This document shows positions 1 to 64,000 of a stretch of DNA of 64,000 nucleotides, piece after piece. How positions within the stretch are numbered: the first letter of the stretch is position 1; every line of letters starts with the position of its first letter. Source of the stretch: Candidatus Cloacimonadales bacterium. GTDB lineage: Bacteria > Cloacimonadota > Cloacimonadia > G963667145. The translations under genes and the position numbers were made by a program. The notes beneath the pieces are model-generated. The model did not search any database. It saw nothing but the letters and a program-made list of their open reading frames with translations, and was not told the DNA's origin. Location of the stretch: NCBI GenBank assembly GCA_965228195.1, contig OZ245797.1, positions 356,383-420,382 of the forward strand, given 5' to 3'.

Positions 1-116
1 GCCAACAGATCGGTAAGCTGGGAGATTCGGGCTACAGCACCAATCCTCACCTTCATTACGAGATTCATCAAAAAGAGAAAAAACTAAATCCAGAAAATTT
101 TATAAAAGATATTTAA
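1..116 (+). CDS. M23 family metallopeptidase, C-terminal fragment (5' end outside window)
   Basis: Frame 3 reads ...QQIGKLGDSGYSTNPHLHYEIHQKEKKLNPENFIKDI*. This is the conserved C-terminal HxH region of LytM/M23 peptidases. Stop codon at 114-116. Confidence 0.6.
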   Translation, partial: QQIGKLGDSGYSTNPHLHYEIHQKEKKLNPENFIKDI

Positions 117-128
117 GGAGAAAAGGTT

Positions 129-482
129 ATGATAAAAGAAAAAAATAGAGAGGTTGAAATTTCTTCGATCATCGGCAAAGACCTGAAGATTAAAGGTGAT
201 ATCAGCGGAGAGAACGGCATAAAAATAGATGGCGACATCACCGGCAACATCGTCGGCAAATCTTTGATCTCTATCACCACCAGCGGCAAAGTGGAAGGCA
301 ACATCGATTGCAACAACTGTATCATCGCCGGGATCATCAACGGAGGCGTCAACTCCAAAGGCACCATCGAAATCAAGAAGAGTGCCAAAATAAATGGCGA
401 TATCAAAGCGGTGACCTTGATTGTGGAGCCAGGAGCGACCCTCAACGGCAACTGCACCATGGGAAAAGATGTCATCAAATAA
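129..482 (+). CDS. bactofilin (DUF583) polymer-forming cytoskeletal protein
   Basis: 117 aa with the repetitive beta-helix pattern GDISGENGIKIDGDITGNIVGKS...VEGNIDCNN...INGDIKA typical of bactofilins. AAGGAG RBS lies 8 nt upstream of the ATG. Confidence 0.8.
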   Translation: MIKEKNREVEISSIIGKDLKIKGDISGENGIKIDGDITGNIVGKSLISITTSGKVEGNIDCNNCIIAGIINGGVNSKGTIEIKKSAKINGDIKAVTLIVEPGATLNGNCTMGKDVIK

Positions 483-843
483 AGAACATTTTTTATACCT
501 TGGCAAAGTTTGCCTGCTCAGCGTGGTTTTGGCTTGCCCAGGAACTTTATTGCCCTCCGGTCTTAGCCTTTTTTTAGGACTAATTGGAGGGTTGTTTTTT
601 TTGCTGGCAACCGGCATCAGCACGCTTGTTGCCCTGTCTTCTCGCTATCGCACCAGCAAAGCGGTCATCGTCGGTTTCGGCAGCCGCTTTTTTATCGTTG
701 CTCTCTACAGCTACCTGCTTTTCTACCACCTAAATCTGGAGGTTATCGCCTACGGAGTGGGCCTACTCTTGCCCTTATTGGCTCTTTACCTCTACGAAGC
801 TTACCTGTTTTGGCTCCATCACAACCATCGGCAAAAGCGATAA
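469..843 (+). CDS. small integral membrane protein (hypothetical); likely start at the internal ATG of ORF 421..843
   Basis: Downstream of the first Met (MSSNKEH...) there are three to four hydrophobic helices. Overlaps the bactofilin stop by about 14 nt. Confidence 0.4.
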   Translation: MSSNKEHFLYLGKVCLLSVVLACPGTLLPSGLSLFLGLIGGLFFLLATGISTLVALSSRYRTSKAVIVGFGSRFFIVALYSYLLFYHLNLEVIAYGVGLLLPLLALYLYEAYLFWLHHNHRQKR

Positions 844-868
844 CTCCCGCTGGCTCTTCTTTAAACTT

Positions 869-1783
869 ATGAACCCACAAACTCTTTGCCAAAACACCAC
901 TTGGCTGGCACCGCTGGCTGGATTTACCGACTTACCTTATCGAAAGATAGCCAAAGAAAACGGCGTAGATGTGCTCACCACCGAGATGGTCAGCGCCGCA
1001 GGACTCACCTACAACCCATCAGCAAGTCTGCCTTACGCTTACACCCAAGAAGACTCCTCCCCCATCGGCGTCCAGCTCTTCGGCAGCACCCCTGCGCATT
1101 TCGTCCAAGCTATCTCCGTTTTACCCGCCATCGATTTCTTGTGCATCAATATGGGTTGCCCGGTAAAGAAGGTGGTCAAAACTGGCGCCGGATCAGCCCT
1201 GATGGACACCCCCTTGCTCGCAGCCCAGATAGTGGAAAGTTGCCGCAAATCGCTTCCTGCCAGCACGCCATTGGTGGTCAAATTCCGCTCGGGATTTTCT
1301 CGGGTAAACTACTTGCAGTTCGGGCTGAGAATGCAAGCAGCAGGAGCCGACATCTTAATCTTGCACCCTCGCACCAGGGCGCAGATGTTCACCGGTCACA
1401 GCAACTGGGAACAAATAGCCCAGCTCAAGGCGGCTTGCCAGACCCCTGTCATCGGCAACGGCGATATAAAAAGCCACGCCGATATTACCAAGATGAGACG
1501 GCAGACCAGCTGCGATGGCGTGATGATCGGACAAGGAGCCATCGGCAACCCTTGGATATTCTCACCAAACTCACCCACCAACCCCGAAAAATTAGCCACC
1601 ATCAAGAAGCACTACCGCTTGGCTATGGCTCACTACGGGCAAACCAAAGGGATCCGCACCATGCGCTCCCACATCGCCAAATACACCAAAAGTTTGCCTG
1701 GCGGCAGCATCGCCCGTCAAGAGATAAATAGCCTAACAGATTTAGAAGCTATCTTTAAGGTGTTGGAAAAAGTTTTGGCTTAG
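869..1783 (+). CDS. dus: tRNA-dihydrouridine synthase (Dus family)
   Basis: 304 aa. N-terminal LAPLAGFTDLPYR and the internal FMN-binding TIM-barrel motifs (INMGCP, GNGDI) are diagnostic of DusA/B/C enzymes. Confidence 0.85.
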   Translation: MNPQTLCQNTTWLAPLAGFTDLPYRKIAKENGVDVLTTEMVSAAGLTYNPSASLPYAYTQEDSSPIGVQLFGSTPAHFVQAISVLPAIDFLCINMGCPVKKVVKTGAGSALMDTPLLAAQIVESCRKSLPASTPLVVKFRSGFSRVNYLQFGLRMQAAGADILILHPRTRAQMFTGHSNWEQIAQLKAACQTPVIGNGDIKSHADITKMRRQTSCDGVMIGQGAIGNPWIFSPNSPTNPEKLATIKKHYRLAMAHYGQTKGIRTMRSHIAKYTKSLPGGSIARQEINSLTDLEAIFKVLEKVLA

Positions 1784-1834
1784 AGACTCACCTTATTTTT
1801 TTGCAATTCACTTTGCGGTGAGTCTCTTTTTTCG
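1783..1834 (+). terminator. putative intrinsic terminator after dus
   Basis: 11-bp perfect stem AGAGACTCACC / GGTGAGTCTCT followed by TTTTTT. The loop is long (about 23 nt), hence moderate confidence. Confidence 0.5.
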
Positions 1835-2149
1835 CCTAAAGGCGAGATATGTCACCTTTCTTTTTGTCTGAACAAAAATAATTGTGACCGAAAGAAAAAA
1901 TCAAATCAAAAGACAAAATCCTAACTTGCAAAACTTTCTCGCTGTGGCTGTAGTGCATCGTTTAGATTCTTTCCTAGCATCGCTAAAGACAGAGAAATAA
2001 ATTCCTCACACAGCCACAACTTCATTCGTTTAAACAAGTTCGACGGATTTAGTCTTGATTGATTACTAGCCCATTCCGCAGGCTTTGTCGCTCCCGCTCC
2101 AAAGCAATTGATAAGTTACATTGGATAATTGTTAATTAAAAATAAAAGT

Positions 2150-2445
2150 GAAAAAATTGACTACCACTTAGTGGGAAAAGATGGGGTGGAATTTTTCATT
2201 TTTCATTCTCAATTTTTAGTTTGGCTATGGCTCGTTAGAGGCAAAGCCTTTGGAGGGGACTACCTCCGCTTAAAGGGGTCTTCTTATTTTCTCGACATTC
2301 ATAAGCCAGTGACACTAATCACTTTCTAAGTAGAAATGCAAAGCCAAAAGCAGAAAATGACAAAATTATGGGTAATAAGCGGGAACAACCACACTTTTTT
2401 ACTCTGCTGGTGACACACCCCGTCGCTGGCGCTTTGAAGCAGAGC
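2150..2445. repeat. left arm of a large imperfect inverted repeat (partner at 8930..9200)
   Basis: The reverse complement of 2150-2445 aligns with 8930-9200. The inner about 110 bp (2340-2445 vs 8935-9050) is roughly 90% identical, e.g. ccgcttcaaagcgccagcgacgggg(c/t)gtgtcaccagcagagtaaaaaagtgtggttgttcccgcttattacccata. The outer about 190 bp is roughly 70% identical with conserved blocks (ggctttgca, tttagaaagtgatt, ccctttaagcggag, tgaaaaattccacc). Confidence 0.6.
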
Positions 2446-2525
2446 GGTTTTCTTTTCTCTCCCCTCTCTTTTCGTTGAGCGCTCAACGAAAAGAGAGGGT
2501 CCCGCTGAAAGCGACACCCCCTGCT
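2446..2525. repeat. short repeat-family element with a 38-bp perfect palindrome (copy 1)
   Basis: gagcggttttcttttctctc followed by the palindrome ccctctcttttcgttgagcgctcaacgaaaagagaggg (2462-2499), then (t/c)c(c/t)gctgaaagc. A near-identical direct copy lies at 9527-9605, and a partial inverted copy (gctttcagcaagaccctctcttttc) at 8826-8850. Confidence 0.55.
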
Positions 2526-2549
2526 GAAAGCAAATCAACTCAGTTACCA

Positions 2550-3383
2550 CTAGGTCACAAGAACACCCTTGCGGTAAGCGAAGAACATCTTGCCGTCTTT
2601 TTTCAAAACGAAGATAACGATCAACAAAAGCAGTCCGGTTTGGATGATCTTGCTGTCTGGATGAGTAGCAAAAATCTCGTTGGAGACGTTCGCCATTAAA
2701 TGAAAAACAACCGTGATGAAGATGTTGCGGTTTGTTTTGTAGTAGAGCCAATTCATCAAAATCACGAAGACAAAAATGCTGACAACGAAGTTTAAGAAGT
2801 AAATCCAGCCCTCTGCCACGATGTTGCTATGGTAATAGCCTTGCACAAACGAGAGCGGAAGGTGCCAAAAAACCCAGTAAAAAGCGAAGATTAAACAGGT
2901 ATTAAAAAGGTTGAACTTGGCTCGCAGAGCGTCCATCCCGTAAGAGTGCCAAGCTAACTCCTCGGCAAGGGGCGCAAACAGGAGTATGAACCATGGCGAT
3001 AAAAGAAAAGAGGTGAAAGTTGGCTTGCCCGAGATGTAAAACTGGTGCAAATCGTAACCAAAGAGCAAAGAGATGCACTGGGCAACTACTATCGAGACAG
3101 GCAAAAGCAAGAATGCCAGTGCCAAATAGCTCTTGTTCAGCTCCCTTAAGCCCAGCAACCTTTGGGCTAAATCTTTTTTGAGAGTTTTGTCTTTCCAAAA
3201 AAAGTATCCCGCTACCACACAAGGCGACAAAAGCCCCGTGATTGCCAAGAACTGTTGCCAGCCCAAGAGTCCAAAAGATTGATTTGGTCGGTGGCTAAGG
3301 TAAGCCAAAGCAAACCAAAAAGTCCAAGGGATGAATAAAGACAGTCCGTAAAAAGTTAATGTTTTGTTATATTTTTCTAACAT
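2550..3383 (-). CDS. CPBP family intramembrane metalloprotease (CAAX protease / Abi domain)
   Basis: 277 aa polytopic membrane protein. Conserved CPBP motifs are present: EExxW (PLAEELAWHS), FxxxH (FYWVFWHLP) and HxxxN (FHLMANVSNE). Confidence 0.75.
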   Translation of the reverse strand: MLEKYNKTLTFYGLSLFIPWTFWFALAYLSHRPNQSFGLLGWQQFLAITGLLSPCVVAGYFFWKDKTLKKDLAQRLLGLRELNKSYLALAFLLLPVSIVVAQCISLLFGYDLHQFYISGKPTFTSFLLSPWFILLFAPLAEELAWHSYGMDALRAKFNLFNTCLIFAFYWVFWHLPLSFVQGYYHSNIVAEGWIYFLNFVVSIFVFVILMNWLYYKTNRNIFITVVFHLMANVSNEIFATHPDSKIIQTGLLLLIVIFVLKKDGKMFFAYRKGVLVT

Positions 3384-3453
3384 TTTTTCCTCCGTTTTAG
3401 GTTTAACCTATTTTTTTCGTTTTTCCCACTTCACTAATTTAATTCCAAAAAAA

Positions 3454-3476
3454 TATTGACCGACGGTCAGTCAATA
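3454..3476. promoter_or_regulatory. palindromic operator candidate in the divergent CPBP/tetR intergenic region
   Basis: TATTGACCGACGGTCAGTCAATA contains the inverted repeat TGACCG-A-CGGTCA and the outer half-sites ATTGAC/GTCAAT. It lies 14 nt upstream of the tetR start. Confidence 0.35.
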
Positions 3477-3489
3477 TTTTTCTAGTTTT

Positions 3490-4194
3490 ATGATGATCAG
3501 AAAAATAAAAAAAGAAGAGACCGTAGCCAATATCCTTCATATTTCGGAAAAACTATTTTATGAACAAGGGTATGAAAAAACCTCTATCTCTCAGATCGCC
3601 AAAGAGTGCGGTTTGTCTAAAGGTGCACTGTATCACCACTTTACCTCTAAACAGCAGGTGTTAGAAAAGATCTGTCACAACCATTACGAGTTGCTGAAAG
3701 ATATTTTTTTGCCGATTGTCGCCAAGAGATCTTTGAGTATGTTCGAGCGGTTTTTGCAAATAATGAACATCGCCCGCTCTATGCAGATGAACACGGCAGC
3801 CACCACTTTTGCCAAGAGTGAAAAAGCTGACAACCATTCCCCCGAGAATGCGGCTCTAAATCAGTTATTGAACCAATATCACCAAAAAGTTTACCTGGAG
3901 ATATTCAGCTCTCTTCTGGAAGAGGGCAAAAAAAACCAAGAGTGTTCTTTCCCTTGCTCGTCGCAAACCATAGCCAACCTCGTCTTCAACCTAGACAACG
4001 GCACCAATCAAAGACTAAACCAGATCGTTTACCAAGAAAAATCTTTAAAACAGGAAAAGATGTTAAACGACACCATCGACGGGTTTGTGTTCGCTTTGGC
4101 AAATATTTTGAATATGGACACCCAAAAAATCGAAAAAATGATCTTAGCTACGAAGATGAAAGAGATATACAGATCGATCTTAAAGAAAGGATAA
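3490..4194 (+). CDS. TetR/AcrR family transcriptional regulator
   Basis: N-terminal HTH TVANILHISEKLFYEQGYEKTSISQIAKECGLSKGALYHHFTSKQQVL matches the TetR_N signature. Confidence 0.85.
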   Translation: MMIRKIKKEETVANILHISEKLFYEQGYEKTSISQIAKECGLSKGALYHHFTSKQQVLEKICHNHYELLKDIFLPIVAKRSLSMFERFLQIMNIARSMQMNTAATTFAKSEKADNHSPENAALNQLLNQYHQKVYLEIFSSLLEEGKKNQECSFPCSSQTIANLVFNLDNGTNQRLNQIVYQEKSLKQEKMLNDTIDGFVFALANILNMDTQKIEKMILATKMKEIYRSILKKG

Positions 4195-4197
4195 AGA

Positions 4198-5139
4198 ATG
4201 AATCTCAGAAAAAAAATCGCTTTATTGCTCGTTTTGACAAGCAACTATTTAATAGCCAACGAAAAATCTACCAACTACATTCCGTTGTTTCAGTCCGAAA
4301 ATCTCAATGTGAGTGAGCAAAGCCTCCAGTGCCAAAGTGCCGGCTTTGTCATCGAAAAAGAGAACTTCCTTTTTGTGGGAATTACCTCTTTCACCAAGTT
4401 TGAGCAGCAGCCTCTCTTTGAGTTCCCCAAATCTTATCTGTCAATCGATGTTTTGACCGAGTTCAAAAAGAACAGCTCGGAAATCCTTTTCATCTACAAA
4501 TCTGATGCCGACAAAACCGAAAGCTTCGAGTTGCAAACCTTACAAACGGCTTTGGTTTATGGACACAGATTTATCGACAAAGAAAACTTTCAGCTTGTGT
4601 TCGGTGGAGGTTTAGCCGTAAGCGACTTCGGCATAGAGTGTTCCGATGGCTCCACACTCCCTATGATCCCGGTGCCTTTGCTGAGGATAAACTCACACAA
4701 CCAGCTTTTTACCACTAAGTTCGAGTTTATCACCTCCCCCAATTTGGACATTACTTTTTTGCTGAGCGAACATATCAAAGCGACTTTTGAAGGGAGGTTT
4801 GACCAACTAAGAGACGAGCGAGATCTGCTTTTCGAGAGTAAACTTCACTACCGATTTTTCTCCGCTTCTGATGATCTGGGTGATATTGCCGGCGTGGCTC
4901 TCGGGTTCAAAAACGGCAATCATGGCGCCTTTAATCTGGCTAAAAGAGACAATAAAGAGAACGAAACCTTGGAGATCCAGTACCGCTCCATTTTTGCCGA
5001 GCTAGATTTGACACTGCTAAAACTCTCCGCAGGTCACGCCTTCCAAGGCAGAGAACTTTATCAAGATGGCGAGCAGCTGTCCAAGCAAAATGTTGGTGAT
5101 GGCTACTTCTGGAGCGTGCAAGCGTTATACCAGTTTTAA
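4198..5139 (+). CDS. secreted protein, probably an outer-membrane beta-barrel (hypothetical)
   Basis: Signal peptide MNLRKKIALLLVLTSNYLIANE, alternating amphipathic segments, and a C-terminal ...ALYQF with terminal aromatic Phe typical of OMP beta-signals. Starts 4 nt after the tetR stop. Confidence 0.45.
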   Translation: MNLRKKIALLLVLTSNYLIANEKSTNYIPLFQSENLNVSEQSLQCQSAGFVIEKENFLFVGITSFTKFEQQPLFEFPKSYLSIDVLTEFKKNSSEILFIYKSDADKTESFELQTLQTALVYGHRFIDKENFQLVFGGGLAVSDFGIECSDGSTLPMIPVPLLRINSHNQLFTTKFEFITSPNLDITFLLSEHIKATFEGRFDQLRDERDLLFESKLHYRFFSASDDLGDIAGVALGFKNGNHGAFNLAKRDNKENETLEIQYRSIFAELDLTLLKLSAGHAFQGRELYQDGEQLSKQNVGDGYFWSVQALYQF

Positions 5140-5224
5140 AAAAAATTATTAAAATCCAAAAAATTATTGCAAAAGGATACCAAAATATTAGCTTGACTGT
5201 TCTTTCAAGGAAAAGGAGGGAAAG

Positions 5225-5509
5225 ATGATAAAGATCCAATTTTTGATGACCATCGCATCGTCCACCGGCATCAGCAAAGCTGAATTAGATAGCAAAGAAG
5301 AGATCACCGTTCTAAAGACTTTGCAAAGGCTGGAAATTCAAGAGAAGAAGCAGATTATCGACAAAATAATGATCCCAGACAAAACCGAGTTCAAACCAGG
5401 TGTGCTAGTGCTGGCAGGCAAAGAGAACGAGCTACAACCGGCGAAGTTCGACACAATCCTAAAAAGCGACTATCTGCTTAAAGTAACCACCATCGTCGGC
5501 GGAGGCTAA
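5225..5509 (+). CDS. small protein ending in -GGG; C-terminal region resembles a ThiS/MoaD-like beta-grasp (ubiquitin-like sulfur-carrier fold)
   Basis: 94 aa. AAGGAGGG RBS lies 7 nt upstream. The C-terminus ...ILKSDYLLKVTTIVGGG resembles ThiS/MoaD termini (…ILLFQVIAGG). Its stop overlaps the RBS (GGAGG) of the downstream E1-like gene. Confidence 0.5.
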   Translation: MIKIQFLMTIASSTGISKAELDSKEEITVLKTLQRLEIQEKKQIIDKIMIPDKTEFKPGVLVLAGKENELQPAKFDTILKSDYLLKVTTIVGGG

Positions 5510-5512
5510 GAG

Positions 5513-6184
5513 TTGGAAACCATTTTTGATCGATCGACTCTGCTCTGGGGCAGGGCGGATCAAGCCAAGCTGACAAAAGCAAGAGTGGTGCTACTGGGCA
5601 TGGGCGGACTCGGCTCGGCAATCGCCCAAGTTCTGGTCAGAGCTGGAGTAGGAGAGCTGACTTTGTTCGACCAAAAGAGAGTAGATTTGCCCGATTTGGG
5701 CAGGCAACTGCTTTACACCCAAGAAGATTTGAACAAATCTAAGCTTGAGGCGGCTAAAGCTGCCATCTTGAGGATAAATCCAGACTGCATCGTCAACACA
5801 GTTTGCCAAGATATAAATAAGCTAAAAAGTTTACCCGCTGCCGACCTTTTTCTCGACTGCTTGGACAACTTTGCCACTCGCCTGAACATCTGGGAGAAGC
5901 TTCCTGCCCAAAGCTTTTTTGTCCATTGTGGCGTGCGAGCTTATCAAGGCCAGGTGATCACCTTGCAAAAAGCAGTCACCCTTGGTCTGCCAGAGCTACT
6001 ACTCTCGGGCAAAGACGACGATGAGAAAATCCCTATAGCCCCTCAGACGGTGATGTTGGCAGGATCTCTAGCGGCAGATGAGGCTATCGGTATCTTGCAA
6101 GGAAAAGCAAAACTTTTAGGGAAGCTCTTTCAGTTTGACCTGAAAAACCACAGCTTTACAACCATCGAAGGTTTCAATCTTTGA
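5513..6184 (+). CDS. ThiF/MoeB/HesA-family E1-like adenylyltransferase (minimal, no CxxC zinc motif)
   Basis: 223 aa with TTG start. It carries the nucleotide-binding VVLLGMGGLGSAIAQVLVRAGVGELTLFDQKRVDLPDLGRQ motif. LDCLDNFATRLNI...HCGVRAYQGQV aligns to MoeB VLDCTDNVAVRNQLN...SGAAIRMEGQI. There are no CxxC pairs. Confidence 0.8.
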   Translation: METIFDRSTLLWGRADQAKLTKARVVLLGMGGLGSAIAQVLVRAGVGELTLFDQKRVDLPDLGRQLLYTQEDLNKSKLEAAKAAILRINPDCIVNTVCQDINKLKSLPAADLFLDCLDNFATRLNIWEKLPAQSFFVHCGVRAYQGQVITLQKAVTLGLPELLLSGKDDDEKIPIAPQTVMLAGSLAADEAIGILQGKAKLLGKLFQFDLKNHSFTTIEGFNL

Positions 6185-6243
6185 CAACAAGCCAAGCTGA
6201 AGCTAGCGTTTGGCAGTCGGTCTTAGGGTAAAGGCGAAGCAGA

Positions 6244-6861
6244 TTATAAGACAATATCGGCGAGTTTCTTGTGCTTGACTATCTGCTTATGCTCGATTTG
6301 TAAAACTTTTTCGACGAACTCCGAGATCGGATCTCTGCCCCGCAACTGTCTGTTTTTTTTGGTCTGCAGATAAGATTTGTCGATAAAGCACCTAAAGTCA
6401 ACATTTTGCAAAAGGCTGGTGTAAGTCCCTTCCACAATTATCAAGGCAAAATCGCCAACATCCAGCACCTCTTGACCTATCTTGTCGTTTTCAAAATCTA
6501 CCAAAGGCTTTACCAGTTTTGGCGCCGACATTTTTTTTAAGATAAGCAGATGCTCATCCAGTTTGTCCAATAGAACCTCTTTTGTGCCAACATTGTCTAA
6601 AGATTTGAGACGATTTTGGTGGTTAGTTTGGGGCGGCAACTTGAAATAGTCGTCTTGACACAAAATAACGGCTTGTCCTTCTTGAAAATTTTTTGCCAAA
6701 CAGTAAGCGATCTCGCTCTTGCCACAACCCGATTCTCCTGCGATGCTTACTACAATCTTTTCTTTTTCTACCCTGTTTTTAATCTTTGCAAAGATCTTTT
6801 TGGCAGACTCGATATGAAAATCTTTTATCAATAACTTGTCCCCTTTCACTTCCAACTCCAT
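6244..6861 (-). CDS. P-loop nucleoside/nucleotide kinase (uridine kinase / phosphoribulokinase family)
   Basis: Walker A IAGESGCGKSE followed by a uridine-kinase-like fold. The N-terminus overlaps the 3' end of the upstream GT gene by about 83 nt, so the true start is uncertain. Confidence 0.6.
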   Translation of the reverse strand: MELEVKGDKLLIKDFHIESAKKIFAKIKNRVEKEKIVVSIAGESGCGKSEIAYCLAKNFQEGQAVILCQDDYFKLPPQTNHQNRLKSLDNVGTKEVLLDKLDEHLLILKKMSAPKLVKPLVDFENDKIGQEVLDVGDFALIIVEGTYTSLLQNVDFRCFIDKSYLQTKKNRQLRGRDPISEFVEKVLQIEHKQIVKHKKLADIVL

Positions 6862-8587
6862 TTTTTATATCTAAACCTTTTTTTCGTAAAAACTCGATAA
6901 GGTTTTTTATGGTCACTTGCCAACTTATCTTTTCTGAGATTTTAGTTAGCTTTTTGACATTTTCCATATTTGGCGTATCTAAAGTTTTTTTCATCAACCT
7001 TGCCAGCTCCTGCCCATCTCCGTTAGGGAAAATATCGATACAATCCGCGGCGAAATTGGTAGAAAAAGGGATAAGATCGGAAGAGATGATCTGGCTTTTG
7101 GTAGCTGAGGCTTGAGCAACACTCATCCCAAAACCTTCCATCTCTGAGGCAGAGACATATATATCGGCGATGTAAAAAACTGGTCCAATAAACTTCTGCG
7201 GAATATAGTCTAGCAAAAAAACTTTCTTTTCCAATCCTGGTTTTGCGTTTATCTGCTTCTCCAGCTCGTTATAAACCTTATTTTTTGACCCCCCACCGAT
7301 CAATAAGTAAACATCTTGGTAATCGTCACATATATTGGCAAAAGCTTCTATTATGAGATCTTTTCGCTTGGTCAGATCCATCCTACTTGTCTCAAAAATA
7401 ATCTTGCTTTTTTTTAATAGATCTGGCTTAATATCTGTCACTTCGGCTAAATATTCGTAAGCCAAACTCAGCTCTTCAGGACTATATTTCCTAAAAATAG
7501 ATTTATCTGCCTGTGGATGAAGATAAAAAATGCTCTTTTCATCAACCCGATAGTAAGAGATTAAACAGTCGGTGATTTCCGTGGAGGTTGAGATAAAAAA
7601 AGGCGTTCTGGCACAAATGTTTATCTCGTGACTGTCTCGCTCACGCAGCCGCAAAGAACTTCTGTCCGAAGCAGGAGCTCCTCTCATATTGTAGTTTTTT
7701 ATTTCGCCCAAAGAATGAGGAGTCCAGATATGTTTATTTATCTTGCTAAAGTTTGTTTTTAACTCACCTTTAAACTTTTGACAACGCTCAAATATCTTTT
7801 TCGCCAACAAGGTGATGAAATCTAGCTCTTTATAAGATTCGTCTTGAGTATTGGGCAACTCCTTGAAAATAGCGGCTAAAATTTGTTTGTTGATAAACAG
7901 CTTCTCATGGAAAACAGACTCCCAAATGTCGATGATTTGCAAAGCTTTCCGCTGGACAGACGAGCCCTTAAACTTCTTGAATAAGATCTTAACAATATGA
8001 AAAACTGGCAACTTAGAAATATCTTGCCAGTGTCGATTGCGAAACAATTTATCTTTATCTTTAGTCGATAGATAATCAGCAAAGTATTTTTCCACCAGTT
8101 CATAAACAAAATCGTTTTGCCAAAAATCTATCAAACTCATACCGATCACCCCAGCATCCCAATAGTGAGAGTTTATAAACTCAAAAACTTCCCACTCTTG
8201 GCAACCTTTTGCCTTTGCCTTGTCTTGAACAATCTTATACAGATGATGCAACTCTTGATTCAAAGCAGGAGAGATATTCTCTTTGGGCAAAAACTTATCA
8301 CCGCCTCCACACAGATACTCGTAGCGGACAAACTCGGATAAATAAGAGACTCCTTTGCGTATCTGATAACCTTTATACTTGGGAAATCCACCCCTGGAGT
8401 AGATAGAAACTTTATACCCCAGCTGCTCTAACTTTAGAGCAAGCACATTGACATACACCACCTGTCCACCAGTATCTGGCACCCCACCTATCTTTACTTG
8501 GGGCGAGGCGTAGCCGTGATTGGTGATCAAAGCTACCTCTGGACGCAAAGAGTCCTCAAACAAAAGACCGCTACCATTAAAACACAT
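6779..8587 (-). CDS. GT4 glycosyltransferase of the sucrose-phosphate-synthase / sucrose-synthase family
   Basis: 602 aa. N-terminal HGYASPQVKIGGVPDTGGQVVYV matches the SPS/SuSy GYPDTGGQVVY signature. The C-terminal E-x7-E region (EMEGFGMSVAQASA) is also present. Confidence 0.75.
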   Translation of the reverse strand: MCFNGSGLLFEDSLRPEVALITNHGYASPQVKIGGVPDTGGQVVYVNVLALKLEQLGYKVSIYSRGGFPKYKGYQIRKGVSYLSEFVRYEYLCGGGDKFLPKENISPALNQELHHLYKIVQDKAKAKGCQEWEVFEFINSHYWDAGVIGMSLIDFWQNDFVYELVEKYFADYLSTKDKDKLFRNRHWQDISKLPVFHIVKILFKKFKGSSVQRKALQIIDIWESVFHEKLFINKQILAAIFKELPNTQDESYKELDFITLLAKKIFERCQKFKGELKTNFSKINKHIWTPHSLGEIKNYNMRGAPASDRSSLRLRERDSHEINICARTPFFISTSTEITDCLISYYRVDEKSIFYLHPQADKSIFRKYSPEELSLAYEYLAEVTDIKPDLLKKSKIIFETSRMDLTKRKDLIIEAFANICDDYQDVYLLIGGGSKNKVYNELEKQINAKPGLEKKVFLLDYIPQKFIGPVFYIADIYVSASEMEGFGMSVAQASATKSQIISSDLIPFSTNFAADCIDIFPNGDGQELARLMKKTLDTPNMENVKKLTKISEKISWQVTIKNLIEFLRKKGLDIKNGVGSERGQVIDKRFSYRVCQKDLCKD

Positions 8588-8929
8588 CCGATCTCCTTTC
8601 TTATTTCCCCTTCCTTGAAAACAGTCTAAACAGCCTTAATTATCTGCTTTTCGATAATTAACTGTGTCCTCAAAATATACTTTTTTTACCGTTCGATATT
8701 CATAAACTACAGCCTTTTCTTGTCAATAGGAAAAATGAAAGAAAACGAAACTTGCCATAAAAAAGCCTTTAAAAAAGTGTCCAGTTTTTTGGGTTCATAT
8801 CACTCCTGCGGAGGGCGGACTCTTTTTGCTTTCAGCAAGACCCTCTCTTTTCTTTTTCTCCTGCGGAGGGCTCTGACCACATAAAGAGGGTCTCAAATGA
8901 TTAGCATTCTTTATGTGGTCAGACTAAAA

Positions 8930-9200
8930 AGACAGCTCCGCTTCAAAGCGCCAGCGACGGGGCGTGTCACCAGCAGAGTAAAAAAGTGTGGTTGTTCCCG
9001 CTTATTACCCATACTTTTGTCATTTTCGGCAACTGGCTTTGCACCTATATTTAGAAAGTGATTTTTGTCGCTGGCTTAACAAAGTAACGAAAACGGGCTA
9101 ATTTCCCTTTAAGCGGAGATTGTCCCCGCCAATGGTTCTGGCGAGTCAGCCAAATAAAAAATTGGAAATGAAAAGTGAAAAATTCCACCGAAACCTCACA
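8930..9200. repeat. right arm of the large imperfect inverted repeat (partner of 2150..2445)
   Basis: See feature 2150..2445. A partial inverted copy of the palindromic short repeat lies just inside at 8826-8850. A separate 15-bp-stem hairpin lies at 8877-8927 (ctgaccacataaaga ... tctttatgtggtcag). Confidence 0.6.
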
Positions 9201-9526
9201 CTTTTTTTTTGCATAGTGCTACTGATGGATTCCTGCTTTCGCTAGGAATGAGGGTGGGAGGAGAAAACAGGCTTCTTGCCCTATCCAGCTGGGCGGGATA
9301 GACTAGGTCTCACTTGCTTGCTAGAAGGGTAGGATGGTATACTCCGCTTCATCGGGGTCACTTATTTTCACTTGCTCGGTTGAGCAGAGACACTTGGCAC
9401 TCTCTTTAAGGTGTTGAAAACGCAAAGACCAAAGTGATTAGCTAGTCAGGAACAAATCTCGGAGATGCTCCCCGCCACGGTAATCTTTAAGACATCTCAC
9501 GACCTGTCTCTAGCGAGTTGAAGCGG

Positions 9527-9605
9527 AGCGGTTTTCTTTTCTCTCCCCTCTCTTTTCGTTGAGCGTTCAACGAAAAGAGAGGGTCTGGCTGAAAGCCAAA
9601 CCACC
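9527..9605. repeat. short repeat-family element with a 38-bp near-perfect palindrome (copy 2, direct)
   Basis: gagcggttttcttttctctcccctctcttttcgttgagcgttcaacgaaaagagagggtctggctgaaagc is about 95% identical to 2446-2525. Confidence 0.55.
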
Positions 9606-9780
9606 AAATCTCCACAGAAGAAAGCAATAATAATTTACTTAGCAAAATAAGGAAGAGAACGGGTGCTTACCTGCCCCGCAAAAAAATAGCTCTCTGCAAG
9701 AGATAAAGAACATTCCCCGCCGAAAGTTTTGCTATTGGAGAAAAAAAAAGCGGTGCAGTTAAAAAAGATCAGTTCTTTTA

Positions 9781-11049
9781 CTACCTTTTGCCGCGGCGAT
9801 AGCTGGGATTTTGAGCGCCTCTTTTCTTGTTGCGATTGGCAAAAAACTCCTGTTTCCGACGCTGCTTCTCTTTGTTATGCTCTCTTTTTTCCGCTGCGTT
9901 CATGGGTCTGTCGGTCTGAGGGAAAGGGTTTTCGCCGAAGACCTTAATCTTTTGCTTGATCAGCTTTTGGATATCTTCGATATAAGCGTTCTCTTCTGGC
10001 TCGCAGATGGAGATGGCGATGCCTTGCTCACCGGCTCTACCACAACGCCCGATTCTATGCACATAAGTTTCTGGCTCGTTGGGAATATCGTAGTTGATCA
10101 CATAACGAAGCTTATCGATATCTATTCCTCGGGCGGCGATGTCTGTGGCAACTAGCACCCTTAGCTGACCATCTTTGAAATCGCGCAAAGCTTTTTGACG
10201 CTGGTTTTGAGACCTATCGCCGTGGATAGCAGCGGCGTTAATTTTCTTCCTGTGCAGATTTTTCACGATGCGATTAGCGCCATGCTTGGTGCGAGAAAAA
10301 AGCAAAACCTGCTCTATTTTGTGATTCTCCAAGATGTGAAAAAGCAGCTCTTTTTTACTGCTTTTGTTGGTAGTATACAAATATTGTTGAATGGTATCCG
10401 CCGTCGAAGAGGTCGGATTGACAGACACTTTTTGGGGATTAACCAAAAGCGTTTGCGAAAACTTGACGATATTCGGGGGCATAGTTGCCGAGAAGAACAA
10501 GGTTTGCCGCTGCGTGGGCAATTTGGCGATTATCTTCTTGATATCGTGAATAAAGCCCATATCCAACATCCGATCGGCTTCGTCCAGCACGAAATATTTG
10601 ATCTCTGCAAGAGAGATGAACCCTTGATCCATCAAATCCAAAAGACGCCCTGGTGTTGCCACCAACACATCTACCCCTTGCCCCAAAGCTCTGGTTTGTG
10701 CTCCTTGAGGGACACCGCCGAAAACCACCGTATTTTTGATGCTGGTGTGTCTGCCGTAAGTGCTAAAGCTCTCACCGATCTGAATTGCCAGCTCCCTTGT
10801 CGGGGTTACCACCAAACAAGAGATCTTTCTCTTTCCCTTTGTCTTTTGCGGCTCACCCACCAGATGCTGAATAATCGGAATAGCGAAAGCCGCTGTCTTG
10901 CCCGTTCCCGTCTGCGCACTGCCTAGCACATCTTCCCTTTTTAAAATCAGGGGAATCGACTTGGCTTGAATAGAGGTAGGCTCGATATAATTTTCCTCAC
11001 TCAAAGCTTTGAGTATGGGAGGAATTAGTTTTAAATCTTTAAATTTCAT
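9781..11049 (-). CDS. DEAD-box ATP-dependent RNA helicase (RhlE/DeaD-like) with basic C-terminal tail
   Basis: Q-motif, motif I AQTGTGKT, PTRELA, the DEAD box (VLDEADRMLDMGF), SAT and HRIGRCGRAG are all present. Confidence 0.9.
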   Translation of the reverse strand: MKFKDLKLIPPILKALSEENYIEPTSIQAKSIPLILKREDVLGSAQTGTGKTAAFAIPIIQHLVGEPQKTKGKRKISCLVVTPTRELAIQIGESFSTYGRHTSIKNTVVFGGVPQGAQTRALGQGVDVLVATPGRLLDLMDQGFISLAEIKYFVLDEADRMLDMGFIHDIKKIIAKLPTQRQTLFFSATMPPNIVKFSQTLLVNPQKVSVNPTSSTADTIQQYLYTTNKSSKKELLFHILENHKIEQVLLFSRTKHGANRIVKNLHRKKINAAAIHGDRSQNQRQKALRDFKDGQLRVLVATDIAARGIDIDKLRYVINYDIPNEPETYVHRIGRCGRAGEQGIAISICEPEENAYIEDIQKLIKQKIKVFGENPFPQTDRPMNAAEKREHNKEKQRRKQEFFANRNKKRGAQNPSYRRGKR

Positions 11050-11461
11050 ATTTTTCCTTATTTATGATGCTCATCTGCTGCAAAGCATGCCGTAATGAGC
11101 TATTTTAGTTTTTTTTCACTTTAGAAGAAAAGCGAGCTATCGCCATTATTTTTATTAGCGACTTCTTTGCTAGGTTTTTCTTGGATTTGAGAAGATTTGA
11201 GAAGCGACCTGCTTTGCATATTTTTAAAGTAGGCGTTATTTTTTTCTGACAAGAAGATGTGGAAAACTCAAAAAAGGTTGATAGAGTTGGTTTGAAGATA
11301 GCTGTAAAGTTAAGCTTAAGCTCTCTTAGTTTTTAAAAATATTAAGCAATTAGTAGTTGGTGTAGAAGTGGCAGATTGCGAGATAGTTGAAGCGGGCTAA
11401 AAACCTTAATACTTAACATATCGTCTGCCGTTACTTATACAAAGTGTTAGCAACAGTAATT

Positions 11462-12847
11462 TTATTTTCCAGTAATTTTAATTAATTTTATAGAAATTTT
11501 TTGTCCCATTAAAGCTGCTAAAAATCCAAAGATATAAGCCCAAGGACCTAGAGTTGGTACAAATATTTTTAAAAGTAGATATACAACAAATCCACTAATA
11601 ATTCCTAATGAAGAAGCTGTATTAACAGGTTCTTTTATCATTATTGCAGAAAATATTGAAGGCAATAAAATCACCATTATTTTAAAACCTTCCGTAATAA
11701 GAGATACAATATTGGGTTGTACTATCGCTAATATTGTACTAATAAGTGAAATAATAAAGGAAACTAAAATAATAGAATTAGAATTATTATTTTTTAATAA
11801 ATTCCATGCTTTTAACGATTGTATTATTGCACTTGCAGAAGCATTTAGTACTGTATCCGCACTACTAAAAACAGCAAAGAGAAAAGCAACTATTGCAAAT
11901 CCAAAAATAATTTCATTCAATATTGTTCCATTACCTAATAAATATTTCTCAAATAAATGAAATAAGTCGTTAGAACCTTCCAATTTATTTGACAAACCAA
12001 TAAGGAGTAACATAAAGAAAACAAATAGAAGTATGAACCCAGATATTATATATGCTCGTTTTGCAACAATATCTGTTTTAGCCGTGAAGATTCTTTGCCA
12101 GTGGTCTAATCGAAGAAGTAAAGTAGGAAAAACAAACAAAGAAAGCCATATAAAATAACTAGTCAATGACTGATTAGCAAATGGATTCCAATATGACGTT
12201 TCGACTAAAGACAAATCAACAGGCGATTTGAACATTATTAAAAATATCGCTGTTAAGAGAATGACCAAAACAGCAATAAATTGTATAATATCACTTTTTA
12301 ATACTGAACGAAATCCACCAATTGAAACATATATATAAATAGTTATAGAAGAAATAACTATTAACCAATTTGAATCTATATTTATATGCAAAACTTTAAT
12401 TAATGAAGCCATAGCTACATATTGAGCTGCAAGAAATCCAATATAAATGACTCCATATGAAAAGATTATACCCCCCCATGTAACTTTATTATATTTTTTA
12501 GCAAGTAATAACGGAAAAGATATATTATGATTATCATCAATTAAACCTCTTTCTTGCATATTTCGACCTATCCTTCTAATATATTTTGCAAAAAAACCCA
12601 ATCCAATAAATGAAAGACAGTATACAATAGCTAATAAAATACCTATTATACCGGACGAAGAACCAAATTGAATTAGTCCAAATATTAATCCTCCACCTAT
12701 CGCAGTAGCTAACAATGTAGACATTAAAGGAATTAGTCCAACACTATTGGGCTTTCCTAAATGAAGGTTTAAATCAGTTGTCCTTTCTTTTAATGCTCTG
12801 ATAATTAAAAAAACAAGAGCAATAGCGATGATTATTTTATACGTCAT
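11462..12847 (-). CDS. sodium:solute symporter family (SSF) transporter
   Basis: 461 aa, about 12 TM segments. Contains the SSF-like motifs GGFRSVLKSDIIQ, RLDHWQRIFTAK and FSSADTVLNASASA. Coding is strongly AT-rich relative to its flanks. Confidence 0.65.
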   Translation of the reverse strand: MTYKIIIAIALVFLIIRALKERTTDLNLHLGKPNSVGLIPLMSTLLATAIGGGLIFGLIQFGSSSGIIGILLAIVYCLSFIGLGFFAKYIRRIGRNMQERGLIDDNHNISFPLLLAKKYNKVTWGGIIFSYGVIYIGFLAAQYVAMASLIKVLHINIDSNWLIVISSITIYIYVSIGGFRSVLKSDIIQFIAVLVILLTAIFLIMFKSPVDLSLVETSYWNPFANQSLTSYFIWLSLFVFPTLLLRLDHWQRIFTAKTDIVAKRAYIISGFILLFVFFMLLLIGLSNKLEGSNDLFHLFEKYLLGNGTILNEIIFGFAIVAFLFAVFSSADTVLNASASAIIQSLKAWNLLKNNNSNSIILVSFIISLISTILAIVQPNIVSLITEGFKIMVILLPSIFSAIMIKEPVNTASSLGIISGFVVYLLLKIFVPTLGPWAYIFGFLAALMGQKISIKLIKITGK

Positions 12848-13466
12848 AATATTTTATTTTTTCCTCAATTGATGCGTAAAAACCTGTTAATAAGAACCAA
12901 ACAGTAAAAATTGTTAAATGAATACATGAACCGATTTCAAGAGATAAAATACTGTTATTAACAAATTTGCATGTAATTGGCAATATTATGAATGAAATTA
13001 TTGATAACATTATAATAAAGTATAATAAAGCTCTTACTACTAGTTCCGAGCCACCTTTTTCAATTGCTTCTTCTACATATTCATCAAAAATAGACCAAAA
13101 TGATTTATTAAAGATATAGAAAAGAATTATAACAAATAAAGCTAGTATTGCTAGTAATATTCCAATACTAAAGAGACTTGAATGATTAACAGAAAGACTA
13201 CTAAATGAAAAAGCAATATTAATTATAACCCAAAGTATAAATGTGAAAATACTCGTATTATTTTTTATAAATTTTGGGACATATATGCTAAATAAACCAA
13301 AAATTAGGGAGAATAGTATACTTACAAAAGAAAGTGAAGTAATTAAATTAGAAGTATCCCCTGATGTAAGCAGAGTAACTGTTATAGCCATAGGTACTCC
13401 AAAAACAATTTCAATCATTGTTGATACAGAACTCGGCAAAGGGTTTTTAAGCATTTTTATTATCAT
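12837..13466 (-). CDS. hypothetical polytopic membrane protein
   Basis: 209 aa with several hydrophobic helices. Overlaps the downstream SSF gene by 11 nt. AT-rich. Confidence 0.4.
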   Translation of the reverse strand: MIIKMLKNPLPSSVSTMIEIVFGVPMAITVTLLTSGDTSNLITSLSFVSILFSLIFGLFSIYVPKFIKNNTSIFTFILWVIINIAFSFSSLSVNHSSLFSIGILLAILALFVIILFYIFNKSFWSIFDEYVEEAIEKGGSELVVRALLYFIIMLSIISFIILPITCKFVNNSILSLEIGSCIHLTIFTVWFLLTGFYASIEEKIKYYDV

Positions 13467-13954
13467 AGCTGTAAATCTTTAATTATATAGCCAATACCTT
13501 TTGAATAAAAGTATTTTTGGGAGTAAGCCTCAAATAAAACAATACATTTTTTGGATTGACTTCGGATTTTAAGAATCTTTGTTTCTATACAGATTTCATT
13601 GCACAACGGAATCGGTTTAATTATTTTAGTTTCAATTTTGGGAACAAGACAATAACCTTCTTCAACAAGAAATCTAAACCCTTTAATTGACCCCCAAAAT
13701 CCGTTAATCTGGTTTTTGCTAATTTCATTATCCAAGTGTACAATTAATGATTGCTCAATCCCTAAATTTATTAAATTCAAGCTAGAATATTGCATTCTAG
13801 TATTTGTAAAAGGGTAACTATCAAATGAGGCTTTAAACAAATAATTAGACTTGTCTATGACTTTTTCTATAGATTTTATTAATCTATATTCAGTTTTATA
13901 TGCATTTAAAGCATATCCGATTAATGTTCCTTTCATTAGAGTTTGTTTATTCAT
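13463..13954 (-). CDS. hypothetical protein
   Basis: 163-aa ORF, AT-rich, no recognisable motif. Overlaps the next gene by 4 nt (operonic). Confidence 0.4.
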   Translation of the reverse strand: MNKQTLMKGTLIGYALNAYKTEYRLIKSIEKVIDKSNYLFKASFDSYPFTNTRMQYSSLNLINLGIEQSLIVHLDNEISKNQINGFWGSIKGFRFLVEEGYCLVPKIETKIIKPIPLCNEICIETKILKIRSQSKKCIVLFEAYSQKYFYSKGIGYIIKDLQL

Positions 13955-14023
13955 ATGCAGTATCCTATTTCTATTGTGCTAAAGTGTTAATATATGTCAT
14001 ATGTCGTTTATTCCTTCTTTATA

Positions 14024-14215
14024 TTAAAAAAGAACATCTCCGAGAGAAACAATATTTGTCAAGCTTTTAGTTGAAATATCAGCATAAATTTCTGTCTTTT
14101 TAAAACTACTATGTCTTAAAAATTTTGTATATAACACAAATCTGTTCCTTGTTCTTTTTTCTACTCTCCCGCAAACAATAGTTGCTCTTGTTTCTGTCAA
14201 GTCCAAAATTTGCAT
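14024..14215 (-). pseudogene. possible remnant of a tyrosine recombinase (integrase) gene
   Basis: 63-aa ORF. ...TIVCGRVEKRTRNRFVL resembles the integrase box VIGKGNKERLVPL. FLRHSSF resembles LRHSFAT. About 50 aa between these boxes is missing, so it looks degenerate or deleted. Confidence 0.25.
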
Positions 14216-14361
14216 AGTTCTATTCTAAAATGTGAGGAACGGGATAAGAACGGGTTTATGTGCAAAAAGTCCCTGATTTTACATTATTCTGAGCTAAGCG
14301 GTGTATGTTATCCTACGATACGGCAACAGCTAGCGAAAAGGATGGCGTTGGCTTTTTTCTC

Positions 14362-14625
14362 TTTTAATTTCTATTTTTTAATTTAACAGAGGAGTTTTTT
14401 TTGCCTAAATTCGCAGTAATTTGCCCTGAAGCTGCGTGATGCATCCTGCGATGCTAACAACAGCTGGGCAAGGACGAGGCAGGGCATTTTTAATTATTAA
14501 CTTTTTTTTAATTTAACAGAGGATTTTTTTTGCCTAAATTCGCAGTAATTTGCCCTGAAGCTGTATATTGTATACTGCGATAGGGGAAATTGCAAAAAAG
14601 TTGGGCAAAAAAAAATCCTCTGTTA
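14362..14625. repeat. tandem about 135-bp duplication downstream of the 5S rRNA, forming long hairpins that include the 5S 3' end
   Basis: ttttaatttaacagagga(g)ttttttttgcctaaattcgcagtaatttgccctgaagctg occurs at 14362-14425 and 14497-14560. aacagaggattttttttgcc (14507-) is complementary to ggcaaaaaaaaatcctctgtt (14604-14625), which overlaps the 5S 3' terminus. Confidence 0.6.
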
Positions 14626-14745
14626 TGGCGGCGTCCTACTCTCCCACACAGTCGCCCGTGCAGTACCATCGGCGCAGACAAGCTTAACTGCTGTGTTCGG
14701 AATGGGAACAGGTGTTGCCTTGTCGCTATAGCCACCATAACAAAG
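14618..14745 (-). rRNA. rrf: 5S ribosomal RNA
   Basis: Reverse complement reads TGTTATGGTGGCTATAGCGACAAGGCAACACCTGTTCCCATTCCGAACACAGCAGTTAAGCTTGTCTGCGCCGATGGTACTGCACGGGCGACTGTGTGGGAGAGTAGGACGCCGCCATAACA, with canonical helix I pairing. Confidence 0.9.
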
Positions 14746-14949
14746 AACTTTAGATTTTGTTAAACTGCAAGAATTAGGCTTTATATTTAGCACTCGTTTT
14801 TTGAGAACCTCACCCTCTCGCAGTGTCATAAACACAGCTTCGGGGTTCGTTTCCCTAAAAAACAAGCACTTTAACAAAATCTAAGCTTTGGCTAATTTAA
14901 CAAATTAACAAATTGTTATAGTAAAAAGTTGGTGAGATATTAAAAAGAA

Positions 14950-17932
<2,983 letters not shown>

Positions 17933-18017
17933 TTATCTCACCACTTCTATAAAATTTCTATTCAAAAGATCGAAAAATATTTTTTGCCGCTGATTGCGAC
18001 TTTTTACTCTAAATAAA

Positions 18018-18093
18018 TGGTGGAGGATAACGGATTCGAACCGTTGACATCTTGCTTGCAAAGCAAGCGCTCTACCAGCTGAGCTAATCCCCC
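18018..18093 (-). tRNA. tRNA-Ala (anticodon TGC) in the 16S-23S spacer
   Basis: Reverse complement GGGGGATTAGCTCAGCTGGTAGAGCGCTTGCTTTGCAAGCAAGATGTCAACGGTTCGAATCCGTTATCCTCCACCA. Cloverleaf with G3:U70 and encoded CCA. Confidence 0.92.
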
Positions 18094-18154
18094 AGCAAAT
18101 TGCTGAAGCAATTTGCAATTAATAGTTTATAATTGACAGTTGATAATTAAGGAG

Positions 18155-18508
18155 CTAACGCACGTTTTTCACCTTTTTGACTATTGCAGTCAAAATTTTG
18201 ATTATCTCTATCAAATCGTTTTTAAGACTAAAAACCTCTTTTTCGCCCAAATATTCACCAGCCAACAAATCGAGCCAATACTCTGTTTCACCAGCCTCTT
18301 TGAGAGCTATCGACAATTTCGAGACAAAATCTCTTTTGCTTTGCGCATTTTGACTTTCCTTGATGTTCGCACCAATCGAAGTCCCGCTTCTCAAAATCTG
18401 CCTCGACAAAACATACTCTTTCTTATCAACATTCAAGCTTTTACACAGCTTCACTATCTTTTTAGCAAACACAAACGCTTTCTCGTAAACGATATTTTTT
18501 CTTATCAT
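18155..18508 (-). CDS. four-helix-bundle protein ('23S rRNA intervening-sequence protein' family, TIGR02436 / PF05635) embedded in the 16S-23S ITS
   Basis: 117 aa from the ATG (the ORF track's TTG start at 18556 is probably upstream read-through). The motifs ...RSGTSIGANIKESQNAQSKRDFVSKLSIALKEAGETEYWLDLL... are typical of this family. It is on the same strand as the rRNAs and has a GGAG RBS. Confidence 0.8.
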   Translation of the reverse strand: MIRKNIVYEKAFVFAKKIVKLCKSLNVDKKEYVLSRQILRSGTSIGANIKESQNAQSKRDFVSKLSIALKEAGETEYWLDLLAGEYLGEKEVFSLKNDLIEIIKILTAIVKKVKNVR

Positions 18509-18606
18509 CTTCCAAATCGCTCCAAGCCCCAAAATAATTGCCTTCACAATTATCAATTATGAATTGTCACTTGATAATTCATTTGACACCAAGAAATGGT
18601 GTCAAA

Positions 18607-18683
<77 letters not shown>

Positions 18684-18745
18684 ATCAGAATAAAAATTAG
18701 GTAGAGTAAACCCAAAGCCAATCGGCTTTTTCTTTTTTCCTTTAA

Positions 18746-20311
<1,566 letters not shown>

Positions 20312-20743
20312 AATAAATTACAATTTGATTGACTTTGTTTGGTTTACTCTACACTTCTATAAATTTCTTTTTTCAAGTATCTGTTTCAATTGTGAGCGCA
20401 TATTTTGTTGTGAGCTTTTTGTGTCAACACCAAATTCTCAAAAAATTTTTTGGGACAAAAAAAACCTTGCCTTCAATCTAAAATGTTCGTTACTCTTCAA
20501 TCGAAGGCTGGTTAATGCTCAACTAGCTTTGCTATCTCAATTGTGGTTCGTTTGTATTTCAGACGGTTTTTGCGTCAATGGAAAAGTTCGGGTTTCTTTA
20601 ACTCCCTGCGACAACTGTTAACAGCATCTTGTTCTTATTTATCAAAATAAGCAAGGGCAATTTCTTCTTTTCTTTGACTCCAAAATCTAAAAATAAGTCT
20701 TCACTTCTACTCTCTACCAACAAGCTAAGCAAGCCCCCTCCCT

Positions 20744-20778
20744 TAAAAAAAAAGGCGGACACCCCTTGGTGTTCGCCT
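20744..20778 (-). terminator. intrinsic terminator downstream of the DUF285 lipoprotein gene (minus strand)
   Basis: On the minus strand GGCGAACACC-aagg-GGTGTCCGCC is followed by TTTTTTTTT. This also insulates the rrn promoter region. Confidence 0.6.
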
Positions 20779-20800
20779 TTAAGATCTTCTTATTCAAGCA

Positions 20801-22276
20801 CTAATTGAAGCTAGGTTTTTCATCATCTTTCCATTCATACGAAGTCTCTTCATCAAAATCACTAGTATCTTTTACAGCAGAAACATTCCATCCACTTATA
20901 TTTCTATTAAAGTTGGACGCTTCCTTAAACATCGAGTTCATATTAGTCACACTGCTCACAACCCAAGATTCAATATCTCCATTAAAATCGTCAGCCTCTT
21001 CAAACATCTGGCTCATATTAAGAACACTTGTAACAGTCCAGTTCAAATCTTGATTAAAATCATCGGCATAGTAAAACATCTTACTCATATCGGTTACACT
21101 ACTAACATTCCAACCGCCGATAGGTTGATTAAAAACTAAAGCCTGCTCAAACATCTGACTCATATCGGTCACCTTGCCCACTTTCGTAGCCCAAGTGCTA
21201 ATGTTTTGGTCAAAATTTTTAGCTTTTCTAAACATCGCTCTCATCGTGGTAACACTATCGACGTTCCAGCGACTAATATCTTGATTGAAAGTCGAAGCGT
21301 TATCAAACATCCCCGTCATATTCTCGGCACTGCTCACATCCCAATCACCAATATTTTGATTAAAAGAGGTTTTATTTTGAAATAAATAACTAAAGTCGGT
21401 AATCTCACTGACATTCACATTGGTTATATCTTTGCCAGAGGCAACCATTTTGTCTAGTGTTGCCCTGGTTATCGCATTAAAGGTAGGCTTACTTTCAACC
21501 GTCCAAACACTATCATTACTCTCGGTATCAAAGTCGTAATAATAAGCCACCTTGCTCACATCCCAGTTTTTTATATTACTATCAAAAGATTGCGCACCCC
21601 AAAACATATTGTCCATGGTGGTAACCTCGCCAACCTGCCAACTACTCAAATCTGCCTCAAAATCCTTGGCGTTATAAAACATATAAGACATATCTTTGAC
21701 TTTATCAACTTCCCAACCGCTAATATCTTGATTAAATTTTGTCGCCCCACAAAACATACCTTTCATATTGGTAACGTTACTAACATCCCAACCACCTATC
21801 TCTTGATTAAAAGTGGAATTGTTTAAAAAAAGATCGTGCATATCTGTAATGCCAGAAACATTCACTTGCGTAACAATCACATCGTCGCCCATAGCTAGCA
21901 TCAACATAAGCTCTTCTCGAGTAGCCAATCCAGTAGTAAAACTCCAAACATCACTCTCTATTCGAGAGCCGTCAGATTTATTCCAAACCACTTTCCAGTA
22001 GTAAGTCTTGCCGTTAGACAAATCCCTGGGTACGATGTAACTCGTCGATTTATAGTCGTCAACAATTTTACGCGGCACTTCTCTTGAGTCACTTAGGTAA
22101 ACTTCGTAACTCTCCGCTTCTCCGCTCCAGCTTAGCTCAATGGTTGTGTTTTGCGCAATAGAGCCATCAGAAGGAGCCACCAACTCGTCAGGATCTACTC
22201 CTCCAGAACTTGAACTGGAAGAACAACCCACCAATAATAACAACATCGTAAAAGTTAAACCTAATAATTTCTTCAT
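20801..22276 (-). CDS. BspA-type / DUF285 (PF03382) repeat surface lipoprotein with N-terminal fibronectin-III-like domain
   Basis: Lipoprotein signal MKKLLGLTFTMLLLLVGCSSSS. More than 10 tandem repeats of about 24 aa of the form FxxAxxFNQ(D/N)I(S/G)xW(D/N)VSxVTxMxxMF, as in DUF285/'Mycoplasma protein of unknown function' repeats. Confidence 0.75.
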   Translation of the reverse strand: MKKLLGLTFTMLLLLVGCSSSSSSGGVDPDELVAPSDGSIAQNTTIELSWSGEAESYEVYLSDSREVPRKIVDDYKSTSYIVPRDLSNGKTYYWKVVWNKSDGSRIESDVWSFTTGLATREELMLMLAMGDDVIVTQVNVSGITDMHDLFLNNSTFNQEIGGWDVSNVTNMKGMFCGATKFNQDISGWEVDKVKDMSYMFYNAKDFEADLSSWQVGEVTTMDNMFWGAQSFDSNIKNWDVSKVAYYYDFDTESNDSVWTVESKPTFNAITRATLDKMVASGKDITNVNVSEITDFSYLFQNKTSFNQNIGDWDVSSAENMTGMFDNASTFNQDISRWNVDSVTTMRAMFRKAKNFDQNISTWATKVGKVTDMSQMFEQALVFNQPIGGWNVSSVTDMSKMFYYADDFNQDLNWTVTSVLNMSQMFEEADDFNGDIESWVVSSVTNMNSMFKEASNFNRNISGWNVSAVKDTSDFDEETSYEWKDDEKPSFN

Positions 22277-22449
22277 TTCGACCTCTTTTTCTTATTTTTT
22301 AGTAGTTATCAACACAAACGCCCTAAATCCTGTCAACCTCTTTTTGTTTTTAAATCACTTATCCACAAAAAGTAACGACTTTTTTCAGTGAAAAATTGTT
22401 TTAATTTATGTTTATTTCTTTGCTTGACTTTCTTACCTTTTAGAATTTC

Positions 22450-24396
22450 GTGCTTCTTAAAAGATCAAAGATTAACTCCTACAAGGAGGAAGTTATCAAA
22501 AAGTTAGAAATCCTGGCTCCGGCAGGAAACAAAGAGGCTTTTTTCGCTGCCATAGACGCTAAAGCCGACGCAATTTATCTGGGGCTAAAGAACTTTAGCG
22601 CCCGAGCCAGAGCCAACAACTTCAGCAAAGAAGATTTACCGTATCTGCTCCAATACGCTCACGCTCACCAGAAGACGAAAATCTACATCACCCTCAACAC
22701 GCTCATCAAAAACTGCGAGCTGCCAGAGCTTATCAAGACGCTCTATTTTTTGGACAAACTGAAAGTCGATGCGGTAATTTTTCAAGACTGGGCTGTGGCT
22801 CTCATCGCCCAAAAACTTTTCCCCCAGCTTACTTTGCACGCCAGCACCCAAATGGGATTTCACAACTCCCTGGAAGCAAACTTCGCCCGCAGCAAAGGGA
22901 TAAAGAGAGTCGTTTTGGCAAGGGAGATCACCAAGTTGGAGCTGAAAAAACTGCGAGAAAAAAGCAAGACCGAGCTGGAGCTGTTTGTGCACGGCTCTTT
23001 GTGTTACAGCGTTTCGGGGATGTGCCTTTTTAGCAGCTTCATCGGGGGCTTCAGCGGAAATCGCGGGCAGTGCAAACAGCCTTGCCGCCGCATCTATAAC
23101 GGGCACCACTACTTCAACCTCTGCGATCTAGAGCTACTGCAGGAGTTGCCCGAGCTAAAGAAAATCGGTATCGACTCTCTAAAGATCGAAGGCAGGATGA
23201 AATCAGCCGAATATGTTCACCGAGTCTGCCAAGCTTATAAACAAGGTGATAAAACGGTGGAAGATTTCGGCAGAGCCAAGAGCCAATACTTCTTCGCCCA
23301 GCAATTGCAAAAACCGATCATCGACTACCCTTTCATCGGCAAACTGATCGGCAAGGTGAGTCAAGTGGGCAAAGATTGGCTAAAAATAGACAGCCAGATA
23401 ACTTGGCAAGACGGCTTAAAAATCCGCATCATGGGCGCAGAAGGACACGACGCCAAGCAGTTCAAGATAAAAAAAGCGATGCTGACAAATCCAGAGAGTT
23501 TAGACAACCTGCCCCAAGAGGTAGTCCAAGGAGTCAAAAAAGGCGACAAGGTTTTCCTCACCGGCTGCCAAGATTACAAAACCAACCAAAAGGTGGAAAA
23601 GATAGATTTTGAGTTCGACTACAATCCCCAGATCGAAAAGAAGGTTTTGCCCCAAATGCGCAACAATCCACCGCTTCAGCGCGAACTGTTTGTCAAGATT
23701 GACTCACTCAAATGGCTAAGAAAAATCGACTTGCGCAATATCGACCGCTTGATCTTAGATTTTGAAAAGGTCGAGCTGGAGAAAGTCGATTTTCAGCAAA
23801 AATTTTTGCAGAAGTTCATCGACAAAATCGTGGTGGAACTACCCTCTTTTATCAGCCAAAACTCGCTTGTCGCTTACCAAAACTTGGTCACCAAACTGTA
23901 TCGCCAAAAAGTCAAGCGGTTCGTTTGCTTTGCCAAACAAGAAGATCTGCTCTTACCAGGTTGCACGGTCTATTACAAAGATCCGGTGATGAACGATCTG
24001 GCAGCACTTTTTCTTGCCAGCGACAACTTCTTTTACCCGCAAGAGGGCGAGCTGAAAAACGATTATCGATGCAAAAACGGCATCTATCCGCTCTACTTCA
24101 CGCCCAAACTTTTTTACTCACGCTGTCCGATAAAAGATTTTCAGAAGTTAGAGGTTGACCAGTTCACGCTCAAAAAAACTGTCAGAAACGGCTTTACAAT
24201 CGTCTATCCCGACAAGCCCGTTTCGATTATGGAGGAGAAGCCCAATCTTTACCAGCAAGGTTACCGCCGCTTTTTGCTCGACTTATCTTTCCAGAAACCG
24301 TCTAAGCATCTGATAACCAGACTAATAAGGGAATACGCCTACCCAGCCGAAGGGGTAGTGGGCTACAAGTTTAACTTCAAAAGAGGGCTAAAGTGA
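22450..24396 (+). CDS. peptidase U32 family protein (collagenase-like; long form with C-terminal extension)
   Basis: U32 signature ELFVHGSLCYSVSGMCLFSS and an N-terminal TIM-barrel region (LEILAPAGN...). Confidence 0.8.
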   Translation: MLLKRSKINSYKEEVIKKLEILAPAGNKEAFFAAIDAKADAIYLGLKNFSARARANNFSKEDLPYLLQYAHAHQKTKIYITLNTLIKNCELPELIKTLYFLDKLKVDAVIFQDWAVALIAQKLFPQLTLHASTQMGFHNSLEANFARSKGIKRVVLAREITKLELKKLREKSKTELELFVHGSLCYSVSGMCLFSSFIGGFSGNRGQCKQPCRRIYNGHHYFNLCDLELLQELPELKKIGIDSLKIEGRMKSAEYVHRVCQAYKQGDKTVEDFGRAKSQYFFAQQLQKPIIDYPFIGKLIGKVSQVGKDWLKIDSQITWQDGLKIRIMGAEGHDAKQFKIKKAMLTNPESLDNLPQEVVQGVKKGDKVFLTGCQDYKTNQKVEKIDFEFDYNPQIEKKVLPQMRNNPPLQRELFVKIDSLKWLRKIDLRNIDRLILDFEKVELEKVDFQQKFLQKFIDKIVVELPSFISQNSLVAYQNLVTKLYRQKVKRFVCFAKQEDLLLPGCTVYYKDPVMNDLAALFLASDNFFYPQEGELKNDYRCKNGIYPLYFTPKLFYSRCPIKDFQKLEVDQFTLKKTVRNGFTIVYPDKPVSIMEEKPNLYQQGYRRFLLDLSFQKPSKHLITRLIREYAYPAEGVVGYKFNFKRGLK

Positions 24397-25325
24397 TTAA
24401 AAAAATCGCCGACTATATCCAAGCTCATTTCAGCACCGTCTTCTTGGTGGTAATCTGCTTGGGATTGTGGCAACCGGCTCTGCTCTGGCCGCTACAAGGT
24501 TACATCGACAAGCTGCTGATGGGAGCGCTTTTTTTGGGCTGTCTGAAGATCGAGTTTAGCGAGTTTACTCACCTTAAGAGCAACCTGAGCAAAATCATCG
24601 TCCTCAGCCTTGCCACGGTCACCGCTTTGCCGCTGTTTGTTTATCTGCTGGTGTTTTGGTTACCTTTGCCCACAGCTCTGGGCCTTACCATGATCGCCGC
24701 CGCTCCAGGGGCGATGATGTCACCGCTGATAGCCGGGATGTGGAACTTGCGCATCCTCTGGACCAGCATCTATGTCATCCTCACCTCCGCCCTTTTACCG
24801 CTGAGTTTCCCTTATGTCATCCTCTTTCTTTTCGGCTCCAAGATAGATGTTTCGGTTTTACAGATGAGTCTATTTTTGGCAAAGATGATTATCGTCCCTT
24901 GCGTTTTGGCTTTCTTGTGCAAGAGGTTTGCTCCTTTCTGGTCACAAAAAACTTCCGAAAACTCGGGGGCTATCGGCAGTTTGTGCATCGCCCTTTTCGT
25001 GGCAATCATCGTGGCAAGCAATCGCGACTTTTTGCTAAACGGGTTTACCCAAACACAAACTTTCGTCTCTTTAGCTTTTATGATCTTCCTCTTTTTCATC
25101 CGCTTTGGCATCGGCTACCTAGTGCCAGCCAAAGAGAAGAAAGAGAAGCTGACCAACTGTATGATGTTTGGCTGTATGAACAACGGCATCGTCATCATCG
25201 TCGCCAGCAAGTTCTTCTCTCCCGAAGTGCAACTGGTGCTGCTACTCTCGGAAATACCTTGGAGCTTTTCTTTACCAATTTTTAAGCGGTTCTTGGACAG
25301 AAAAAAAAGAAATTTAAAAATATGA
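24393..25325 (+). CDS. membrane transporter, probably bile acid:Na+ symporter (BASS/AEC-like) family
   Basis: 310 aa with about 9-10 TM segments. Organisation and the MIAAAPGAMMSPL motif resemble BASS transporters. The start overlaps the U32 stop (ATGA). Confidence 0.45.
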   Translation: MIKKIADYIQAHFSTVFLVVICLGLWQPALLWPLQGYIDKLLMGALFLGCLKIEFSEFTHLKSNLSKIIVLSLATVTALPLFVYLLVFWLPLPTALGLTMIAAAPGAMMSPLIAGMWNLRILWTSIYVILTSALLPLSFPYVILFLFGSKIDVSVLQMSLFLAKMIIVPCVLAFLCKRFAPFWSQKTSENSGAIGSLCIALFVAIIVASNRDFLLNGFTQTQTFVSLAFMIFLFFIRFGIGYLVPAKEKKEKLTNCMMFGCMNNGIVIIVASKFFSPEVQLVLLLSEIPWSFSLPIFKRFLDRKKRNLKI

Positions 25326-26158
25326 GCAACTACTTAAAAACAGAGTGGGACTACGATTTGGACAAGCTGGTCGAACTTTTCGACGAGTTACCACTTTGGG
25401 CTGCTCCTTTTGGCTTAAAGCTTTTGGACAATATCAACTACAGGCAAGAGATTAAGGTGCTGGATATTGGCTTTGGAGCGGGTTTCCCCTTGACCGAACT
25501 GGCAATGAGACTAGGTAAAAAATCTAAGATTTATGGAGTTGATCCTTGGGAAAGTGCGGTAAACAGGGCAAAGAAGAAAATCGATTTTTATCAGATAAAA
25601 AATGTGGAGATAATCCGTGGCGTTGCCGAAAAGATCCCACTTGGCAAAAACACAATCGATTTGATCGTCAGCAACAACGGTTTGAACAATGTAGAAAACC
25701 TCGATAAGTCTCTTTTGGAGTGTGCCAGAGTGGCTAAAAGCGGCGCACAATTTATCCAAACTATGAACCTAAACACCACTATGATCGAGTTTTATAAGGT
25801 GATGAAAGAGGTGCTTGAGAGTTTGCAACTCGATAAAAGTTTGATCGAAATGGAAAAACAAATCTACCAAAAGCGCAAACCCCTAGACCAGTATATAGGC
25901 AAAATCGAAGCCAAAGGTTTTTGCGTAAACAAAGTTCTTCCCAGCCAGTTCCAATACAAGTTTGTCGATGGAACCACGATGTTTCATCACCACTTCATCA
26001 GGTTAGCTTTCCTCGATAGCTGGAAAAAGATTGTTCCCAAAGAAAAACAAAAAAAGGTGTTTAGCCTGATCGAAAAAAAGCTAAACAAGAGATCTCAAGA
26101 AGAGGGAATAATAAAACTAACCGTTCCTTTCGTGGTGATCGATGCCAAGCGATTATAA
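25322..26158 (+). CDS. class I SAM-dependent methyltransferase
   Basis: Motif I VLDIGFGAGFPLTELA, an acidic residue at the end of beta-2 (YGVDP), and motif IV LIVSNNG. Confidence 0.75.
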   Translation: MSNYLKTEWDYDLDKLVELFDELPLWAAPFGLKLLDNINYRQEIKVLDIGFGAGFPLTELAMRLGKKSKIYGVDPWESAVNRAKKKIDFYQIKNVEIIRGVAEKIPLGKNTIDLIVSNNGLNNVENLDKSLLECARVAKSGAQFIQTMNLNTTMIEFYKVMKEVLESLQLDKSLIEMEKQIYQKRKPLDQYIGKIEAKGFCVNKVLPSQFQYKFVDGTTMFHHHFIRLAFLDSWKKIVPKEKQKKVFSLIEKKLNKRSQEEGIIKLTVPFVVIDAKRL

Positions 26159-26187
26159 AAATAGATAAAAGTAACTAAAAGGAAAAA

Positions 26188-26904
26188 ATGAAACCGAAAA
26201 GAAAACTATTAACCTTGCTCTTTTTCTTAATGACACTCTCTTTAGCGGCACAGCAGCAAGGAGCAAAACTATCGATAGTGGGCAAAGCCAAGATGATGAC
26301 CCTACCGGACATCACATCCGTAACCATAAAGTTAGTCTCAGAAAACAAAGATTACTCCAAGGCGATAAGCCAATTACAAGATAGGGCAAAAGCGTTTAAA
26401 AAATTTTTGAAAACGAAAGGGGTGTCTGCCAGTTACCTAAAGTCGGAAAATTTCCAAGTAAGCAAAAAAATCGATTACCAAGAAAAGAAGAAAGTTTGCC
26501 GCGGCTATTACGCTAGCCTTTTTATAAACTTGGAATTTTTGCATAACAACCAGCTGGTCAATACACTAATCAACGACATCGGAGACTCGAACACGGAAGC
26601 TGAAATAACCATCGGCTTTCGGGTTTCAGACAACAAACAAGACTCCATCGACGAGCAGCTGATCAAGCTGGCAATAAAAGACGCCAAGAAGAAAGCGGTG
26701 ACAATCTCAAACTCCACCGACCAAAAAATCGATCGCATAGAGAAGATAGAGTATGGTGTCAAAGATAACCTCACCTACCAAAAATCTGCTCGATTCCTGA
26801 CAGGTTCCGCCTTGGAAAGCAGCCCTTCTAACTTTGCGATAACCCCCAAAGAGATCGAAAATTCAACCCAGATCACAATCTACTGGTTATTGAAAGACAG
26901 ATAA
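26188..26904 (+). CDS. SIMPL-domain (DUF541) secreted protein
   Basis: Signal peptide followed by a SIMPL-like two-domain arrangement (…KLSIVGKAKMMTLPDITSVTIKL...). Confidence 0.5.
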   Translation: MKPKRKLLTLLFFLMTLSLAAQQQGAKLSIVGKAKMMTLPDITSVTIKLVSENKDYSKAISQLQDRAKAFKKFLKTKGVSASYLKSENFQVSKKIDYQEKKKVCRGYYASLFINLEFLHNNQLVNTLINDIGDSNTEAEITIGFRVSDNKQDSIDEQLIKLAIKDAKKKAVTISNSTDQKIDRIEKIEYGVKDNLTYQKSARFLTGSALESSPSNFAITPKEIENSTQITIYWLLKDR

Positions 26905-26935
26905 TTTTAAGATTAAAGTTAAGGAGAAAATTAAA

Positions 26936-27394
26936 ATGAAAAACAAAGATTATCAGGCGGACGAAAAACGGCTCAAAAAGCGAGAAAATCACAACAACAG
27001 GCTGATAGCTAAGTTTAAAGATTACCTTGAAAAAAAATCACTGAAACCAAAGACGATCGGAAAACATATTTTTAATATTAAATTTTTTGCAAACAATTAT
27101 TTACTCTATTACGATGACTCGGCGATAGAGGAAGGTTTTTTAGGGATTGGATCTTTTCTAGGATACTATTTTATCAGAAAAACGAATTGGTCAAGCAAGA
27201 GTACGATCTTGGAAAACATTACCAGTATTAAGAAGTTTTATACATTTATGCAAGAGATTGGGAAAATTTCAAAAGAAGATTTGGACGAATTAAAAGAGTC
27301 TATAAAAGATGGGAAAGAAGATTGGCTCGAAGAGATGGAAAACTATATGAACAATATTGAGGTTGACGACGATATTGAAGAAGAATATTATTAG
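26936..27394 (+). CDS. hypothetical protein resembling a stand-alone phage-integrase N-terminal SAM-like (core-binding) domain with acidic tail
   Basis: IAKFKDYLEKKSLKPKTIGKHIFNIKFFANNYL...ITSIKKFYTFM resembles the integrase core-binding domain. There is no catalytic domain, and the C-terminus is D/E-rich. Confidence 0.4.
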   Translation: MKNKDYQADEKRLKKRENHNNRLIAKFKDYLEKKSLKPKTIGKHIFNIKFFANNYLLYYDDSAIEEGFLGIGSFLGYYFIRKTNWSSKSTILENITSIKKFYTFMQEIGKISKEDLDELKESIKDGKEDWLEEMENYMNNIEVDDDIEEEYY

Positions 27395-27461
27395 GATCAA
27401 GCCATTAAATGGCTCAGGAAAATAATCAACACTCACGATTCTTGGACAAAAAAAGGAAACT

Positions 27462-27680
27462 ATGTATCCTTACCACAACAAAATAAAGCAGCGAATTAAG
27501 AACAACGAACTGATTAACTTCGAGTATGTTGATGAGTATCACAAAATAAGCCCTTGCCTGCTACTATATTTTTATACCGAGCCGAAGATCAGACCAATTA
27601 GAGAGCATCGTTTTGCCGAGTATGAGCAAATTCTGAAGAAAATATTTCCGAAAGTGAAAAAGTTGTTTTCTACACTTTAA
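27462..27680 (+). CDS. hypothetical small protein
   Basis: 72-aa ORF between two co-directional genes. No motif recognised, so weak support. Confidence 0.25.
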   Translation: MYPYHNKIKQRIKNNELINFEYVDEYHKISPCLLLYFYTEPKIRPIREHRFAEYEQILKKIFPKVKKLFSTL

Positions 27681-27765
27681 TTTATTGCTTGACAAAGAAT
27701 TAAATGTTTCCACTCTGGCAGAAAATCGATTTTAAATTAAAGAAACTGCAGTTTTAATTATCAAA

Positions 27766-28248
27766 TTGGAGAAAATTATGAATTTTGAGATTAGAACGAT
27801 CGGAAAGGTCAAAAAAGAGAAAGGAAAATCTTTTATCTGTTTGCAACCGGAGTTCAGAAAAGGGCTTACCAACATCCAAGGTTTCAGCCACCTAAACATC
27901 TTTTGGTGGGCTGATGGTTGCCAAGAAAAAGATAGAAGCGTTTTGCTGATCGACTCTCCCTACAAATCTGCTCCCAGCCAGATAGGTGTGTTTGCCACCA
28001 GATCTCCTTATAGACCCAACCCGATAGCGCTCTCACCCATATTTGTGCTAGATGTGGATGTGGAAAAAGGCGTCATCAGCTTCCCTTACATCGATGCCGA
28101 AAACGGAACTCCGGTGATCGATATCAAGCCTTACCACCCTTGCTCAGATAGAATAGAGAAGGCGACTGTTCCCGACTGGTGTAGCCATTGGCCAAGCTCT
28201 TACGAAGAGTCGGCAAACTTCGACTGGGAAAAAGAGTTTAACTTCTAA
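27766..28248 (+). CDS. trmO: tRNA (adenine37-N6)-methyltransferase TrmO/TsaA (YaeB family)
   Basis: Characteristic IGKVKKEKG...FSHLNIFWWADGC...RSPYRPNPIALS...PVIDIKPYHP motifs. Confidence 0.8.
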   Translation: MEKIMNFEIRTIGKVKKEKGKSFICLQPEFRKGLTNIQGFSHLNIFWWADGCQEKDRSVLLIDSPYKSAPSQIGVFATRSPYRPNPIALSPIFVLDVDVEKGVISFPYIDAENGTPVIDIKPYHPCSDRIEKATVPDWCSHWPSSYEESANFDWEKEFNF

Positions 28249-30524
28249 AGAGCTACTTCGCTCACGCCGTCCCCTCCCAGATTCTCGGGAGGGACGGTAA
28301 ATTTTAGCTTTCGCTGCCTTAGATACTGACGCACCTTGCTTGCCAACACCCCTTTGCCATGCACGATGCGCACCAAATCTAACCCTGCCAAAAGAGCTTC
28401 GTCCACAAAGCGGTCTATTTCCACCTTGGCTTCTAGAAAATTTTTACCCATCAACTTCAGTTCTCTGCTGGTGGTTGCCGCTGCCAACACCTTTTGGCGC
28501 TGAGCTTTCTTCTTTTTAACGGCTCCATGCGGCTGATAAAGATTTTGGGTGCTACAGGAGATGGTCAATCCTCCCACCTCCACCTTCGCTTTCGTGCCAT
28601 CCACAGCGATAACTTTACCGTTTTCCTTAAAATTTTTGACAAAGACGCTCTGCCCTACCTGCACGCAGCTCAGTGGCTTCTCCTGCTCAAACTCCTGCTC
28701 TTGCAAAGCTTTGACGATTTGTGCCGATTTTTGAAAAAGCTCTTGGCTACTTTTACTTTTCTTGGCTTTTTTCAGCTCCAAACTAAACTTCGCCTGCAAA
28801 CCTTCGAAGTATCGCATCGCCTTGGCGAGTTGCTCTTTCTCGATCTTCTTCCGGTTTTTTTGCAAAGCTTCCAACTTTTGAGCGTAAAGATTTTTGTAAG
28901 ACTCCACCTGAGCCAGCTCTTTTTTCAGCCGGCTGTTTTTTTGTTGCCAGGCATTTTTCTCTTTGCCCATATCGGACAAGAGCGTCGAGAGCAAAAGGGC
29001 GTCGTCGTCCAGAAGTTGCTTTGCTCTAGCCAAGATAGTAGCATCGAAGCGCAAGTTTTTGGCTAGTTCCAAGGCGTGACTATCGGCTGGATAACCGACC
29101 TGCAGGTGGTAAGTGGGGTTGTGAGTCTGAGCATCGAAACTCATCGAAGCGTTTTGACAAAGCGGACTGTGATGAGCAAAAAGCTTGAGCTTGTTCAAGT
29201 GGGTGGAGATTACGCCAATGCTCCCGTTGGCACAAAGCGACTCTAAGGCAGCGGCTCCCAAGGCAAAGCCTTGCTCGGGGTCGGTGTAAGAGCCCAGCTC
29301 GTCGAACAAAACCAACGACTTTTCGCCACTCTGAACAAGCGCTTTTTTAAGAGTTGCCAAATATCCCGAGAACGAAGAAAGCTGGCTCTGCAAAGATTGC
29401 ATATCGCCGATACCCACAAAATAGTTATCGAACACCCCCACCTGGCTTTGCGCATCGGCAGGGATGAGCAAACCACAGTTGACCATCAAGCTCAGAAGCC
29501 CTACCCCTTTGAGGAAAACACTCTTACCCCCGGCGTTCGCTCCCGAGACGACCAAATAGGTGTAGCTCCCTCCAAGCTCGACAGAAAAAGGCACGCACCT
29601 TTGCTCGGCGTCCAACTTGAGCAAAGGGTGATAAGCGCAGCGAAGTTTCAGCCTCGCCTCTGGGATCACCTTCACCCTTTTGGCGCCCAGCTCTTGGCTA
29701 AACTCAGCCAAACCGAAGTAGTAGTCCAGCTTAGCCAAAATATCTTGATTTTGCAAGAGGCAACTGGACTGGGAAAAAACTTGCTGGCTGAACTGTTGCA
29801 ATATTTTATTAATCTCCTGCAGCTTCTGGTCACGCAGATCGCGCAAAAGGTTGTTTTGCGGCACCACCTCTTGTGGCTCGACATAGACCGACGACCTGCT
29901 GGCACTGCGTCCGTGAACCACACCCTGAAGGTTACGGGCAGCCTTGGTCAAGACAAGCACTCTACCTTCCCGATAAGTGACAAAATCTTGTTGTGTGTCA
30001 AGATAACTCTTTTCGAGCAAGCTGTTTATCTGCACTTCCAACGAGCGGATTCTGGTGCAAATCTGACTCAGCTTACCACTAGCGGTCTCTTTCACCTTGC
30101 CGTTCTCGTCAAAAATCTGCTGAAAGCTTGTTAACAAGGTTGCCAACGAATGCAAGCTGTCTATGCTGCTACCCAGCAAGTGCAAATCGACCTTCTCCAG
30201 ATCTTCCAGAGTCGCCCAACTCCTTTTGAACTCACCGCTCAAACTGCAAATGTTTTTCACTCTTTGCAACTGCTCGAACTCCAAAAGTTGAGGTGTTTGC
30301 AATATTTGAGTAACCTCTAGCAAGGCGTCAAACCGCACCCGCTGAACCTTGCTGATGTAGCTTATGCACTGAAAGATCAGCTCTTGCTCTGCCAAGATCG
30401 CCTCTTTCTTGCCCAGAGGTCGCAACTTTGCCACCATCTTTTGCCCCAGCGGGCTGTGGATCTTGTCTTTAATCAGTTGTTGCAATCGCTGAAAACCTAA
30501 AGCTTGACTCCAATCTTGTTTCAT
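28245..30524 (-). CDS. mutS2: endonuclease MutS2 (MutS domain III-V plus C-terminal Smr domain)
   Basis: 759 aa. Walker A GANAGGKS in the ATPase core and a C-terminal Smr domain (…DLVRIVHGKG...). Convergent 4-nt overlap with trmO. Confidence 0.92.
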   Translation of the reverse strand: MKQDWSQALGFQRLQQLIKDKIHSPLGQKMVAKLRPLGKKEAILAEQELIFQCISYISKVQRVRFDALLEVTQILQTPQLLEFEQLQRVKNICSLSGEFKRSWATLEDLEKVDLHLLGSSIDSLHSLATLLTSFQQIFDENGKVKETASGKLSQICTRIRSLEVQINSLLEKSYLDTQQDFVTYREGRVLVLTKAARNLQGVVHGRSASRSSVYVEPQEVVPQNNLLRDLRDQKLQEINKILQQFSQQVFSQSSCLLQNQDILAKLDYYFGLAEFSQELGAKRVKVIPEARLKLRCAYHPLLKLDAEQRCVPFSVELGGSYTYLVVSGANAGGKSVFLKGVGLLSLMVNCGLLIPADAQSQVGVFDNYFVGIGDMQSLQSQLSSFSGYLATLKKALVQSGEKSLVLFDELGSYTDPEQGFALGAAALESLCANGSIGVISTHLNKLKLFAHHSPLCQNASMSFDAQTHNPTYHLQVGYPADSHALELAKNLRFDATILARAKQLLDDDALLLSTLLSDMGKEKNAWQQKNSRLKKELAQVESYKNLYAQKLEALQKNRKKIEKEQLAKAMRYFEGLQAKFSLELKKAKKSKSSQELFQKSAQIVKALQEQEFEQEKPLSCVQVGQSVFVKNFKENGKVIAVDGTKAKVEVGGLTISCSTQNLYQPHGAVKKKKAQRQKVLAAATTSRELKLMGKNFLEAKVEIDRFVDEALLAGLDLVRIVHGKGVLASKVRQYLRQRKLKFTVPPENLGGDGVSEVAL

Positions 30525-30560
30525 CTTTTCCTTTGAAAAAATCTTTAATAATAAACTTGC

Positions 30561-30947
30561 TTGACTCTTGCCCCAAAATCAAGACTACTACTTCTTATGA
30601 ACGACAAAGGCGTAAAATACGAAAACATAGCAAGGAAATTCCTGCAAAACAAGGGGTTTGAGATCTTGACCCAAAACTTCTTTTGCTCCCGCGGTGAGAT
30701 AGATATCATCGCCTGGAAAGATCACTGGCTCTGCTTTACCGAAGTGCGTTACCGAGCCCAAAACTTGGAGAGTGCCATCCAGAGCGTCGACAAAAAGAAA
30801 GCGGAAAAAATCAAGCTGGCTGCCCAAAATTTTTTGTGGCAAAACCCTTGGTTTGAGAACTCCAATCTAAGATTCGACCTTGTTGCCATCTCCAAAGACA
30901 AAAAAAGCGGCAAATACTTTATCCAGCACCTAAAAAACTTCTTTTGA
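30561..30947 (+). CDS. yraN: YraN family (UPF0102) endonuclease; likely start at internal Met (30597)
   Basis: KGVKYENIARKFLQNKGFEILTQNFFCSRGEIDIIAWKDHWLCFTEVRYR matches UPF0102. Confidence 0.75.
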   Translation: MTLAPKSRLLLLMNDKGVKYENIARKFLQNKGFEILTQNFFCSRGEIDIIAWKDHWLCFTEVRYRAQNLESAIQSVDKKKAEKIKLAAQNFLWQNPWFENSNLRFDLVAISKDKKSGKYFIQHLKNFF

Positions 30948-30952
30948 AAAAG

Positions 30953-31708
30953 TTAATCGGCACAGTACTCTGCCAAGATTTTCTCGTAGCAAGTTTGACA
31001 AACCTTTTTTCTGCCTAGGCTGCCGTCCAAACACCCCAAGAAACTGACTCTGACCTTGGCGCTTTTGACCCTCACCAGACCAATAAAATGGCGGATAAAC
31101 TTGATCTTGCCGTAGTAGTAAAGGCTATCACGGTTACTCTTATTGACCTTCTTGCCGTTGACCTGCAGGTATTTGATGCAAAACGGAACCACCTTACTGT
31201 GTTGTGCGGCAGCGAAGAGCGAGGCTTTGAACTTCTGCACAGAAGTTCCATCGGAGGTGGTGCCTTCGGGAAAAAGGAAGATCGGCAAGTCGCTATCCAA
31301 CACCCGTTTAGTCGCTTCTATATCGCTCAAAAGCTGACTCTTGTTTCGCCTTTCGATGAAAAGACTACCACCCATAGTTGCCAACAGCGCTTGCAAGATG
31401 TGCTTTTTCAAATCGACCGAGGTGATAAAAAGAGTCGGCATCAGCGAGGCGATGATCACGATATCCAGATAAGACAGATGGTTGCAAACAAACAGGTTAC
31501 CTTGCCTTACGGGCAAATTTTGCAAACCTTTCGTCTGAATACTGATGTGCAACAATCGCAGCGCCCTTTTCGCCCACTTGGAGGTGTTGCGCATAAAAAA
31601 CAAACGCCGCTGATATAGATGCCAGTAGCGAACATATCCCCAAAAGGAGTTGAGAATGTAGGCGACTACATAGAAAAAAAATAAAGAAAGTTTCAGAAGA
31701 TAAATCAT
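30953..31708 (-). CDS. plsC: 1-acyl-sn-glycerol-3-phosphate acyltransferase (PlsC/LPLAT family)
   Basis: HxxxxD box (CNHLSYLD) and FPEGTTS motif. Confidence 0.8.
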   Translation of the reverse strand: MIYLLKLSLFFFYVVAYILNSFWGYVRYWHLYQRRLFFMRNTSKWAKRALRLLHISIQTKGLQNLPVRQGNLFVCNHLSYLDIVIIASLMPTLFITSVDLKKHILQALLATMGGSLFIERRNKSQLLSDIEATKRVLDSDLPIFLFPEGTTSDGTSVQKFKASLFAAAQHSKVVPFCIKYLQVNGKKVNKSNRDSLYYYGKIKFIRHFIGLVRVKSAKVRVSFLGCLDGSLGRKKVCQTCYEKILAEYCAD

Positions 31709-31744
31709 TTTTTAAAATAGTTAGTCACACCATTTTTTTAATTG

Positions 31745-32175
31745 AATTTAAAACCGACATTTCTAATTCCTTATATATCTGTGCTACTTTTTTAGTTACA
31801 CTAAATTACTCAAAGTCCAATCACAAAGTTACTCAATGTTTTTTCTTTCCACAAAAATTAAATTTTATACTTAGTGCATTAACTTCGTAACACTTGGTGC
31901 TACTCTTTTTTTTAGGTTCACAAAGTTACTCAAAGTTGGGACACTAAGTTACTCAATGTTTTTGTTAACATAAAATTAAGTATCAATACTTGGTGACACT
32001 TTGTGCTACTTCTTTTCCAGGTTCACAAAGTTACCCAAAGTCAGAACACAAAGTCACACAATGTTTTTTCTTATCATAAAAATTAAATTTCATACTTCGT
32101 GCTACTTAGTGCATTAACTTCGTGGTACTTCGTGCTACTTTTTCTTTTAGTTACACTAAGTTACTCAAAGTCCAA
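31745..32175. repeat. tandem array (about 3.5 units) of an about 120-bp repeat, left block
   Basis: Each unit is roughly tt(a/g)gtt(a/c)ca(c/a)(t/a)aagttactcaaagtNNNNNcac(t/a)aagttactcaatgtttttNtt(aaca)taaaattaagtatcaatacttggtgacactttgtgctac(t). Each unit contains an internal direct half-site pair CAC(A/T)AAGTTACTCAA(A/T)GT. Confidence 0.7.
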
Positions 32176-32547
32176 TCACAAAACTAAACGCTTTATTCCA
32201 TCTCTTAAAGATTTTTTGTAAAAATTTAACAAAAGTCCAAGTTTGCAATGAACAAATCTCATATAAGTCAGTCCTTGTGCAATATGCTCAACACTAAAAT
32301 CATCTACAACTTTAAGTTCAATAACTACTTTTTTATTTACTAAAATATCTACTCTATATCCGCAATCAAACTTTATACCTTCATAAAAAACAGGGATTTC
32401 AACCTCTTCTTCTGCAATCAATCCTGATCTATTTAGCTCATAAGCCAGCGCTCCTCTATAAACTTTTTCAAGTAAACCAGAGCCCAGTTTTGTATGTACC
32501 TTAAAAGCACAATCTAAAATAATTTTACTAATTTCGTTTTCGTTCAT
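32176..32547 (-). CDS. GxxExxY protein (TIGR04256; PD-(D/E)XK nuclease-like small protein)
   Basis: 123 aa. N-terminal KIILDCAFKVHTKLGSGLLEKVYRGALAYEL contains the eponymous G-x-x-E-x-x-Y motif. Confidence 0.75.
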   Translation of the reverse strand: MNENEISKIILDCAFKVHTKLGSGLLEKVYRGALAYELNRSGLIAEEEVEIPVFYEGIKFDCGYRVDILVNKKVVIELKVVDDFSVEHIAQGLTYMRFVHCKLGLLLNFYKKSLRDGIKRLVL

Positions 32548-32559
32548 AACTTATTACTA

Positions 32560-32880
32560 CTTGAGTATATACTTTTTTTTCAGTTACACTAAGTTACGCA
32601 AAGTTGGAACACTGAGTTACTCAATGTTTTTTTTAACATAAAATTAAGTATCAATACTTGGTGACACTTTGTGCATTAACTTAGTGCTACTTTGTGCTAC
32701 TTTATTTTTAGGTTCACTAAGTTACTCAAAGTTGAAAATCTAAGGCACACAATGTTTTTTCTTATTATAAAAGTTAAGTATAAATACTTAGTGTTACTTT
32801 GTGCATTAACTTGGTGGCACTTTGTGGTACTCCTTAGTTACACAATTTTCAATTTTAAATTATCAACTATCAATTTCCCT
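32560..32880. repeat. tandem array (about 2.5 units) of the same about 120-bp repeat, right block
   Basis: Units at about 32578-32700 and 32700-32835, plus a partial unit running into the valS stop. Confidence 0.7.
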
Positions 32881-35514
32881 CTATTCCAGCCCTGCCAGTA
32901 GCTCGCTCACCTTGTCCATCTTGCCCTTCACCTCGTCGTATTTTCCTTTCTCTTTTTCCACGATCGCCGCCGGAGCACAAGAGGTAAACTTCTGGTTGTT
33001 GAGTTTGCCACAGATAACCTTGAACTCTTTCTCCAGCTTCTGCAACTGCTTTTTCAGCTTGCTCTTCTCTTCTTCCAGATCTACCATGCCGCTCAAAGGC
33101 ATAAAAATCTCCAAGTTCTCCACCACACCTGCTATCGCCTGAGATGGCTTTGACAGGTTCACTGCCACTTGTGGAGCCTCACAATTGGCTAGTAAGACGA
33201 CATACTGGCTATAATCGGCAAACAGTTTGACATCTTTCTGGGCAGAAGCTTTGATCAAAATCTTGACCTTTTGAGCTGGGGACAAACCCACCTGCTTCTT
33301 GAGATTGCGGATAGTGGTGATCGCCGCCTGAATGCAGTCCATATCGGCGATAATCTGCTCATCAATCTGGGACTTTTCGCACTTGGGGAACTCTGCCACG
33401 GTAACCACTTCGGCTAAATCGGAGAGATACTCCTTGATCTTGGCAAAGATCTCTTCGGTGATAAAAGGCATAATCGGGTGCAAGAGTCGCATAGATTTTT
33501 GCATAATATCCAAAAGCACGAACTGGACGGTGTTCTTTCGTTTGGCATCATCACCATACATCCTCTCTTTGGACAGCTCCAGATACCACGAGCAAAACTC
33601 TTTCCAGATAAAATCTATCAAGCAGGCGGCAACATCGTTAAACCTTAGCTTTTCATAATTTTCCTCGACCTGCTTTGTCACCTTTGCAAACCGCGCGTAG
33701 ATCCATCTATCGGCTAGCTCCAGCTGCAGATTGTCTTTATCGGGAGCCGAGTTTATATCTTGCAAGATGTAGCGAGTGGCGTTCCAAAGCTTGTTGGTGA
33801 AGTTCCTGCCCGTCTCCAAAATCTTGTGCGAGTAATAACTATCCTCACCTTTGGGCGTGTGGTAGATGATGGCAAAACGCAAAGCGTCGGCTCCCACCTG
33901 CTCGATCAAATCCAGCGGATTAGGCGAGTTACCCAAAGATTTGCTCATCTTCCTACCTTGCTCGTCGCGCACTATTCCGTGCAACAACACCGTATCGAAA
34001 GGAATGGTGTTTTTAAACTCCAAGGTGGTCATTATCATCCTGGCAACCCACAAGTAGATGATCTCGGGGGCAGTTATCAGCACATTGGTCGGCAAAAAAT
34101 ATTGCAAATCGTCGGTCTCTTGGGGCCAGCCCAAGGTAGAAAAAGGCCACAAAGCCGAAGAGAACCAAGTGTCCAAAACATCCTCGTCTTGACGGAACTT
34201 CTGGCAACCACACTCGGGACAACTTTGCGGAGCCGATTTTGCCACGACGATCTTCCCACAACTCTCACAGTAGTAAGCAGGTATCCGATGACCCCACCAT
34301 ATTTGCCGAGAGATGCACCAGTCACGCACATTCTCCATCCAGTGCAGATAAACTTTCTTCCATCTAGCTGGCTGAAACTCAATCTCGCCGCTTTTCACTT
34401 TTGCGATAGCCGGAGCCGCCAACGGTTTCATATCCACAAACCATTGATCCGACAAGAACGGCTCGATGGTGGTATCACAACGATAACATTTGCCCACCGT
34501 GTGCGGATAATCTTCGGTTGCGCCCAAAACCCCCTCTTTAGCTAAAAGCTCTAACACCTTCTGGCGAGCCGCTTCTCTGCTCAAGCCAACAAACTCTGCT
34601 CCTGCCTCGGCACTCATCTTGCCGTGCTCATCGATGATGCTGATCGTCTCCAGATGGTGGCGTTGCCCGATCTCAAAATCGTTAGGGTCGTGCGCCGGGG
34701 TTATCTTCAGGCAACCGGTGCCAAAAGCGGTGTCCACATAATCGTCCGCTATAACGGGAATCTCTTTGTGAACGATGGGCAAAACAACTTTTTTGCCGAT
34801 CAAGTTTTTATACCGCTCATCGCCAGGATTTACTGCCACGGCGGTGTCTGCCATCATCGTCTCGGGTCTGGTGGTGGCGATCGTCACAAAGCCGCTTCCG
34901 TCTGCCAGCGGATACCGAACTTCGTAAAGTTTACCGGCTTCCTCTTTGTGCTCCACCTCGTCGTTGGCTAGAGCGGTAGTGCAGCGCGGACACCAGTTGA
35001 TGATGCGCTTCCCTTTGTAAATCAGCCCCTTCTCATAAAGGCGAATAAACACCTCTTTGACTGCCTGCGAGAGCCCTTCGTCCATGGTGAACCTTAGCCT
35101 CGACCAGTCGCACGAACAGCCCAGCTGTTTGAGTTGCTCCAAGATCGTCCCGCCTTTGTCCTCTTTCCACTTCCAAATCCTCTTGATCAGATCTTCTCTG
35201 CCCACATCGAAGCGCGTCTTACCCTCTTTGGCAATCTCTTTTTCGACCATGTTTTGGGTAGCAATACCGGCGTGATCGGTGCCGGGTATCCAAAGAGCGT
35301 TAAACCCTTTCATCCTTTTGTAACGCACCAAGATGTCTTGTAAGGTGTTGTTCAACACATGCCCCATATGCAAGACGCCAGTCACATTCGGCGGCGGGAT
35401 AAGGACAGTAAAAGGCTCTTTATCTTCGTTTGGCTTTGGCGAAAAATATCCATTATCTTGCCAAATCTGATACCATTTCTTCTCAATATCTTGGGGATTA
35501 TAAGCTTTCTGCAT
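32881..35514 (-). CDS. valS: valyl-tRNA synthetase
   Basis: 877 aa. HMGH (VLHMGHVLN) and KMSKS motifs, and a C-terminal coiled-coil. Confidence 0.95.
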   Translation of the reverse strand: MQKAYNPQDIEKKWYQIWQDNGYFSPKPNEDKEPFTVLIPPPNVTGVLHMGHVLNNTLQDILVRYKRMKGFNALWIPGTDHAGIATQNMVEKEIAKEGKTRFDVGREDLIKRIWKWKEDKGGTILEQLKQLGCSCDWSRLRFTMDEGLSQAVKEVFIRLYEKGLIYKGKRIINWCPRCTTALANDEVEHKEEAGKLYEVRYPLADGSGFVTIATTRPETMMADTAVAVNPGDERYKNLIGKKVVLPIVHKEIPVIADDYVDTAFGTGCLKITPAHDPNDFEIGQRHHLETISIIDEHGKMSAEAGAEFVGLSREAARQKVLELLAKEGVLGATEDYPHTVGKCYRCDTTIEPFLSDQWFVDMKPLAAPAIAKVKSGEIEFQPARWKKVYLHWMENVRDWCISRQIWWGHRIPAYYCESCGKIVVAKSAPQSCPECGCQKFRQDEDVLDTWFSSALWPFSTLGWPQETDDLQYFLPTNVLITAPEIIYLWVARMIMTTLEFKNTIPFDTVLLHGIVRDEQGRKMSKSLGNSPNPLDLIEQVGADALRFAIIYHTPKGEDSYYSHKILETGRNFTNKLWNATRYILQDINSAPDKDNLQLELADRWIYARFAKVTKQVEENYEKLRFNDVAACLIDFIWKEFCSWYLELSKERMYGDDAKRKNTVQFVLLDIMQKSMRLLHPIMPFITEEIFAKIKEYLSDLAEVVTVAEFPKCEKSQIDEQIIADMDCIQAAITTIRNLKKQVGLSPAQKVKILIKASAQKDVKLFADYSQYVVLLANCEAPQVAVNLSKPSQAIAGVVENLEIFMPLSGMVDLEEEKSKLKKQLQKLEKEFKVICGKLNNQKFTSCAPAAIVEKEKGKYDEVKGKMDKVSELLAGLE

Positions 35515-35528
35515 CGCCTTTTCCTTCC

Positions 35529-37898
35529 TTATTTTGCTACTGAGTTTCTTTGAACAAACTCAGCAAATTTTTCTTTTTGACTGACAAAAGCCCGCTTGTA
35601 TTCACCTTCCGAGACCCTGACGGCCACATCTATCATCTTTGCTGCCAAATCGAAATTGGATGTTTGCGAGGCTAACCTGATATGAGCCTTGTAATAGGTG
35701 TTCGCCACGAAGTTGCTCATCCTGGTCACATCGGAGTCTTTGAAGTAAGAGTCGTCGGCAAAACTTTCGACATAACAGACACTCAAAAGGTTTTTGATCG
35801 TCCTTTCCAAAGCCAGCTTCTCGTCCGGCTTCTCAACTACCCTTTGCACAAACCCCTCGTCTTGCCAATGTTCGCTAAAAAGTATATCTTCACTAGAGGT
35901 GGAAGCAAAATAGATGGGTCGCTTGCCGAAGTTGTTTTTGATAATCTGCAAAATCGCCAAATCACGCACATACATCACTTTCCCTTTTTTCAACTTGGTA
36001 GAAAGCAAAACATTGCCCGTCTGCTCATCGTAAAGCCTAAAGGAGCGATCTTCTTGGATATAAAAAGGTCGCAGACGCTCGATCTCGGCATCGCTCCAGC
36101 CGAAGATGACCCCGTTCTTATCTCTTATCTGGCGGATATACCAAGGTGTGTTGATCAGACTCAGGTTGACTATTGCCACATCGGGACGAATACCCTCGCG
36201 CTGGACAGCTTTCAATGCCTGGGTGGCAGCAATCCTTTTCTTCGTAGTCACATCAGGAGCGACATCTGTGGCAGGTTGCACCGTCTCGTGCTTCTTGCCG
36301 TAAGGGTCGAAACACGCCTGCGCATACCACAAAGGGAAAGTGTCGTTATCGCCGTTGGTAAAGATAATCGCATTCTCCTGACAAGAGTTCAAGAAGTTAG
36401 CCGCATACTCCATCGCCGTGAAGTTGGTGCGTCTGTTATGAATGTAATACATCGAGACGAAGTTCATGGCAGGGAAAACGAAGATAAGAAGAAGAGCCAA
36501 CTGCCGAAAGTACTTTTTTTGTTTGAGTAGATACGCCAACCAAACCAAGCCCATCGACATCCAAATCGTCCACATATTAAAAGCGGAGGCAAAGAAATAC
36601 TCCCTGTTGCGCACCTCGTGATCGGTTAGGTTCATTATCACGACCATCGCCACCGTGGTCATAAACACAAAAGAAGCAAAAAACCAAAAAGATCTCTTAC
36701 GCATCTTATACTGGAAAATCGCTCCGGCTACACCCGACAAAAGGATGAAAGAGTGAACAAGGAAGCCAACAAACCCTTTGGATAAACCCAGCAACTTGCT
36801 CAAATAAGGGATGTAAAAAAACTGCTCCCCGAAGTAGCGTAAGAAATGGAAGTTTATTTGATAAAAGATGGGAGAGTTTCGGTGCATAAAGTTAGAGCCG
36901 CCATACTGTTTTCGCAAAAGAAAATCGACGAAAGCTCCCCAAGTGGAAGGGTTGGACTCGTTGATGTAAGGAGTTTGCCCGGCACGAATTATCAAAAGCA
37001 GGTGACACGAAAAGCCCAAAAAAACAAACAAGCCGCCCAGTAACCAAACTTTTTTTTGGACACTATCTCTCAAGAAGTAGTAAAGGATTGCAAAAGCTCC
37101 CAAAGCGAAAAGGATCTTGGACAAACTGCTGATGCCCAAAGCTTCTCCAACAGGATAGCCCAAAAGCAAAACACAAAGCAAGGCGAACCCATAAACCCCG
37201 ACCTTGATCCAGAAGTTGTTGTCGTGAAAATGAGGATGAATCTTGGGGTAGATAGCGACAAACAAGATGGCTGGCACGATCTGCAAAACGGTCTGGTGAA
37301 AGCTAAAGCCGATAAAAAGCAGATAGACGATCAGCAAAAGCATATTTTGCCACGCCAAGTCGGACACCTTCTCGCGCCAAACAAGGGTCAACCAGATGCA
37401 CAAGTTGACGAAAGCCAAAGCTCCGGCATAAACCTCCGCCTCTATGGCGTTGTTCCAGATGGAGTGAGAGAAAGCGGTGAAAAGAGCCGCTATGATGCCG
37501 ATGGCGTAAACATAAGCACCGTCCTCTTTTTTGGTGAACATCAATTTTGCCAACTTCACCCCGATCAGGTAAGTAAAAAGAGTAGCAAAAGAGGACATCA
37601 GTCCAGAGTAGAAGTTCACCAGCACGGCGTCCGTGAAGAAGCCAAAAGTCACCACATCCAAAAACTTGCCCAGCAAAACATAAAATGGGTTGCCGGGAGG
37701 ATGTGGCACTCCCAAAAATGTGCAACCAGGGATAAACTCGCCACAATCCCAGAAGTTTACGGTGCTGCTCTCACAGTAGGTATAGACAGCCAAGACAGAG
37801 AAAAATATGGCTGTTGCCAACAGATAGTGCGTTTTTTTGTCGATTCTTATCATCTTCACCTCAAAATTATCGAATATTTTTGGCAAAGAACGAAACAA
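35529..37898 (-). CDS. DUF2723 (TMEM260/PMT-like) polytopic membrane protein, putative glycosyltransferase
   Basis: N-terminal ...TVNFWDCGEFIPGCTFLGVPHPPGNPFYVLLGKF is the DUF2723 signature. More than 12 TM helices plus a C-terminal soluble domain. Confidence 0.8.
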   Translation of the reverse strand: MFRSLPKIFDNFEVKMIRIDKKTHYLLATAIFFSVLAVYTYCESSTVNFWDCGEFIPGCTFLGVPHPPGNPFYVLLGKFLDVVTFGFFTDAVLVNFYSGLMSSFATLFTYLIGVKLAKLMFTKKEDGAYVYAIGIIAALFTAFSHSIWNNAIEAEVYAGALAFVNLCIWLTLVWREKVSDLAWQNMLLLIVYLLFIGFSFHQTVLQIVPAILFVAIYPKIHPHFHDNNFWIKVGVYGFALLCVLLLGYPVGEALGISSLSKILFALGAFAILYYFLRDSVQKKVWLLGGLFVFLGFSCHLLLIIRAGQTPYINESNPSTWGAFVDFLLRKQYGGSNFMHRNSPIFYQINFHFLRYFGEQFFYIPYLSKLLGLSKGFVGFLVHSFILLSGVAGAIFQYKMRKRSFWFFASFVFMTTVAMVVIMNLTDHEVRNREYFFASAFNMWTIWMSMGLVWLAYLLKQKKYFRQLALLLIFVFPAMNFVSMYYIHNRRTNFTAMEYAANFLNSCQENAIIFTNGDNDTFPLWYAQACFDPYGKKHETVQPATDVAPDVTTKKRIAATQALKAVQREGIRPDVAIVNLSLINTPWYIRQIRDKNGVIFGWSDAEIERLRPFYIQEDRSFRLYDEQTGNVLLSTKLKKGKVMYVRDLAILQIIKNNFGKRPIYFASTSSEDILFSEHWQDEGFVQRVVEKPDEKLALERTIKNLLSVCYVESFADDSYFKDSDVTRMSNFVANTYYKAHIRLASQTSNFDLAAKMIDVAVRVSEGEYKRAFVSQKEKFAEFVQRNSVAK

Positions 37899-37943
37899 GG
37901 CGGTTTTTGTCTATAAAAATTTTGAGAGAAAATCAGTTTTTAA

Positions 37944-39047
37944 TCAAATCGACAAAATATCTTTTCGCAATTTTTCCAATATCACTTTGGAATCAATATA
38001 AGGCTGAGCAGCTCTAGCCACCTGTGAACGAAGTGTAGATTGAAATTGCAAAGCAAAATCGTAAACTTTTTGCAAATCAAACTCACATATAAAAGCAAAA
38101 AATTTGTTTGAAAAACTAATATCACTCGTCCCAAGCACAACAGGAATTCCCATTTTTAAATTTTCGCGTATTTTTAAAGATGAACTTTGACTTATATTTA
38201 ATAAATCCATACTAAAAGAACCCAATCCGATATTGATTTTAGGGTAAAATTCGGCTAGCCACTCTTTACTTTTGTTGCCATAAATCTCCACATTTCCAAG
38301 AGATTGCGCCAATTTTTTGTCTTGTTTGTTCTTTATCTGCCCCACTAGATGCAAAACAACTTTTTCGCTCAATTCTGGATGTCTTTTGAAAGAGTTCAAA
38401 ACTTTGTCCAGTCCGTGCCAAGGCCAAAAATTAGCCACAAACCCTAGATGCAAAACTTTTGAGTCCCAAACTGGAAAATCTAAAGCGGAAAAATCCAGAT
38501 TGTCAAAAGACAAAGAGTTAGGAAAAAGTAAAGCTTTCCCTTGGTTTTTTCTTCTTCTTTTTTCATATTCCAAAATGTCGCTAGTCACCGAGACAGAGCC
38601 AGCAAACCTTCGCAAAAACCAGCCTCCAAAATGTTTCTCAAAAATATGCCTAAAATCACCAGTTTTTTTCATCTCCACGATCTCTTTACCGTGATGTTCA
38701 AAATAGATTTTTTTCTTATTTTTCAAAAACAACAAAACAATAGGATCAACCATCGTGTAGCGCAAAACTATTTTTTGATAATAAGGGGCAATTTTGTTGA
38801 TAAAATTGATCTGCATAAACCTGTAATAAAGCCGCTTCCAACCTTTGTTTTTGTCATCTAACTTGACCAAATTAAGATATTTCGGCTTGCTCAAATTGTA
38901 GTCGTAGCACGGCAAACAAAAAAAATCTATTCCCAAATTGTTCAAAGTCGAAGATTTCGCCAAATCTTCCAGCTTGTTGATTATTCCCGAAGAACAGCCA
39001 AAATTCAAAGTGATGTGGGCAATTCTGGGTTTGTTGTTTTTGCTCAT
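37944..39047 (-). CDS. putative glycosyltransferase (GT-B, GT4-like)
   Basis: C-terminal E-x7-E-like ENLKMGIPVVLGT motif and an overall GT-B length. Confidence 0.5.
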   Translation of the reverse strand: MSKNNKPRIAHITLNFGCSSGIINKLEDLAKSSTLNNLGIDFFCLPCYDYNLSKPKYLNLVKLDDKNKGWKRLYYRFMQINFINKIAPYYQKIVLRYTMVDPIVLLFLKNKKKIYFEHHGKEIVEMKKTGDFRHIFEKHFGGWFLRRFAGSVSVTSDILEYEKRRRKNQGKALLFPNSLSFDNLDFSALDFPVWDSKVLHLGFVANFWPWHGLDKVLNSFKRHPELSEKVVLHLVGQIKNKQDKKLAQSLGNVEIYGNKSKEWLAEFYPKINIGLGSFSMDLLNISQSSSLKIRENLKMGIPVVLGTSDISFSNKFFAFICEFDLQKVYDFALQFQSTLRSQVARAAQPYIDSKVILEKLRKDILSI

Positions 39048-39277
39048 TTTTCCCCAACTTTTTGATAAAACTCTGTCTTCGTTTTGTCACAGCCGACACA
39101 ACCGCTACACACTCCTTTGCAACTAAAGCTGTTTTCCACTTTTTTGAGATAGTTCTTTCGCTGCAGCTGTTGCAAAGCCAGCCTCAGCGTTTGAGGATCT
39201 TTTTTCAAAATCACCGACAAGTCGAACAAAGAGATCGTCTTTCTCTCAGCGAAGATTTTTTTTATCTGAGCAATCAT
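39044..39277 (-). CDS. feoC: FeoC-like winged-helix protein with Cys-rich C-terminus
   Basis: 77 aa. The wHTH segment LFDLSVILKKDPQTLRLALQQLQRKNYLKKV is followed by CKGVCSGCVGCD, the same layout as gammaproteobacterial FeoC. Confidence 0.5.
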   Translation of the reverse strand: MIAQIKKIFAERKTISLFDLSVILKKDPQTLRLALQQLQRKNYLKKVENSFSCKGVCSGCVGCDKTKTEFYQKVGEK

Positions 39278-39400
39278 AACTTACCTTTTTTTTGACAACC
39301 TTTTTTAAAAAAACAAGGTGCTTTTTTTTTCTATCACCGCTCTTATGAAAAAGAGACGAAAAAAAAGTAGCACCCTGTTTACTATAGTTTATTTTTTAGC

Positions 39401-39751
39401 TCAACGAACTACGATCGATTTTGCCGTTTTTCTGGGAATAACCAGCCTAGACTCACCCACACAAACCACCAGCTTATCTTTGCCGTCGTTCTTGCTCATC
39501 CTGATTATCTGCCCACTGAAAAGCCCCATTCCAACAGTTTGCTCATCGGGATTTACCACGATTCGGGCTCGTCTGTTTTCTGATAGATCTGCCAGCGGGA
39601 AGCTCCCTTCCGCTTGCCTTGCCTCACAGCGTCGCAGCCGCTCTTGCCTTGCCAAACCTTGCCCACAGCCGGATCTGAAATCTCGGCAATGACCACGACC
39701 TCTGCCCTGCTCCATGCCAACTGCATCTTTTTTGTTATGGGGAAATCTCAT
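39401..39751 (-). CDS. feoA: FeoA-domain protein (second feoA; true start probably internal)
   Basis: C-terminal 70 aa FPLADLSENRRARIVVNPDE...LVIPRKTAKSIVV has the FeoA SH3-like pattern. The N-terminal R/G-rich 45 aa of the ORF is probably not translated (Met13, or an alternative start). Confidence 0.55.
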   Translation of the reverse strand: MRFPHNKKDAVGMEQGRGRGHCRDFRSGCGQGLARQERLRRCEARQAEGSFPLADLSENRRARIVVNPDEQTVGMGLFSGQIIRMSKNDGKDKLVVCVGESRLVIPRKTAKSIVVR

Positions 39752-39778
39752 AGTTCCTCCTAAAATTTACTCTTTAAT

Positions 39779-42076
39779 TTAGTCCTCGATGGGACGATGG
39801 TATCTACTGAGTAGATACATACCAAAGGCAAATCCGCCTACAGTCAACGCAATCAGCAGCGACGATGAGCCAGGGTGAGCAAAGAAATTCGCCAATTGGT
39901 AATAAACCGTGGCTACACACCATGCCAAAATTGTCAAATAAGAACTGACTAAAACTGTCCAACCGAGGTTCGTCTCGCGGTAGATAGCCCCCACAGCGGC
40001 GACGCACGGCACATAGATGAGGATGAAAAGCAAATAGGCGTAGGCGGCTGAAACGCTACCAAACTTTTGTAACATATCGCCGAAAGTGGCAGTGTGGATC
40101 TCCAGCGCCTGAGCAGTCTCCGCTTTGCTTTGTCCAACATCGCCAAACCCTAAAGGGTCTCCCATGGCCACGAAGATCTCGCCCAAACCATCTCCCAGAG
40201 CGACGAAGGCGTCTTCTATTCCCGCCCAAAAATCGAAGCTATCGTTTTCATTAGCAACATCTTCGCTCTTTTTGTAAAGGGAGTTCAGCGTTCCCACCAC
40301 CGCCTCTTTGGCAAAAATACCTGTAAACAAACCCACCGTAGCTGGCCAGTTCTGCTCTTGGATGCCCATTGGCGTAAAAACTGGTGTTATCGTCTTGCCG
40401 ATTGCCGACAAGACCGAACTCTCCGAATCTTCGTTGCCGAAGCTACCGTTGGTGCCGATGGAGTTCAAAAAACTCAACACAACCACGATGATCATAATCG
40501 CTTTACCCGCTTTTTGGATAAACACCTTCAGTCTTTGCCAAGTGTGAAAAAAGATGCCACGGACCGTAGGAATATGGTAACTGGGAAGCTCCATCACAAA
40601 AGTGGAAACCTCACCCTTGATGAGAGTTTTTTTCATAATAAACCCGGTGAAGATAGCCAACAAGATGCCTATCAAGTAAATAGAAAAGACCATTTTACCC
40701 GCGTTGTTGGGGAAAAAAGCTGTTCCAAAAAGGACATAGACAGGAAGCCTTGCCCCGCAAGACATAAACGGAGCCATCATTATCGTCAAGAAACGGTCTT
40801 TGCGGCTCTCCAAAGTGCGAGTCGCCATTATCGCCGGCACCGTGCAACCAAAACCGACCAACATCGGCACAAAAGATTTCCCGGGCAAGCCGATGACTTT
40901 CATCAATCTATCCATCACGAAAGCTGCCCTTGCCATATACCCCGAGTCTTCCAAGATCGATAAACACAAGAAGGTGAAAAAAATCGGAGGGATGAAAGTT
41001 GCCACCGTCTGAATACCTCCACCCAAACCACCGGCTAAAAGAACTTTTGCCCAAACTGGCACTCCGATACTCTCCAGCAAAGAGCCCAAGCCATCGACAA
41101 AGATTGTGCCGGCAAATCCATCAAAAAAGTCGATGAAAGGTCCAGCTAGGTTCAAAGATGCCCAAAAAACCAAATACATCACCACCAAGAAAAGCGGAAT
41201 GCCAATCACGCGGTGCAAAACCACCTTGTCTATGGCTTCGGTGACCGACCTGCCGATCTGGTCGCTACGATTTACCACATCTTCGGCAATTCCGTTGATA
41301 AAACCGTATTTGCCATCGGCGATGACCAAATCGGCGTCTTCACCGGTGTGCTTTTCGATCTTCTCCACCAGCGTCTTGATCTTCTGGTCCAAACTATCTG
41401 GGATCACCTGATAAGCAAACTCGTCGTCTTCCAAAACTTTCACCGCCAGCCAGCGGGCATCCACACGCTCTTTTTGAGCATAAGGCTCCACCAGTGGCAA
41501 GATCTGGTCGATCTGCTGCTCGACCACCTGATCGTAAACGACTCTGGTCGCCGAGATTTTTTTTACCTCCAACTGCGTTGCGATCACCTCTTTCAACTCT
41601 TCCAAACCTTTGTTTGCTGCGGCAACAATCGGCACCACCGGACAATCCAGATGCTTGGCAAAATGTTCGACCTCGATCTTGATCTTCTTGCGTTTTACCG
41701 CGTCCATCATATTCAAGGCAACCACCACCGGCACGCGCATCTCCAGCAGTTGCGTAAGCAGATACAAACTCCGCTCCACATTGGTGGCGTCGATGATGTT
41801 GACCACCACATCGGCTTTCCCCGAGAGAATAAAGTCGCGAGTCACCTTCTCGTCGATTGAGAAGCTGGTCATCGAGTAAATCCCGGGCGTGTCCACCACC
41901 TCGATTTTGGCACCCTTATACTTCATCTGCCCACTTTTTTGCTCCACGGTCACCCCAGGCCAGTTACCCACATACTGGCTGCTGCCGGTTAAGGCGTTAA
42001 ACAGGGTGGTTTTGCCACAATTTGGGTTGCCGGTTACGGCAATAGTCATCTTCTTATTCATCCAAAGCCTCCACAT
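39779..42076 (-). CDS. feoB: ferrous iron transporter FeoB
   Basis: 765 aa. G-domain G1 GNPNCGKTTLFNALTG and G4 NMMD, followed by the gate and core polytopic membrane domain. Confidence 0.92.
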   Translation of the reverse strand: MWRLWMNKKMTIAVTGNPNCGKTTLFNALTGSSQYVGNWPGVTVEQKSGQMKYKGAKIEVVDTPGIYSMTSFSIDEKVTRDFILSGKADVVVNIIDATNVERSLYLLTQLLEMRVPVVVALNMMDAVKRKKIKIEVEHFAKHLDCPVVPIVAAANKGLEELKEVIATQLEVKKISATRVVYDQVVEQQIDQILPLVEPYAQKERVDARWLAVKVLEDDEFAYQVIPDSLDQKIKTLVEKIEKHTGEDADLVIADGKYGFINGIAEDVVNRSDQIGRSVTEAIDKVVLHRVIGIPLFLVVMYLVFWASLNLAGPFIDFFDGFAGTIFVDGLGSLLESIGVPVWAKVLLAGGLGGGIQTVATFIPPIFFTFLCLSILEDSGYMARAAFVMDRLMKVIGLPGKSFVPMLVGFGCTVPAIMATRTLESRKDRFLTIMMAPFMSCGARLPVYVLFGTAFFPNNAGKMVFSIYLIGILLAIFTGFIMKKTLIKGEVSTFVMELPSYHIPTVRGIFFHTWQRLKVFIQKAGKAIMIIVVVLSFLNSIGTNGSFGNEDSESSVLSAIGKTITPVFTPMGIQEQNWPATVGLFTGIFAKEAVVGTLNSLYKKSEDVANENDSFDFWAGIEDAFVALGDGLGEIFVAMGDPLGFGDVGQSKAETAQALEIHTATFGDMLQKFGSVSAAYAYLLFILIYVPCVAAVGAIYRETNLGWTVLVSSYLTILAWCVATVYYQLANFFAHPGSSSLLIALTVGGFAFGMYLLSRYHRPIED

Positions 42077-42740
42077 TCAAAGCGTCCGCCTCTTTCTTAC
42101 GAAGCGTCAGGTTAAAATTGTTTATCAAAATCTCGAGCGGATCTCCCATCGGAGCCACCCTTATCACCTCAAAAACTTTCCCTTTGACCAGTCCCATAGC
42201 CAAAAGTTTCTTGCGATAAGATTTGTCTTGGGTGTCGTAAGAAACGATCTTCGCCTTGTCTCCCACTTTCAAATCTTTAAGCTTCATACTCTCTCTCCTT
42301 AAAATATTATTTTGACAAGCTTTGCACTCTCCAAAAAGGTTAACTTGACAATCTTGCAAAATGAAGTTCTCGTCTTGGCAAATCTTCTCTAGGTTTTTTC
42401 TAACCAAATCGATAGATTTTTCGACAACCTTTCCACATTTTCGACACACAATATGAAAATGTTTCTGGTGACCAAAAATATGCTCATAAAACTCTTTTTC
42501 GCCATTGCCCACCGTCTTCTTGATCAGCTCACACTCTTCCAAAATCGGCAAAGTCCGATAAATGGTAGCTTTGGAAATATCTACAGATTGGTCTAAAAAG
42601 TATTTAAAAATATCGTCCGCGGCAAAATGGGTATGAGTCGAAAAGACATAACCAACAATCAGCTCTCTTTCTTTGGTAATCTTAAATCCACTGTCTTTTA
42701 GTTTCTGCAAAACCGTCTTTTTTTCTTGCATCTTCTTCAC
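42054..42740 (-). CDS. fur: Fur-family metalloregulator fused in-frame to a FeoA domain
   Basis: Residues 1-146 form a Fur fold with HHFHIVCRKCGK and FGECKAC metal sites. Residues 150-228, MKLKDLKVGDKAKIVSY...EVIRVAPMGDPLEILINNFNLTLRKKEADALNVE, are FeoA. There is no in-frame stop between them. An AAGGAG sits 8 nt upstream of the internal FeoA ATG. Confidence 0.8.
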   Translation of the reverse strand: MKKMQEKKTVLQKLKDSGFKITKERELIVGYVFSTHTHFAADDIFKYFLDQSVDISKATIYRTLPILEECELIKKTVGNGEKEFYEHIFGHQKHFHIVCRKCGKVVEKSIDLVRKNLEKICQDENFILQDCQVNLFGECKACQNNILRRESMKLKDLKVGDKAKIVSYDTQDKSYRKKLLAMGLVKGKVFEVIRVAPMGDPLEILINNFNLTLRKKEADALNVEALDE

Positions 42741-42751
42741 CTTCTTAATTG

Positions 42752-42774
42752 TAAATGCAAATCATTCTCATTTA
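42752..42774. promoter_or_regulatory. Fur box upstream of fur-feoA-feoB
   Basis: AATGCAAATCATTCTCATT matches the Fur consensus AATGATAATCATTATCATT at about 15 of 19 positions. It lies in the divergent intergenic region 42741-42862. Confidence 0.5.
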
Positions 42775-42862
42775 GAATATGTGTCAACAACTTTTTTAAA
42801 AGAAACCTAAAAAAGTGTTTGACAACTTTTAAGCCTCTTCAAAGTTTCCAAGAAAATAAAAG

Positions 42863-45058
42863 TTGGAGAATGTTGTTATGAAAAATATCAAAAAAGTCGA
42901 TGCTATGCGTAAATTAGATGGCGAAGTCTTGTTTATCGATGATATTCAAGCTGAAAATCTTTTGCACGCAAAGTTCATTTACTCGAGTAAAGCTCACGCA
43001 AAAATCAATAAAATCAATTTCCCGAAAAATTTCAATCTGGACGAATTTATCTTCGTGGACGCCAAAGATCTTCCTGGTAAAAACATCGTGGAAAACCCGG
43101 TGATGACCCAACCTCTTTTTGCCGAAAACAAAGAGGTGGAGTATTTTGGACAACCGATTATGGGTGTGGCTCACCAAGACAAAGACACCTTGCTCAAGTT
43201 TATGCAAGCCGTCCAAGTTGATTACACCGAGCTTCCAGCTGTTGTGGGGATCAAAGAGTGTTTGGAAAACGAAGAAAACGCTTTTCCTTACGACCCAAAA
43301 GATGTGGGTAACCCTTTCAAATCGCAAATCACAATCGATAATCACCAACACAAAGAGATCGACCCTTCTTGGGTAAAACATCATGGCGTCTACTACACAC
43401 CACACCAAGAGCAGCTCTACATCGAGCCTCAAGGCGTTGTGGCAGAGTATTTTCCTGCCGAGAGCAGGATGTTCGTCAAAGCCGCTTGCCAATGCCCATA
43501 CTACATTCACGAGGCTATCGAAATTTTTTATGGCGATGCCATCAAGAAAGTTGAGATCGAAGAGTCTGACGCTCTGGGCGGAGCTTTTGGCGGTAAAGAG
43601 GACTATCCAAACATCTTGTCAGGTATTGCCAGCCTTATCTCTTACAAAAACGGCGGTGGCAAAGTAAAACTGGTGTTAGATCGTGAAGACGACATCCAGA
43701 TAACCACCAAAAGACACCCCAGCAGATCGGAGATCACCTCTTACACCGACCCCAAAACAGGACAGATGGAAAAAGTTTATATCGATTTCCGTTTGGACGC
43801 TGGTGCTTACGAGACTCACTCTCCAGTGGTGATGGCCAGAGGCGCTCTGCACGCTGGTGGCACCTACAACTGCACCGATGTCAAAATCTTTGCTCGCTTT
43901 TTCAAGAGTAACACTCCACCAAACGGTGCTTTCCGTGGCTTTGGCGCACCTCAGTCGCAGTTCGCCATCGAGGTGCACGCCCAAGAGGTTGCCGACAAAA
44001 TCGGAATTAGCTTCTTAGATTTCAAGAGAAAAAACATCTTGCGACCAAACGACATCTTCCCTACCACGCAGGTAAACAAAGTGGATAGCGTCTACCAGAC
44101 GATGAAGGTTGCTTTGGAAAAATCTGATTACGAGAAAAAAATCAAAGAGTTTGCCGAATACAACAAGAGTCACAAAATCAAAAAAGGCATCGGCATCTCC
44201 ACAGGTATGCACGGCGGTGGATTTACCGGCACCGGCGAGAAGACGATGGCTTCCAAGGTGCGCGTAAACATCGACAAAGACGCCGTTGTCAAAATCTATG
44301 TATCTTCCACAGATATGGGTCAAGGCTGCTCTACCTCGTTGCCCCAATGCTTCAGCGAAGAGATCGGTCATCCTTTGAGCAAAACTTTTTACCAAACTCC
44401 AAACACCCAAAAAACTCCTAACAGCGGGCCAACGGTTGCCTCAAGAACTATCTACATCGTGGGTAACCTTTTGCGAAAAATGGCTAAAGAGTTAGTGGCT
44501 GAAGATTTCGGTGGCAAGAAGATCGAAGATTATGTAGCTGCCAATCAAGACCAATTCCCTAAAGATTTTTACAAAACTTTCGAACTAGACCCATCTATCC
44601 AGTTCGATGTGGCAACCTACAAAGGCATGGGATACGGAGATTTCTCTTGGGGTTGTGGAGTCGTCGAAATTGAATACGATCCAGACACCTACCAAGTCGA
44701 TGTGAAAAAAAGCTGGTTTGGTATCGATGTTGGCAGAAGAGTCAACCAAGAGATTTGCGAAGGGCAGATCCAAGGCGGAGTATTGCAAGCCATCGGCTGG
44801 GGTTCGACCGAGTATATCGAAAGAAAGAATATGAAAGGGACATCGATCACCGACTACATCGCTTACACCAGTGCCGACGCTCCTGAGCTGAATGTCTATT
44901 TCACCGACAACGACGCTTCCAAGCCAAAAGGTTTGGGCGAGTTGCCTATGGACTTCCCCGCCTCGGCAGTTACCGACGCTCTGCACAACGCCACCGGCAT
45001 CATCTTACCGGAAATTCCAGTGATCCCCGAGAACATCAGAGACGCTATCAAAAACTAA
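42863..45058 (+). CDS. molybdopterin-dependent oxidoreductase, xanthine dehydrogenase / aldehyde oxidase large (MoCo-binding) subunit family
   Basis: 731 aa. a/b-hammerhead N-terminal region and GGGFGGK-like GGAFGGKEDY motif, with C-terminal MoCo-binding domains. Confidence 0.8.
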   Translation: MENVVMKNIKKVDAMRKLDGEVLFIDDIQAENLLHAKFIYSSKAHAKINKINFPKNFNLDEFIFVDAKDLPGKNIVENPVMTQPLFAENKEVEYFGQPIMGVAHQDKDTLLKFMQAVQVDYTELPAVVGIKECLENEENAFPYDPKDVGNPFKSQITIDNHQHKEIDPSWVKHHGVYYTPHQEQLYIEPQGVVAEYFPAESRMFVKAACQCPYYIHEAIEIFYGDAIKKVEIEESDALGGAFGGKEDYPNILSGIASLISYKNGGGKVKLVLDREDDIQITTKRHPSRSEITSYTDPKTGQMEKVYIDFRLDAGAYETHSPVVMARGALHAGGTYNCTDVKIFARFFKSNTPPNGAFRGFGAPQSQFAIEVHAQEVADKIGISFLDFKRKNILRPNDIFPTTQVNKVDSVYQTMKVALEKSDYEKKIKEFAEYNKSHKIKKGIGISTGMHGGGFTGTGEKTMASKVRVNIDKDAVVKIYVSSTDMGQGCSTSLPQCFSEEIGHPLSKTFYQTPNTQKTPNSGPTVASRTIYIVGNLLRKMAKELVAEDFGGKKIEDYVAANQDQFPKDFYKTFELDPSIQFDVATYKGMGYGDFSWGCGVVEIEYDPDTYQVDVKKSWFGIDVGRRVNQEICEGQIQGGVLQAIGWGSTEYIERKNMKGTSITDYIAYTSADAPELNVYFTDNDASKPKGLGELPMDFPASAVTDALHNATGIILPEIPVIPENIRDAIKN

Positions 45059-45074
45059 ACCATAAAAAAGCAAA

Positions 45075-45106
45075 AGACAGAGCTTTCAAGCTCTGTCTTT
45101 TTTTAT
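45075..45106 (+). terminator. intrinsic terminator after the Mo-hydroxylase gene
   Basis: AGACAGAGC-tttcaa-GCTCTGTCT followed by TTTTTTT. Confidence 0.75.
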
Positions 45107-45133
45107 GCGAGAAAAAAAAACTCAGGGAAAACA

Positions 45134-45400
45134 CTACTGATAAACCTCTTTTCTGTGGGCAATCCGAATTATGGTTATGATTAAAACCCCTTTCTCTTTT
45201 GCGTAAACAACCCTGTAGTTGCCCACTCGTAGCCGATACTTCTGGCTACCTCTGCCGATGAGCTTTTTGGTGCTGCCTGCCAACACACTCGGGTCGCAAG
45301 CCAACAGCTTCAGCTTATCAACTACCCTTTTTTGCCAGATCAAATCTATCTTTTCCAGCTCTTTCTTAGCTTTTTTCAAGAAGATTACCTTATACTTCAT
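45134..45400 (-). CDS. type II toxin, RelE/ParE family
   Basis: 88 aa. ...KKAKKELEKI...YRLRVGNYRVVYAKEKGVLIITIIRIAHRKEVY is a typical RelE/ParE fold sequence. Overlaps the upstream antitoxin by 4 nt. Confidence 0.75.
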   Translation of the reverse strand: MKYKVIFLKKAKKELEKIDLIWQKRVVDKLKLLACDPSVLAGSTKKLIGRGSQKYRLRVGNYRVVYAKEKGVLIITIIRIAHRKEVYQ

Positions 45401-45612
45401 AGATTTAGCTCTTGTTCAATCTCCTCTAGGGTATAACTCTCTTCTCTGTTTTTAAGCCTTATTTCGGCTAGCTCAGAGTCTTTGATGTCGAAATAGAGGT
45501 TCAAAGCTTCGGAAACGATGCGACTCTTCTTTTCGCCCAACTCTTTGGCGAAAAGAGACAGTTCTTCGGTTACCTCTGAGGGTAAGGTGATAGTCAATTT
45601 GTTTGCACTCAT
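45397..45612 (-). CDS. antitoxin, ribbon-helix-helix (CopG-like) family
   Basis: 71 aa. N-terminal beta-strand KLTITLPSEVTEEL and helix pattern. Positioned immediately upstream of the toxin. Confidence 0.6.
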   Translation of the reverse strand: MSANKLTITLPSEVTEELSLFAKELGEKKSRIVSEALNLYFDIKDSELAEIRLKNREESYTLEEIEQELNL

Positions 45613-45730
45613 TTGTCCTCCTAAAAAGCCTTACTTTATGCCATACTTTTAAGGGGATGCTTTTTGTCAAGGAGTTAAACAAAAATGTTTTGAGATTTTT
45701 TGCTTGTTTATGAAGATTTGGCTGTCTTGA

Positions 45731-46972
45731 CTAGATTAACTCGCCTACCAAGTCGTATTCAAAACTATCGACGATTTTGACTTTTTGGATTGTGCCAACT
45801 TCGGCTTCGTCGTCCAGATAGACAACGCCGTCTATCTCGGGAGCGTCAAACCTGCTGCGGGCGATGTTTGGCTCGTCCAAGATAACCTCTAACTCTTTGC
45901 CCACAAACCTTTTCAGGTTGGCTCTGGAGATGTCGATCTGAGCGCTCATCAAGATATCGGCTCGCTCTTGAGCCAAAGCGGTCTCCACCTCTGGGTGAAG
46001 GTCGTAGGCGGCTGTTCCTTCCTCTTTGGAGTAAGCAAAAACGCCCATCTTATCAAACTGGTTGGTTTGAACAAAACTTTTGAGCGTGGCAAAATCTTGC
46101 TCCTCCTCACCAGGGAAACCGGTGATGAAGGTGGTTCTTATCGCCTTTTCTTGAGGAAAACAGCGAATGTAGTCCAGTAGCTCCTGGATCTCCTTTTGAC
46201 CTTTTTGACGATTCATTGCCCGCAAAATCTTGTCGCTAGCGTGTTGAAAAGGAACTTCAAAGTAGTTACAAATCTTGGGATTGGCAAAAATAAAATCGAT
46301 GAACTTTTTTTGCAAGTGGTCGGGATGCAGATACAAAAGCCTGATCCAGCGAATACCATCCACTTCGCTCAAAGCTTGCAAAAGCTCTATCAGGCGCACC
46401 TGGTCGTAAAGATCTTTCCCGTAAAGACAAATATCTTGAGCGGTGACAATCAGCTCTTTGACCCCTTTTTGGGCAAGACTCCTTGCTTCTGCCAGTAGCT
46501 CTTCAACGCTCCTGCTGGTAAATCTGCCCCGAATATAAGGGATGGCACAGTAGCTACAGTAGTTGTCGCAACCATCACTAATGCGCAGGTATGCATAATG
46601 TTTGGGCGTGAGCAAGGCTCTATCGTCGATGGCAGAGGTGGCAAAGATTTTGGCGAACTGTTCAAAACCTTTTAACTCCACCAGATAATCTATCTCAGGG
46701 ATCTCCTCTCGCAAAGCTTTTTTGTATCGCTTCACAAAGCAGCCGGTGACGATGAGCTGTGCCGATTTTTTCTTCGCCTTGGCAGATTGCAAAATCGTCT
46801 CGATAGCTTCTTGTTTGGCAGATTCGATAAACGCACAAGTGTTGACGATGACAAACTCCGCTTGCTCCAAGCTGGTAGCGGCTTCTTGTCCGCTTTTTTC
46901 TAGGATAGCTTTAAACCGCTCGCTGTCCACCAAGTTTTTGGGACAACCTAGGCTAATCAAAAAGTAGCTCAA
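45731..46972 (-). CDS. rimO: ribosomal protein S12 methylthiotransferase RimO
   Basis: MTTase N-domain (SLGCPKNLVDSE), radical-SAM CxxxCxxC (CDNYCSYC) and C-terminal TRAM domain. The short N-terminus is typical of RimO. Confidence 0.85.
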   Translation of the reverse strand: MSYFLISLGCPKNLVDSERFKAILEKSGQEAATSLEQAEFVIVNTCAFIESAKQEAIETILQSAKAKKKSAQLIVTGCFVKRYKKALREEIPEIDYLVELKGFEQFAKIFATSAIDDRALLTPKHYAYLRISDGCDNYCSYCAIPYIRGRFTSRSVEELLAEARSLAQKGVKELIVTAQDICLYGKDLYDQVRLIELLQALSEVDGIRWIRLLYLHPDHLQKKFIDFIFANPKICNYFEVPFQHASDKILRAMNRQKGQKEIQELLDYIRCFPQEKAIRTTFITGFPGEEEQDFATLKSFVQTNQFDKMGVFAYSKEEGTAAYDLHPEVETALAQERADILMSAQIDISRANLKRFVGKELEVILDEPNIARSRFDAPEIDGVVYLDDEAEVGTIQKVKIVDSFEYDLVGELI

Positions 46973-48669
46973 ATCTTGCCCAGCTTCTTCAAAAGCGACT
47001 TCAACTTCTTAAAATCTTCTTTGATGTTCATCATTGCCCCGGGCATAAACCGGGCTTGCTCAAACTTATTGTTTAGCCACTTCACCTGTGAGATCAGCTT
47101 TTCATCGACACCTTTGCCTACCAAAAGATCGTAAACTTCTAGGCTAGTGGCAGATTTATCCAAGCAAAGCAGATCGCAAAGAAAGTGCATCAGCCCTTTG
47201 TGAGCGGCAGGATAAAACTCAGGGTCGCCAGAGCCAGCGAGGTTAGAGGCGTCTTTGATATACTTTTTGAAAACCTGTTCCGAGCTTTTGCGTTTAAGAT
47301 AATCTTGGTCAAACCTCTTATTTCGTTTGGCTTTCAATATCTTGCCCAAAACAAACGCTGCCAAAACCACCGACAAGCACAAAACCCAATAACGGTAATC
47401 TTCCACCCAGATGATATCTGGACTGAGTTTGGGATCGGTGATGATAAAATCTATATCTTCGCCACTTTTTTTTACGGTCTGAGGGCTACTGCCAGAAGAA
47501 TATTGGGCAAACCCCTCTTTATTCTTCTTGACTTTTATTCTTATCTTCTTCGTGGTCAGCTTCTGATACTTCCCGCTCTGAGGCGAAAAAGCCCAAAAAG
47601 TAGTGGCAGGAATGGTAAAACTACCCGCTTTCTTGGCAATCACCATATATTTAGCTTGGTTCAAACCTTCCTTATTGGTGATCTCAGGGGTAGCAAAGCG
47701 GTATTTATCGTTTTTGGCAAACTTGGGAAAATCGTCAACGAAGTTCCCGTTACCACTGACTTTAATGGTGTAGGTGATCGCATCACCCACATCTACCACC
47801 TTGGAGCTAACCGACGAGCTTATCTGAAAATCTCCGATTGAGCCTGCGAAATCTGCGGGTCCCGAAGGCAAATCTTTGACCAAAAGCTCTTGCTCTTGGC
47901 TAACAAGGCGATAATCTTTGCTCCTGCCGAAGCTAAAGAAGTCGTCACCTTCCCTCACCGAGGCGGTAAGCACCATGGGGGTAATCTTTAACTTGCCCGC
48001 TTTTTGGGGAGAAAGCTGATAAGAGGCGATCTGCATCTTGCCGTAAATGACGCCGCCAACGATGTTTTGGGTGAAATTGACTTGCTTGGCAGCAAAAGTT
48101 TGCTTGCTCCAAAATCCGTCGAAAACAGGGTCGCTCACCTTTCGCAAGCCAGAAACGTTGTAGCGGGTGTAAACGAAGTAACTGAGCAAAACTTTTTCGC
48201 CCACATAGACAGAGTTCTTGCTCAAGTTGGTTTTGATATAAAGAGGCGAGCCACTAGATTTGGTCGCTTGGGCTGGGTTTTTGCTCACCGTTATCTGGAT
48301 AGGTTTGGTGGTGTAAATCTTGGCGCCTACCACCAACTTTTGGACAGGGATCGTCAAAGAGCCCACCTTTGTCGGCATCAATGTGTATTTGTAACTGATA
48401 GTTTTATTTTTGGAGCTTTTACCGTTCACCAGACGATAACTGGTGGAAGTGTAGTGAGATCTGCCAATAATCTTAAACCCTGCCAACTTAGACAATTTGG
48501 GCTGAGGAAGAGTTTTATCTGTCTCCACCACCTGCAGAGTCAACTCCAGCTCCTCGTGGATCGACAAAGTTGTCCTATCGACACTGGCACTGAAGCTACT
48601 GCCAAAAAGCAAAGCAAACCCAAAGCTAGCGGCGACTAAACAAAGCCACCTCTTACCAATACTTCCCAT
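46969..48669 (-). CDS. batD: BatD family protein (aerotolerance operon)
   Basis: 566 aa with signal peptide, beta-rich extracellular region and a single C-terminal TM. Position after batC. Confidence 0.7.
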   Translation of the reverse strand: MGSIGKRWLCLVAASFGFALLFGSSFSASVDRTTLSIHEELELTLQVVETDKTLPQPKLSKLAGFKIIGRSHYTSTSYRLVNGKSSKNKTISYKYTLMPTKVGSLTIPVQKLVVGAKIYTTKPIQITVSKNPAQATKSSGSPLYIKTNLSKNSVYVGEKVLLSYFVYTRYNVSGLRKVSDPVFDGFWSKQTFAAKQVNFTQNIVGGVIYGKMQIASYQLSPQKAGKLKITPMVLTASVREGDDFFSFGRSKDYRLVSQEQELLVKDLPSGPADFAGSIGDFQISSSVSSKVVDVGDAITYTIKVSGNGNFVDDFPKFAKNDKYRFATPEITNKEGLNQAKYMVIAKKAGSFTIPATTFWAFSPQSGKYQKLTTKKIRIKVKKNKEGFAQYSSGSSPQTVKKSGEDIDFIITDPKLSPDIIWVEDYRYWVLCLSVVLAAFVLGKILKAKRNKRFDQDYLKRKSSEQVFKKYIKDASNLAGSGDPEFYPAAHKGLMHFLCDLLCLDKSATSLEVYDLLVGKGVDEKLISQVKWLNNKFEQARFMPGAMMNIKEDFKKLKSLLKKLGKI

Positions 48670-49489
48670 TGGCTGGCACCTCCCCTTTTTGGTTCGAGAG
48701 TTTTATGCGCAACATCTTCTCTTTATTCAAAATCTTATCGATTTTTTTATCTGCCATCTTTTTCTTGATCGCCTCTCTTTTTTCGGCTTTCTTCTTCTGA
48801 GGATCTTTTTGTTTATCTTGGTTGGTTAAATCTTGTTTTTGCTCAGATTTGTCTTGGTTTTTTTGCTTTTTTTGTTCTGAAGAGCGCTTGTCTTGCTCTT
48901 TTTGTTGATCAGAGTTTTTCTGATCTTCACCTTTTTTTTGTTGCTGCTGATCTTTTTTATCTTCTCGTTTTTGATCTTGGTCGTCTTTACTATCTTTTTT
49001 CTTTCCTTCTTGGTCTTGTTTGTTTTGATCATCACCCGACTGCTGGGGCTGCTTTTGTTGCTTTTGTTTCATCTTCTCGGCTATTTCCAGATTCAACCTC
49101 GCCTGATAGTTGCCAGGGTCCTCTTTAATCGCCTGAATGTAAGAGTTTTTGGCTTTCTCAAACTCACCTTTCTTAAAGTAAGAGTTACCAATATTTTGAT
49201 ACGCAAAAGATCTAGCCTCAAAATCTTTGTCCAGCAAGGCGATGTTATATTGAGCAAGAGCGTTATCATAATCTTGATTCTTGTAATAACTATCACCAAG
49301 GTTAAAATTAAAAACGCCATTTTTCTCTTTCTTGCCAGCGGTCATCTTCAAAAAATCTTCGCTGGCTGCAGAAAACTCCCCTTTTTGGTAAGCGCTTTTA
49401 CCCAAGTAGTTGTGATAAACCTCGGCAAAGTTTAGCGCAAAACAAAAGCTAAATTGAAGCAAAACGACAAAAAATATTTTTCTTTTCAT
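48653..49489 (-). CDS. batC: BatC-like TPR protein with long Q/K/D/E low-complexity tail
   Basis: Signal peptide, 3 TPR units (…LGDSYYKNQDYDNALAQYNIALL…), then about 120 aa of KQDQ/KKD repeats. Confidence 0.65.
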   Translation of the reverse strand: MKRKIFFVVLLQFSFCFALNFAEVYHNYLGKSAYQKGEFSAASEDFLKMTAGKKEKNGVFNFNLGDSYYKNQDYDNALAQYNIALLDKDFEARSFAYQNIGNSYFKKGEFEKAKNSYIQAIKEDPGNYQARLNLEIAEKMKQKQQKQPQQSGDDQNKQDQEGKKKDSKDDQDQKREDKKDQQQQKKGEDQKNSDQQKEQDKRSSEQKKQKNQDKSEQKQDLTNQDKQKDPQKKKAEKREAIKKKMADKKIDKILNKEKMLRIKLSNQKGEVPANGKYW

Positions 49490-49491
49490 AC

Positions 49492-50496
49492 CTACTCCAA
49501 AAACCGATCGTTATTTACTACAGATTTGCGAAAGACAAAAAACTCCAACAACAAAAATAGAAGAGCCAAAAGAGCAAAGTAGGAGTATTTGTGTTTGTAG
49601 GTGGTGTGCAACTTGTTGGAGAACTTGCTCTTTTCCATTTTGCTGATATCCTCTAGGATGGTGAAGATCTCAGACTGGTTGGGGGTGATGGCATAAGCTC
49701 TGCCTCCGGTGGTTTGAGCGATGGAAGACAAAGTTGCCATATCTAGCTTGGACTGGACGATATCGCCTTGCTCGTCTTTCACATATTTGCCGCCAGCACT
49801 CTGGTCTATCACCGCACTGCCAAGAGGCGTACCCACACCAACACAATAGACACGCACCCCTTCTTTCTTTAGGTCAGCGGCTATCTGCAAAACATCGCCC
49901 GACAAATTTTCGCCATCGGAGATCAGCAAGATTATTTTCTGCTCCCCGGTGAGCACCTGTATCGCTTTTTGCAAAGCGTCGGCGATGTTGGTGCCGTATT
50001 TTTTGATGAGGTTAGTTCCCAAAAGATCGACAAAAAGCCTAAAGGTAGAGTAGTCGTTGGTAAGCGGACACTGAATTTTAGCCACGCCAGCAAAAGGTAT
50101 CAAGGCGACTCTATCCCCTGGGAGCTGATCGACAAAAAGGTTTATCAAGTCTTTGGCTCTGGCGAGCCTAGAGGGCGATATGTCCGAGGCGTCCATACTT
50201 TTGCTGACATCCACACAGATTGCCACATCCACCCCTTTTTGCTCCACTTTCTGGGTGTGCTTATCCCATTTGGGAGCAGACATTGCCACTATCAAGAAGA
50301 AAAAGGAGGTCAAATAGAGAAGATTTTTCACTTTCCAAACAAAACCAAACCTCTCTTTTAGATAGTAGGGACAAAACTTCGCTTCGGCAAACTTACAAAA
50401 ATAGCGATAAAAAAACCTCTGGCTGAACAAAAAAAGAACGAAAAAAAACGGCACCAATAGCAAAAAATACAAAACAAAAGGGTATTCAAACTTCAT
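49492..50496 (-). CDS. batB: VWA-domain protein BatB
   Basis: Two N-terminal TM segments, then a VWA domain with MIDAS DVSKSMDASD. Confidence 0.75.
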   Translation of the reverse strand: MKFEYPFVLYFLLLVPFFFVLFLFSQRFFYRYFCKFAEAKFCPYYLKERFGFVWKVKNLLYLTSFFFLIVAMSAPKWDKHTQKVEQKGVDVAICVDVSKSMDASDISPSRLARAKDLINLFVDQLPGDRVALIPFAGVAKIQCPLTNDYSTFRLFVDLLGTNLIKKYGTNIADALQKAIQVLTGEQKIILLISDGENLSGDVLQIAADLKKEGVRVYCVGVGTPLGSAVIDQSAGGKYVKDEQGDIVQSKLDMATLSSIAQTTGGRAYAITPNQSEIFTILEDISKMEKSKFSNKLHTTYKHKYSYFALLALLFLLLEFFVFRKSVVNNDRFLE

Positions 50497-50517
50497 AACA
50501 TCTTCTCTTTTATCATC

Positions 50518-51504
50518 TTAGGGTAAATAGATTTTCAAGGGAACTCGCAAAACGAACTCCAAAAGCATAAACAAAAATGCCAATCCCAGATAGATCCAAA
50601 ACTTCTCTTTATACTCGTAGTAGTTTTTAATCTTATATTTACTCTTTTCCAACTTATCGATGCGCGCAAAAATCTGCTCCAACTCCTTGGTGCTTTGCGC
50701 CCTGCGAGCAAAACCAGTTCCGGTGGTTTTAGCAATATCGTTTAGCGTTTGCATATCGATAGGGATATTCACCTTTTGGTAAGAGGTTTTCCCGAAAAAG
50801 TTTTGATAAGGGTAATCGACCATCCCCTGCTTGCCCACACCGATCGGATAAACCTTGACCCCGTAAGTTGCTGCCAACTCCGCTGCTTCCGCAGGCGAGA
50901 TATCGCCCGCATTGTTTCTGCCGTCGGTAAGCAAAATCACCACTTTCGATTTGGCTTGGCTATCTCGCAATCTGCCCACAGCCGTCGCCAATCCCAAGCC
51001 TATGGCCGTGCCTTGAGCGGTCTCATCGATTTTGACATCTTCGATTATCTGACCGAGCAGCCCGTAATCTAGCGTCAAAGGACAAGAGGTAAAAGCGAAG
51101 TCGGAGAAAGTGACCAAACCGATCTTGTCGTTGCCTCTTTTTTTAACGAAGCTCAAAGCCACCTTCTTGGCTGCCTCCAGTCGATTGGTCGGCTTCAGAT
51201 CTACCGCCTGCATCGATCCAGAAACATCCAAAGCCAAAAAGATGTCGATGCCTTTGCCGGTGATTTCCGTTTTCTTACGAGCATTTTGTGGTCTTGCCAG
51301 AGCCAAGATGAGACAGACGATAGCAGCTAACCTCAAGAAAAAAGGGAAAAATCGCCACCAAGACGACCTCTTGTAAACTGCTTTGAGCAAATCGATCCGC
51401 GAGTAAGGAATTTTGGCTTTATGCTTGTTGCGGTAAAATATTTCAAAAAGCAAGACGGGGATTAAAAGCAGAAGCAGCCAAAGATATTGAGGGTCTCTAA
51501 ACAT
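50518..51504 (-). CDS. batA: VWA-domain protein BatA
   Basis: N-terminal TMs and VWA MIDAS LDVSGSMQAVD. Confidence 0.75.
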   Translation of the reverse strand: MFRDPQYLWLLLLLIPVLLFEIFYRNKHKAKIPYSRIDLLKAVYKRSSWWRFFPFFLRLAAIVCLILALARPQNARKKTEITGKGIDIFLALDVSGSMQAVDLKPTNRLEAAKKVALSFVKKRGNDKIGLVTFSDFAFTSCPLTLDYGLLGQIIEDVKIDETAQGTAIGLGLATAVGRLRDSQAKSKVVILLTDGRNNAGDISPAEAAELAATYGVKVYPIGVGKQGMVDYPYQNFFGKTSYQKVNIPIDMQTLNDIAKTTGTGFARRAQSTKELEQIFARIDKLEKSKYKIKNYYEYKEKFWIYLGLAFLFMLLEFVLRVPLKIYLP

Positions 51505-52504
51505 CTTGCTCCCCCTTTTTTTTTGAGGATTGACTTGCGCTGGGCGATTGACTCTGCCCGGCAGAACTTACCGAAAGATTTTGCTGGGCAGCTCTTTGCG
51601 CCTTCTCTTCTTCTTCTTTCTTGGCTTGCCAAAAAAGTTGCTTCGCCCACCGGCAATAATCTTCTGCCAAAGCTTTGTCGCCTGCATATTTAGCAAACTT
51701 AACCAGATCGGCGTAAGCAAAAATTTCAAAAAGTTTGTTGTGTTGACTCATATTAGCCAGCCTTATCACCTCTTTCAGCTCGTCCGTGGTCATCTGCGTC
51801 GCCGAGAGGTGGTGCGCTCTCTCCAAAAAAATCCGCAAAGAAAAAGAGAGTCGGAAGAAGTAGTCGAGCAGATTACCTTTTTGCAAGCTCTTTTCGGCTT
51901 TGCGCAAGCTTTGCAAACCCACTTGCCAAGCAGGTCGATCGTCGATAACCTCTTGCTCTTGGGCGAGATTTCGCCTGCCTCGAAGCAGAAGCGATAACAA
52001 AAAGATTACCAGCAGCAAAATCGCCAAGCCAAACAAAATGGTCAAATACTCTAACGCTCCCAAATAGACAGATTGCGGCGGACGCACATCGGCAATATCT
52101 TTGATCGTGGTGTCCAAAAGTGAGTGGACGACAAAGGGGTAAGAGTCGCTGGTTATCTTCTTCGAATTGCCTTTTTGGTCTGGATAGGTGAAGCTCAAGC
52201 TGGGCAAACTAACCAAACCTCCCGAGGTGAAGATAAACTGATGCGACAACTTTATGCCGTCTTTGGCTTCAACGACCTTCACATCTAGCAAAGACAAATC
52301 TGGCAACGTATCGAACAAAGGCATTTTGATCTGGGGCTCGGTTTCGATGCTACAAGCAAGATCGGCGTCGGGCAAAACTATCTCGGCGGTGAAAACAGTT
52401 CCCACTGTCAACGAATCGGGAGCTTTTATCAGCCATTTTTGCTCTGCCCAAGCCAGCGAAACTAACAGCAAAACAGCTGCAACTAAAAATCTTTTCTGGC
52501 TCAT
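51497..52504 (-). CDS. hypothetical membrane protein of the bat operon (DUF4381-like position)
   Basis: Signal peptide, one central TM, and a C-terminal charged tail. Overlaps both neighbours (operonic). Confidence 0.5.
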   Translation of the reverse strand: MSQKRFLVAAVLLLVSLAWAEQKWLIKAPDSLTVGTVFTAEIVLPDADLACSIETEPQIKMPLFDTLPDLSLLDVKVVEAKDGIKLSHQFIFTSGGLVSLPSLSFTYPDQKGNSKKITSDSYPFVVHSLLDTTIKDIADVRPPQSVYLGALEYLTILFGLAILLLVIFLLSLLLRGRRNLAQEQEVIDDRPAWQVGLQSLRKAEKSLQKGNLLDYFFRLSFSLRIFLERAHHLSATQMTTDELKEVIRLANMSQHNKLFEIFAYADLVKFAKYAGDKALAEDYCRWAKQLFWQAKKEEEEKAQRAAQQNLSVSSAGQSQSPSASQSSKKKGEQDV

Positions 52505-53385
52505 TTTCTGCTAATCCTGCGCTTAAAAAACTTCATCAGCTCTTTGATGTAAGACTCACCGGTGTGCATGGTCAACAAATCGACCTTTATCTTCTTAAAA
52601 GTTTGCTCGATCAACTGGTCTTGCTCTGCCACCTTGCGGGCAAATTCGGCTCGCTTCTTCTTGGATAAACTGTTCACCGTAAAGCGATCTCCCGTCTCGG
52701 GATCGACAAGCTCCAAAATACCCGCCTTGGGCAAGATCGTCTCTGCGGGGTCTAACACCCGCAAGGCTACCACATCGTGCTTTTGGGAGAGCACTGCCAA
52801 AGATTTGGTGTAATCTTTGTCCAAGAAATCGGAGATAATAAACACCACGCTTCTTTTCTTGGTGACTTGCATCAAATACTTGATCGCCGCGCCGATGTCG
52901 GTCTTCTTTTGGCGAGGCGAAAATTGCAAGATCTCGCTCAAGATGCGCAAGATAGTTTTGCGTCCTTTCTTGGCAGGAACATACTTTTCCACCTCTTGGC
53001 AAAAAAGCATCAACCCCACTTTATCGTTGTTGGACAAGGCAGAAAAAGCCAAAACAGCGGTCAACTCGGCGATGTATTCGGACTTGAGGTTAGAGGTGGT
53101 TCCAAACAAGGTGGAAGCCGAGCCGTCCACCAAGAAGATGATGTTTAACTCTCTGGTCTCCTCAAACTTCTTGATGTAAGGGTAGTCCATCCGCGCCGAG
53201 ACGTTCCAGTCGATCTGACGAAAACTGTCGCCATCTTGATACTGCCGCACCTCGCTAAACTCCAAACCTTGACCCTTGAAGATGCTGTGATACTCACCCG
53301 AAAAAAGGTCGGAGACGATATCTTTGGTCGATATCTCGATTTTACGAATCTTCTTTAAAATATCTTTAGTTTTCATGATTTTCAA
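52501..53385 (-). CDS. DUF58 domain protein
   Basis: YHSIFKGQGLEFSEVRQYQDGDSFRQIDWNVSARMDYPYIKKFEE is the DUF58 signature. Confidence 0.75.
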   Translation of the reverse strand: MKIMKTKDILKKIRKIEISTKDIVSDLFSGEYHSIFKGQGLEFSEVRQYQDGDSFRQIDWNVSARMDYPYIKKFEETRELNIIFLVDGSASTLFGTTSNLKSEYIAELTAVLAFSALSNNDKVGLMLFCQEVEKYVPAKKGRKTILRILSEILQFSPRQKKTDIGAAIKYLMQVTKKRSVVFIISDFLDKDYTKSLAVLSQKHDVVALRVLDPAETILPKAGILELVDPETGDRFTVNSLSKKKRAEFARKVAEQDQLIEQTFKKIKVDLLTMHTGESYIKELMKFFKRRISRK

Positions 53386-53423
53386 AACTATCGATTAGAT
53401 AATTTTTGCCAAAATAGTTCCTT

Positions 53424-54422
53424 TTAGGGGACGCGAATCTCACCGAAGATTCTGGTGATGATATCCTCCACCGTCACTTGCTCGGCTTCTGCCTCATAAG
53501 ACAAGATCAAGCGATGCCGCAAAACATCTTTGCCGATAGCTTTCACATCGTCGGGAGTCACAAATCCTCGCCCAGACAAGAAAGCGTGCGCTCTAGCAGC
53601 CAAGGCTAAGTTAATCGTCGCCCTAGGGGAAGCTCCACAGTCGATCAGATCTTGCAAATCTTTCAGGTTGCGGTAATTTTCCGGTTCCCTGGTGGCAAAA
53701 ACCAAATCGACGATGTAATCTTTGACTTTTTGTTCGATATATATTTGCCCAACCAACTCTTTCATCTGGAGCAAATCTTGCGGCGAGAGCATCGGCTCCA
53801 CATCCAAAAGCTCTTGACCGATCATTCTATCCAAAACCAGCTTCTCTTGATCTCTGGTGGGATACTCAACTTTGAGTTTGAGCATAAACCTGTCCATCTG
53901 CGCCTCGGGCAAAGGATAAGTTCCTTCTTGATCCAGAGGGTTTTGGGTAGCCATCACCAAGAAAGGAGCCTCCAGCTTGTAGGTGCTATCACCGATGGTC
54001 ACCTGCTTTTCTTGCATCGCCTCCAGCAAAGCTGCCTGCACCTTGGCAGGGGCTCTGTTGATTTCGTCGGCAAGAACGAAGTTGGCAAAGATTGGACCTA
54101 GCTTGGGATTAAACTCACCGGTTTTTTGGTTGTAGATCATCGTTCCCACGATATCCGCCGGCAACAGATCGGGCGTAAACTGAACCCTAGAAAAAGAGGC
54201 TTTGATAGCTTTGGCAGTGGTGCTGATAGACAAAGTTTTGGCAAGACCAGGAACGCCTTCCAAGAGAATATGTCCCCCGGTGAGTAGACCAATAAAGATC
54301 CGCTTGAGCATATAATCTTGCCCAACTATCACTTTTTTGATCTCTTGCTCGAGGTTGTTTATCTTCACCGAGTTCTCGGCAATAACTCTATTTAACTCTT
54401 CAATCGTCATAATTCCTCCCAC
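53424..54422 (-). CDS. moxR: MoxR-family AAA+ ATPase
   Basis: Walker A GVPGLAKT and Walker B LADEINRA, with MoxR-type length (332 aa). Confidence 0.9.
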   Translation of the reverse strand: MGGIMTIEELNRVIAENSVKINNLEQEIKKVIVGQDYMLKRIFIGLLTGGHILLEGVPGLAKTLSISTTAKAIKASFSRVQFTPDLLPADIVGTMIYNQKTGEFNPKLGPIFANFVLADEINRAPAKVQAALLEAMQEKQVTIGDSTYKLEAPFLVMATQNPLDQEGTYPLPEAQMDRFMLKLKVEYPTRDQEKLVLDRMIGQELLDVEPMLSPQDLLQMKELVGQIYIEQKVKDYIVDLVFATREPENYRNLKDLQDLIDCGASPRATINLALAARAHAFLSGRGFVTPDDVKAIGKDVLRHRLILSYEAEAEQVTVEDIITRIFGEIRVP

Positions 54423-54533
54423 AAATTCAAACTTTTGTTAAATTATAAGTTTCAAGTCAAATCGGTCTTAAAAAAAAAGCACTTATTCGCAAATTTTAAA
54501 AAATCTAACAAATAAATGCTCAGCAAAAAAAAA

Positions 54534-54609
54534 TGGCATCCCGTAGGGGAATTGAACCCCTGTTGCCAGGATGAAAACCTGGAGTCCTGGGCCACTAGAC
54601 GAACGGGAC
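54534..54609 (-). tRNA. tRNA-Glu (anticodon TTC)
   Basis: Reverse complement GTCCCGTTCGTCTAGTGGCCCAGGACTCCAGGTTTTCATCCTGGCAACAGGGGTTCAATTCCCCTACGGGATGCCA. Confidence 0.9.
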
Positions 54610-54625
54610 CCTTTCTTTAAAAAAA

Positions 54626-54700
54626 TGGTGAGCGTAGATGGATTTGAACCATCGACTCTCTGCTTAAAAGGCAGATACTCTACCGCTGAGTTATACGCCC
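54626..54700 (-). tRNA. tRNA-Lys (anticodon TTT)
   Basis: Reverse complement GGGCGTATAACTCAGCGGTAGAGTATCTGCCTTTTAAGCAGAGAGTCGATGGTTCAAATCCATCTACGCTCACCA. Confidence 0.9.
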
Positions 54701-54762
54701 ACTTACCTTAATCAATTCTGGACTCTTTTTAAAAGTTGCCTCTGGTGTGTCAACTCCTAACT

Positions 54763-57258
54763 TTAACTTTTTGAAAATCTCCTCTTAACCACGCTCTTTA
54801 CAACAACAAACAAAAACAAAAGCGACCAAACGATCTTGAACCCTTGGGAGACCATCTTGGTCCATTGCATACTGTAAGGAGCAAACTCGAAGCGCAGGCT
54901 ATGCTCTCCTGCCGGCACGAAAACAGAAGAGAGGACATGGTTGGTCTTATATATAGCCACCAGTTCATCGTCCAGATAAGCGTGCCAACCATCGGGGTAG
55001 TAGACGCTGCTGACCACAAACAGGCCATCTTTCTGGTTTTGCAAACGAAACTTGATGTTATGAGGATCGAACGCCAAAAGCTCAACCTTCTCATCGTCCG
55101 GTTTTTGGACATTTTTTTGAGGCTCCTCTTCCAGAAGGGCAGTTCTTTGCACCGAAAACTTTTCGCTTTTGAGCAAGTCAAACCTCTGCTTTTTGGTGGT
55201 GACCACCTTGTAGTCACGAACAAACCAACCTTTGGGCATAGCCTCTTTGTTCAAGTAAACATTGTATTTAGAGCCGGTGAAAACAAGTTTGAGGTCTGCA
55301 AAAGGTCTTTGGTCTGGCAAAACGGCAGAGGTCAAAAAATATTTTGCCGAGAGCATATTGCTGATGTTGCGAGCCAAGCCACCATTAACAACACCATTAT
55401 CGACTAAATCTTGGTAGATGCGGAGCTTGGCTGCCGAATACCCTCCGATAGATTGAAAGACACTCGAATACTTTTTGGAAGCCCAAAAATCGCTCATCAC
55501 CGGATAAACGCGATAAGGGCTAAAGATCTCACCCTCTTTCTTTTGGGCTACGATGAACTTCTCGGCAGGGCTAAGCTGGAAAACCTTTTTGGTAACCTCG
55601 TTTCCTTTTTGCAAATTGGTGTAACTGCCGGCAGATTTTTTGAACAAAAACCTGTTTTGAATCTGGTAAAAGTCGATCAACATCAAGCCTGAGATCAAGA
55701 CAAAAAAGAAAAGTTTTCGCTTGAACCACCTTTTCAAATAGGCGAACACCAAACCAAAAGCTAGTAGCAAATAGACCAAATAGCGCAAGGTGTCGGAGAT
55801 GAGCATCTCTTGGCGGATGGTTTTGATTATCAACATCGATTGGGCGTCGTAACGGTCTGAGAGGGAAGAGTAAGAAAACTGACCCGAAAAAGCCAACACC
55901 AGCAATCCTATACCTAAAAAGATGCCGAAGTTTATCAAAACCACCTTGAAAAGGTTCTCTTTTTTGTTATGCAAAATATCGTTAATCCCATAGCCAGCCA
56001 ACACGGCAACGATAAACTCCACCAAGATCAAGATCATGGAGGGAACCCTGAACTTATTGAACCCTGGGGCGAAGTTGAAAAAGAGGTCGTAAACTAGGGA
56101 AAAGTGCCTACCAAAAGAGAGGAACACTGCCAAAACTGCCAAAAACACCAAACTTTTCACCATATTATTGCGCAGATTCAAACCTATGCCGACAAAAGCC
56201 AAGAAAAGAAGGATGACTCCCGCATAATCTGTGCCTTGATTAAAAGGCATATCACCCCAATAACCAGGAATATCACGCCCGGCAAGGTGCGGATATTGGG
56301 GATTGTTAACATCGTATCTTTCCCCGCTGGCTCCTCCCCTGGCTCTGGGGATAGCAAGAGTCAAAAGCTCTTGAGGAGAAAAGCTCCAAGAGGTTGCATA
56401 AGATTTGCTCAGACCGATTCTACCATTTTCGGTTTTAGCTCCTCTGATGGTGTGCTTAGAGTACTCCTGAGTAAGTAACATCGGTTCAAAAGCTACTCCA
56501 ACCACGATGATGGTCGCCATCAGCAAAAATAGACCGCTTTTGAGAAGATGTTTAGTTTTTTTGCGATACTCGATCAACTTAGCCAGCGTCACCACCCCGA
56601 TCAACATCGCCGTGTAGTAGATTATTTGATAGTGATTACTTTGAATCTGCCAAACTTGGAAAAAAGAGAAAAAAACTAAGTTTTGCCAATTCGGTTTATC
56701 GAATAACCTTAAAAAAAACAGTAAACAGACCGGAATAAGCAAAACCCCAAAAAACTTCCATATATGCCCGATAGCAAACAACACACCCCAGTGAGGGATT
56801 AAGGAAAAGCCCAAAGCAGCGAAGAAACAAGCCATTCTGCCAACTCGAAAGTGGCGAAGCAAGAAAAACATCCCCAACACACCCACCAGCAAATAAACCC
56901 CGCCATAACCGACCACTTTGTCCAGTTTCACATAAGAGGCAACAGCGTTGGCTCTGGGATGACTAGAGGTGAAAGCGTAATTGGGCTCACCAGAGAACAT
57001 CGTCAAGTTGTTGAAAGCCCTTTTCCCCGTGGCTTTACTCCACTGGCTATTCAAGTTCTCACTAGAAGAGATCGAGTCGTAACCGGCTGTCCTGTAGCCG
57101 GCAAAGGTGATCGGGTTGAAGATGATGAGCACCAACAAAGAGAGCAGCACTGGATAGAGCCAAGCTTGGTGCTTTTTGAAGAGGTTGTCTTGAGTGGCTG
57201 CCACAACTTTTTTCGGTTTACTACTTATCGCTTTCTGATTTTTTTTCTTTTTACTCAC
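54763..57258 (-). CDS. YfhO-family large polytopic membrane protein (putative glycosyl/lipid transferase)
   Basis: 831 aa, more than 14 TM helices plus a C-terminal extracytoplasmic beta-rich domain. Architecture matches 'bacterial membrane protein YfhO'. Confidence 0.6.
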   Translation of the reverse strand: MSKKKKNQKAISSKPKKVVAATQDNLFKKHQAWLYPVLLSLLVLIIFNPITFAGYRTAGYDSISSSENLNSQWSKATGKRAFNNLTMFSGEPNYAFTSSHPRANAVASYVKLDKVVGYGGVYLLVGVLGMFFLLRHFRVGRMACFFAALGFSLIPHWGVLFAIGHIWKFFGVLLIPVCLLFFLRLFDKPNWQNLVFFSFFQVWQIQSNHYQIIYYTAMLIGVVTLAKLIEYRKKTKHLLKSGLFLLMATIIVVGVAFEPMLLTQEYSKHTIRGAKTENGRIGLSKSYATSWSFSPQELLTLAIPRARGGASGERYDVNNPQYPHLAGRDIPGYWGDMPFNQGTDYAGVILLFLAFVGIGLNLRNNMVKSLVFLAVLAVFLSFGRHFSLVYDLFFNFAPGFNKFRVPSMILILVEFIVAVLAGYGINDILHNKKENLFKVVLINFGIFLGIGLLVLAFSGQFSYSSLSDRYDAQSMLIIKTIRQEMLISDTLRYLVYLLLAFGLVFAYLKRWFKRKLFFFVLISGLMLIDFYQIQNRFLFKKSAGSYTNLQKGNEVTKKVFQLSPAEKFIVAQKKEGEIFSPYRVYPVMSDFWASKKYSSVFQSIGGYSAAKLRIYQDLVDNGVVNGGLARNISNMLSAKYFLTSAVLPDQRPFADLKLVFTGSKYNVYLNKEAMPKGWFVRDYKVVTTKKQRFDLLKSEKFSVQRTALLEEEPQKNVQKPDDEKVELLAFDPHNIKFRLQNQKDGLFVVSSVYYPDGWHAYLDDELVAIYKTNHVLSSVFVPAGEHSLRFEFAPYSMQWTKMVSQGFKIVWSLLFLFVVVKSVVKRRFSKS

Positions 57259-57281
57259 GCTTGTCCTTCCTTTTAACTGAT

Positions 57282-57971
57282 CTACTGGTAATCTCGTCTG
57301 CCGAAGATCGAGCTACCCACACGAAGCATGTTGGCGCCGCACTCCAAGGCGAGCTGATAATCTCCGCTCATCCCCATGGAGAGCCACTTCATTTGTGCCG
57401 TTTTGATAGCTTGGCACTCCTGAAAAATCTCTTTGAGCAAGAGGAAACACCTCTTGGTAGCCAACGGCTCTGGACTCAAAGAGCCGATTGTCATCAGCCC
57501 TTGAACCTCAAGGTTGGGTAGCTTTGATATTTTTTCCACCAGCCCAAAAGCTTCTTGCTTATCCGCTCCCGACTTGGAAGATTCGTCCGAGGTGTTGACC
57601 TGCACCAAAACCTTTTGCTTCTTCCCCATATTTTGCAAAGCTGCATCTAACTTTTCGGCGGTGGAGAGCTTATCTAACGAGTGGATAAGGGTCGGCTGGA
57701 GCTTGAGCAACTTATTGATCTTGTTGCTTTGCAGATGCCCGATGAAGTGAAACTCTTGGTAAGCTTGTTGCAAACAAGGGAGCTTGCCTTGAGCCTCTTG
57801 CACCTTGTTCTCTCCGATGTATTCGGCTCCTGCGGCGATTGCCTGATCCACTTTTTCGGCTGGGTGCGTCTTGGTAACCACAATCAACTTGACCTCTCGG
57901 CTAGGGTCTCCTATCTTTTGCAAGGTAGCGGCTATCCTCTTTTTGACCTCTTGTAAGTTTTGACTTATCAT
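57282..57971 (-). CDS. yggS: YggS-family PLP homeostasis protein (PLPBP)
   Basis: ...KLIVVTKTHPAEKVDQAIAAGAEYIGENKVQEA...HFIGHLQSNK... is the alanine-racemase-N-like YggS signature. Confidence 0.85.
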   Translation of the reverse strand: MISQNLQEVKKRIAATLQKIGDPSREVKLIVVTKTHPAEKVDQAIAAGAEYIGENKVQEAQGKLPCLQQAYQEFHFIGHLQSNKINKLLKLQPTLIHSLDKLSTAEKLDAALQNMGKKQKVLVQVNTSDESSKSGADKQEAFGLVEKISKLPNLEVQGLMTIGSLSPEPLATKRCFLLLKEIFQECQAIKTAQMKWLSMGMSGDYQLALECGANMLRVGSSIFGRRDYQ

Positions 57972-58291
57972 AAATCTTCCAAATCTTCCAGATCGTCCAA
58001 AAAATCTTCGTCGTCATCATCTTCGTCTTCGTCGTCCAAACCTTCGTTGGTGATCCAATCGGGACAAAAGAAGATAGGGTCACGATAGTCGTAGCCCGAG
58101 ATGTTCTCCAACCCCAACCGCTCCAAGATCTCCTCTTCCCAAACCGTGTAATAGACATAGTCGCCTTCGGTTTTGTAACTCAAGATCGGCTTGTTGAACC
58201 GCTCAAAATCTATCTTTCTCTCCAAAAGTTGCAAAAACTGTTTTATCCTCTCTTTATCGTATTCAAACAAAAAATCACTCATAATATGCAC
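57968..58291 (-). CDS. hypothetical protein with highly acidic C-terminus
   Basis: 107 aa, ends DDEDEDDDDEDFLDDLEDLEDL. Overlaps both neighbours, so probably expressed in the operon. Confidence 0.4.
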   Translation of the reverse strand: MHIMSDFLFEYDKERIKQFLQLLERKIDFERFNKPILSYKTEGDYVYYTVWEEEILERLGLENISGYDYRDPIFFCPDWITNEGLDDEDEDDDDEDFLDDLEDLEDL

Positions 58292-58770
58292 CCCCCTCGA
58301 GCATCAATACCGACCCAAAGAGGCATTTTGTCAACCAATAGTTTTCGTATCGCCTCTGTGCCCAGCTCTGGATACGCCAGTAGTTCTTGCCTAACAATGG
58401 ATTGGGCGTATAGCACCCCGCAACCTCCCAAAGCCAAAGCGTAGACCGATGCGTTTTTTTGCAAAGATTTTTGCACCCGCTTATCTCGGGGACCTTTGCC
58501 GATTAGTAGCCTTACCCCTTTGTCTAGAAGCGCTGGGGTAAACTTGTCCATTCGGGCAGAGGTGGTGGGACCACAAGAGACTATCTTGTCGCCATTTAAG
58601 ATAGGACCCGCATAAAAGATAGCCGCGTCTTGCAGATCAAAAGGTAGCCGCTTCCCCTCTTGCAAAAGCTCCCAAAGACGCAAGTGAGCAGCGTCTCGTG
58701 CCAAGTAGATCGTCCCGGTGTAAGTGAAAAACTCCCCCGCCTTGAGGTTTTGCAGTTGGTCTATTTTCAT
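58279..58770 (-). CDS. class I fumarate hydratase / Fe-S hydro-lyase beta subunit (FumA C-terminal domain homologue)
   Basis: ...YAGPILNGDKIVSCGPTTSARMD...ALGGCG... matches the tartrate/fumarate hydro-lyase beta subunit. Confidence 0.8.
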   Translation of the reverse strand: MKIDQLQNLKAGEFFTYTGTIYLARDAAHLRLWELLQEGKRLPFDLQDAAIFYAGPILNGDKIVSCGPTTSARMDKFTPALLDKGVRLLIGKGPRDKRVQKSLQKNASVYALALGGCGVLYAQSIVRQELLAYPELGTEAIRKLLVDKMPLWVGIDARGGCIL

Positions 58771-59588
58771 AAGGTTAACTCCAAGTGTCTATTCACATAA
58801 CAGCCCAAGTTCACGGCAACAGGAAGGCTGGCTATATGACAAGGTGCGCTCAAGATCTTCACTGCCAAGGCAGTCGGCTGCTCTTCCAACCCTTGCGGCC
58901 CGATTTTTAGAGCCTGCACCTTTTGCAAGATCGACTCTTCCAGCAAGGCGTAATCTTGGCAAGGGTTCGGTTTTGGCAAAGGGCGAGCCAAAGCTTTTTT
59001 GGCTAAAAGGGCGACTTGCTCAAAGTTGCCGCCGATGCCGATGCCGATGATGTAGGGCGGACAAGCCGCCGCTCCTGCTCTTCTCACCCAATCTACCACA
59101 AAATCTTCGATCTCCAGAGCCGATGCGGTGGGGTCGAACATCTTCAGAGTGCTTTTGTTTTCGGCGCCGCCACCTTTTGCCAGTAGCGTAAATCGCAACC
59201 GATCGCCAGAACAGATGCTGGTGTGAACCACGGCAGGGGTGTTATCTTGGCTGTTGTCTCGATGAAAAAGCGGATCTTTGACGATAGATTTGCGCAAGCC
59301 CTGATAACCTGACCGCACGCCAGAGTTGATCGCTTCTTGGAAGTTGCCACCGACGATCTGGACATCTTGACCGAACTCCACAAAAACCACCACCGTCCCC
59401 GTGTCTTGACAAATGGGCAACCTCTTTTCTTTGGCTAGGTTAATGTTTTTTACCATCATTGCCACCACACCTTGGCTTTTCTGGTAGCTTTGCAAGGCGT
59501 CCAAAATATCGGAGTCCAAGTCGGTTGCCATCTGCTGGCAAGCTTCGCCTATCGCCTTTGTTATCTGTTTGCAATCTATCTGTCTCAT
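58767..59588 (-). CDS. class I fumarate hydratase / Fe-S hydro-lyase alpha subunit (FumA N-terminal domain homologue)
   Basis: ...LPICQDTGTVVVFVEFGQDVQI... and the Cys ligands are conserved. Confidence 0.8.
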   Translation of the reverse strand: MRQIDCKQITKAIGEACQQMATDLDSDILDALQSYQKSQGVVAMMVKNINLAKEKRLPICQDTGTVVVFVEFGQDVQIVGGNFQEAINSGVRSGYQGLRKSIVKDPLFHRDNSQDNTPAVVHTSICSGDRLRFTLLAKGGGAENKSTLKMFDPTASALEIEDFVVDWVRRAGAAACPPYIIGIGIGGNFEQVALLAKKALARPLPKPNPCQDYALLEESILQKVQALKIGPQGLEEQPTALAVKILSAPCHIASLPVAVNLGCYVNRHLELTL

Positions 59589-59614
59589 TTACAACCACCT
59601 TTTCTCTTTTCTGA

Positions 59615-60658
59615 TCAACCTAACTCCCCGCCGCCAACAAGCAAGTTACCCCGATAAAAAACTGCCGACTGCCCTGGGGCGATGGTTTTCATCGGTTTTT
59701 GGGTCTGCACCAGATAACCTTTGCCCTTGGCTACCACCTTCTGTACCGGCACGGGCATGCTGTGATAACAGGTTTGCACCACCAACCCTTGCCCAGAAAA
59801 AAACTTTTCCTCCAATAGATTCACCTTCTTGATGTAAAAAAGGAAGCTTTCCAAAAGCGACTTGTCTTCTACCACCGTGATGGAGTTACACTTGGCGTTT
59901 TTGGACTTCACATACAAAGGCGTAGCGTAAGGTATCTCCAGCCCGCGGCGTTGCCCGATGGTGTAATACTCGATGCCTTTGTGTTCGCCGATTTTTTTGC
60001 CACCTAGTCGCACCGCACCGGCGTGCTGACCTATCAAACGCTGCAGCAGCTCCTTATAGTCGTTCTCGATGAAGCAAACGCCTTGACTCTCTTTGCCTGA
60101 CTCCACCAACCCCAGTTGTAAAGCGATAGATTTTATCTGCGACTTCTTCATCTCAGCCAAAGGAAAAAACATCTTGGAGAGCTGATTTTGTTGCAGACGC
60201 CAGAAGAAGTAGGTCTGATCTTTGGCGTCGTCTTGAGCCTTGTAGATATGGTAGCGACCCTCTTCTTGCACCACCTTGGCGTAGTGCCCGCTGGCAACCT
60301 TGGCAAACCCTTTTGCCGCTAACCTCTGCACAAACTCTCCCCATTTGATATAAAGGTTGCAATCCACACAAGGGTTTGGCGTGAGCCCCTGTCGATACTT
60401 CTGCAAGAAAGGTTGGATAACTTTTTGGTTAAACTCTGGGCGCAGGTCGATAACCTCAAAAGGTAAGCCCAGCTTCTGAGCCACCGCTCTAGATTTTTCG
60501 ATCGTCCCTTTGTTGCCACTGCCACCTTCGAAGCCAAGAGCGTCGTCATCAAAAAGTTGCATGGTGAAGCAGTGAACATCGTAACCTTGCTGGCGCAAGA
60601 AGTAGGCACAAACAGACGAGTCAATGCCTCCGGAGAGTGCCAAAGCGATTTTTTTCAT
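59615..60658 (-). CDS. mnmA: tRNA 2-thiouridine(34) synthase MnmA
   Basis: PP-loop SGGIDSS at the N-terminus and MnmA length and catalytic Cys pattern. Confidence 0.9.
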   Translation of the reverse strand: MKKIALALSGGIDSSVCAYFLRQQGYDVHCFTMQLFDDDALGFEGGSGNKGTIEKSRAVAQKLGLPFEVIDLRPEFNQKVIQPFLQKYRQGLTPNPCVDCNLYIKWGEFVQRLAAKGFAKVASGHYAKVVQEEGRYHIYKAQDDAKDQTYFFWRLQQNQLSKMFFPLAEMKKSQIKSIALQLGLVESGKESQGVCFIENDYKELLQRLIGQHAGAVRLGGKKIGEHKGIEYYTIGQRRGLEIPYATPLYVKSKNAKCNSITVVEDKSLLESFLFYIKKVNLLEEKFFSGQGLVVQTCYHSMPVPVQKVVAKGKGYLVQTQKPMKTIAPGQSAVFYRGNLLVGGGELG

Positions 60659-61380
60659 GGTGATAAGATCTCGATCGCTTTTTGCAAATCTGCGGGGGTG
60701 TCGATTCCCAAGATTTTATCTTTTATCTGTGCCATCTTTATCTTCACTCCGTTTTGCAAAAAACGCAGCTGCTCAAGGTTCTCGGCAATCTCTAGAGTAG
60801 ACTTTTGTGTTTGGACAAACTCCCCCAGAGCTTTCTTTGTGTAAGCGTAAAGACCGATGTGACCAAAATAGTCCACCTTGTTGCCATCACGATTGTAAGG
60901 GATGACACTGCGCGAGAAGTAGAGGGCGAAGTTGTTTTGGTCGCACACCACCTTGACGCAGTTGGGATCTAGCACATCTTGCTCGTTTTGCAACTGGGAC
61001 ATCGCCGAGGCAACCTGAATGCTCCCATCGTCGAACGAAGAGAGGACAGCCCACACCGCCTTTTTGGGCAAGAAAGGCTCGTCGCCTTGGATGTTACAGA
61101 CGATATCACACTCGGCGCTGCTCACCACCTCCCAAATTCTGTCGCTCCCGGTTCGATGATCAGGCAAGGTCATCGCCACGCTTCCACCAAAATCTTTCAC
61201 ACAAGCAAAAATCCGCTCATCGTCGGTAGCCACCACCACCTTGTCGAAAAGCCCGAAGCTGAGAGTGTTTTCATAAACTCTTTGGATCAGCGGTTTACCT
61301 GCCAAATCTGCCAAAGGTTTACCCGGAAGCCTGGTGGAGGCGTAGCGGGCAGGGATTACTGCCCAAAATTTTTTGCTCAT
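60655..61380 (-). CDS. kdsB: 3-deoxy-manno-octulosonate cytidylyltransferase (CMP-KDO synthetase)
   Basis: N-terminal VIPARYASTRLPGKPL. Confidence 0.9.
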   Translation of the reverse strand: MSKKFWAVIPARYASTRLPGKPLADLAGKPLIQRVYENTLSFGLFDKVVVATDDERIFACVKDFGGSVAMTLPDHRTGSDRIWEVVSSAECDIVCNIQGDEPFLPKKAVWAVLSSFDDGSIQVASAMSQLQNEQDVLDPNCVKVVCDQNNFALYFSRSVIPYNRDGNKVDYFGHIGLYAYTKKALGEFVQTQKSTLEIAENLEQLRFLQNGVKIKMAQIKDKILGIDTPADLQKAIEILSP

Positions 61381-62702
61381 CGCTCTATCTCCTTAATCAT
61401 CTCGCCTTTCAGCGTCCAGCCGGTCGCCTTGGTGATCTTCACCTGCACATAGCTACCGATCAAGCTTTTGTCACCGGGGAAGATAACCATCTTGAAATCT
61501 TCGGATTTGCCCGCTATCTCCTGCGCATCTTTCTTACTCACCTTCTCCACCAGCACATTTTTGACCTTCCCGATTTGCTCCTCATACTTCTGAGTGGTGA
61601 TTTTGTTCTGCTCCTGGATTATCTCTTGTAGCCGCTTCAACCGCTCTGGCTCGGGAACTTGTTCGGCAAAAGTAGCGGCTTTGGTTCCTTGGCGCGGCGA
61701 GTATTTGTAAAGAAAGGCGTAGTCGAAACGAATCTCTTTGAGCAAAGCGACCGTGTCCAGATATTGGCTATGTGTCTCGCCTGGAAAACCGACGATGATG
61801 TCGGTGGTGATAGCTATCTCAGGGATAGCCGCTCGCAGATCTTTGACCATCTGCAGGTATTGTCCGGCGGTGTATTTACGGTTCATCTTTCGCAAAATCT
61901 CGTCGTTGCCCGACTGCAAAGCCACATGCAGATGGGGACAAACCTTGGGCAGATCTCGCATCGTCTTGATCAGCTCTGCCGACATATCTTTGGGATGAGA
62001 GGTGACAAAGCGAATCCGACGCACCCCTTGACTCTGGTGCACCTCCCGCAGTAGCCCAGCGAAGTTCAAACCCTCAAAAAGATAAGAGTTAACATTTTGT
62101 CCCAGCAAGGTTATCTCGGAAAACCCTTGTTGGACAGCGGCACGCACATCTGCCAAGATCTGAGAAACGGAGCGAGACCGCTCCCGCCCACGCAAGTAAG
62201 GGACGATGCAGTAAGAACAGAAGTTGTCACAACCACGCATAACCGTCACGAAGGCGCTGACTCCCGACCCGCGAAAAGGGTAACAGAAGTCGTAAACCTC
62301 TTCAGAGTCGAAGTCGGCTCGCAGCAGTTTGCCACTCTCCCCCAACGATTGCACCACCTCGGGCAAGGTGCCGTATTGATCCACACCCACCACGAAATCG
62401 ACGCCGTTATCAAAAAGCTCGCCTTGCATCCTTTGTGCCATACAACCGATAACGCCCACGAAAAATCTTTCTTTTTGCTTCTTGTAAGCCAGCACACTGG
62501 CAATTCTACCCAGCACCCTTTGCTCGGCGTGTTCTCGCACACTACAAGTGTTAAAAATCACCAACTCTGCCTGATCAAAATCTTGCACCTGCTTATGCCC
62601 CGCTTTTTGCAAGATCCCCACCACCAACTCACTATCGGCGATGTTCATCTGACATCCATAACTCTCTATCTTAAAATTCATCTTGTTTATTAGCTCTCCC
62701 AC
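61377..62702 (-). CDS. miaB: tRNA-2-methylthio-N6-dimethylallyladenosine synthase MiaB
   Basis: MTTase N-domain (SYGCQMN), radical-SAM CDNFCSYC, and a TRAM domain. Confidence 0.9.
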   Translation of the reverse strand: MGELINKMNFKIESYGCQMNIADSELVVGILQKAGHKQVQDFDQAELVIFNTCSVREHAEQRVLGRIASVLAYKKQKERFFVGVIGCMAQRMQGELFDNGVDFVVGVDQYGTLPEVVQSLGESGKLLRADFDSEEVYDFCYPFRGSGVSAFVTVMRGCDNFCSYCIVPYLRGRERSRSVSQILADVRAAVQQGFSEITLLGQNVNSYLFEGLNFAGLLREVHQSQGVRRIRFVTSHPKDMSAELIKTMRDLPKVCPHLHVALQSGNDEILRKMNRKYTAGQYLQMVKDLRAAIPEIAITTDIIVGFPGETHSQYLDTVALLKEIRFDYAFLYKYSPRQGTKAATFAEQVPEPERLKRLQEIIQEQNKITTQKYEEQIGKVKNVLVEKVSKKDAQEIAGKSEDFKMVIFPGDKSLIGSYVQVKITKATGWTLKGEMIKEIER

Positions 62703-62824
62703 TTTTTTTTAACAATGAGCAAAAGAGGAGAAATTTGGTCAAGCGTGTTCAGAAACTTTATAAAAAAAGGCTCCTCAAAAATATTGAAGAGCCTCTTAAA
62801 TAAGAAAAAGATTACTTGGCTGGA

Positions 62825-64000
62825 TTACTTTGCTGGTGGAGTTCCCTCACAATTAGAAACCACAGCATCAATCTGCACCAACGCTCCCATGGCAATATCT
62901 TTTACCGCAAACGCTGTTACGGCAGGAAGCTCTCCCTTGAAGAAGTTTTTGTAGGCACTGCTTACAGCATCAAGGTCGGCAATGTTCTTTAGCTGAATGT
63001 TTAGCTTAACCGTGTCGTCTATATCGTGCTCAACACTCTCAACTATAGCTTTGATGTTTTGCAAGCATTGTTTGGCTTGCTCGCCTGCGCCACCTGCTAC
63101 CAGCTTGCCGCTCTTGGCATCCAGTGGTAACTGCCCTGAGATGTGGTTGTAGTGAGAGAAGGCAACCGTGTGTGAGTATGAGGTTTTAGGAGCCTTCTCT
63201 GTGTTGCTCGCCTCTATAACCAAGAATTTGGTGTCTTCTGGTAACTGAGGTGGGGTGCCATCGCCGTGTGATACCGCCGCATCTATCTGCACCAAGGCGT
63301 TTTCGGGCAAGTTTGAGGCGTTAATAACGCTACAGGCAGGCATATAAGCAGAGAAGAACTTTGCATAAGCACTGTTTACGGCGTCAACATCGGCTAGGTT
63401 TTTTACAAAGATGGTGGTTTTAACGATGTCGTCCATCTTGTGATCGATACTCTCTAAGATAGCTTTGATGTTGCTAAGGCATTGCTCGGCTTGCTCTAAA
63501 GCCCCGCCTGAGACTATCTTTCCTGTTTTGGCATCAATTGGCAACTGAGCAGAGATGTTGTTGTAATGAGAAAAAGCTGCTGTTTGTGAAAACAGACCCT
63601 TGGGGGCGTTGTCGGTGTTGCGCGAAACCTTGATCAGATCGCAGGGATCTTGAGGAGTGGTTCCTTCTCCGTTAGAGATAAGGGCATCTATCTGCACCAA
63701 GGCACCCTCGACTGAAAAATCCTCTACTGCCAAGACATTACGCGTAGGCAAGGCGTTTTTAAAAAACGGGGTATAAACCGCATCAACAGCATCAAGGTCG
63801 GCGATGTTTTTGAGAAAGATGTTAACTTTAACCACATCGTCCATAACATGGCCAACACTTTTTACGATGCTTTCTATGTTGATAAGACACTGCTTGGCTT
63901 GTGCCTTCACATCGCCGGCTACCAGCTTGCCCGATTTTGGCTCTAGAGGTAGTTGGGCAGAAAAGTTGTTGTAATGAGAAAACGCAACGGTTTGGGTAGA
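62825..64000 (-). CDS. protein composed of tandem RidA/YjgF/TdcF (reactive-intermediate deaminase) domains; 5' end beyond window
   Basis: Three complete repeats of about 120 aa (…AKQCLxNIxxIVESVxHxMDDxVKxxIFxKNxADxDAVxxAYxxFF…) plus part of a fourth upstream of the called GTG start. The reading frame is open to the window end. The nucleotide repeat is also visible at 63101-63170, 63520-63590 and 63920-63990. Confidence 0.7.
   Translation of the reverse strand, partial: STQTVAFSHYNNFSAQLPLEPKSGKLVAGDVKAQAKQCLINIESIVKSVGHVMDDVVKVNIFLKNIADLDAVDAVYTPFFKNALPTRNVLAVEDFSVEGALVQIDALISNGEGTTPQDPCDLIKVSRNTDNAPKGLFSQTAAFSHYNNISAQLPIDAKTGKIVSGGALEQAEQCLSNIKAILESIDHKMDDIVKTTIFVKNLADVDAVNSAYAKFFSAYMPACSVINASNLPENALVQIDAAVSHGDGTPPQLPEDTKFLVIEASNTEKAPKTSYSHTVAFSHYNHISGQLPLDAKSGKLVAGGAGEQAKQCLQNIKAIVESVEHDIDDTVKLNIQLKNIADLDAVSSAYKNFFKGELPAVTAFAVKDIAMGALVQIDAVVSNCEGTPPAK

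Follow-up and report, generated by a model that had tools for sequence, protein, structure and literature searches.

The tandem repeats between plsC and valS are hairpin-forming inverted repeats of the kind found around GxxExxY nuclease genes in many bacteria, here in gene-less copies

Between the genes plsC and valS of a Candidatus Cloacimonadales bacterium lies an array of tandem repeats that is split by a small nuclease-like gene. What are these repeats, and why does the gene sit among them? We analyzed the locus within a 64-kb stretch of contig OZ245797.1 (the window), in which the array spans positions 31784–32830. An earlier note, made from the letters of the window, had reported tandem repeats here, and they are present far beyond chance. 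The 18-mer CACWAAGTTACTCAAWGT (up to three mismatches) matches 11 times in the window, all inside 31799–32803, against 0.26 matches expected; 11 matches were attained in none of the shuffles. Exact matches to the 8-mer family number 42, of which 31 fall inside 31809–32826. Both TRF and the repeat finder gave periods of 105–130 bp. Within the 64 kb the motif is confined to this single locus, so any dispersal in the host genome is putative.

The array consists of six full units, five without an ORF and one with, and a degenerate stump, where about seven units had been counted before. Within each unit, an AT-rich spacer separates 2–4 copies of an 8-mer (CACNAAGT / CTCAAWGT) from the reverse-complement copies (ACTTNGTG) that follow. 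The direct pair of half-sites noted earlier is real, with a spacing of 23 bp from start to start rather than about 25 bp. The conserved TACTTGGTGACACTTTGTGCTAC block is also present; it is not a separate block but the inverted arm. As the reverse complement of the same motif, it makes each unit an imperfect inverted repeat, composed of an arm, a 28–30 nt AT-rich spacer, an inverted arm, and a T-rich linker. The units are 105–130 bp long, and the gene-carrying unit is 433 bp. The features are as follows.

30953–31708, minus strand: PlsC-type acyltransferase gene (PF01553, E 8e-19), downstream neighbor, on the cassette's own strand
31784–31905: unit 1, no ORF; forward arm 31799–31839 (four motif copies), AT-rich spacer 31840–31868, inverted arm 31869–31899, T-rich linker (plus strand)
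31906–32010: unit 2, no ORF; forward arm 31919–31959, spacer, inverted arm 31988–32005
32011–32140: unit 3, no ORF; forward arm 32024–32064, spacer, inverted arm 32094–32134 (four copies)
32141–32573: unit 4, gene-bearing; intact arm 32154–32171, ORF, decayed arm 32548–32573
32176–32547, minus strand: GxxExxY / PDDEXK_3 nuclease gene, 123 aa (PF13366, TIGR04256)
32574–32701: unit 5, no ORF; forward arm 32587–32627, spacer, inverted arm 32656–32696 (four copies)
32702–32830: unit 6, no ORF; forward arm 32715–32755 (second half decayed), spacer, inverted arm 32786–32826 (four copies)
32831–32880: stump, the degenerate remnant of one more forward arm, with the junction to the stop codon of valS; weak and AT-rich, from direct reading of the sequence
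32881–35514, minus strand: valS (tRNA-synt_1, Anticodon_1, and Val_tRNA-synt_C domains), upstream neighbor, on the cassette's own strand

The tandem copies are 60–97% identical to each other and form a mosaic. Unit 1 resembles unit 4 (97% identity between the forward arms; family D4), unit 2 resembles unit 5 (92%; family D2), and unit 3 resembles unit 6 (82%; family D3). In RNA folding, unit 3 gives the best-scoring hairpin (−38 kcal/mol, z −5.95), followed by unit 5 (−32.1 kcal/mol, z −4.9) and unit 2 (−21.3 kcal/mol, z −2.8); unit 6 folds no better than its shuffles (z −0.2). No target-site duplication is visible at the window units, where the copies occur in tandem only, and the search for terminal repeats at the island ends gave weak AT-rich matches only (I8 and I14 of the repeat listing). 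The genes around the array are plsC, a YraN-family gene, mutS2, and valS. That the array is not CRISPR-like, as the earlier note held, is borne out by the conservation of the "spacers" between units and the absence of cas genes nearby; the unit length and the neighboring genes also led us to reject a CRISPR array. A plasmid iteron or centromere array was set aside on the chromosomal context and the lack of rep or par genes nearby.

The ORF in unit 4 matches PF13366 (PDDEXK_3; E 1.4e-38, 132.3 bits, cut-off 22) and TIGR04256 (GxxExxY; E 4.6e-39, 133.4 bits, cut-off 35). The protein has E27 (within the GxxExxY motif), D67, E77-x-K79, and Q91xxxY95. Its catalytic residues do not vary, and both residues and fold are those of a PD-(D/E)XK nuclease. 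The fold is nearest to the cores of Cas4, Dna2, and restriction nucleases; a sequence search of solved structures with the nuclease gave no real match. Tandem two-domain fusions occur in the family, which suggests a dimer, and the protein probably acts as one.

The family is large, with 14,807 cluster representatives at E ≤ 1e-3 (clusters at 50% identity) for PF13366/TIGR04256. A survey of PD-(D/E)XK proteins gives its function as "Unknown". Our literature search found no paper on the function of the family, and almost nothing on the family beyond that survey; it turned up no description of repeats flanking the genes. No relatives were found in viral contigs, plasmids gave few (eight matching records), and PADLOC and PHROGs gave marginal partial matches only. 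A phage or defense link was rejected on these grounds, and the scarcity on plasmids and absence from viral contigs also weigh against the plasmid-type array.

The inverted arms are a property of the family. We compared the 100 nt upstream with the 100 nt downstream of the gene in 78 homologous loci (41–86% protein identity). An inverted repeat across the gene was found with z > 3 in 67% of them (median z 8.2), and the identical test on 70 neighboring control genes gave 2.9%. The arms usually stop 0–8 nt before the ATG and begin 0–9 nt past the stop codon. Each is built of 2–4 tandem copies of an 8–10 nt motif whose core is C(A/G)CAAAG (also C(A/G)CNAAG). At least two copies of CGCAAAG flank the gene in 42 of the 73 non-redundant loci, and of CACAAAG in 16; the background density of the motif is 0.11 per 70 nt. 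The motif recurs every 8–9 nt in most lineages, compared with 10–13 nt in the window, so no fixed helical phasing backs simple one-face binding, and a one-face model with a 10-bp helical repeat was discarded.

The commonest arrangement is arm–gene–arm, in 31 of the 78 loci. Other arrangements make up about a third of the loci: <G< in 11, <G> in eight, and one-sided arms in 17. In the window, the stop codon lies 4 nt from the intact arm and the decayed arm is just upstream of the ATG, a layout shared with the close homologs L016/L009, L107, L024, and L025. The gene occupies the loop, or spacer, position of one unit, and the wording of the earlier note, as if it had been inserted into the array, misleads. 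The upstream neighbor is co-oriented in 59 loci and opposite in five, the downstream neighbor co-oriented in 53 and opposite in 14. Cassettes are found between pgk and tpiA, between the genes for topoisomerase subunits B and A, and, in the window, between valS and plsC. Across about 100 loci, no gene other than GxxExxY was found between the arms. Arms and gene co-occur in several phyla. The gene and its inverted arms are a conserved module throughout the GxxExxY family.

Units without a gene are also found elsewhere. They lie beside GxxExxY genes in L107, L018–L027, and other loci, and of 13 loci selected by motif, from several metagenome-assembled genomes, 12 had separate intergenic arrays of such units. 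Apart from its gene-bearing unit, the array in the window thus comprises five gene-less units of the type of inverted, hairpin-forming repeat seen around GxxExxY genes in many bacteria. The spacers do not appear to be relics of gene ends left by internal deletion; when they were locally aligned with both ends (5′ and 3′) of seven genes, z was below 3 in every case. Of the three roles that the earlier note had offered, a satellite associated with a selfish nuclease-like gene comes nearest to the evidence, in that gene and inverted arms are conserved family-wide and gene-less units occur in many genomes. The units may also be a binding-site array, with the nuclease itself as the likely, though putative, binder. 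An sRNA array is unsupported, as discussed below.

For the gene, dN/dS is 0.04–0.07 with dS > 1, both among the closest relatives of the window gene and in each of two sets of orthologous loci. In the pgk–tpiA set, pairwise identity is 81–82% in the arms, 35% at fourfold-degenerate sites, and 46% in the outer flanks. Purifying selection thus acts on the protein and on the arms alike, and on the arms it is about as strong as on first codon positions. At the pgk–tpiA and topoisomerase loci, the position of the cassette is unchanged while synonymous sites are saturated. A function in situ therefore fits as well as, or better than, ongoing mobility.

One close relative has spread recently in multiple copies. 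The identical proteins P0003 and P0004 occur in seven different contexts in one sample. Their gene is carried by a sharply bounded 685-bp element present in at least seven copies that are at least 99% identical (L100–L106), and two older copies are also present. The element has 19/26 terminal inverted repeats, and its TWA flanks match in six of the seven copies. Terminal repeats, duplication, and near-identical dispersed copies are the marks of a MITE or terminal-repeat transposon, and this element has all of them. Its ends (GTAATTGTTCAAAAATAA...) lie outside the motif arms and are distinct from them, so movement probably needs a transposase supplied in trans. These terminal repeats are absent from the window, which matches only 53–452 of the 685-nt query slice, that is, the gene and the first part of the 3′ arm. 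For the arm-bounded cassettes, no target-site duplication or empty site was defined.

The slot between plsC and valS is variable. Among relatives it holds unrelated cargo in three (L096–L098), and in L099 an ion-channel gene with one gene-less unit directly before plsC; PlsC orthologs are 59–71% identical. Presence or absence and unit number thus vary at orthologous sites. Relatives sharing the array without the ORF and without variation in unit length, which the earlier note had said would point to a neutral satellite, were not what the slot revealed. The island has about 30% GC compared with about 48% in its flanks. The host PlsC is nearest to that of 1.56-Mb genomes, followed by Chitinivibrionales at 42%, and the nuclease is 70–86% identical to Flavobacterium and Bacteroidales proteins. 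From this composition and these affinities, the island probably came by horizontal transfer from a low-GC, Bacteroidota-like donor.

The conserved motif of the arms, the selection on them, and the gene-less arrays together lead to the hypothesis that the arms are a substrate or operator of the nuclease. We consider, with moderate confidence, that the array is a local cluster of hairpin-type units of a conserved two-part module, a counterpart of the REP/BIME–RAYT system with a Cas4-like PD-(D/E)XK nuclease at its center, although how it works is our inference. One part would be the compact, apparently promoterless GxxExxY (PF13366) gene, with its Cas4/RecB-like core and arms at the start and stop codons. 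The other would be the gene-less unit (arm, short loop, arm), placed beside the gene or in arrays of its own. Such units would stand to the gene as REPINs and BIMEs do to RAYT, or MITEs to transposons. The variable slot between valS and plsC holds one gene-bearing and five gene-less units, running in the same direction as both genes. The nuclease, probably dimeric, may recognize the duplex motif of the arms, either in ordinary DNA or in an extruded hairpin. A nick or cut there could then promote the copying of both the cassette and the gene-less units derived from it. Expression of the gene would be by read-through from the host operon, and the tandem array may have grown by recombination between arms.

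The most probable alternative, which we still judge rather unlikely, is an element acting in RNA, akin to the intervening sequences of 23S rRNA. It would be transcribed with the operon, and its 5′ and 3′ arms would form a long stem enclosing the ORF, a stem that either undergoes processing (by RNase III, for example) or governs how the nuclease is translated, while the gene-less units would be RNA hairpins that stabilize or insulate flanking messages. Such an element would explain why the arms lie directly at the start and stop codons, why cassettes are strongly co-oriented with flanking genes inside housekeeping operons, and why the arms have long been conserved where they stand. Folding exceeds that of shuffles in several window units (z as low as −5.95), but two of the five gene-less ones fold no better than chance. 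The stem predicted across 10 orthologous cassettes is 90.7% paired; shuffles give 90.3%, and 191 and 155 of 500 column shuffles reach the observed values of pairing and covariation. Mismatches in the arms show no G–U excess on either strand (54 of G–U type versus 65 of A–C type, p 0.36), and many are transversions. What is conserved family-wide is a specific motif, rather than a stem drifting with compensatory changes, and in about a third of the loci (<G> and <G< among them) the arms are unable to enclose the ORF. Searches of Rfam with the island at a permissive threshold, and with 20 loci and the whole window at the gathering threshold, returned nothing relevant, so no family match supports this rival. 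The coding strand of the island is free of terminator-like sites, which speaks for this rival; the one such site found by the scan is on the plus strand, antisense to the genes. With no Rfam match, covariation at the level of shuffles, and no wobble bias, a structured RNA or sRNA family is not indicated, and the sRNA array proposed earlier finds no support in that single antisense terminator-like site either.

The arms could also be sites at which an enzyme encoded elsewhere carries out recombination or transposition, with the GxxExxY gene as mere cargo and the gene-less units as ordinary MITEs. The non-autonomous 685-bp element, which carries the gene at seven or more sites with terminal repeats and TWA duplications, speaks for this, and a minimal PD-(D/E)XK nuclease is not known to perform strand transfer. 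We nevertheless find it improbable, as the terminal repeats of that element differ from the motif arms, the arms track one gene family over 41–86% protein identity and several phyla, no other gene was found between the arms in some 100 loci, no recombinase lies within about 3.5–5 kb of the window array, and the arms are conserved where the cassette has not moved. That the units are regulatory sites of the host, either promoters or operators arrayed for one of its DNA-binding proteins, is very improbable. The consensus of Bacteroidetes promoters is TAnnTTTG at −7 and TTTG at −33. TAACTTTG, in the reverse complement of the window 18-mer, fits the −7 element, and the motif copies are regularly phased. 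Most variants in the family (CGCAAAG and CACAAAGTTTCAC, for instance) lack the fit, so a Bacteroidetes-type promoter was rejected; the refuting case named in the earlier note, half-sites that match an ordinary, widely distributed promoter motif, does not hold, although the window variant fits. In addition, the host is probably not a Bacteroidota, sigma-70-type sites are below the level of shuffles (2 versus 5.1), and the motif tracks the gene across hosts and not any host regulon. A neutral AT-rich satellite that lies beside a nuclease gene by chance would suit the AT-rich sequence, and the unit mosaic is consistent with unequal crossing-over. It is hardly credible, being already contradicted by arm conservation (81% versus 35% at neutral sites) and by an architecture shared by 67% of 78 loci compared with 3% of controls.

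Beyond the favored two-part module at this locus, a broader proposal can be put forward only tentatively. GxxExxY nucleases and their arms may constitute an unrecognized and very widespread class of nuclease-plus-hairpin-repeat elements, the PD-(D/E)XK counterpart of REPIN–RAYT, in which gene-less units would be copied or maintained by a nuclease that recognizes the C(A/G)CAAAG duplex, and cassettes would persist without promoters in essential operons. If true, this would give a function to a family of about 14,800 clusters (50% identity) that has no known role. The arms and their gene-less copies, for their part, account for a class of odd AT-rich intergenic tandem repeats in Bacteroidota and relatives. 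They also point to a possible strategy of placing small cassettes inside essential operons (pgk–tpiA, topoisomerase subunit genes, valS–plsC). Should the enzyme be sequence- or structure-specific, it could serve as a small (123 aa) programmable-context nuclease.

The module can be compared with several known systems. Its likeness to Cas4/RecB-type nucleases is limited to a core of about 95 residues that aligns; the four-cysteine cluster is absent, no cas genes or CRISPR array accompany it, and it matches no solved structure at the sequence level. Integron cassettes are likewise compact, promoterless, co-oriented ORFs with imperfect inverted repeats, and their arrays may include ORF-less cassettes. 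Here, however, the repeats are on both sides of the ORF and mutually inverted, solitary cassettes occur in housekeeping operons, and the arms are by eye unlike an attC site. No integron integrase or attI was seen among the genes within 3.5–5 kb of the array, and an integron cassette array was rejected on this and on the placement of the repeats.

Intervening sequences of 23S rRNA, in Leptospira, Coxiella, and others, carry a small ORF with complementary flanks within an essential, highly transcribed unit. The cassette shares the small ORF between complementary flanks and the orientation of an essential transcribed unit. It differs in lying between protein-coding genes, in lacking an RNA-specific signal, and in having arms with a conserved, repeated motif. 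The 23S gene of the window (14951–17917) matches the Rfam model end to end (positions 1–2925), and on its location the island was rejected as such a sequence.

MITEs (Correia, ERIC, and Tourist-type) are also short, ORF-less inverted-repeat units beside a longer, ORF-bearing version, with hairpin potential and intergenic insertion. Elements of the IS5/PIF-Tourist type have terminal repeats and a 3-bp TWA duplication, and the relative L100–L106 is a true non-autonomous element with both. The window units, in contrast, show no target-site duplication, and their spacers are not demonstrable gene relics; the encoded protein is not a DDE transposase, and the arms are conserved at fixed loci.

The closest comparison is with REP/BIME–RAYT. 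The GxxExxY gene differs from RAYT in encoding a 123-aa PD-(D/E)XK nuclease, not an HUH/Y1 transposase. Its arm consists of 2–4 tandem 8–10 nt motifs and is not itself palindromic, as a REP is. The arms lie directly at the start and stop codons, multiple copies of the family are common, and its mobilization is putative. The outer end of the arm is often GTAG-CAC, which recalls the GTAG-tagged REPs in the title of PMC3733652. In both systems a single nuclease-type gene lies between inverted copies of a short repeat, and gene-less doublets of the repeat form hairpins; such inverted flanks, with gene-less doublets and arrays elsewhere, were seen across the homologous and motif-selected loci, and within the 64 kb of the window at this locus alone. 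Like BIMEs, the units form tandem arrays with alternating orientation and two kinds of conserved linker, and they are extragenic, between co-directional genes. RAYT genes are retained vertically for long periods under purifying selection, and so is the GxxExxY gene.

The repeats fill a low-GC island at 31709-32880 (about 30% GC against about 48% in the flanks), bordered by a PlsC-type acyltransferase gene and valS.

Features of the island and its surroundings
30561-30947, plus strand: UPF0102/YraN-family gene, adjoining plsC
30953-31708, minus strand: PlsC-type acyltransferase gene
31784-31905: unit 1
31906-32010: unit 2
32011-32140: unit 3
32141-32573: unit 4, gene-bearing
32176-32547, minus strand: GxxExxY nuclease ORF, 123 aa, clearly assigned to PF13366 and TIGR04256
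32574-32701: unit 5
32702-32830: unit 6
ending at 32880: decayed stump
32881-35514, minus strand: valS

The basic repeat is an 8-mer that reads CACNAAGT or CTCAAWGT on the plus strand. Its copies are paired at a 10-bp phase, with two such pairs 23 bp apart. These forward pairs are followed by an AT-rich spacer of 28-30 nt, an inverted arm of two to four reverse-complement copies (ACTTNGTG) in the same 10-bp phase, and a T-rich linker, CTACT-T(n)-AGGTT, that ends the unit. Every unit is an imperfect inverted repeat, and six units plus the stump were counted. The conserved TACTTGGTGACACTTTGTGCTAC block described in the earlier note is present; it is the reverse-complement arm of the same motif rather than a separate block. 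Over the 64-kb window, 31 of 42 exact 8-mer matches fall in the island, as do all 11 matches to the 18-mer (0.26 expected), a signal well beyond chance. The forward arms of units 1 and 4 are 97% identical, units 2 and 5 92%, and units 3 and 6 82%. This mosaic likeness points to block duplication and recombination between units.

The nuclease gene occupies the spacer position of unit 4. An intact arm starts 4 nt past its stop codon, and a decayed arm precedes its ATG (GTATATACTCAAGTAGTAATAAGTT-ATG, against GTAGCACAATGTTTCATAAAGTATCACAATGTT-ATG in L107, the locus of the closest homolog, at 86% identity). The protein retains E27 of the GxxExxY motif, D67, E77-x-K79 and Q91xxxY95, all invariant in 36 close homologs. 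Its AlphaFold model is confident (pLDDT 94); a sequence search of solved structures gave no match. The family is very large, with 14,807 clusters (50% identity, E<=1e-3), and includes tandem double-domain proteins of 250-295 aa (P0229, P0231, P0232, P0234 and others), suggesting that single-domain members function as dimers. It is rare on plasmids, was essentially absent from the viral contigs searched, and corresponded to no known family in a defence-family check. A survey of the PD-(D/E)XK superfamily gives no more for PF13366 than "Unknown" and "multiple transfers". We found the motif flanks of GxxExxY genes nowhere described in the searchable literature.

A metagenome scan gave 80 loci with homologs at 41-79% identity, and looking up closer relatives added more. 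On the coding strand, most GxxExxY genes have two to four forward motif copies upstream, usually 0-8 nt from the ATG, and reverse-complement copies 0-9 nt past the stop codon. An inverted repeat spanning the gene (z>3) was found for 67% of 78 GxxExxY genes and for 2.9% of 70 controls, which were other genes from the same loci; the median z was 8.2 against 0.24. The motif varies by lineage around one retained core. CACNAAGT is the form of the Flavobacteria-like group, in which the window protein falls. CGCAAAG occurs in most remaining lineages, for example TTAACGCAAAGGCGCAAAG...ATG and TAA...CTTTGCGCCTTTGCGTTAA. Of 73 non-redundant loci, 42 have recurrent CGCAAAG in their flanks and 16 have CACAAAG. 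The sub-repeat period is 8-9 nt in CGCAAAG lineages and 10-13 nt in the window.

Arrangement of arms at the 78 loci
Arm, gene, inverted arm: 31
Arms in the same direction on both sides (a gene-less hairpin abutting the gene): 11
Divergent arms: 8
Arms undetectable: 5
Other, one-sided or mixed: 23

At many loci the GxxExxY gene has gene-less hairpin units beside it. In L107 two such units, their loops 11 nt long, lie after the gene, and unit number varies among the orthologous topoisomerase loci L019-L026. When the window half-site pair was used as a genome-scan query, it matched 13 loci, in MAGs that include Bacteroidota and Kapaibacterium. L009 repeats the arm-gene-arm layout; at the other twelve the array is intergenic, and the DNA examined there contains no GxxExxY gene. 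The MAG CAZBNQ01 (L003, L004, L010, L013, L014), labelled Hyphomicrobiales, has nearly the same arrays and flanking genes as a Kapaibacterium MAG (L005, L011); in L010 and L005, for instance, the array is preceded by the same gene end. The Hyphomicrobiales label therefore probably stems from misbinning or misnaming.

Selection acts on gene and arms alike. dN/dS was 0.044, 0.057 and 0.066 (dS 1.2-1.9) in three sets: 12 pgk-tpiA cassettes, 7 topoisomerase B-A cassettes, and the window with its closest relatives. The flanking pgk, tpiA and topoisomerase B and A subunit genes were confirmed with Pfam.

Mean pairwise identity in the pgk-tpiA set
First codon positions: 85%
Arms: 81-82%
Outer flanks: 46%
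Fourfold-degenerate sites: 35%

Since the arms are far better kept than fourfold sites or outer flanks, we take them to be functional and more than recent duplicates. The cassette is retained between topoisomerase B and A genes in Flavobacteria-like contigs (L019-L026) and between pgk and tpiA in soil contigs (L061-L086), despite saturated synonymous sites. Neighbours are mostly co-oriented with it (59 against 5 upstream, 53 against 14 downstream). There is no promoter space between arm and ATG, which suggests expression by read-through. In some loci the upstream stop codon overlaps the arm start, as in TAG-CACAAAGT of L021. On the coding strand an A-rich run follows each hairpin (window 31784-32830; L107 548-795), for example AACCTAAAAAAAAGAG, or AAACAAAAAAAAG immediately upstream of the next gene's ATG. 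Read on the opposite strand, each hairpin thus has a T-run after it, which looks like a terminator for antisense transcription. The units may pass sense transcription and block antisense.

The window PlsC is 59-71% identical to that of five relatives, the next being a Chitinivibrionales protein at 42%. Cargo in the valS-plsC gap differs among these relatives.

Cargo in slots orthologous to window 31709-32880
L096, 2300-5904: AAA/nSTAND3 gene and S8 peptidase gene
L097, 1-5999, and L098, 786-6004: type I restriction-modification fragments with a FokI/Mrr-like or KilA-N gene
L099, 4966-5890: ion-channel gene, then one gene-less unit immediately ahead of the plsC start

The gap is, on this comparison, a hot spot of variable cargo in the window's lineage, and it looks like a defence-island slot. 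The YraN-family gene lies outside the island, because it is kept beside plsC in L096, L098 and L099; that family is also classed in the PD-(D/E)XK superfamily. Two features point to horizontal acquisition: the island's low GC, and the 70-86% identity of its nuclease to Flavobacterium and Bacteroidales proteins. Gene and arms evidently travelled together. An 18,282-bp ENA contig, ctg21945_97x_l (L001/L002), holds two copies of the window locus as mirror images (SIMPL ... mutS2, plsC, GxxExxY, truncated valS, then GxxExxY, plsC, mutS2 ...). This arrangement resembles a fold-back chimera of long-read assembly, not real biology.

Mobility is directly evident for close relatives of the window gene. 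P0003 and P0004 (82-83% identical to the window nuclease) are each encoded, amino-acid-identical, at several places within one sample whose surroundings are unrelated. An alignment of seven copies gives an element with sharp boundaries, about 685 bp long, whose copies share 99% identity or more.

Copies of the element
L100-L106, about 3918-4603 in each: copies of about 685 bp
L100, 898-1515, and L105, 5569-6190: older copies, 91-92% identity

Its terminal inverted repeats, GTAATTGTTCAAAAATAAACAGTACA and, at the other end in reverse complement, GTGTCCGTTCAAAAATAACCGATACA, match at 19 of 26 positions. The flanks are TTA or TAA (TWA duplications), and both agree in six of seven copies. Sample ERZ26859043 holds at least nine copies. 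The element contains the cassette and a duplicated copy of its 5' leader; the motif arms are internal, not at its ends. The cassette here rides a non-autonomous transposon, which probably requires a transposase in trans.

The main rival reading is an RNA-level role of the cassette, like that of rRNA intervening sequences. Operon context and in-place conservation fit such a role, but no RNA-specific signal was found. G-U-compatible arm mismatches number 54 against 65, without excess on either strand, and transversions are common. Pairing in a 30-pair stem placed on ten orthologous cassettes reaches 90.7%, against 90.3% in shuffles that keep column composition, and covariation does not exceed that of the shuffles. 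Some window units fold better than shuffles (z -5.95, -4.9 and -2.8); others show no gain (z -1.3 and -0.2). An Rfam search of the island and 20 loci matched no family. The window also holds a complete rRNA operon (14623-20311, minus strand; 16S, tRNA-Ile, tRNA-Ala, 23S, 5S), whose 23S gene matches the Rfam model over its full length. The specific motif is kept family-wide in both orientations, which argues for recognition of the arms as duplex by a protein and against pairing alone. The sole constant companion of the arms is the nuclease itself.

The best-supported reading, by analogy, is that the window array is part of a nuclease-plus-hairpin-repeat module comparable to REP/BIME-RAYT systems. 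The nuclease would act on the arms, and local amplification within the island slot would have surrounded a single gene copy with gene-less units. Outer arm ends are often GTAG-CAC or GGAG-CAC; examples are window 32005-32011 (GTGCTAC on the plus strand), L107 134-140 and L005 4171-4177. A GTAG-tagged REP superfamily is reportedly named in the title of one paper; the GTAG-CAC ends of GxxExxY units recall it, possibly by coincidence.

Follow-up and report, generated by a model that had tools for sequence, protein, structure and literature searches.

The 64-kb stretch of DNA analysed here (the window) carries on its minus strand a cluster of iron-uptake genes, the first of which joins fur and feoA in frame (Table 1). 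The initial annotation had described a single open reading frame (ORF) encoding a complete Fur followed by a complete FeoA, and Pfam searches found both full domains, FUR at residues 17-135 (E 1.5e-25) and FeoA at residues 152-224 (E 3.3e-21) of the 228-aa ORF. That length belongs to the longest form of the ORF (42054-42740), which does exist and begins at GTG 42740, but the orthologs point to a shorter protein of 225 aa, the start being probably ATG 42731, which is common to all of them.

Table 1. Features of the fur-feoA operon, with positions in the window
Feature	Position	Strand	Description
-35-like TTGACA	42782..42787	-	invariant in six orthologous loci and in L007
Fur box, predicted operator	42754..42772	-	19-mer; 15-nt core TGAGAATGATTTGCA at 42756-42770; between the -35-like hexamer and the start codon
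fur-feoA fusion gene	42054..42731	-	225 aa from ATG 42731; stop TAA 42054-42056; from the ORF list, Pfam FUR and FeoA, and six fused orthologs
Fur part, residues 1-140	42312..42731	-	winged-helix DNA-binding and dimerisation domains; from Pfam, PDB alignment, Foldseek and invariant columns
Internal Shine-Dalgarno (SD) AAGGAG	42295..42300	-	within linker codons L144-R145-R146; 7 nt before in-frame ATG 42287-42285
FeoA part, residues 149-225	42057..42287	-	begins at invariant in-frame ATG 42285-42287; alone, a 77-aa FeoA
feoB	39779..42061	-	760 aa from ATG 42061; GGAGG at 42068-42072, 6 nt upstream; start set by five orthologs
feoA2	39401..39751	-	116 aa; divergent FeoA domain at residues 52-116; strong SD AGGAGG upstream
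Terminator-like hairpin	39304..39380	-	stem CAGGGUGCU/AGCACCUUG, then seven U; between feoA2 and feoC
feoC-like gene	39044..39277	-	77 aa; winged helix and C-x4-C-x2-C-x2-C; Pfam FeoC PF09012

The product of feoB exceeds the cut-off of the NCBIfam FeoB equivalog (796 bits vs 683) and contains the Pfam domains FeoB_N, FeoB_Cyto, Gate and FeoB_C. It begins MNKKMTIAV, and its relatives begin MSKKYTVAV, MKKDYTIAV and similar. Because homology sets the feoB start at ATG 42061, the gene overlaps the fusion by 8 nt; the 23-nt overlap reported initially was an artefact of taking the longest possible ORF, and the GGAGG-N6 spacing agrees with the shorter one. The two genes are read in different frames and a TAA ends the fusion, so no FeoAB polypeptide is formed. 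The second feoA gene, feoA2, is present in all relatives and in L007, the closest unfused relative. Its FeoA domain was matched by Pfam with E 3.3e-6 (27.5 bits vs cut-off 23), and it has an N-terminal extension of about 50 aa, rich in Arg, Gly, Cys and His, for which no Pfam match was obtained even at E <= 1. BLASTP found no similarity between FeoA2 and the fused FeoA, and tblastn found no second Fur or FeoA in the 64-kb window; the fused FeoA is the canonical one of the two (76 bits vs 27 bits in Pfam). The hairpin that follows feoA2 folds at -26.6 kcal/mol (z = -2.2, RNA fold) and was not called in a scan for consensus terminators. The feoC-like product scored 34.9 bits against a Pfam FeoC cut-off of 21, and the downstream position of its gene is kept in five loci (L001-L005). 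The succession of feoB, a second feoA and a FeoC-like gene after the fusion, as first annotated, is thus borne out by Pfam and NCBIfam matches and by conserved gene order.

Six other Cloacimonadota sequences, assembled independently, carry fused orthologs with 72-90% protein identity, and five of the six sit in complete chromosomes of about 1.55 Mb with a gene order matching that of the window. The reading frame through the fur/feoA junction is uninterrupted in all orthologs; the hidden stop or frameshift that the initial annotation had considered at this point was therefore not found, six relatives keeping the frame open. About 45% of synonymous codons differ among the Cloacimonadota fusion orthologs, and in the ortholog alignment only 18% of the codon columns that are invariant in amino acid are also invariant in codon. 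This low codon invariance, together with a FeoA domain that is the best-conserved segment of the protein (86-97% identity among orthologs) despite the synonymous divergence, indicates that the fusion is under purifying selection. Fur and FeoA almost certainly constitute one real fused gene.

The Fur part matches the Fur family PF01475 over model positions 2-120 of 121 (90.1 bits vs cut-off 23.1), and Foldseek comparison with the holo-Fur structures of P. aeruginosa, F. tularensis and M. gryphiswaldense gave target-normalised TM-scores of 0.79-0.85. Metal-site positions were placed by PDB sequence alignment to C. jejuni and B. cereus Fur. The Cys4 zinc site, made up of two CxxC motifs (C96-x2-C99 and C136-x2-C139), is invariant in 17 of 17 aligned fusions. 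The ligands of regulatory site 2 are retained as H35, E83, H91, H93 and E104, which we take to correspond to H42, E90, H97, H99 and E110 of H. pylori Fur (PDB 2xig numbering), and are invariant in the Cloacimonadota clade. Metal site 3, presumably H96, D98, E117 and H134 in the H. pylori protein (same numbering), has been lost, as the equivalent positions hold K90, F92, R111 and C128, with KHFH in place of the HHDH motif; not all members of the Fur family have this site. Against the NCBIfam equivalog models for Fur, PerR and Zur the Fur part stays far short of the cut-offs, its best match being Bacillus-type Fur (73.6 bits vs cut-off 220) with E. coli-type Fur (63.7) and PerR (62.9) close behind. 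With scores this low, it is from genomic context and the site-2 ligands only that we infer iron specificity for the Fur part.

The FeoA part matches PF04023 over model positions 1-73 of 74 (75.6 bits vs cut-off 23) and aligns with the FeoA structure 2k5f at E 1.6e-13, with 42% identity over 79 columns (Foldseek). All PDB matches of this domain are FeoA proteins or the FeoA of FeoAB fusions; no DtxR, IdeR or MntR chain was obtained at E <= 0.001 in the PDB sequence search or within the Foldseek top 50, and neither the DtxR-type HTH PF01325 nor the dimerisation domain PF02742 was matched in Pfam at E <= 0.01. A DtxR-like fold for the whole protein was rejected, as no DtxR-family structure appeared by sequence at E <= 0.001 or in the Foldseek top 50. 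The linker between the two parts is short and varies among orthologs. AlphaFold2 modelled the fusion as three well-folded modules (mean pLDDT 88) with a linker pLDDT of 67 and a pTM of 0.51, values at which the model contains no confident domain arrangement or docking.

The Fur box that had been noted upstream of the operon is present as the same 19-mer and is conserved in the orthologs. Its core agrees with the 7-1-7 consensus TGATAATNATTATCA at 11 of 14 positions and has one exact match within the 64-kb window, and each ortholog locus contains one match, always 27-45 nt upstream of the start codon. Among the fetched loci, near-identical boxes were otherwise seen only ahead of two unrelated fusions, L012 (where there are two) and L021; palindromic Fur-like boxes precede the fusions L008 and L017. 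A -10 candidate, TGATTT at 42759-42764, lies 17 nt downstream of the TTGACA and is a poor match. The promoter is assigned tentatively, since a sigma-70 consensus scan upstream of the gene called none on the minus strand. A canonical sigma-70 promoter was rejected, and because the spacing in TTGACA-N28-TACAAT is impossible we report only the conserved TTGACA and the box. Extending the Fur regulon to further boxes in the window was likewise rejected: the 7 matches with <=3 mismatches, against 3.5 expected, are close to chance (a count of 7 is reached in 6 of 100 shuffles), and the sole exact match is the operon's own box. Autoregulation of the operon through its Fur box is likely on these comparisons.

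The junction holds a second possible signal. The SD proposed earlier for an internal FeoA start is present, in frame, as AAGGAG-N7-ATG. Its AGGAG and the ATG are invariant in six genomes while the linker residues vary (RRES, RREE, RSRS, RREK, RRVN), and Arg145 is the sole codon-invariant column among six invariant-Arg columns. A census of 48 crude gene calls in the 64-kb window covered 269 internal in-frame ATGs, and that of fur-feoA alone is preceded by AGGAG at a distance of 4-10 nt. The 3' end of the 16S rRNA, GGATCACCTCCTTT (read as CACCTCCTTT for the SD-pairing test), is a canonical anti-SD, and the junction RNA around the internal start is unstructured (z = +1.15, RNA fold). The idea that FeoA may be made both fused and free has thereby gained comparative support, and the conservation of AAGGAG, its uniqueness in the window and the canonical anti-SD suggest that free FeoA is plausibly made beside the fusion. 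Among independent fusions, SD and ATG also occur at the junction in L012 (AGGAGG-N6-ATG), L013 (GAGGAGG-N8-ATG) and L021 (GAGG-N8-ATG). An internal start is absent in four others (L010, L014, L015 and L017), so dual products are not common to the architecture as a whole. We rate the chance that the internal start is functional here as about even. The SD conservation was seen in six related genomes, and Arg145 is conserved in them as an amino acid too. The genes cheA (long and short forms), infB and clpB each give two products by means of an in-frame internal start. As in these genes, SD and ATG stand in frame inside the ORF at a domain boundary, with the second product being a predicted one in fur-feoA; unlike in these genes, the simplest view of the internal site in fur-feoA is that it was inherited as the start of a gene that used to be separate.

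The database survey of Fur-FeoA fusions that the initial annotation advised, made in a set of 5.8 billion proteins, found 18 fused clusters among the best 120 of 935 Fur matches. Fur-FeoA fusions belong to at least 10 lineages, with GC contents of 26-69%, and occur as singletons or small clades dispersed among unfused Furs; on this sequence survey the fusion is rare and has arisen repeatedly. Within a group of small-genome Cloacimonadota it is conserved together with feoB, feoA2 and feoC in at least six species, and no case of reversion was seen in the clade. All 11 of the other fusions whose context was examined lie directly upstream of feoB, or of feoA and then feoB, and in five orthologous loci the fusion adjoins feoB as it does in the window. 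Besides the fused one, no FeoA-domain gene was called in the vicinity of feoB on the contigs fetched for L010/L011 and L017, and in L006 and L008/L009 there is no FeoA gene between the fusion and feoB, with feoB reaching the contig end. Separate feoA genes are also found in the fusion operons L012, L013, L019 and L021. In L007, fur and feoA stand side by side as separate genes, their boundary reading TAA-AA-ATG; fur, feoB and feoA2 are intact there and the homologous feoA is broken, which argues that the homologous FeoA can be dispensable. Annotation pipelines leave these proteins unnamed, and none of the fused clusters carries a source name. Phrase searches of an open-access library for Fur-FeoA fusions returned only papers on Fur-feoAB operators. 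On fusions of this kind, a survey of Feo evolution says only that FeoA can have 'an additional domain' (PMC8749426), and the FeoAB survey left out FeoA fused to regulators. Within the open-access literature searched, the Fur-FeoA arrangement is not described before.

The operon resembles the Fur-repressed feoABC of the E. coli type in having a G-protein-coupled permease, FeoB, an SH3-like FeoA encoded just upstream of it, a winged-helix, Cys-rich FeoC and a Fur box that overlaps the putative promoter. It differs in that fur lies inside the operon, fused in frame to feoA, so that the repressor would be autoregulated with the transporter, and in having a second, divergent feoA after feoB and a feoC behind a terminator-like hairpin. 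As in the FeoAB protein of Bacteroides fragilis, FeoA is covalently tethered by a short linker to another protein of the Feo system; unlike in FeoAB, it forms the C-terminal domain of the regulator rather than the N-terminal domain of the transporter, and feoB is a separate, overlapping gene. FeoA-FeoB fusions have been used to infer an action of FeoA on the FeoB G-domain (PMC8980893; PMC8749426). The order of winged helix, metal-binding dimerisation domain and C-terminal FeoA-family domain is that of the DtxR family (DtxR, IdeR, MtsR, SloR, PgMntR), whose members are metal-dependent repressors of metal-uptake genes (PMC6698748), a role predicted for Fur-FeoA from its sequence. Its first two domains are of the PF01475 type and not PF01325/PF02742, and its FeoA is of the transporter-associated type, adjoining feoB.

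On the whole we think it reasonably likely that the fusion is genuine, is selectively maintained and heads a ferrous-iron uptake operon which probably represses itself. How the operon is regulated, how the fusion came about and what tethering Fur to FeoA means for function are matters that we infer, as follows. Binding of Fe2+ at the intact site 2 would cause the Fur part to dimerise, bind the box and shut off the whole operon, its own gene included. The FeoA part would be the canonical SH3-like partner of the FeoB G-domain, hanging on a flexible linker of about 8 residues past the last zinc-binding cysteine. The gene could have originated by loss of the fur stop codon in an adjacent fur-feoA pair in which the ribosome-binding site of feoA lay within the 3' end of fur; as that old site is still kept, two products would probably be made, a 26-kDa Fur-FeoA and a free 77-aa FeoA. 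Two FeoB-binding modules would be present on each Fur dimer, and the iron sensor could by this means be brought to the transporter. FeoA is reported to bind NFeoB in a nucleotide-dependent manner (PMC8980893); that the fused FeoA contacts FeoB is a tentative prediction that may well prove wrong.

It is possible, though we consider it unlikely, that the C-terminal FeoA/SH3 domain instead regulates the repressor itself, by dimer-dimer oligomerisation on DNA or by stabilising it, as in MtsR and DtxR, with FeoB being served by the free FeoA2 or, in other clades, by a separate feoA. Metalloregulators of the DtxR family as a rule end in a FeoA domain, which in MtsR drives oligomerisation on promoters and is needed for repression (PMC6698748). 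Most fusion operons do encode a separate FeoA, the two tandem boxes of L012 fit cooperative binding, and L007 has lost the homologous FeoA while keeping fur, feoB and feoA2 intact. Yet the fused domain resembles stand-alone FeoA and not the DtxR type, no further FeoA-domain gene was called close to feoB within the contigs fetched for L010/L011 and L017, and the conserved internal start suggests that the FeoA domain is also wanted alone. The linkage to feoB of every fusion examined would also be unexpected for a generic regulator domain.

Neighbouring genes of an operon fuse easily, and a lost stop may simply have joined two proteins that still act independently, leaving an inconsequential tether and an internal SD/ATG that is a decaying relic. 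The rarity and scattered distribution of the architecture, the short and variable linker and the loss of any internal start in four lineages are compatible with such a nearly neutral read-through. We regard it as rather improbable, given that the fusion is retained across at least six species at about 45% synonymous divergence, with no reversion seen in the clade, and that it arose repeatedly in at least 10 lineages of very different GC content; moreover, an unselected relic should have decayed, whereas AGGAG is invariant in nucleotide amid changing linker residues. That an assembly or sequencing error, a missed stop or indel, joins two separate genes is wildly improbable and already refuted by the comparative data, as the open frame recurs with differing nucleotides in five complete chromosomes and in more metagenome contigs and unrelated fusions were found in JGI, ENA, NCBI and Logan assemblies, even though one related protein (P0007, a seeming xanthine-dehydrogenase/Fur-FeoA hybrid) truly is such an artefact, from a foldback chimeric long-read contig of 5x coverage, and not biology.

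The reading of a selectively maintained, probably self-repressing fusion could be taken one step further. In a bolder form, which we hold to be quite improbable, Fur-FeoA would be a transporter-docked iron sensor, the Fur dimer binding the FeoB G-domain through FeoA in a nucleotide-dependent manner so that transport flux sets the transcription of the operon. The repressor would then either receive Fe2+ directly where the ion leaves the permease, or be retained at the membrane for as long as FeoB is active (cf. Mlc-PtsG and MalT-MalK). Competing for the same site on FeoB, free FeoA made from the internal start would adjust the switch. If this were true, FeoA would gain a signalling function, and regulators of the DtxR and Fur families would have arrived at one logic by separate evolutionary routes.

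The way in which FeoA acts with FeoB continues to be called enigmatic (PMC8980893). Fur-FeoA adds a second, independent class of natural FeoA fusions, in which the partner is the iron sensor. As the fusions are recurrent, are always next to feoB and sometimes supply the only FeoA of the operon, they provide evidence of the Rosetta-stone type for a possible physical contact between Fur and the Feo machinery, or for the FeoA fold as a possible general add-on of metalloregulators, the part that it plays in the DtxR family. With a 1.56-Mb genome, a four-gene operon and one operator, the organism would be a compact system in which to ask whether metal sensing can follow transport flux as opposed to the bulk metal pool, and the fusion, as read from these genomes, hints that iron sensing and iron import may be directly linked.

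The feo elements all lie on the minus strand and form a compact gene string within 39044-42790, as judged from the ORF list and the sequence. The first ORF encodes a complete Fur domain (residues 17-135, E 1.5e-25, positions 2-120 of the 121 in the Pfam model) and a complete FeoA domain (residues 152-224, E 3.3e-21, positions 1-73 of 74). It is followed by feoB, whose product scores 796 bits against an NCBIfam equivalog cut-off of 683, by feoA2, in which a weak yet above-threshold Pfam FeoA domain occupies the C-terminal half of the product, and by a gene whose product is FeoC-like (34.9 bits against a Pfam cut-off of 21). These domain assignments agree with the inventory in the initial annotation; two of its boundaries have been moved. 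Because all orthologs begin with MQEKK or similar, the fusion is taken to start at ATG 42731 (225 aa) and not at the GTG of the longest ORF (228 aa). The 23-nt overlap claimed between feoB and the fusion is likewise reduced to 8 nt, since FeoB orthologs begin MSKKYTVAV, MKKDYTIAV or MSKKFTIAV, with which MNKKMTIAV from ATG 42061 agrees, and GGAGG lies 6 nt before this ATG.

Features of the feo region and other elements of the window
Feature	Coordinates	Strand	Remarks
fusion ORF	42054-42740	-	longest ORF, GTG start at 42740
feoB ORF	ends 39779	-	760-765 aa
feoA2 ORF	39401-39751	-	116 aa
feoC-like ORF	39044-39277	-	77 aa
Fur box core	42756-42770		TGAGAATGATTTGCA
hairpin and seven U	39304-39380	-	-26.6 kcal/mol, z = -2.2 (RNA fold)
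molybdopterin-binding subunit gene	42863-45058	+	xanthine-dehydrogenase/aldehyde-oxidase family
glycosyltransferase-like gene	37944-39047	-	overlaps feoC stop codon (ATGA)
rRNA operon, complete	14623-20311	-	16S, tRNA-Ile, tRNA-Ala, 23S, 5S

Several other features of the region were noted. The hairpin separates feoA2 from feoC and has a TTGTCA hexamer on its 3' side; given these two elements, feoC may be transcribed separately or subject to attenuation. FeoA2 carries an N-terminal extension of about 50 aa (residues 1-50) rich in Arg, Gly, Cys and His, unmatched in Pfam even at E <= 1. The extension contains a motif, RQERLRRCE, that is conserved in all orthologs and occurs in a diverged version in L007, the locus of the closest unfused relative. 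The glycosyltransferase-like gene is present in only one of five related loci (L003); it looks like a variable insert, placed between feoC and a conserved gene for a membrane protein of 770-800 aa. The xanthine-dehydrogenase-family gene is divergent from the fusion, and the intergenic region of about 130 nt contains the Fur box. This arrangement is kept in L001, L002, L004 and L005, while in L003 the two genes are separated by two further ORFs, of 158 and 240 aa; the divergent gene may be under iron control as well.

Among 5.8 billion proteins searched, six fused proteins with 72-90% identity were found, with both Pfam domains in each; five of them are encoded in complete chromosomes of about 1.55 Mb labelled Candidatus Cloacimonadota or Cloacimonadales. 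A seventh, P0031, has a Fur domain identical to that of the window. The gene order fusion, feoB, feoA2, feoC is common to all five fetched loci. The initial annotation had raised the possibility of a hidden stop or frameshift at the junction; the frame is open in every ortholog locus compared. Of the 132 codon columns with an invariant amino acid, only 24 keep the codon unchanged too, and in pairwise comparisons the FeoA domain retains 86-97% protein identity, yet 25-56% of the identical residues use different codons. Since the frame is open throughout, and the protein is conserved over diverged codons, sequencing error is excluded and the pattern of substitution points to purifying selection on the fusion gene. 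An apparent hybrid relative, P0007, was rejected as an artefact: L018, the 6.1-kb long-read contig that carries it, is covered 5x and is a foldback chimera containing several inverted copies of the feo locus, and its chimeric ORF, a xanthine-dehydrogenase fragment joined to a Fur C-terminus and FeoA, is now in protein databases.

An AlphaFold2 model built on a 58-sequence alignment has a mean pLDDT of 88, dropping to 67 over residues 141-150, and a pTM of 0.51; the predicted individual domains (winged-helix, alpha/beta dimerisation and five-stranded SH3-like) are thus modelled with confidence and their mutual arrangement is not. In Foldseek, the first 140 residues match the holo-Fur entries 1mzb and 6h1c (target-normalised TM-score 0.83-0.85) and the last 77 match Chlorobium FeoA 2k5f (42% identity), with no DtxR-family structure among the top 50. 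Metal sites were placed via alignment to C. jejuni Fur, at positions which we take to correspond to those in H. pylori Fur (PDB 2xig). Both the Cys4 zinc site (C96, C99, C136, C139) and regulatory site 2 (H35, E83, H91, H93, E104) are present and invariant, and site 3 is absent, with KHFH in place of the usual HHDH motif. The fusion falls far below the NCBIfam equivalog cut-offs for Fur, PerR and Zur, and therefore the iron specificity of its Fur part would rest on context. Three further cysteines, C67, C118 and C128, are invariant in seven aligned Cloacimonadota fusion sequences, and P0032, the closest unfused Fur, lacks them; C128 sits at a site-3 histidine position, and the three could form an additional metal or redox site.

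The Fur box reported upstream of the operon is present and conserved across orthologs. Its core agrees with the 7-1-7 Fur consensus TGATAATNATTATCA at 11 of 14 positions and is the sole exact copy in the window, where looser matches occur at approximately the chance rate. Each ortholog locus has one box, invariably 27-45 nt before the start codon, with an invariant TTGACA just upstream of it. A degenerate box, TGNGAAYRATTYGCA, also precedes two unrelated fusion genes, in two copies in L012 and one in L021 (TGCGAATGATTTGCA), and was not found elsewhere in about 170 kb of fetched loci, and a perfect palindrome, TGAAAATCATTTTCA, lies 24 nt before the start codon in L008. The straightforward reading of these sequences is that the operon would be autoregulated by its own first product. 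A sigma-70 consensus scan called no promoter on the strand of the fusion, so that any promoter geometry here is putative.

It had also been proposed that FeoA is made both fused and free. The site behind this proposal is conserved: every one of the six genomes has A-AGG-AG in its linker codons, and the invariant ATG of Met149, an internal start candidate, comes 7 nt later. The residues encoded over this Shine-Dalgarno (SD) sequence vary (RRES, RREE, RSRS, RREK, RRVN), and Arg145 is the sole codon-invariant column among the six invariant-Arg columns of the gene; at Arg146 five genomes have AGA and the sixth has AGT (Ser), so that AG is retained. Among 269 internal in-frame ATGs in 48 crude gene calls of the window, only that of Met149 has AGGAG 4-10 nt upstream. 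The 16S rRNA, part of the complete rRNA operon, ends ...GGATCACCTCCTTT, which shows that these Cloacimonadota keep the canonical anti-SD. Similar sites precede feoA2 (AGGAGG) and feoB (GGAGG), and RNA at the junction shows less structure than shuffled sequences do (z = +1.15). Taken together, these observations make a free 77-aa FeoA plausible.

Fusions are also found beyond the Cloacimonadota. When 1.84 billion cluster representatives were searched with HMMER in filter-only mode, 14,413 matched at E <= 0.001, and the best 150 included ten full-length fusions outside the Cloacimonadota clade; a profile search of the 5.8-billion set gave 935 matches, of which the best 120 included 18 fused clusters, none of the 18 listed with a source name. 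Neighbour-joining of the Fur domains recovered the Cloacimonadota clade, two further all-fused clades and seven singleton fusions whose nearest neighbours are ordinary unfused Furs, and the host loci range from 26% to 69% GC. These scattered positions and this wide GC range indicate either that fusion took place repeatedly and independently or that it is ancient and was reversed many times. The gene after the fusion is feoB, or feoA then feoB (Pfam-checked), in each of the 11 non-Cloacimonadota cases with readable context, and L021 also carries feoC. One such locus, L013, has a gene for an ordinary 148-aa Fur (720-1166) that precedes Fur-FeoA by about 400 nt, and in this organism at least the fusion is a second Fur paralogue, probably dedicated to feo. 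Domain mapping also placed two complete Fur domains in tandem in each of P0035, P0053 and P0180 (331-366 aa), which could act as single-chain intramolecular dimers.

These genes may have originated when a fur-feoA pair, with the feoA ribosome-binding site inside the end of fur, lost the stop codon of fur, after which some lineages would have retained the internal site and others lost it. Such an origin fits, because the SD-ATG signature occurs at the junctions of the independent fusions L012, L013 and L021, weakly in L006, and is absent in L010, L014, L015 and L017. In L007 the unfused fur (P0032) and feoA are arranged as TAA-AA-ATG, feoA beginning 2 nt after the fur stop. This feoA (5436-5824) is broken into fragments of 30 aa and 45-68 aa by a frame disruption and an AT-rich insertion or rearrangement of about 145 nt, with a perfect inverted repeat of 14 nt (GAGACCTTTGCAAA / TTTGCAAAGGTCTC) at its borders; feoB and feoA2 are intact.

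What is directly observed is that the gene is fused and conserved, has an operator and is linked to feoB. The best-supported reading is that a Fur-FeoA with two functions heads a feo operon under its own control. The protein would repress through site 2 and the box in an Fe2+-dependent manner, its FeoA domain would act on the G-domain of FeoB, and the internal start would yield dual products. In the FeoAB fusion of B. fragilis, binding of FeoA to NFeoB is nucleotide-dependent (PMC8980893). A C-terminal FeoA domain is the norm in the DtxR family, and that of MtsR mediates dimer-dimer oligomerisation on DNA (PMC6698748). The main rival is accordingly that the fused domain serves the repressor, as in DtxR, and FeoA2 the transporter, which would suit the second feoA in many fusion operons and the loss of the first feoA in L007. 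However, the fused domain is a canonical FeoA (76 bits versus 27 for FeoA2) without detectable BLASTP similarity to FeoA2, is feoB-linked in every fusion, and is the sole one seen in some operons, no further FeoA-domain gene being called near feoB on the L010/L011 and L017 contigs that were fetched. A neutral read-through fusion is a possible but less likely alternative, which fits poorly with the long retention of the fused gene, the recurrence of the architecture and the conservation of AGGAG at the nucleotide level.

Every component of the Fur-FeoA operon comes from a known family, so nothing in it is categorically new. The architecture itself seems undescribed in the literature searched, where phrase searches gave only papers on Fur binding feoAB operators, and it may well be listed in InterPro. 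A Feo evolution survey states that FeoA sometimes has 'an additional domain' and no more, and a FeoAB fusion survey explicitly discarded regulator-fused FeoA. Fur-FeoA would provide a natural experiment on the role of FeoA, and its putative significance extends to a possible coupling of metal sensor and transporter.
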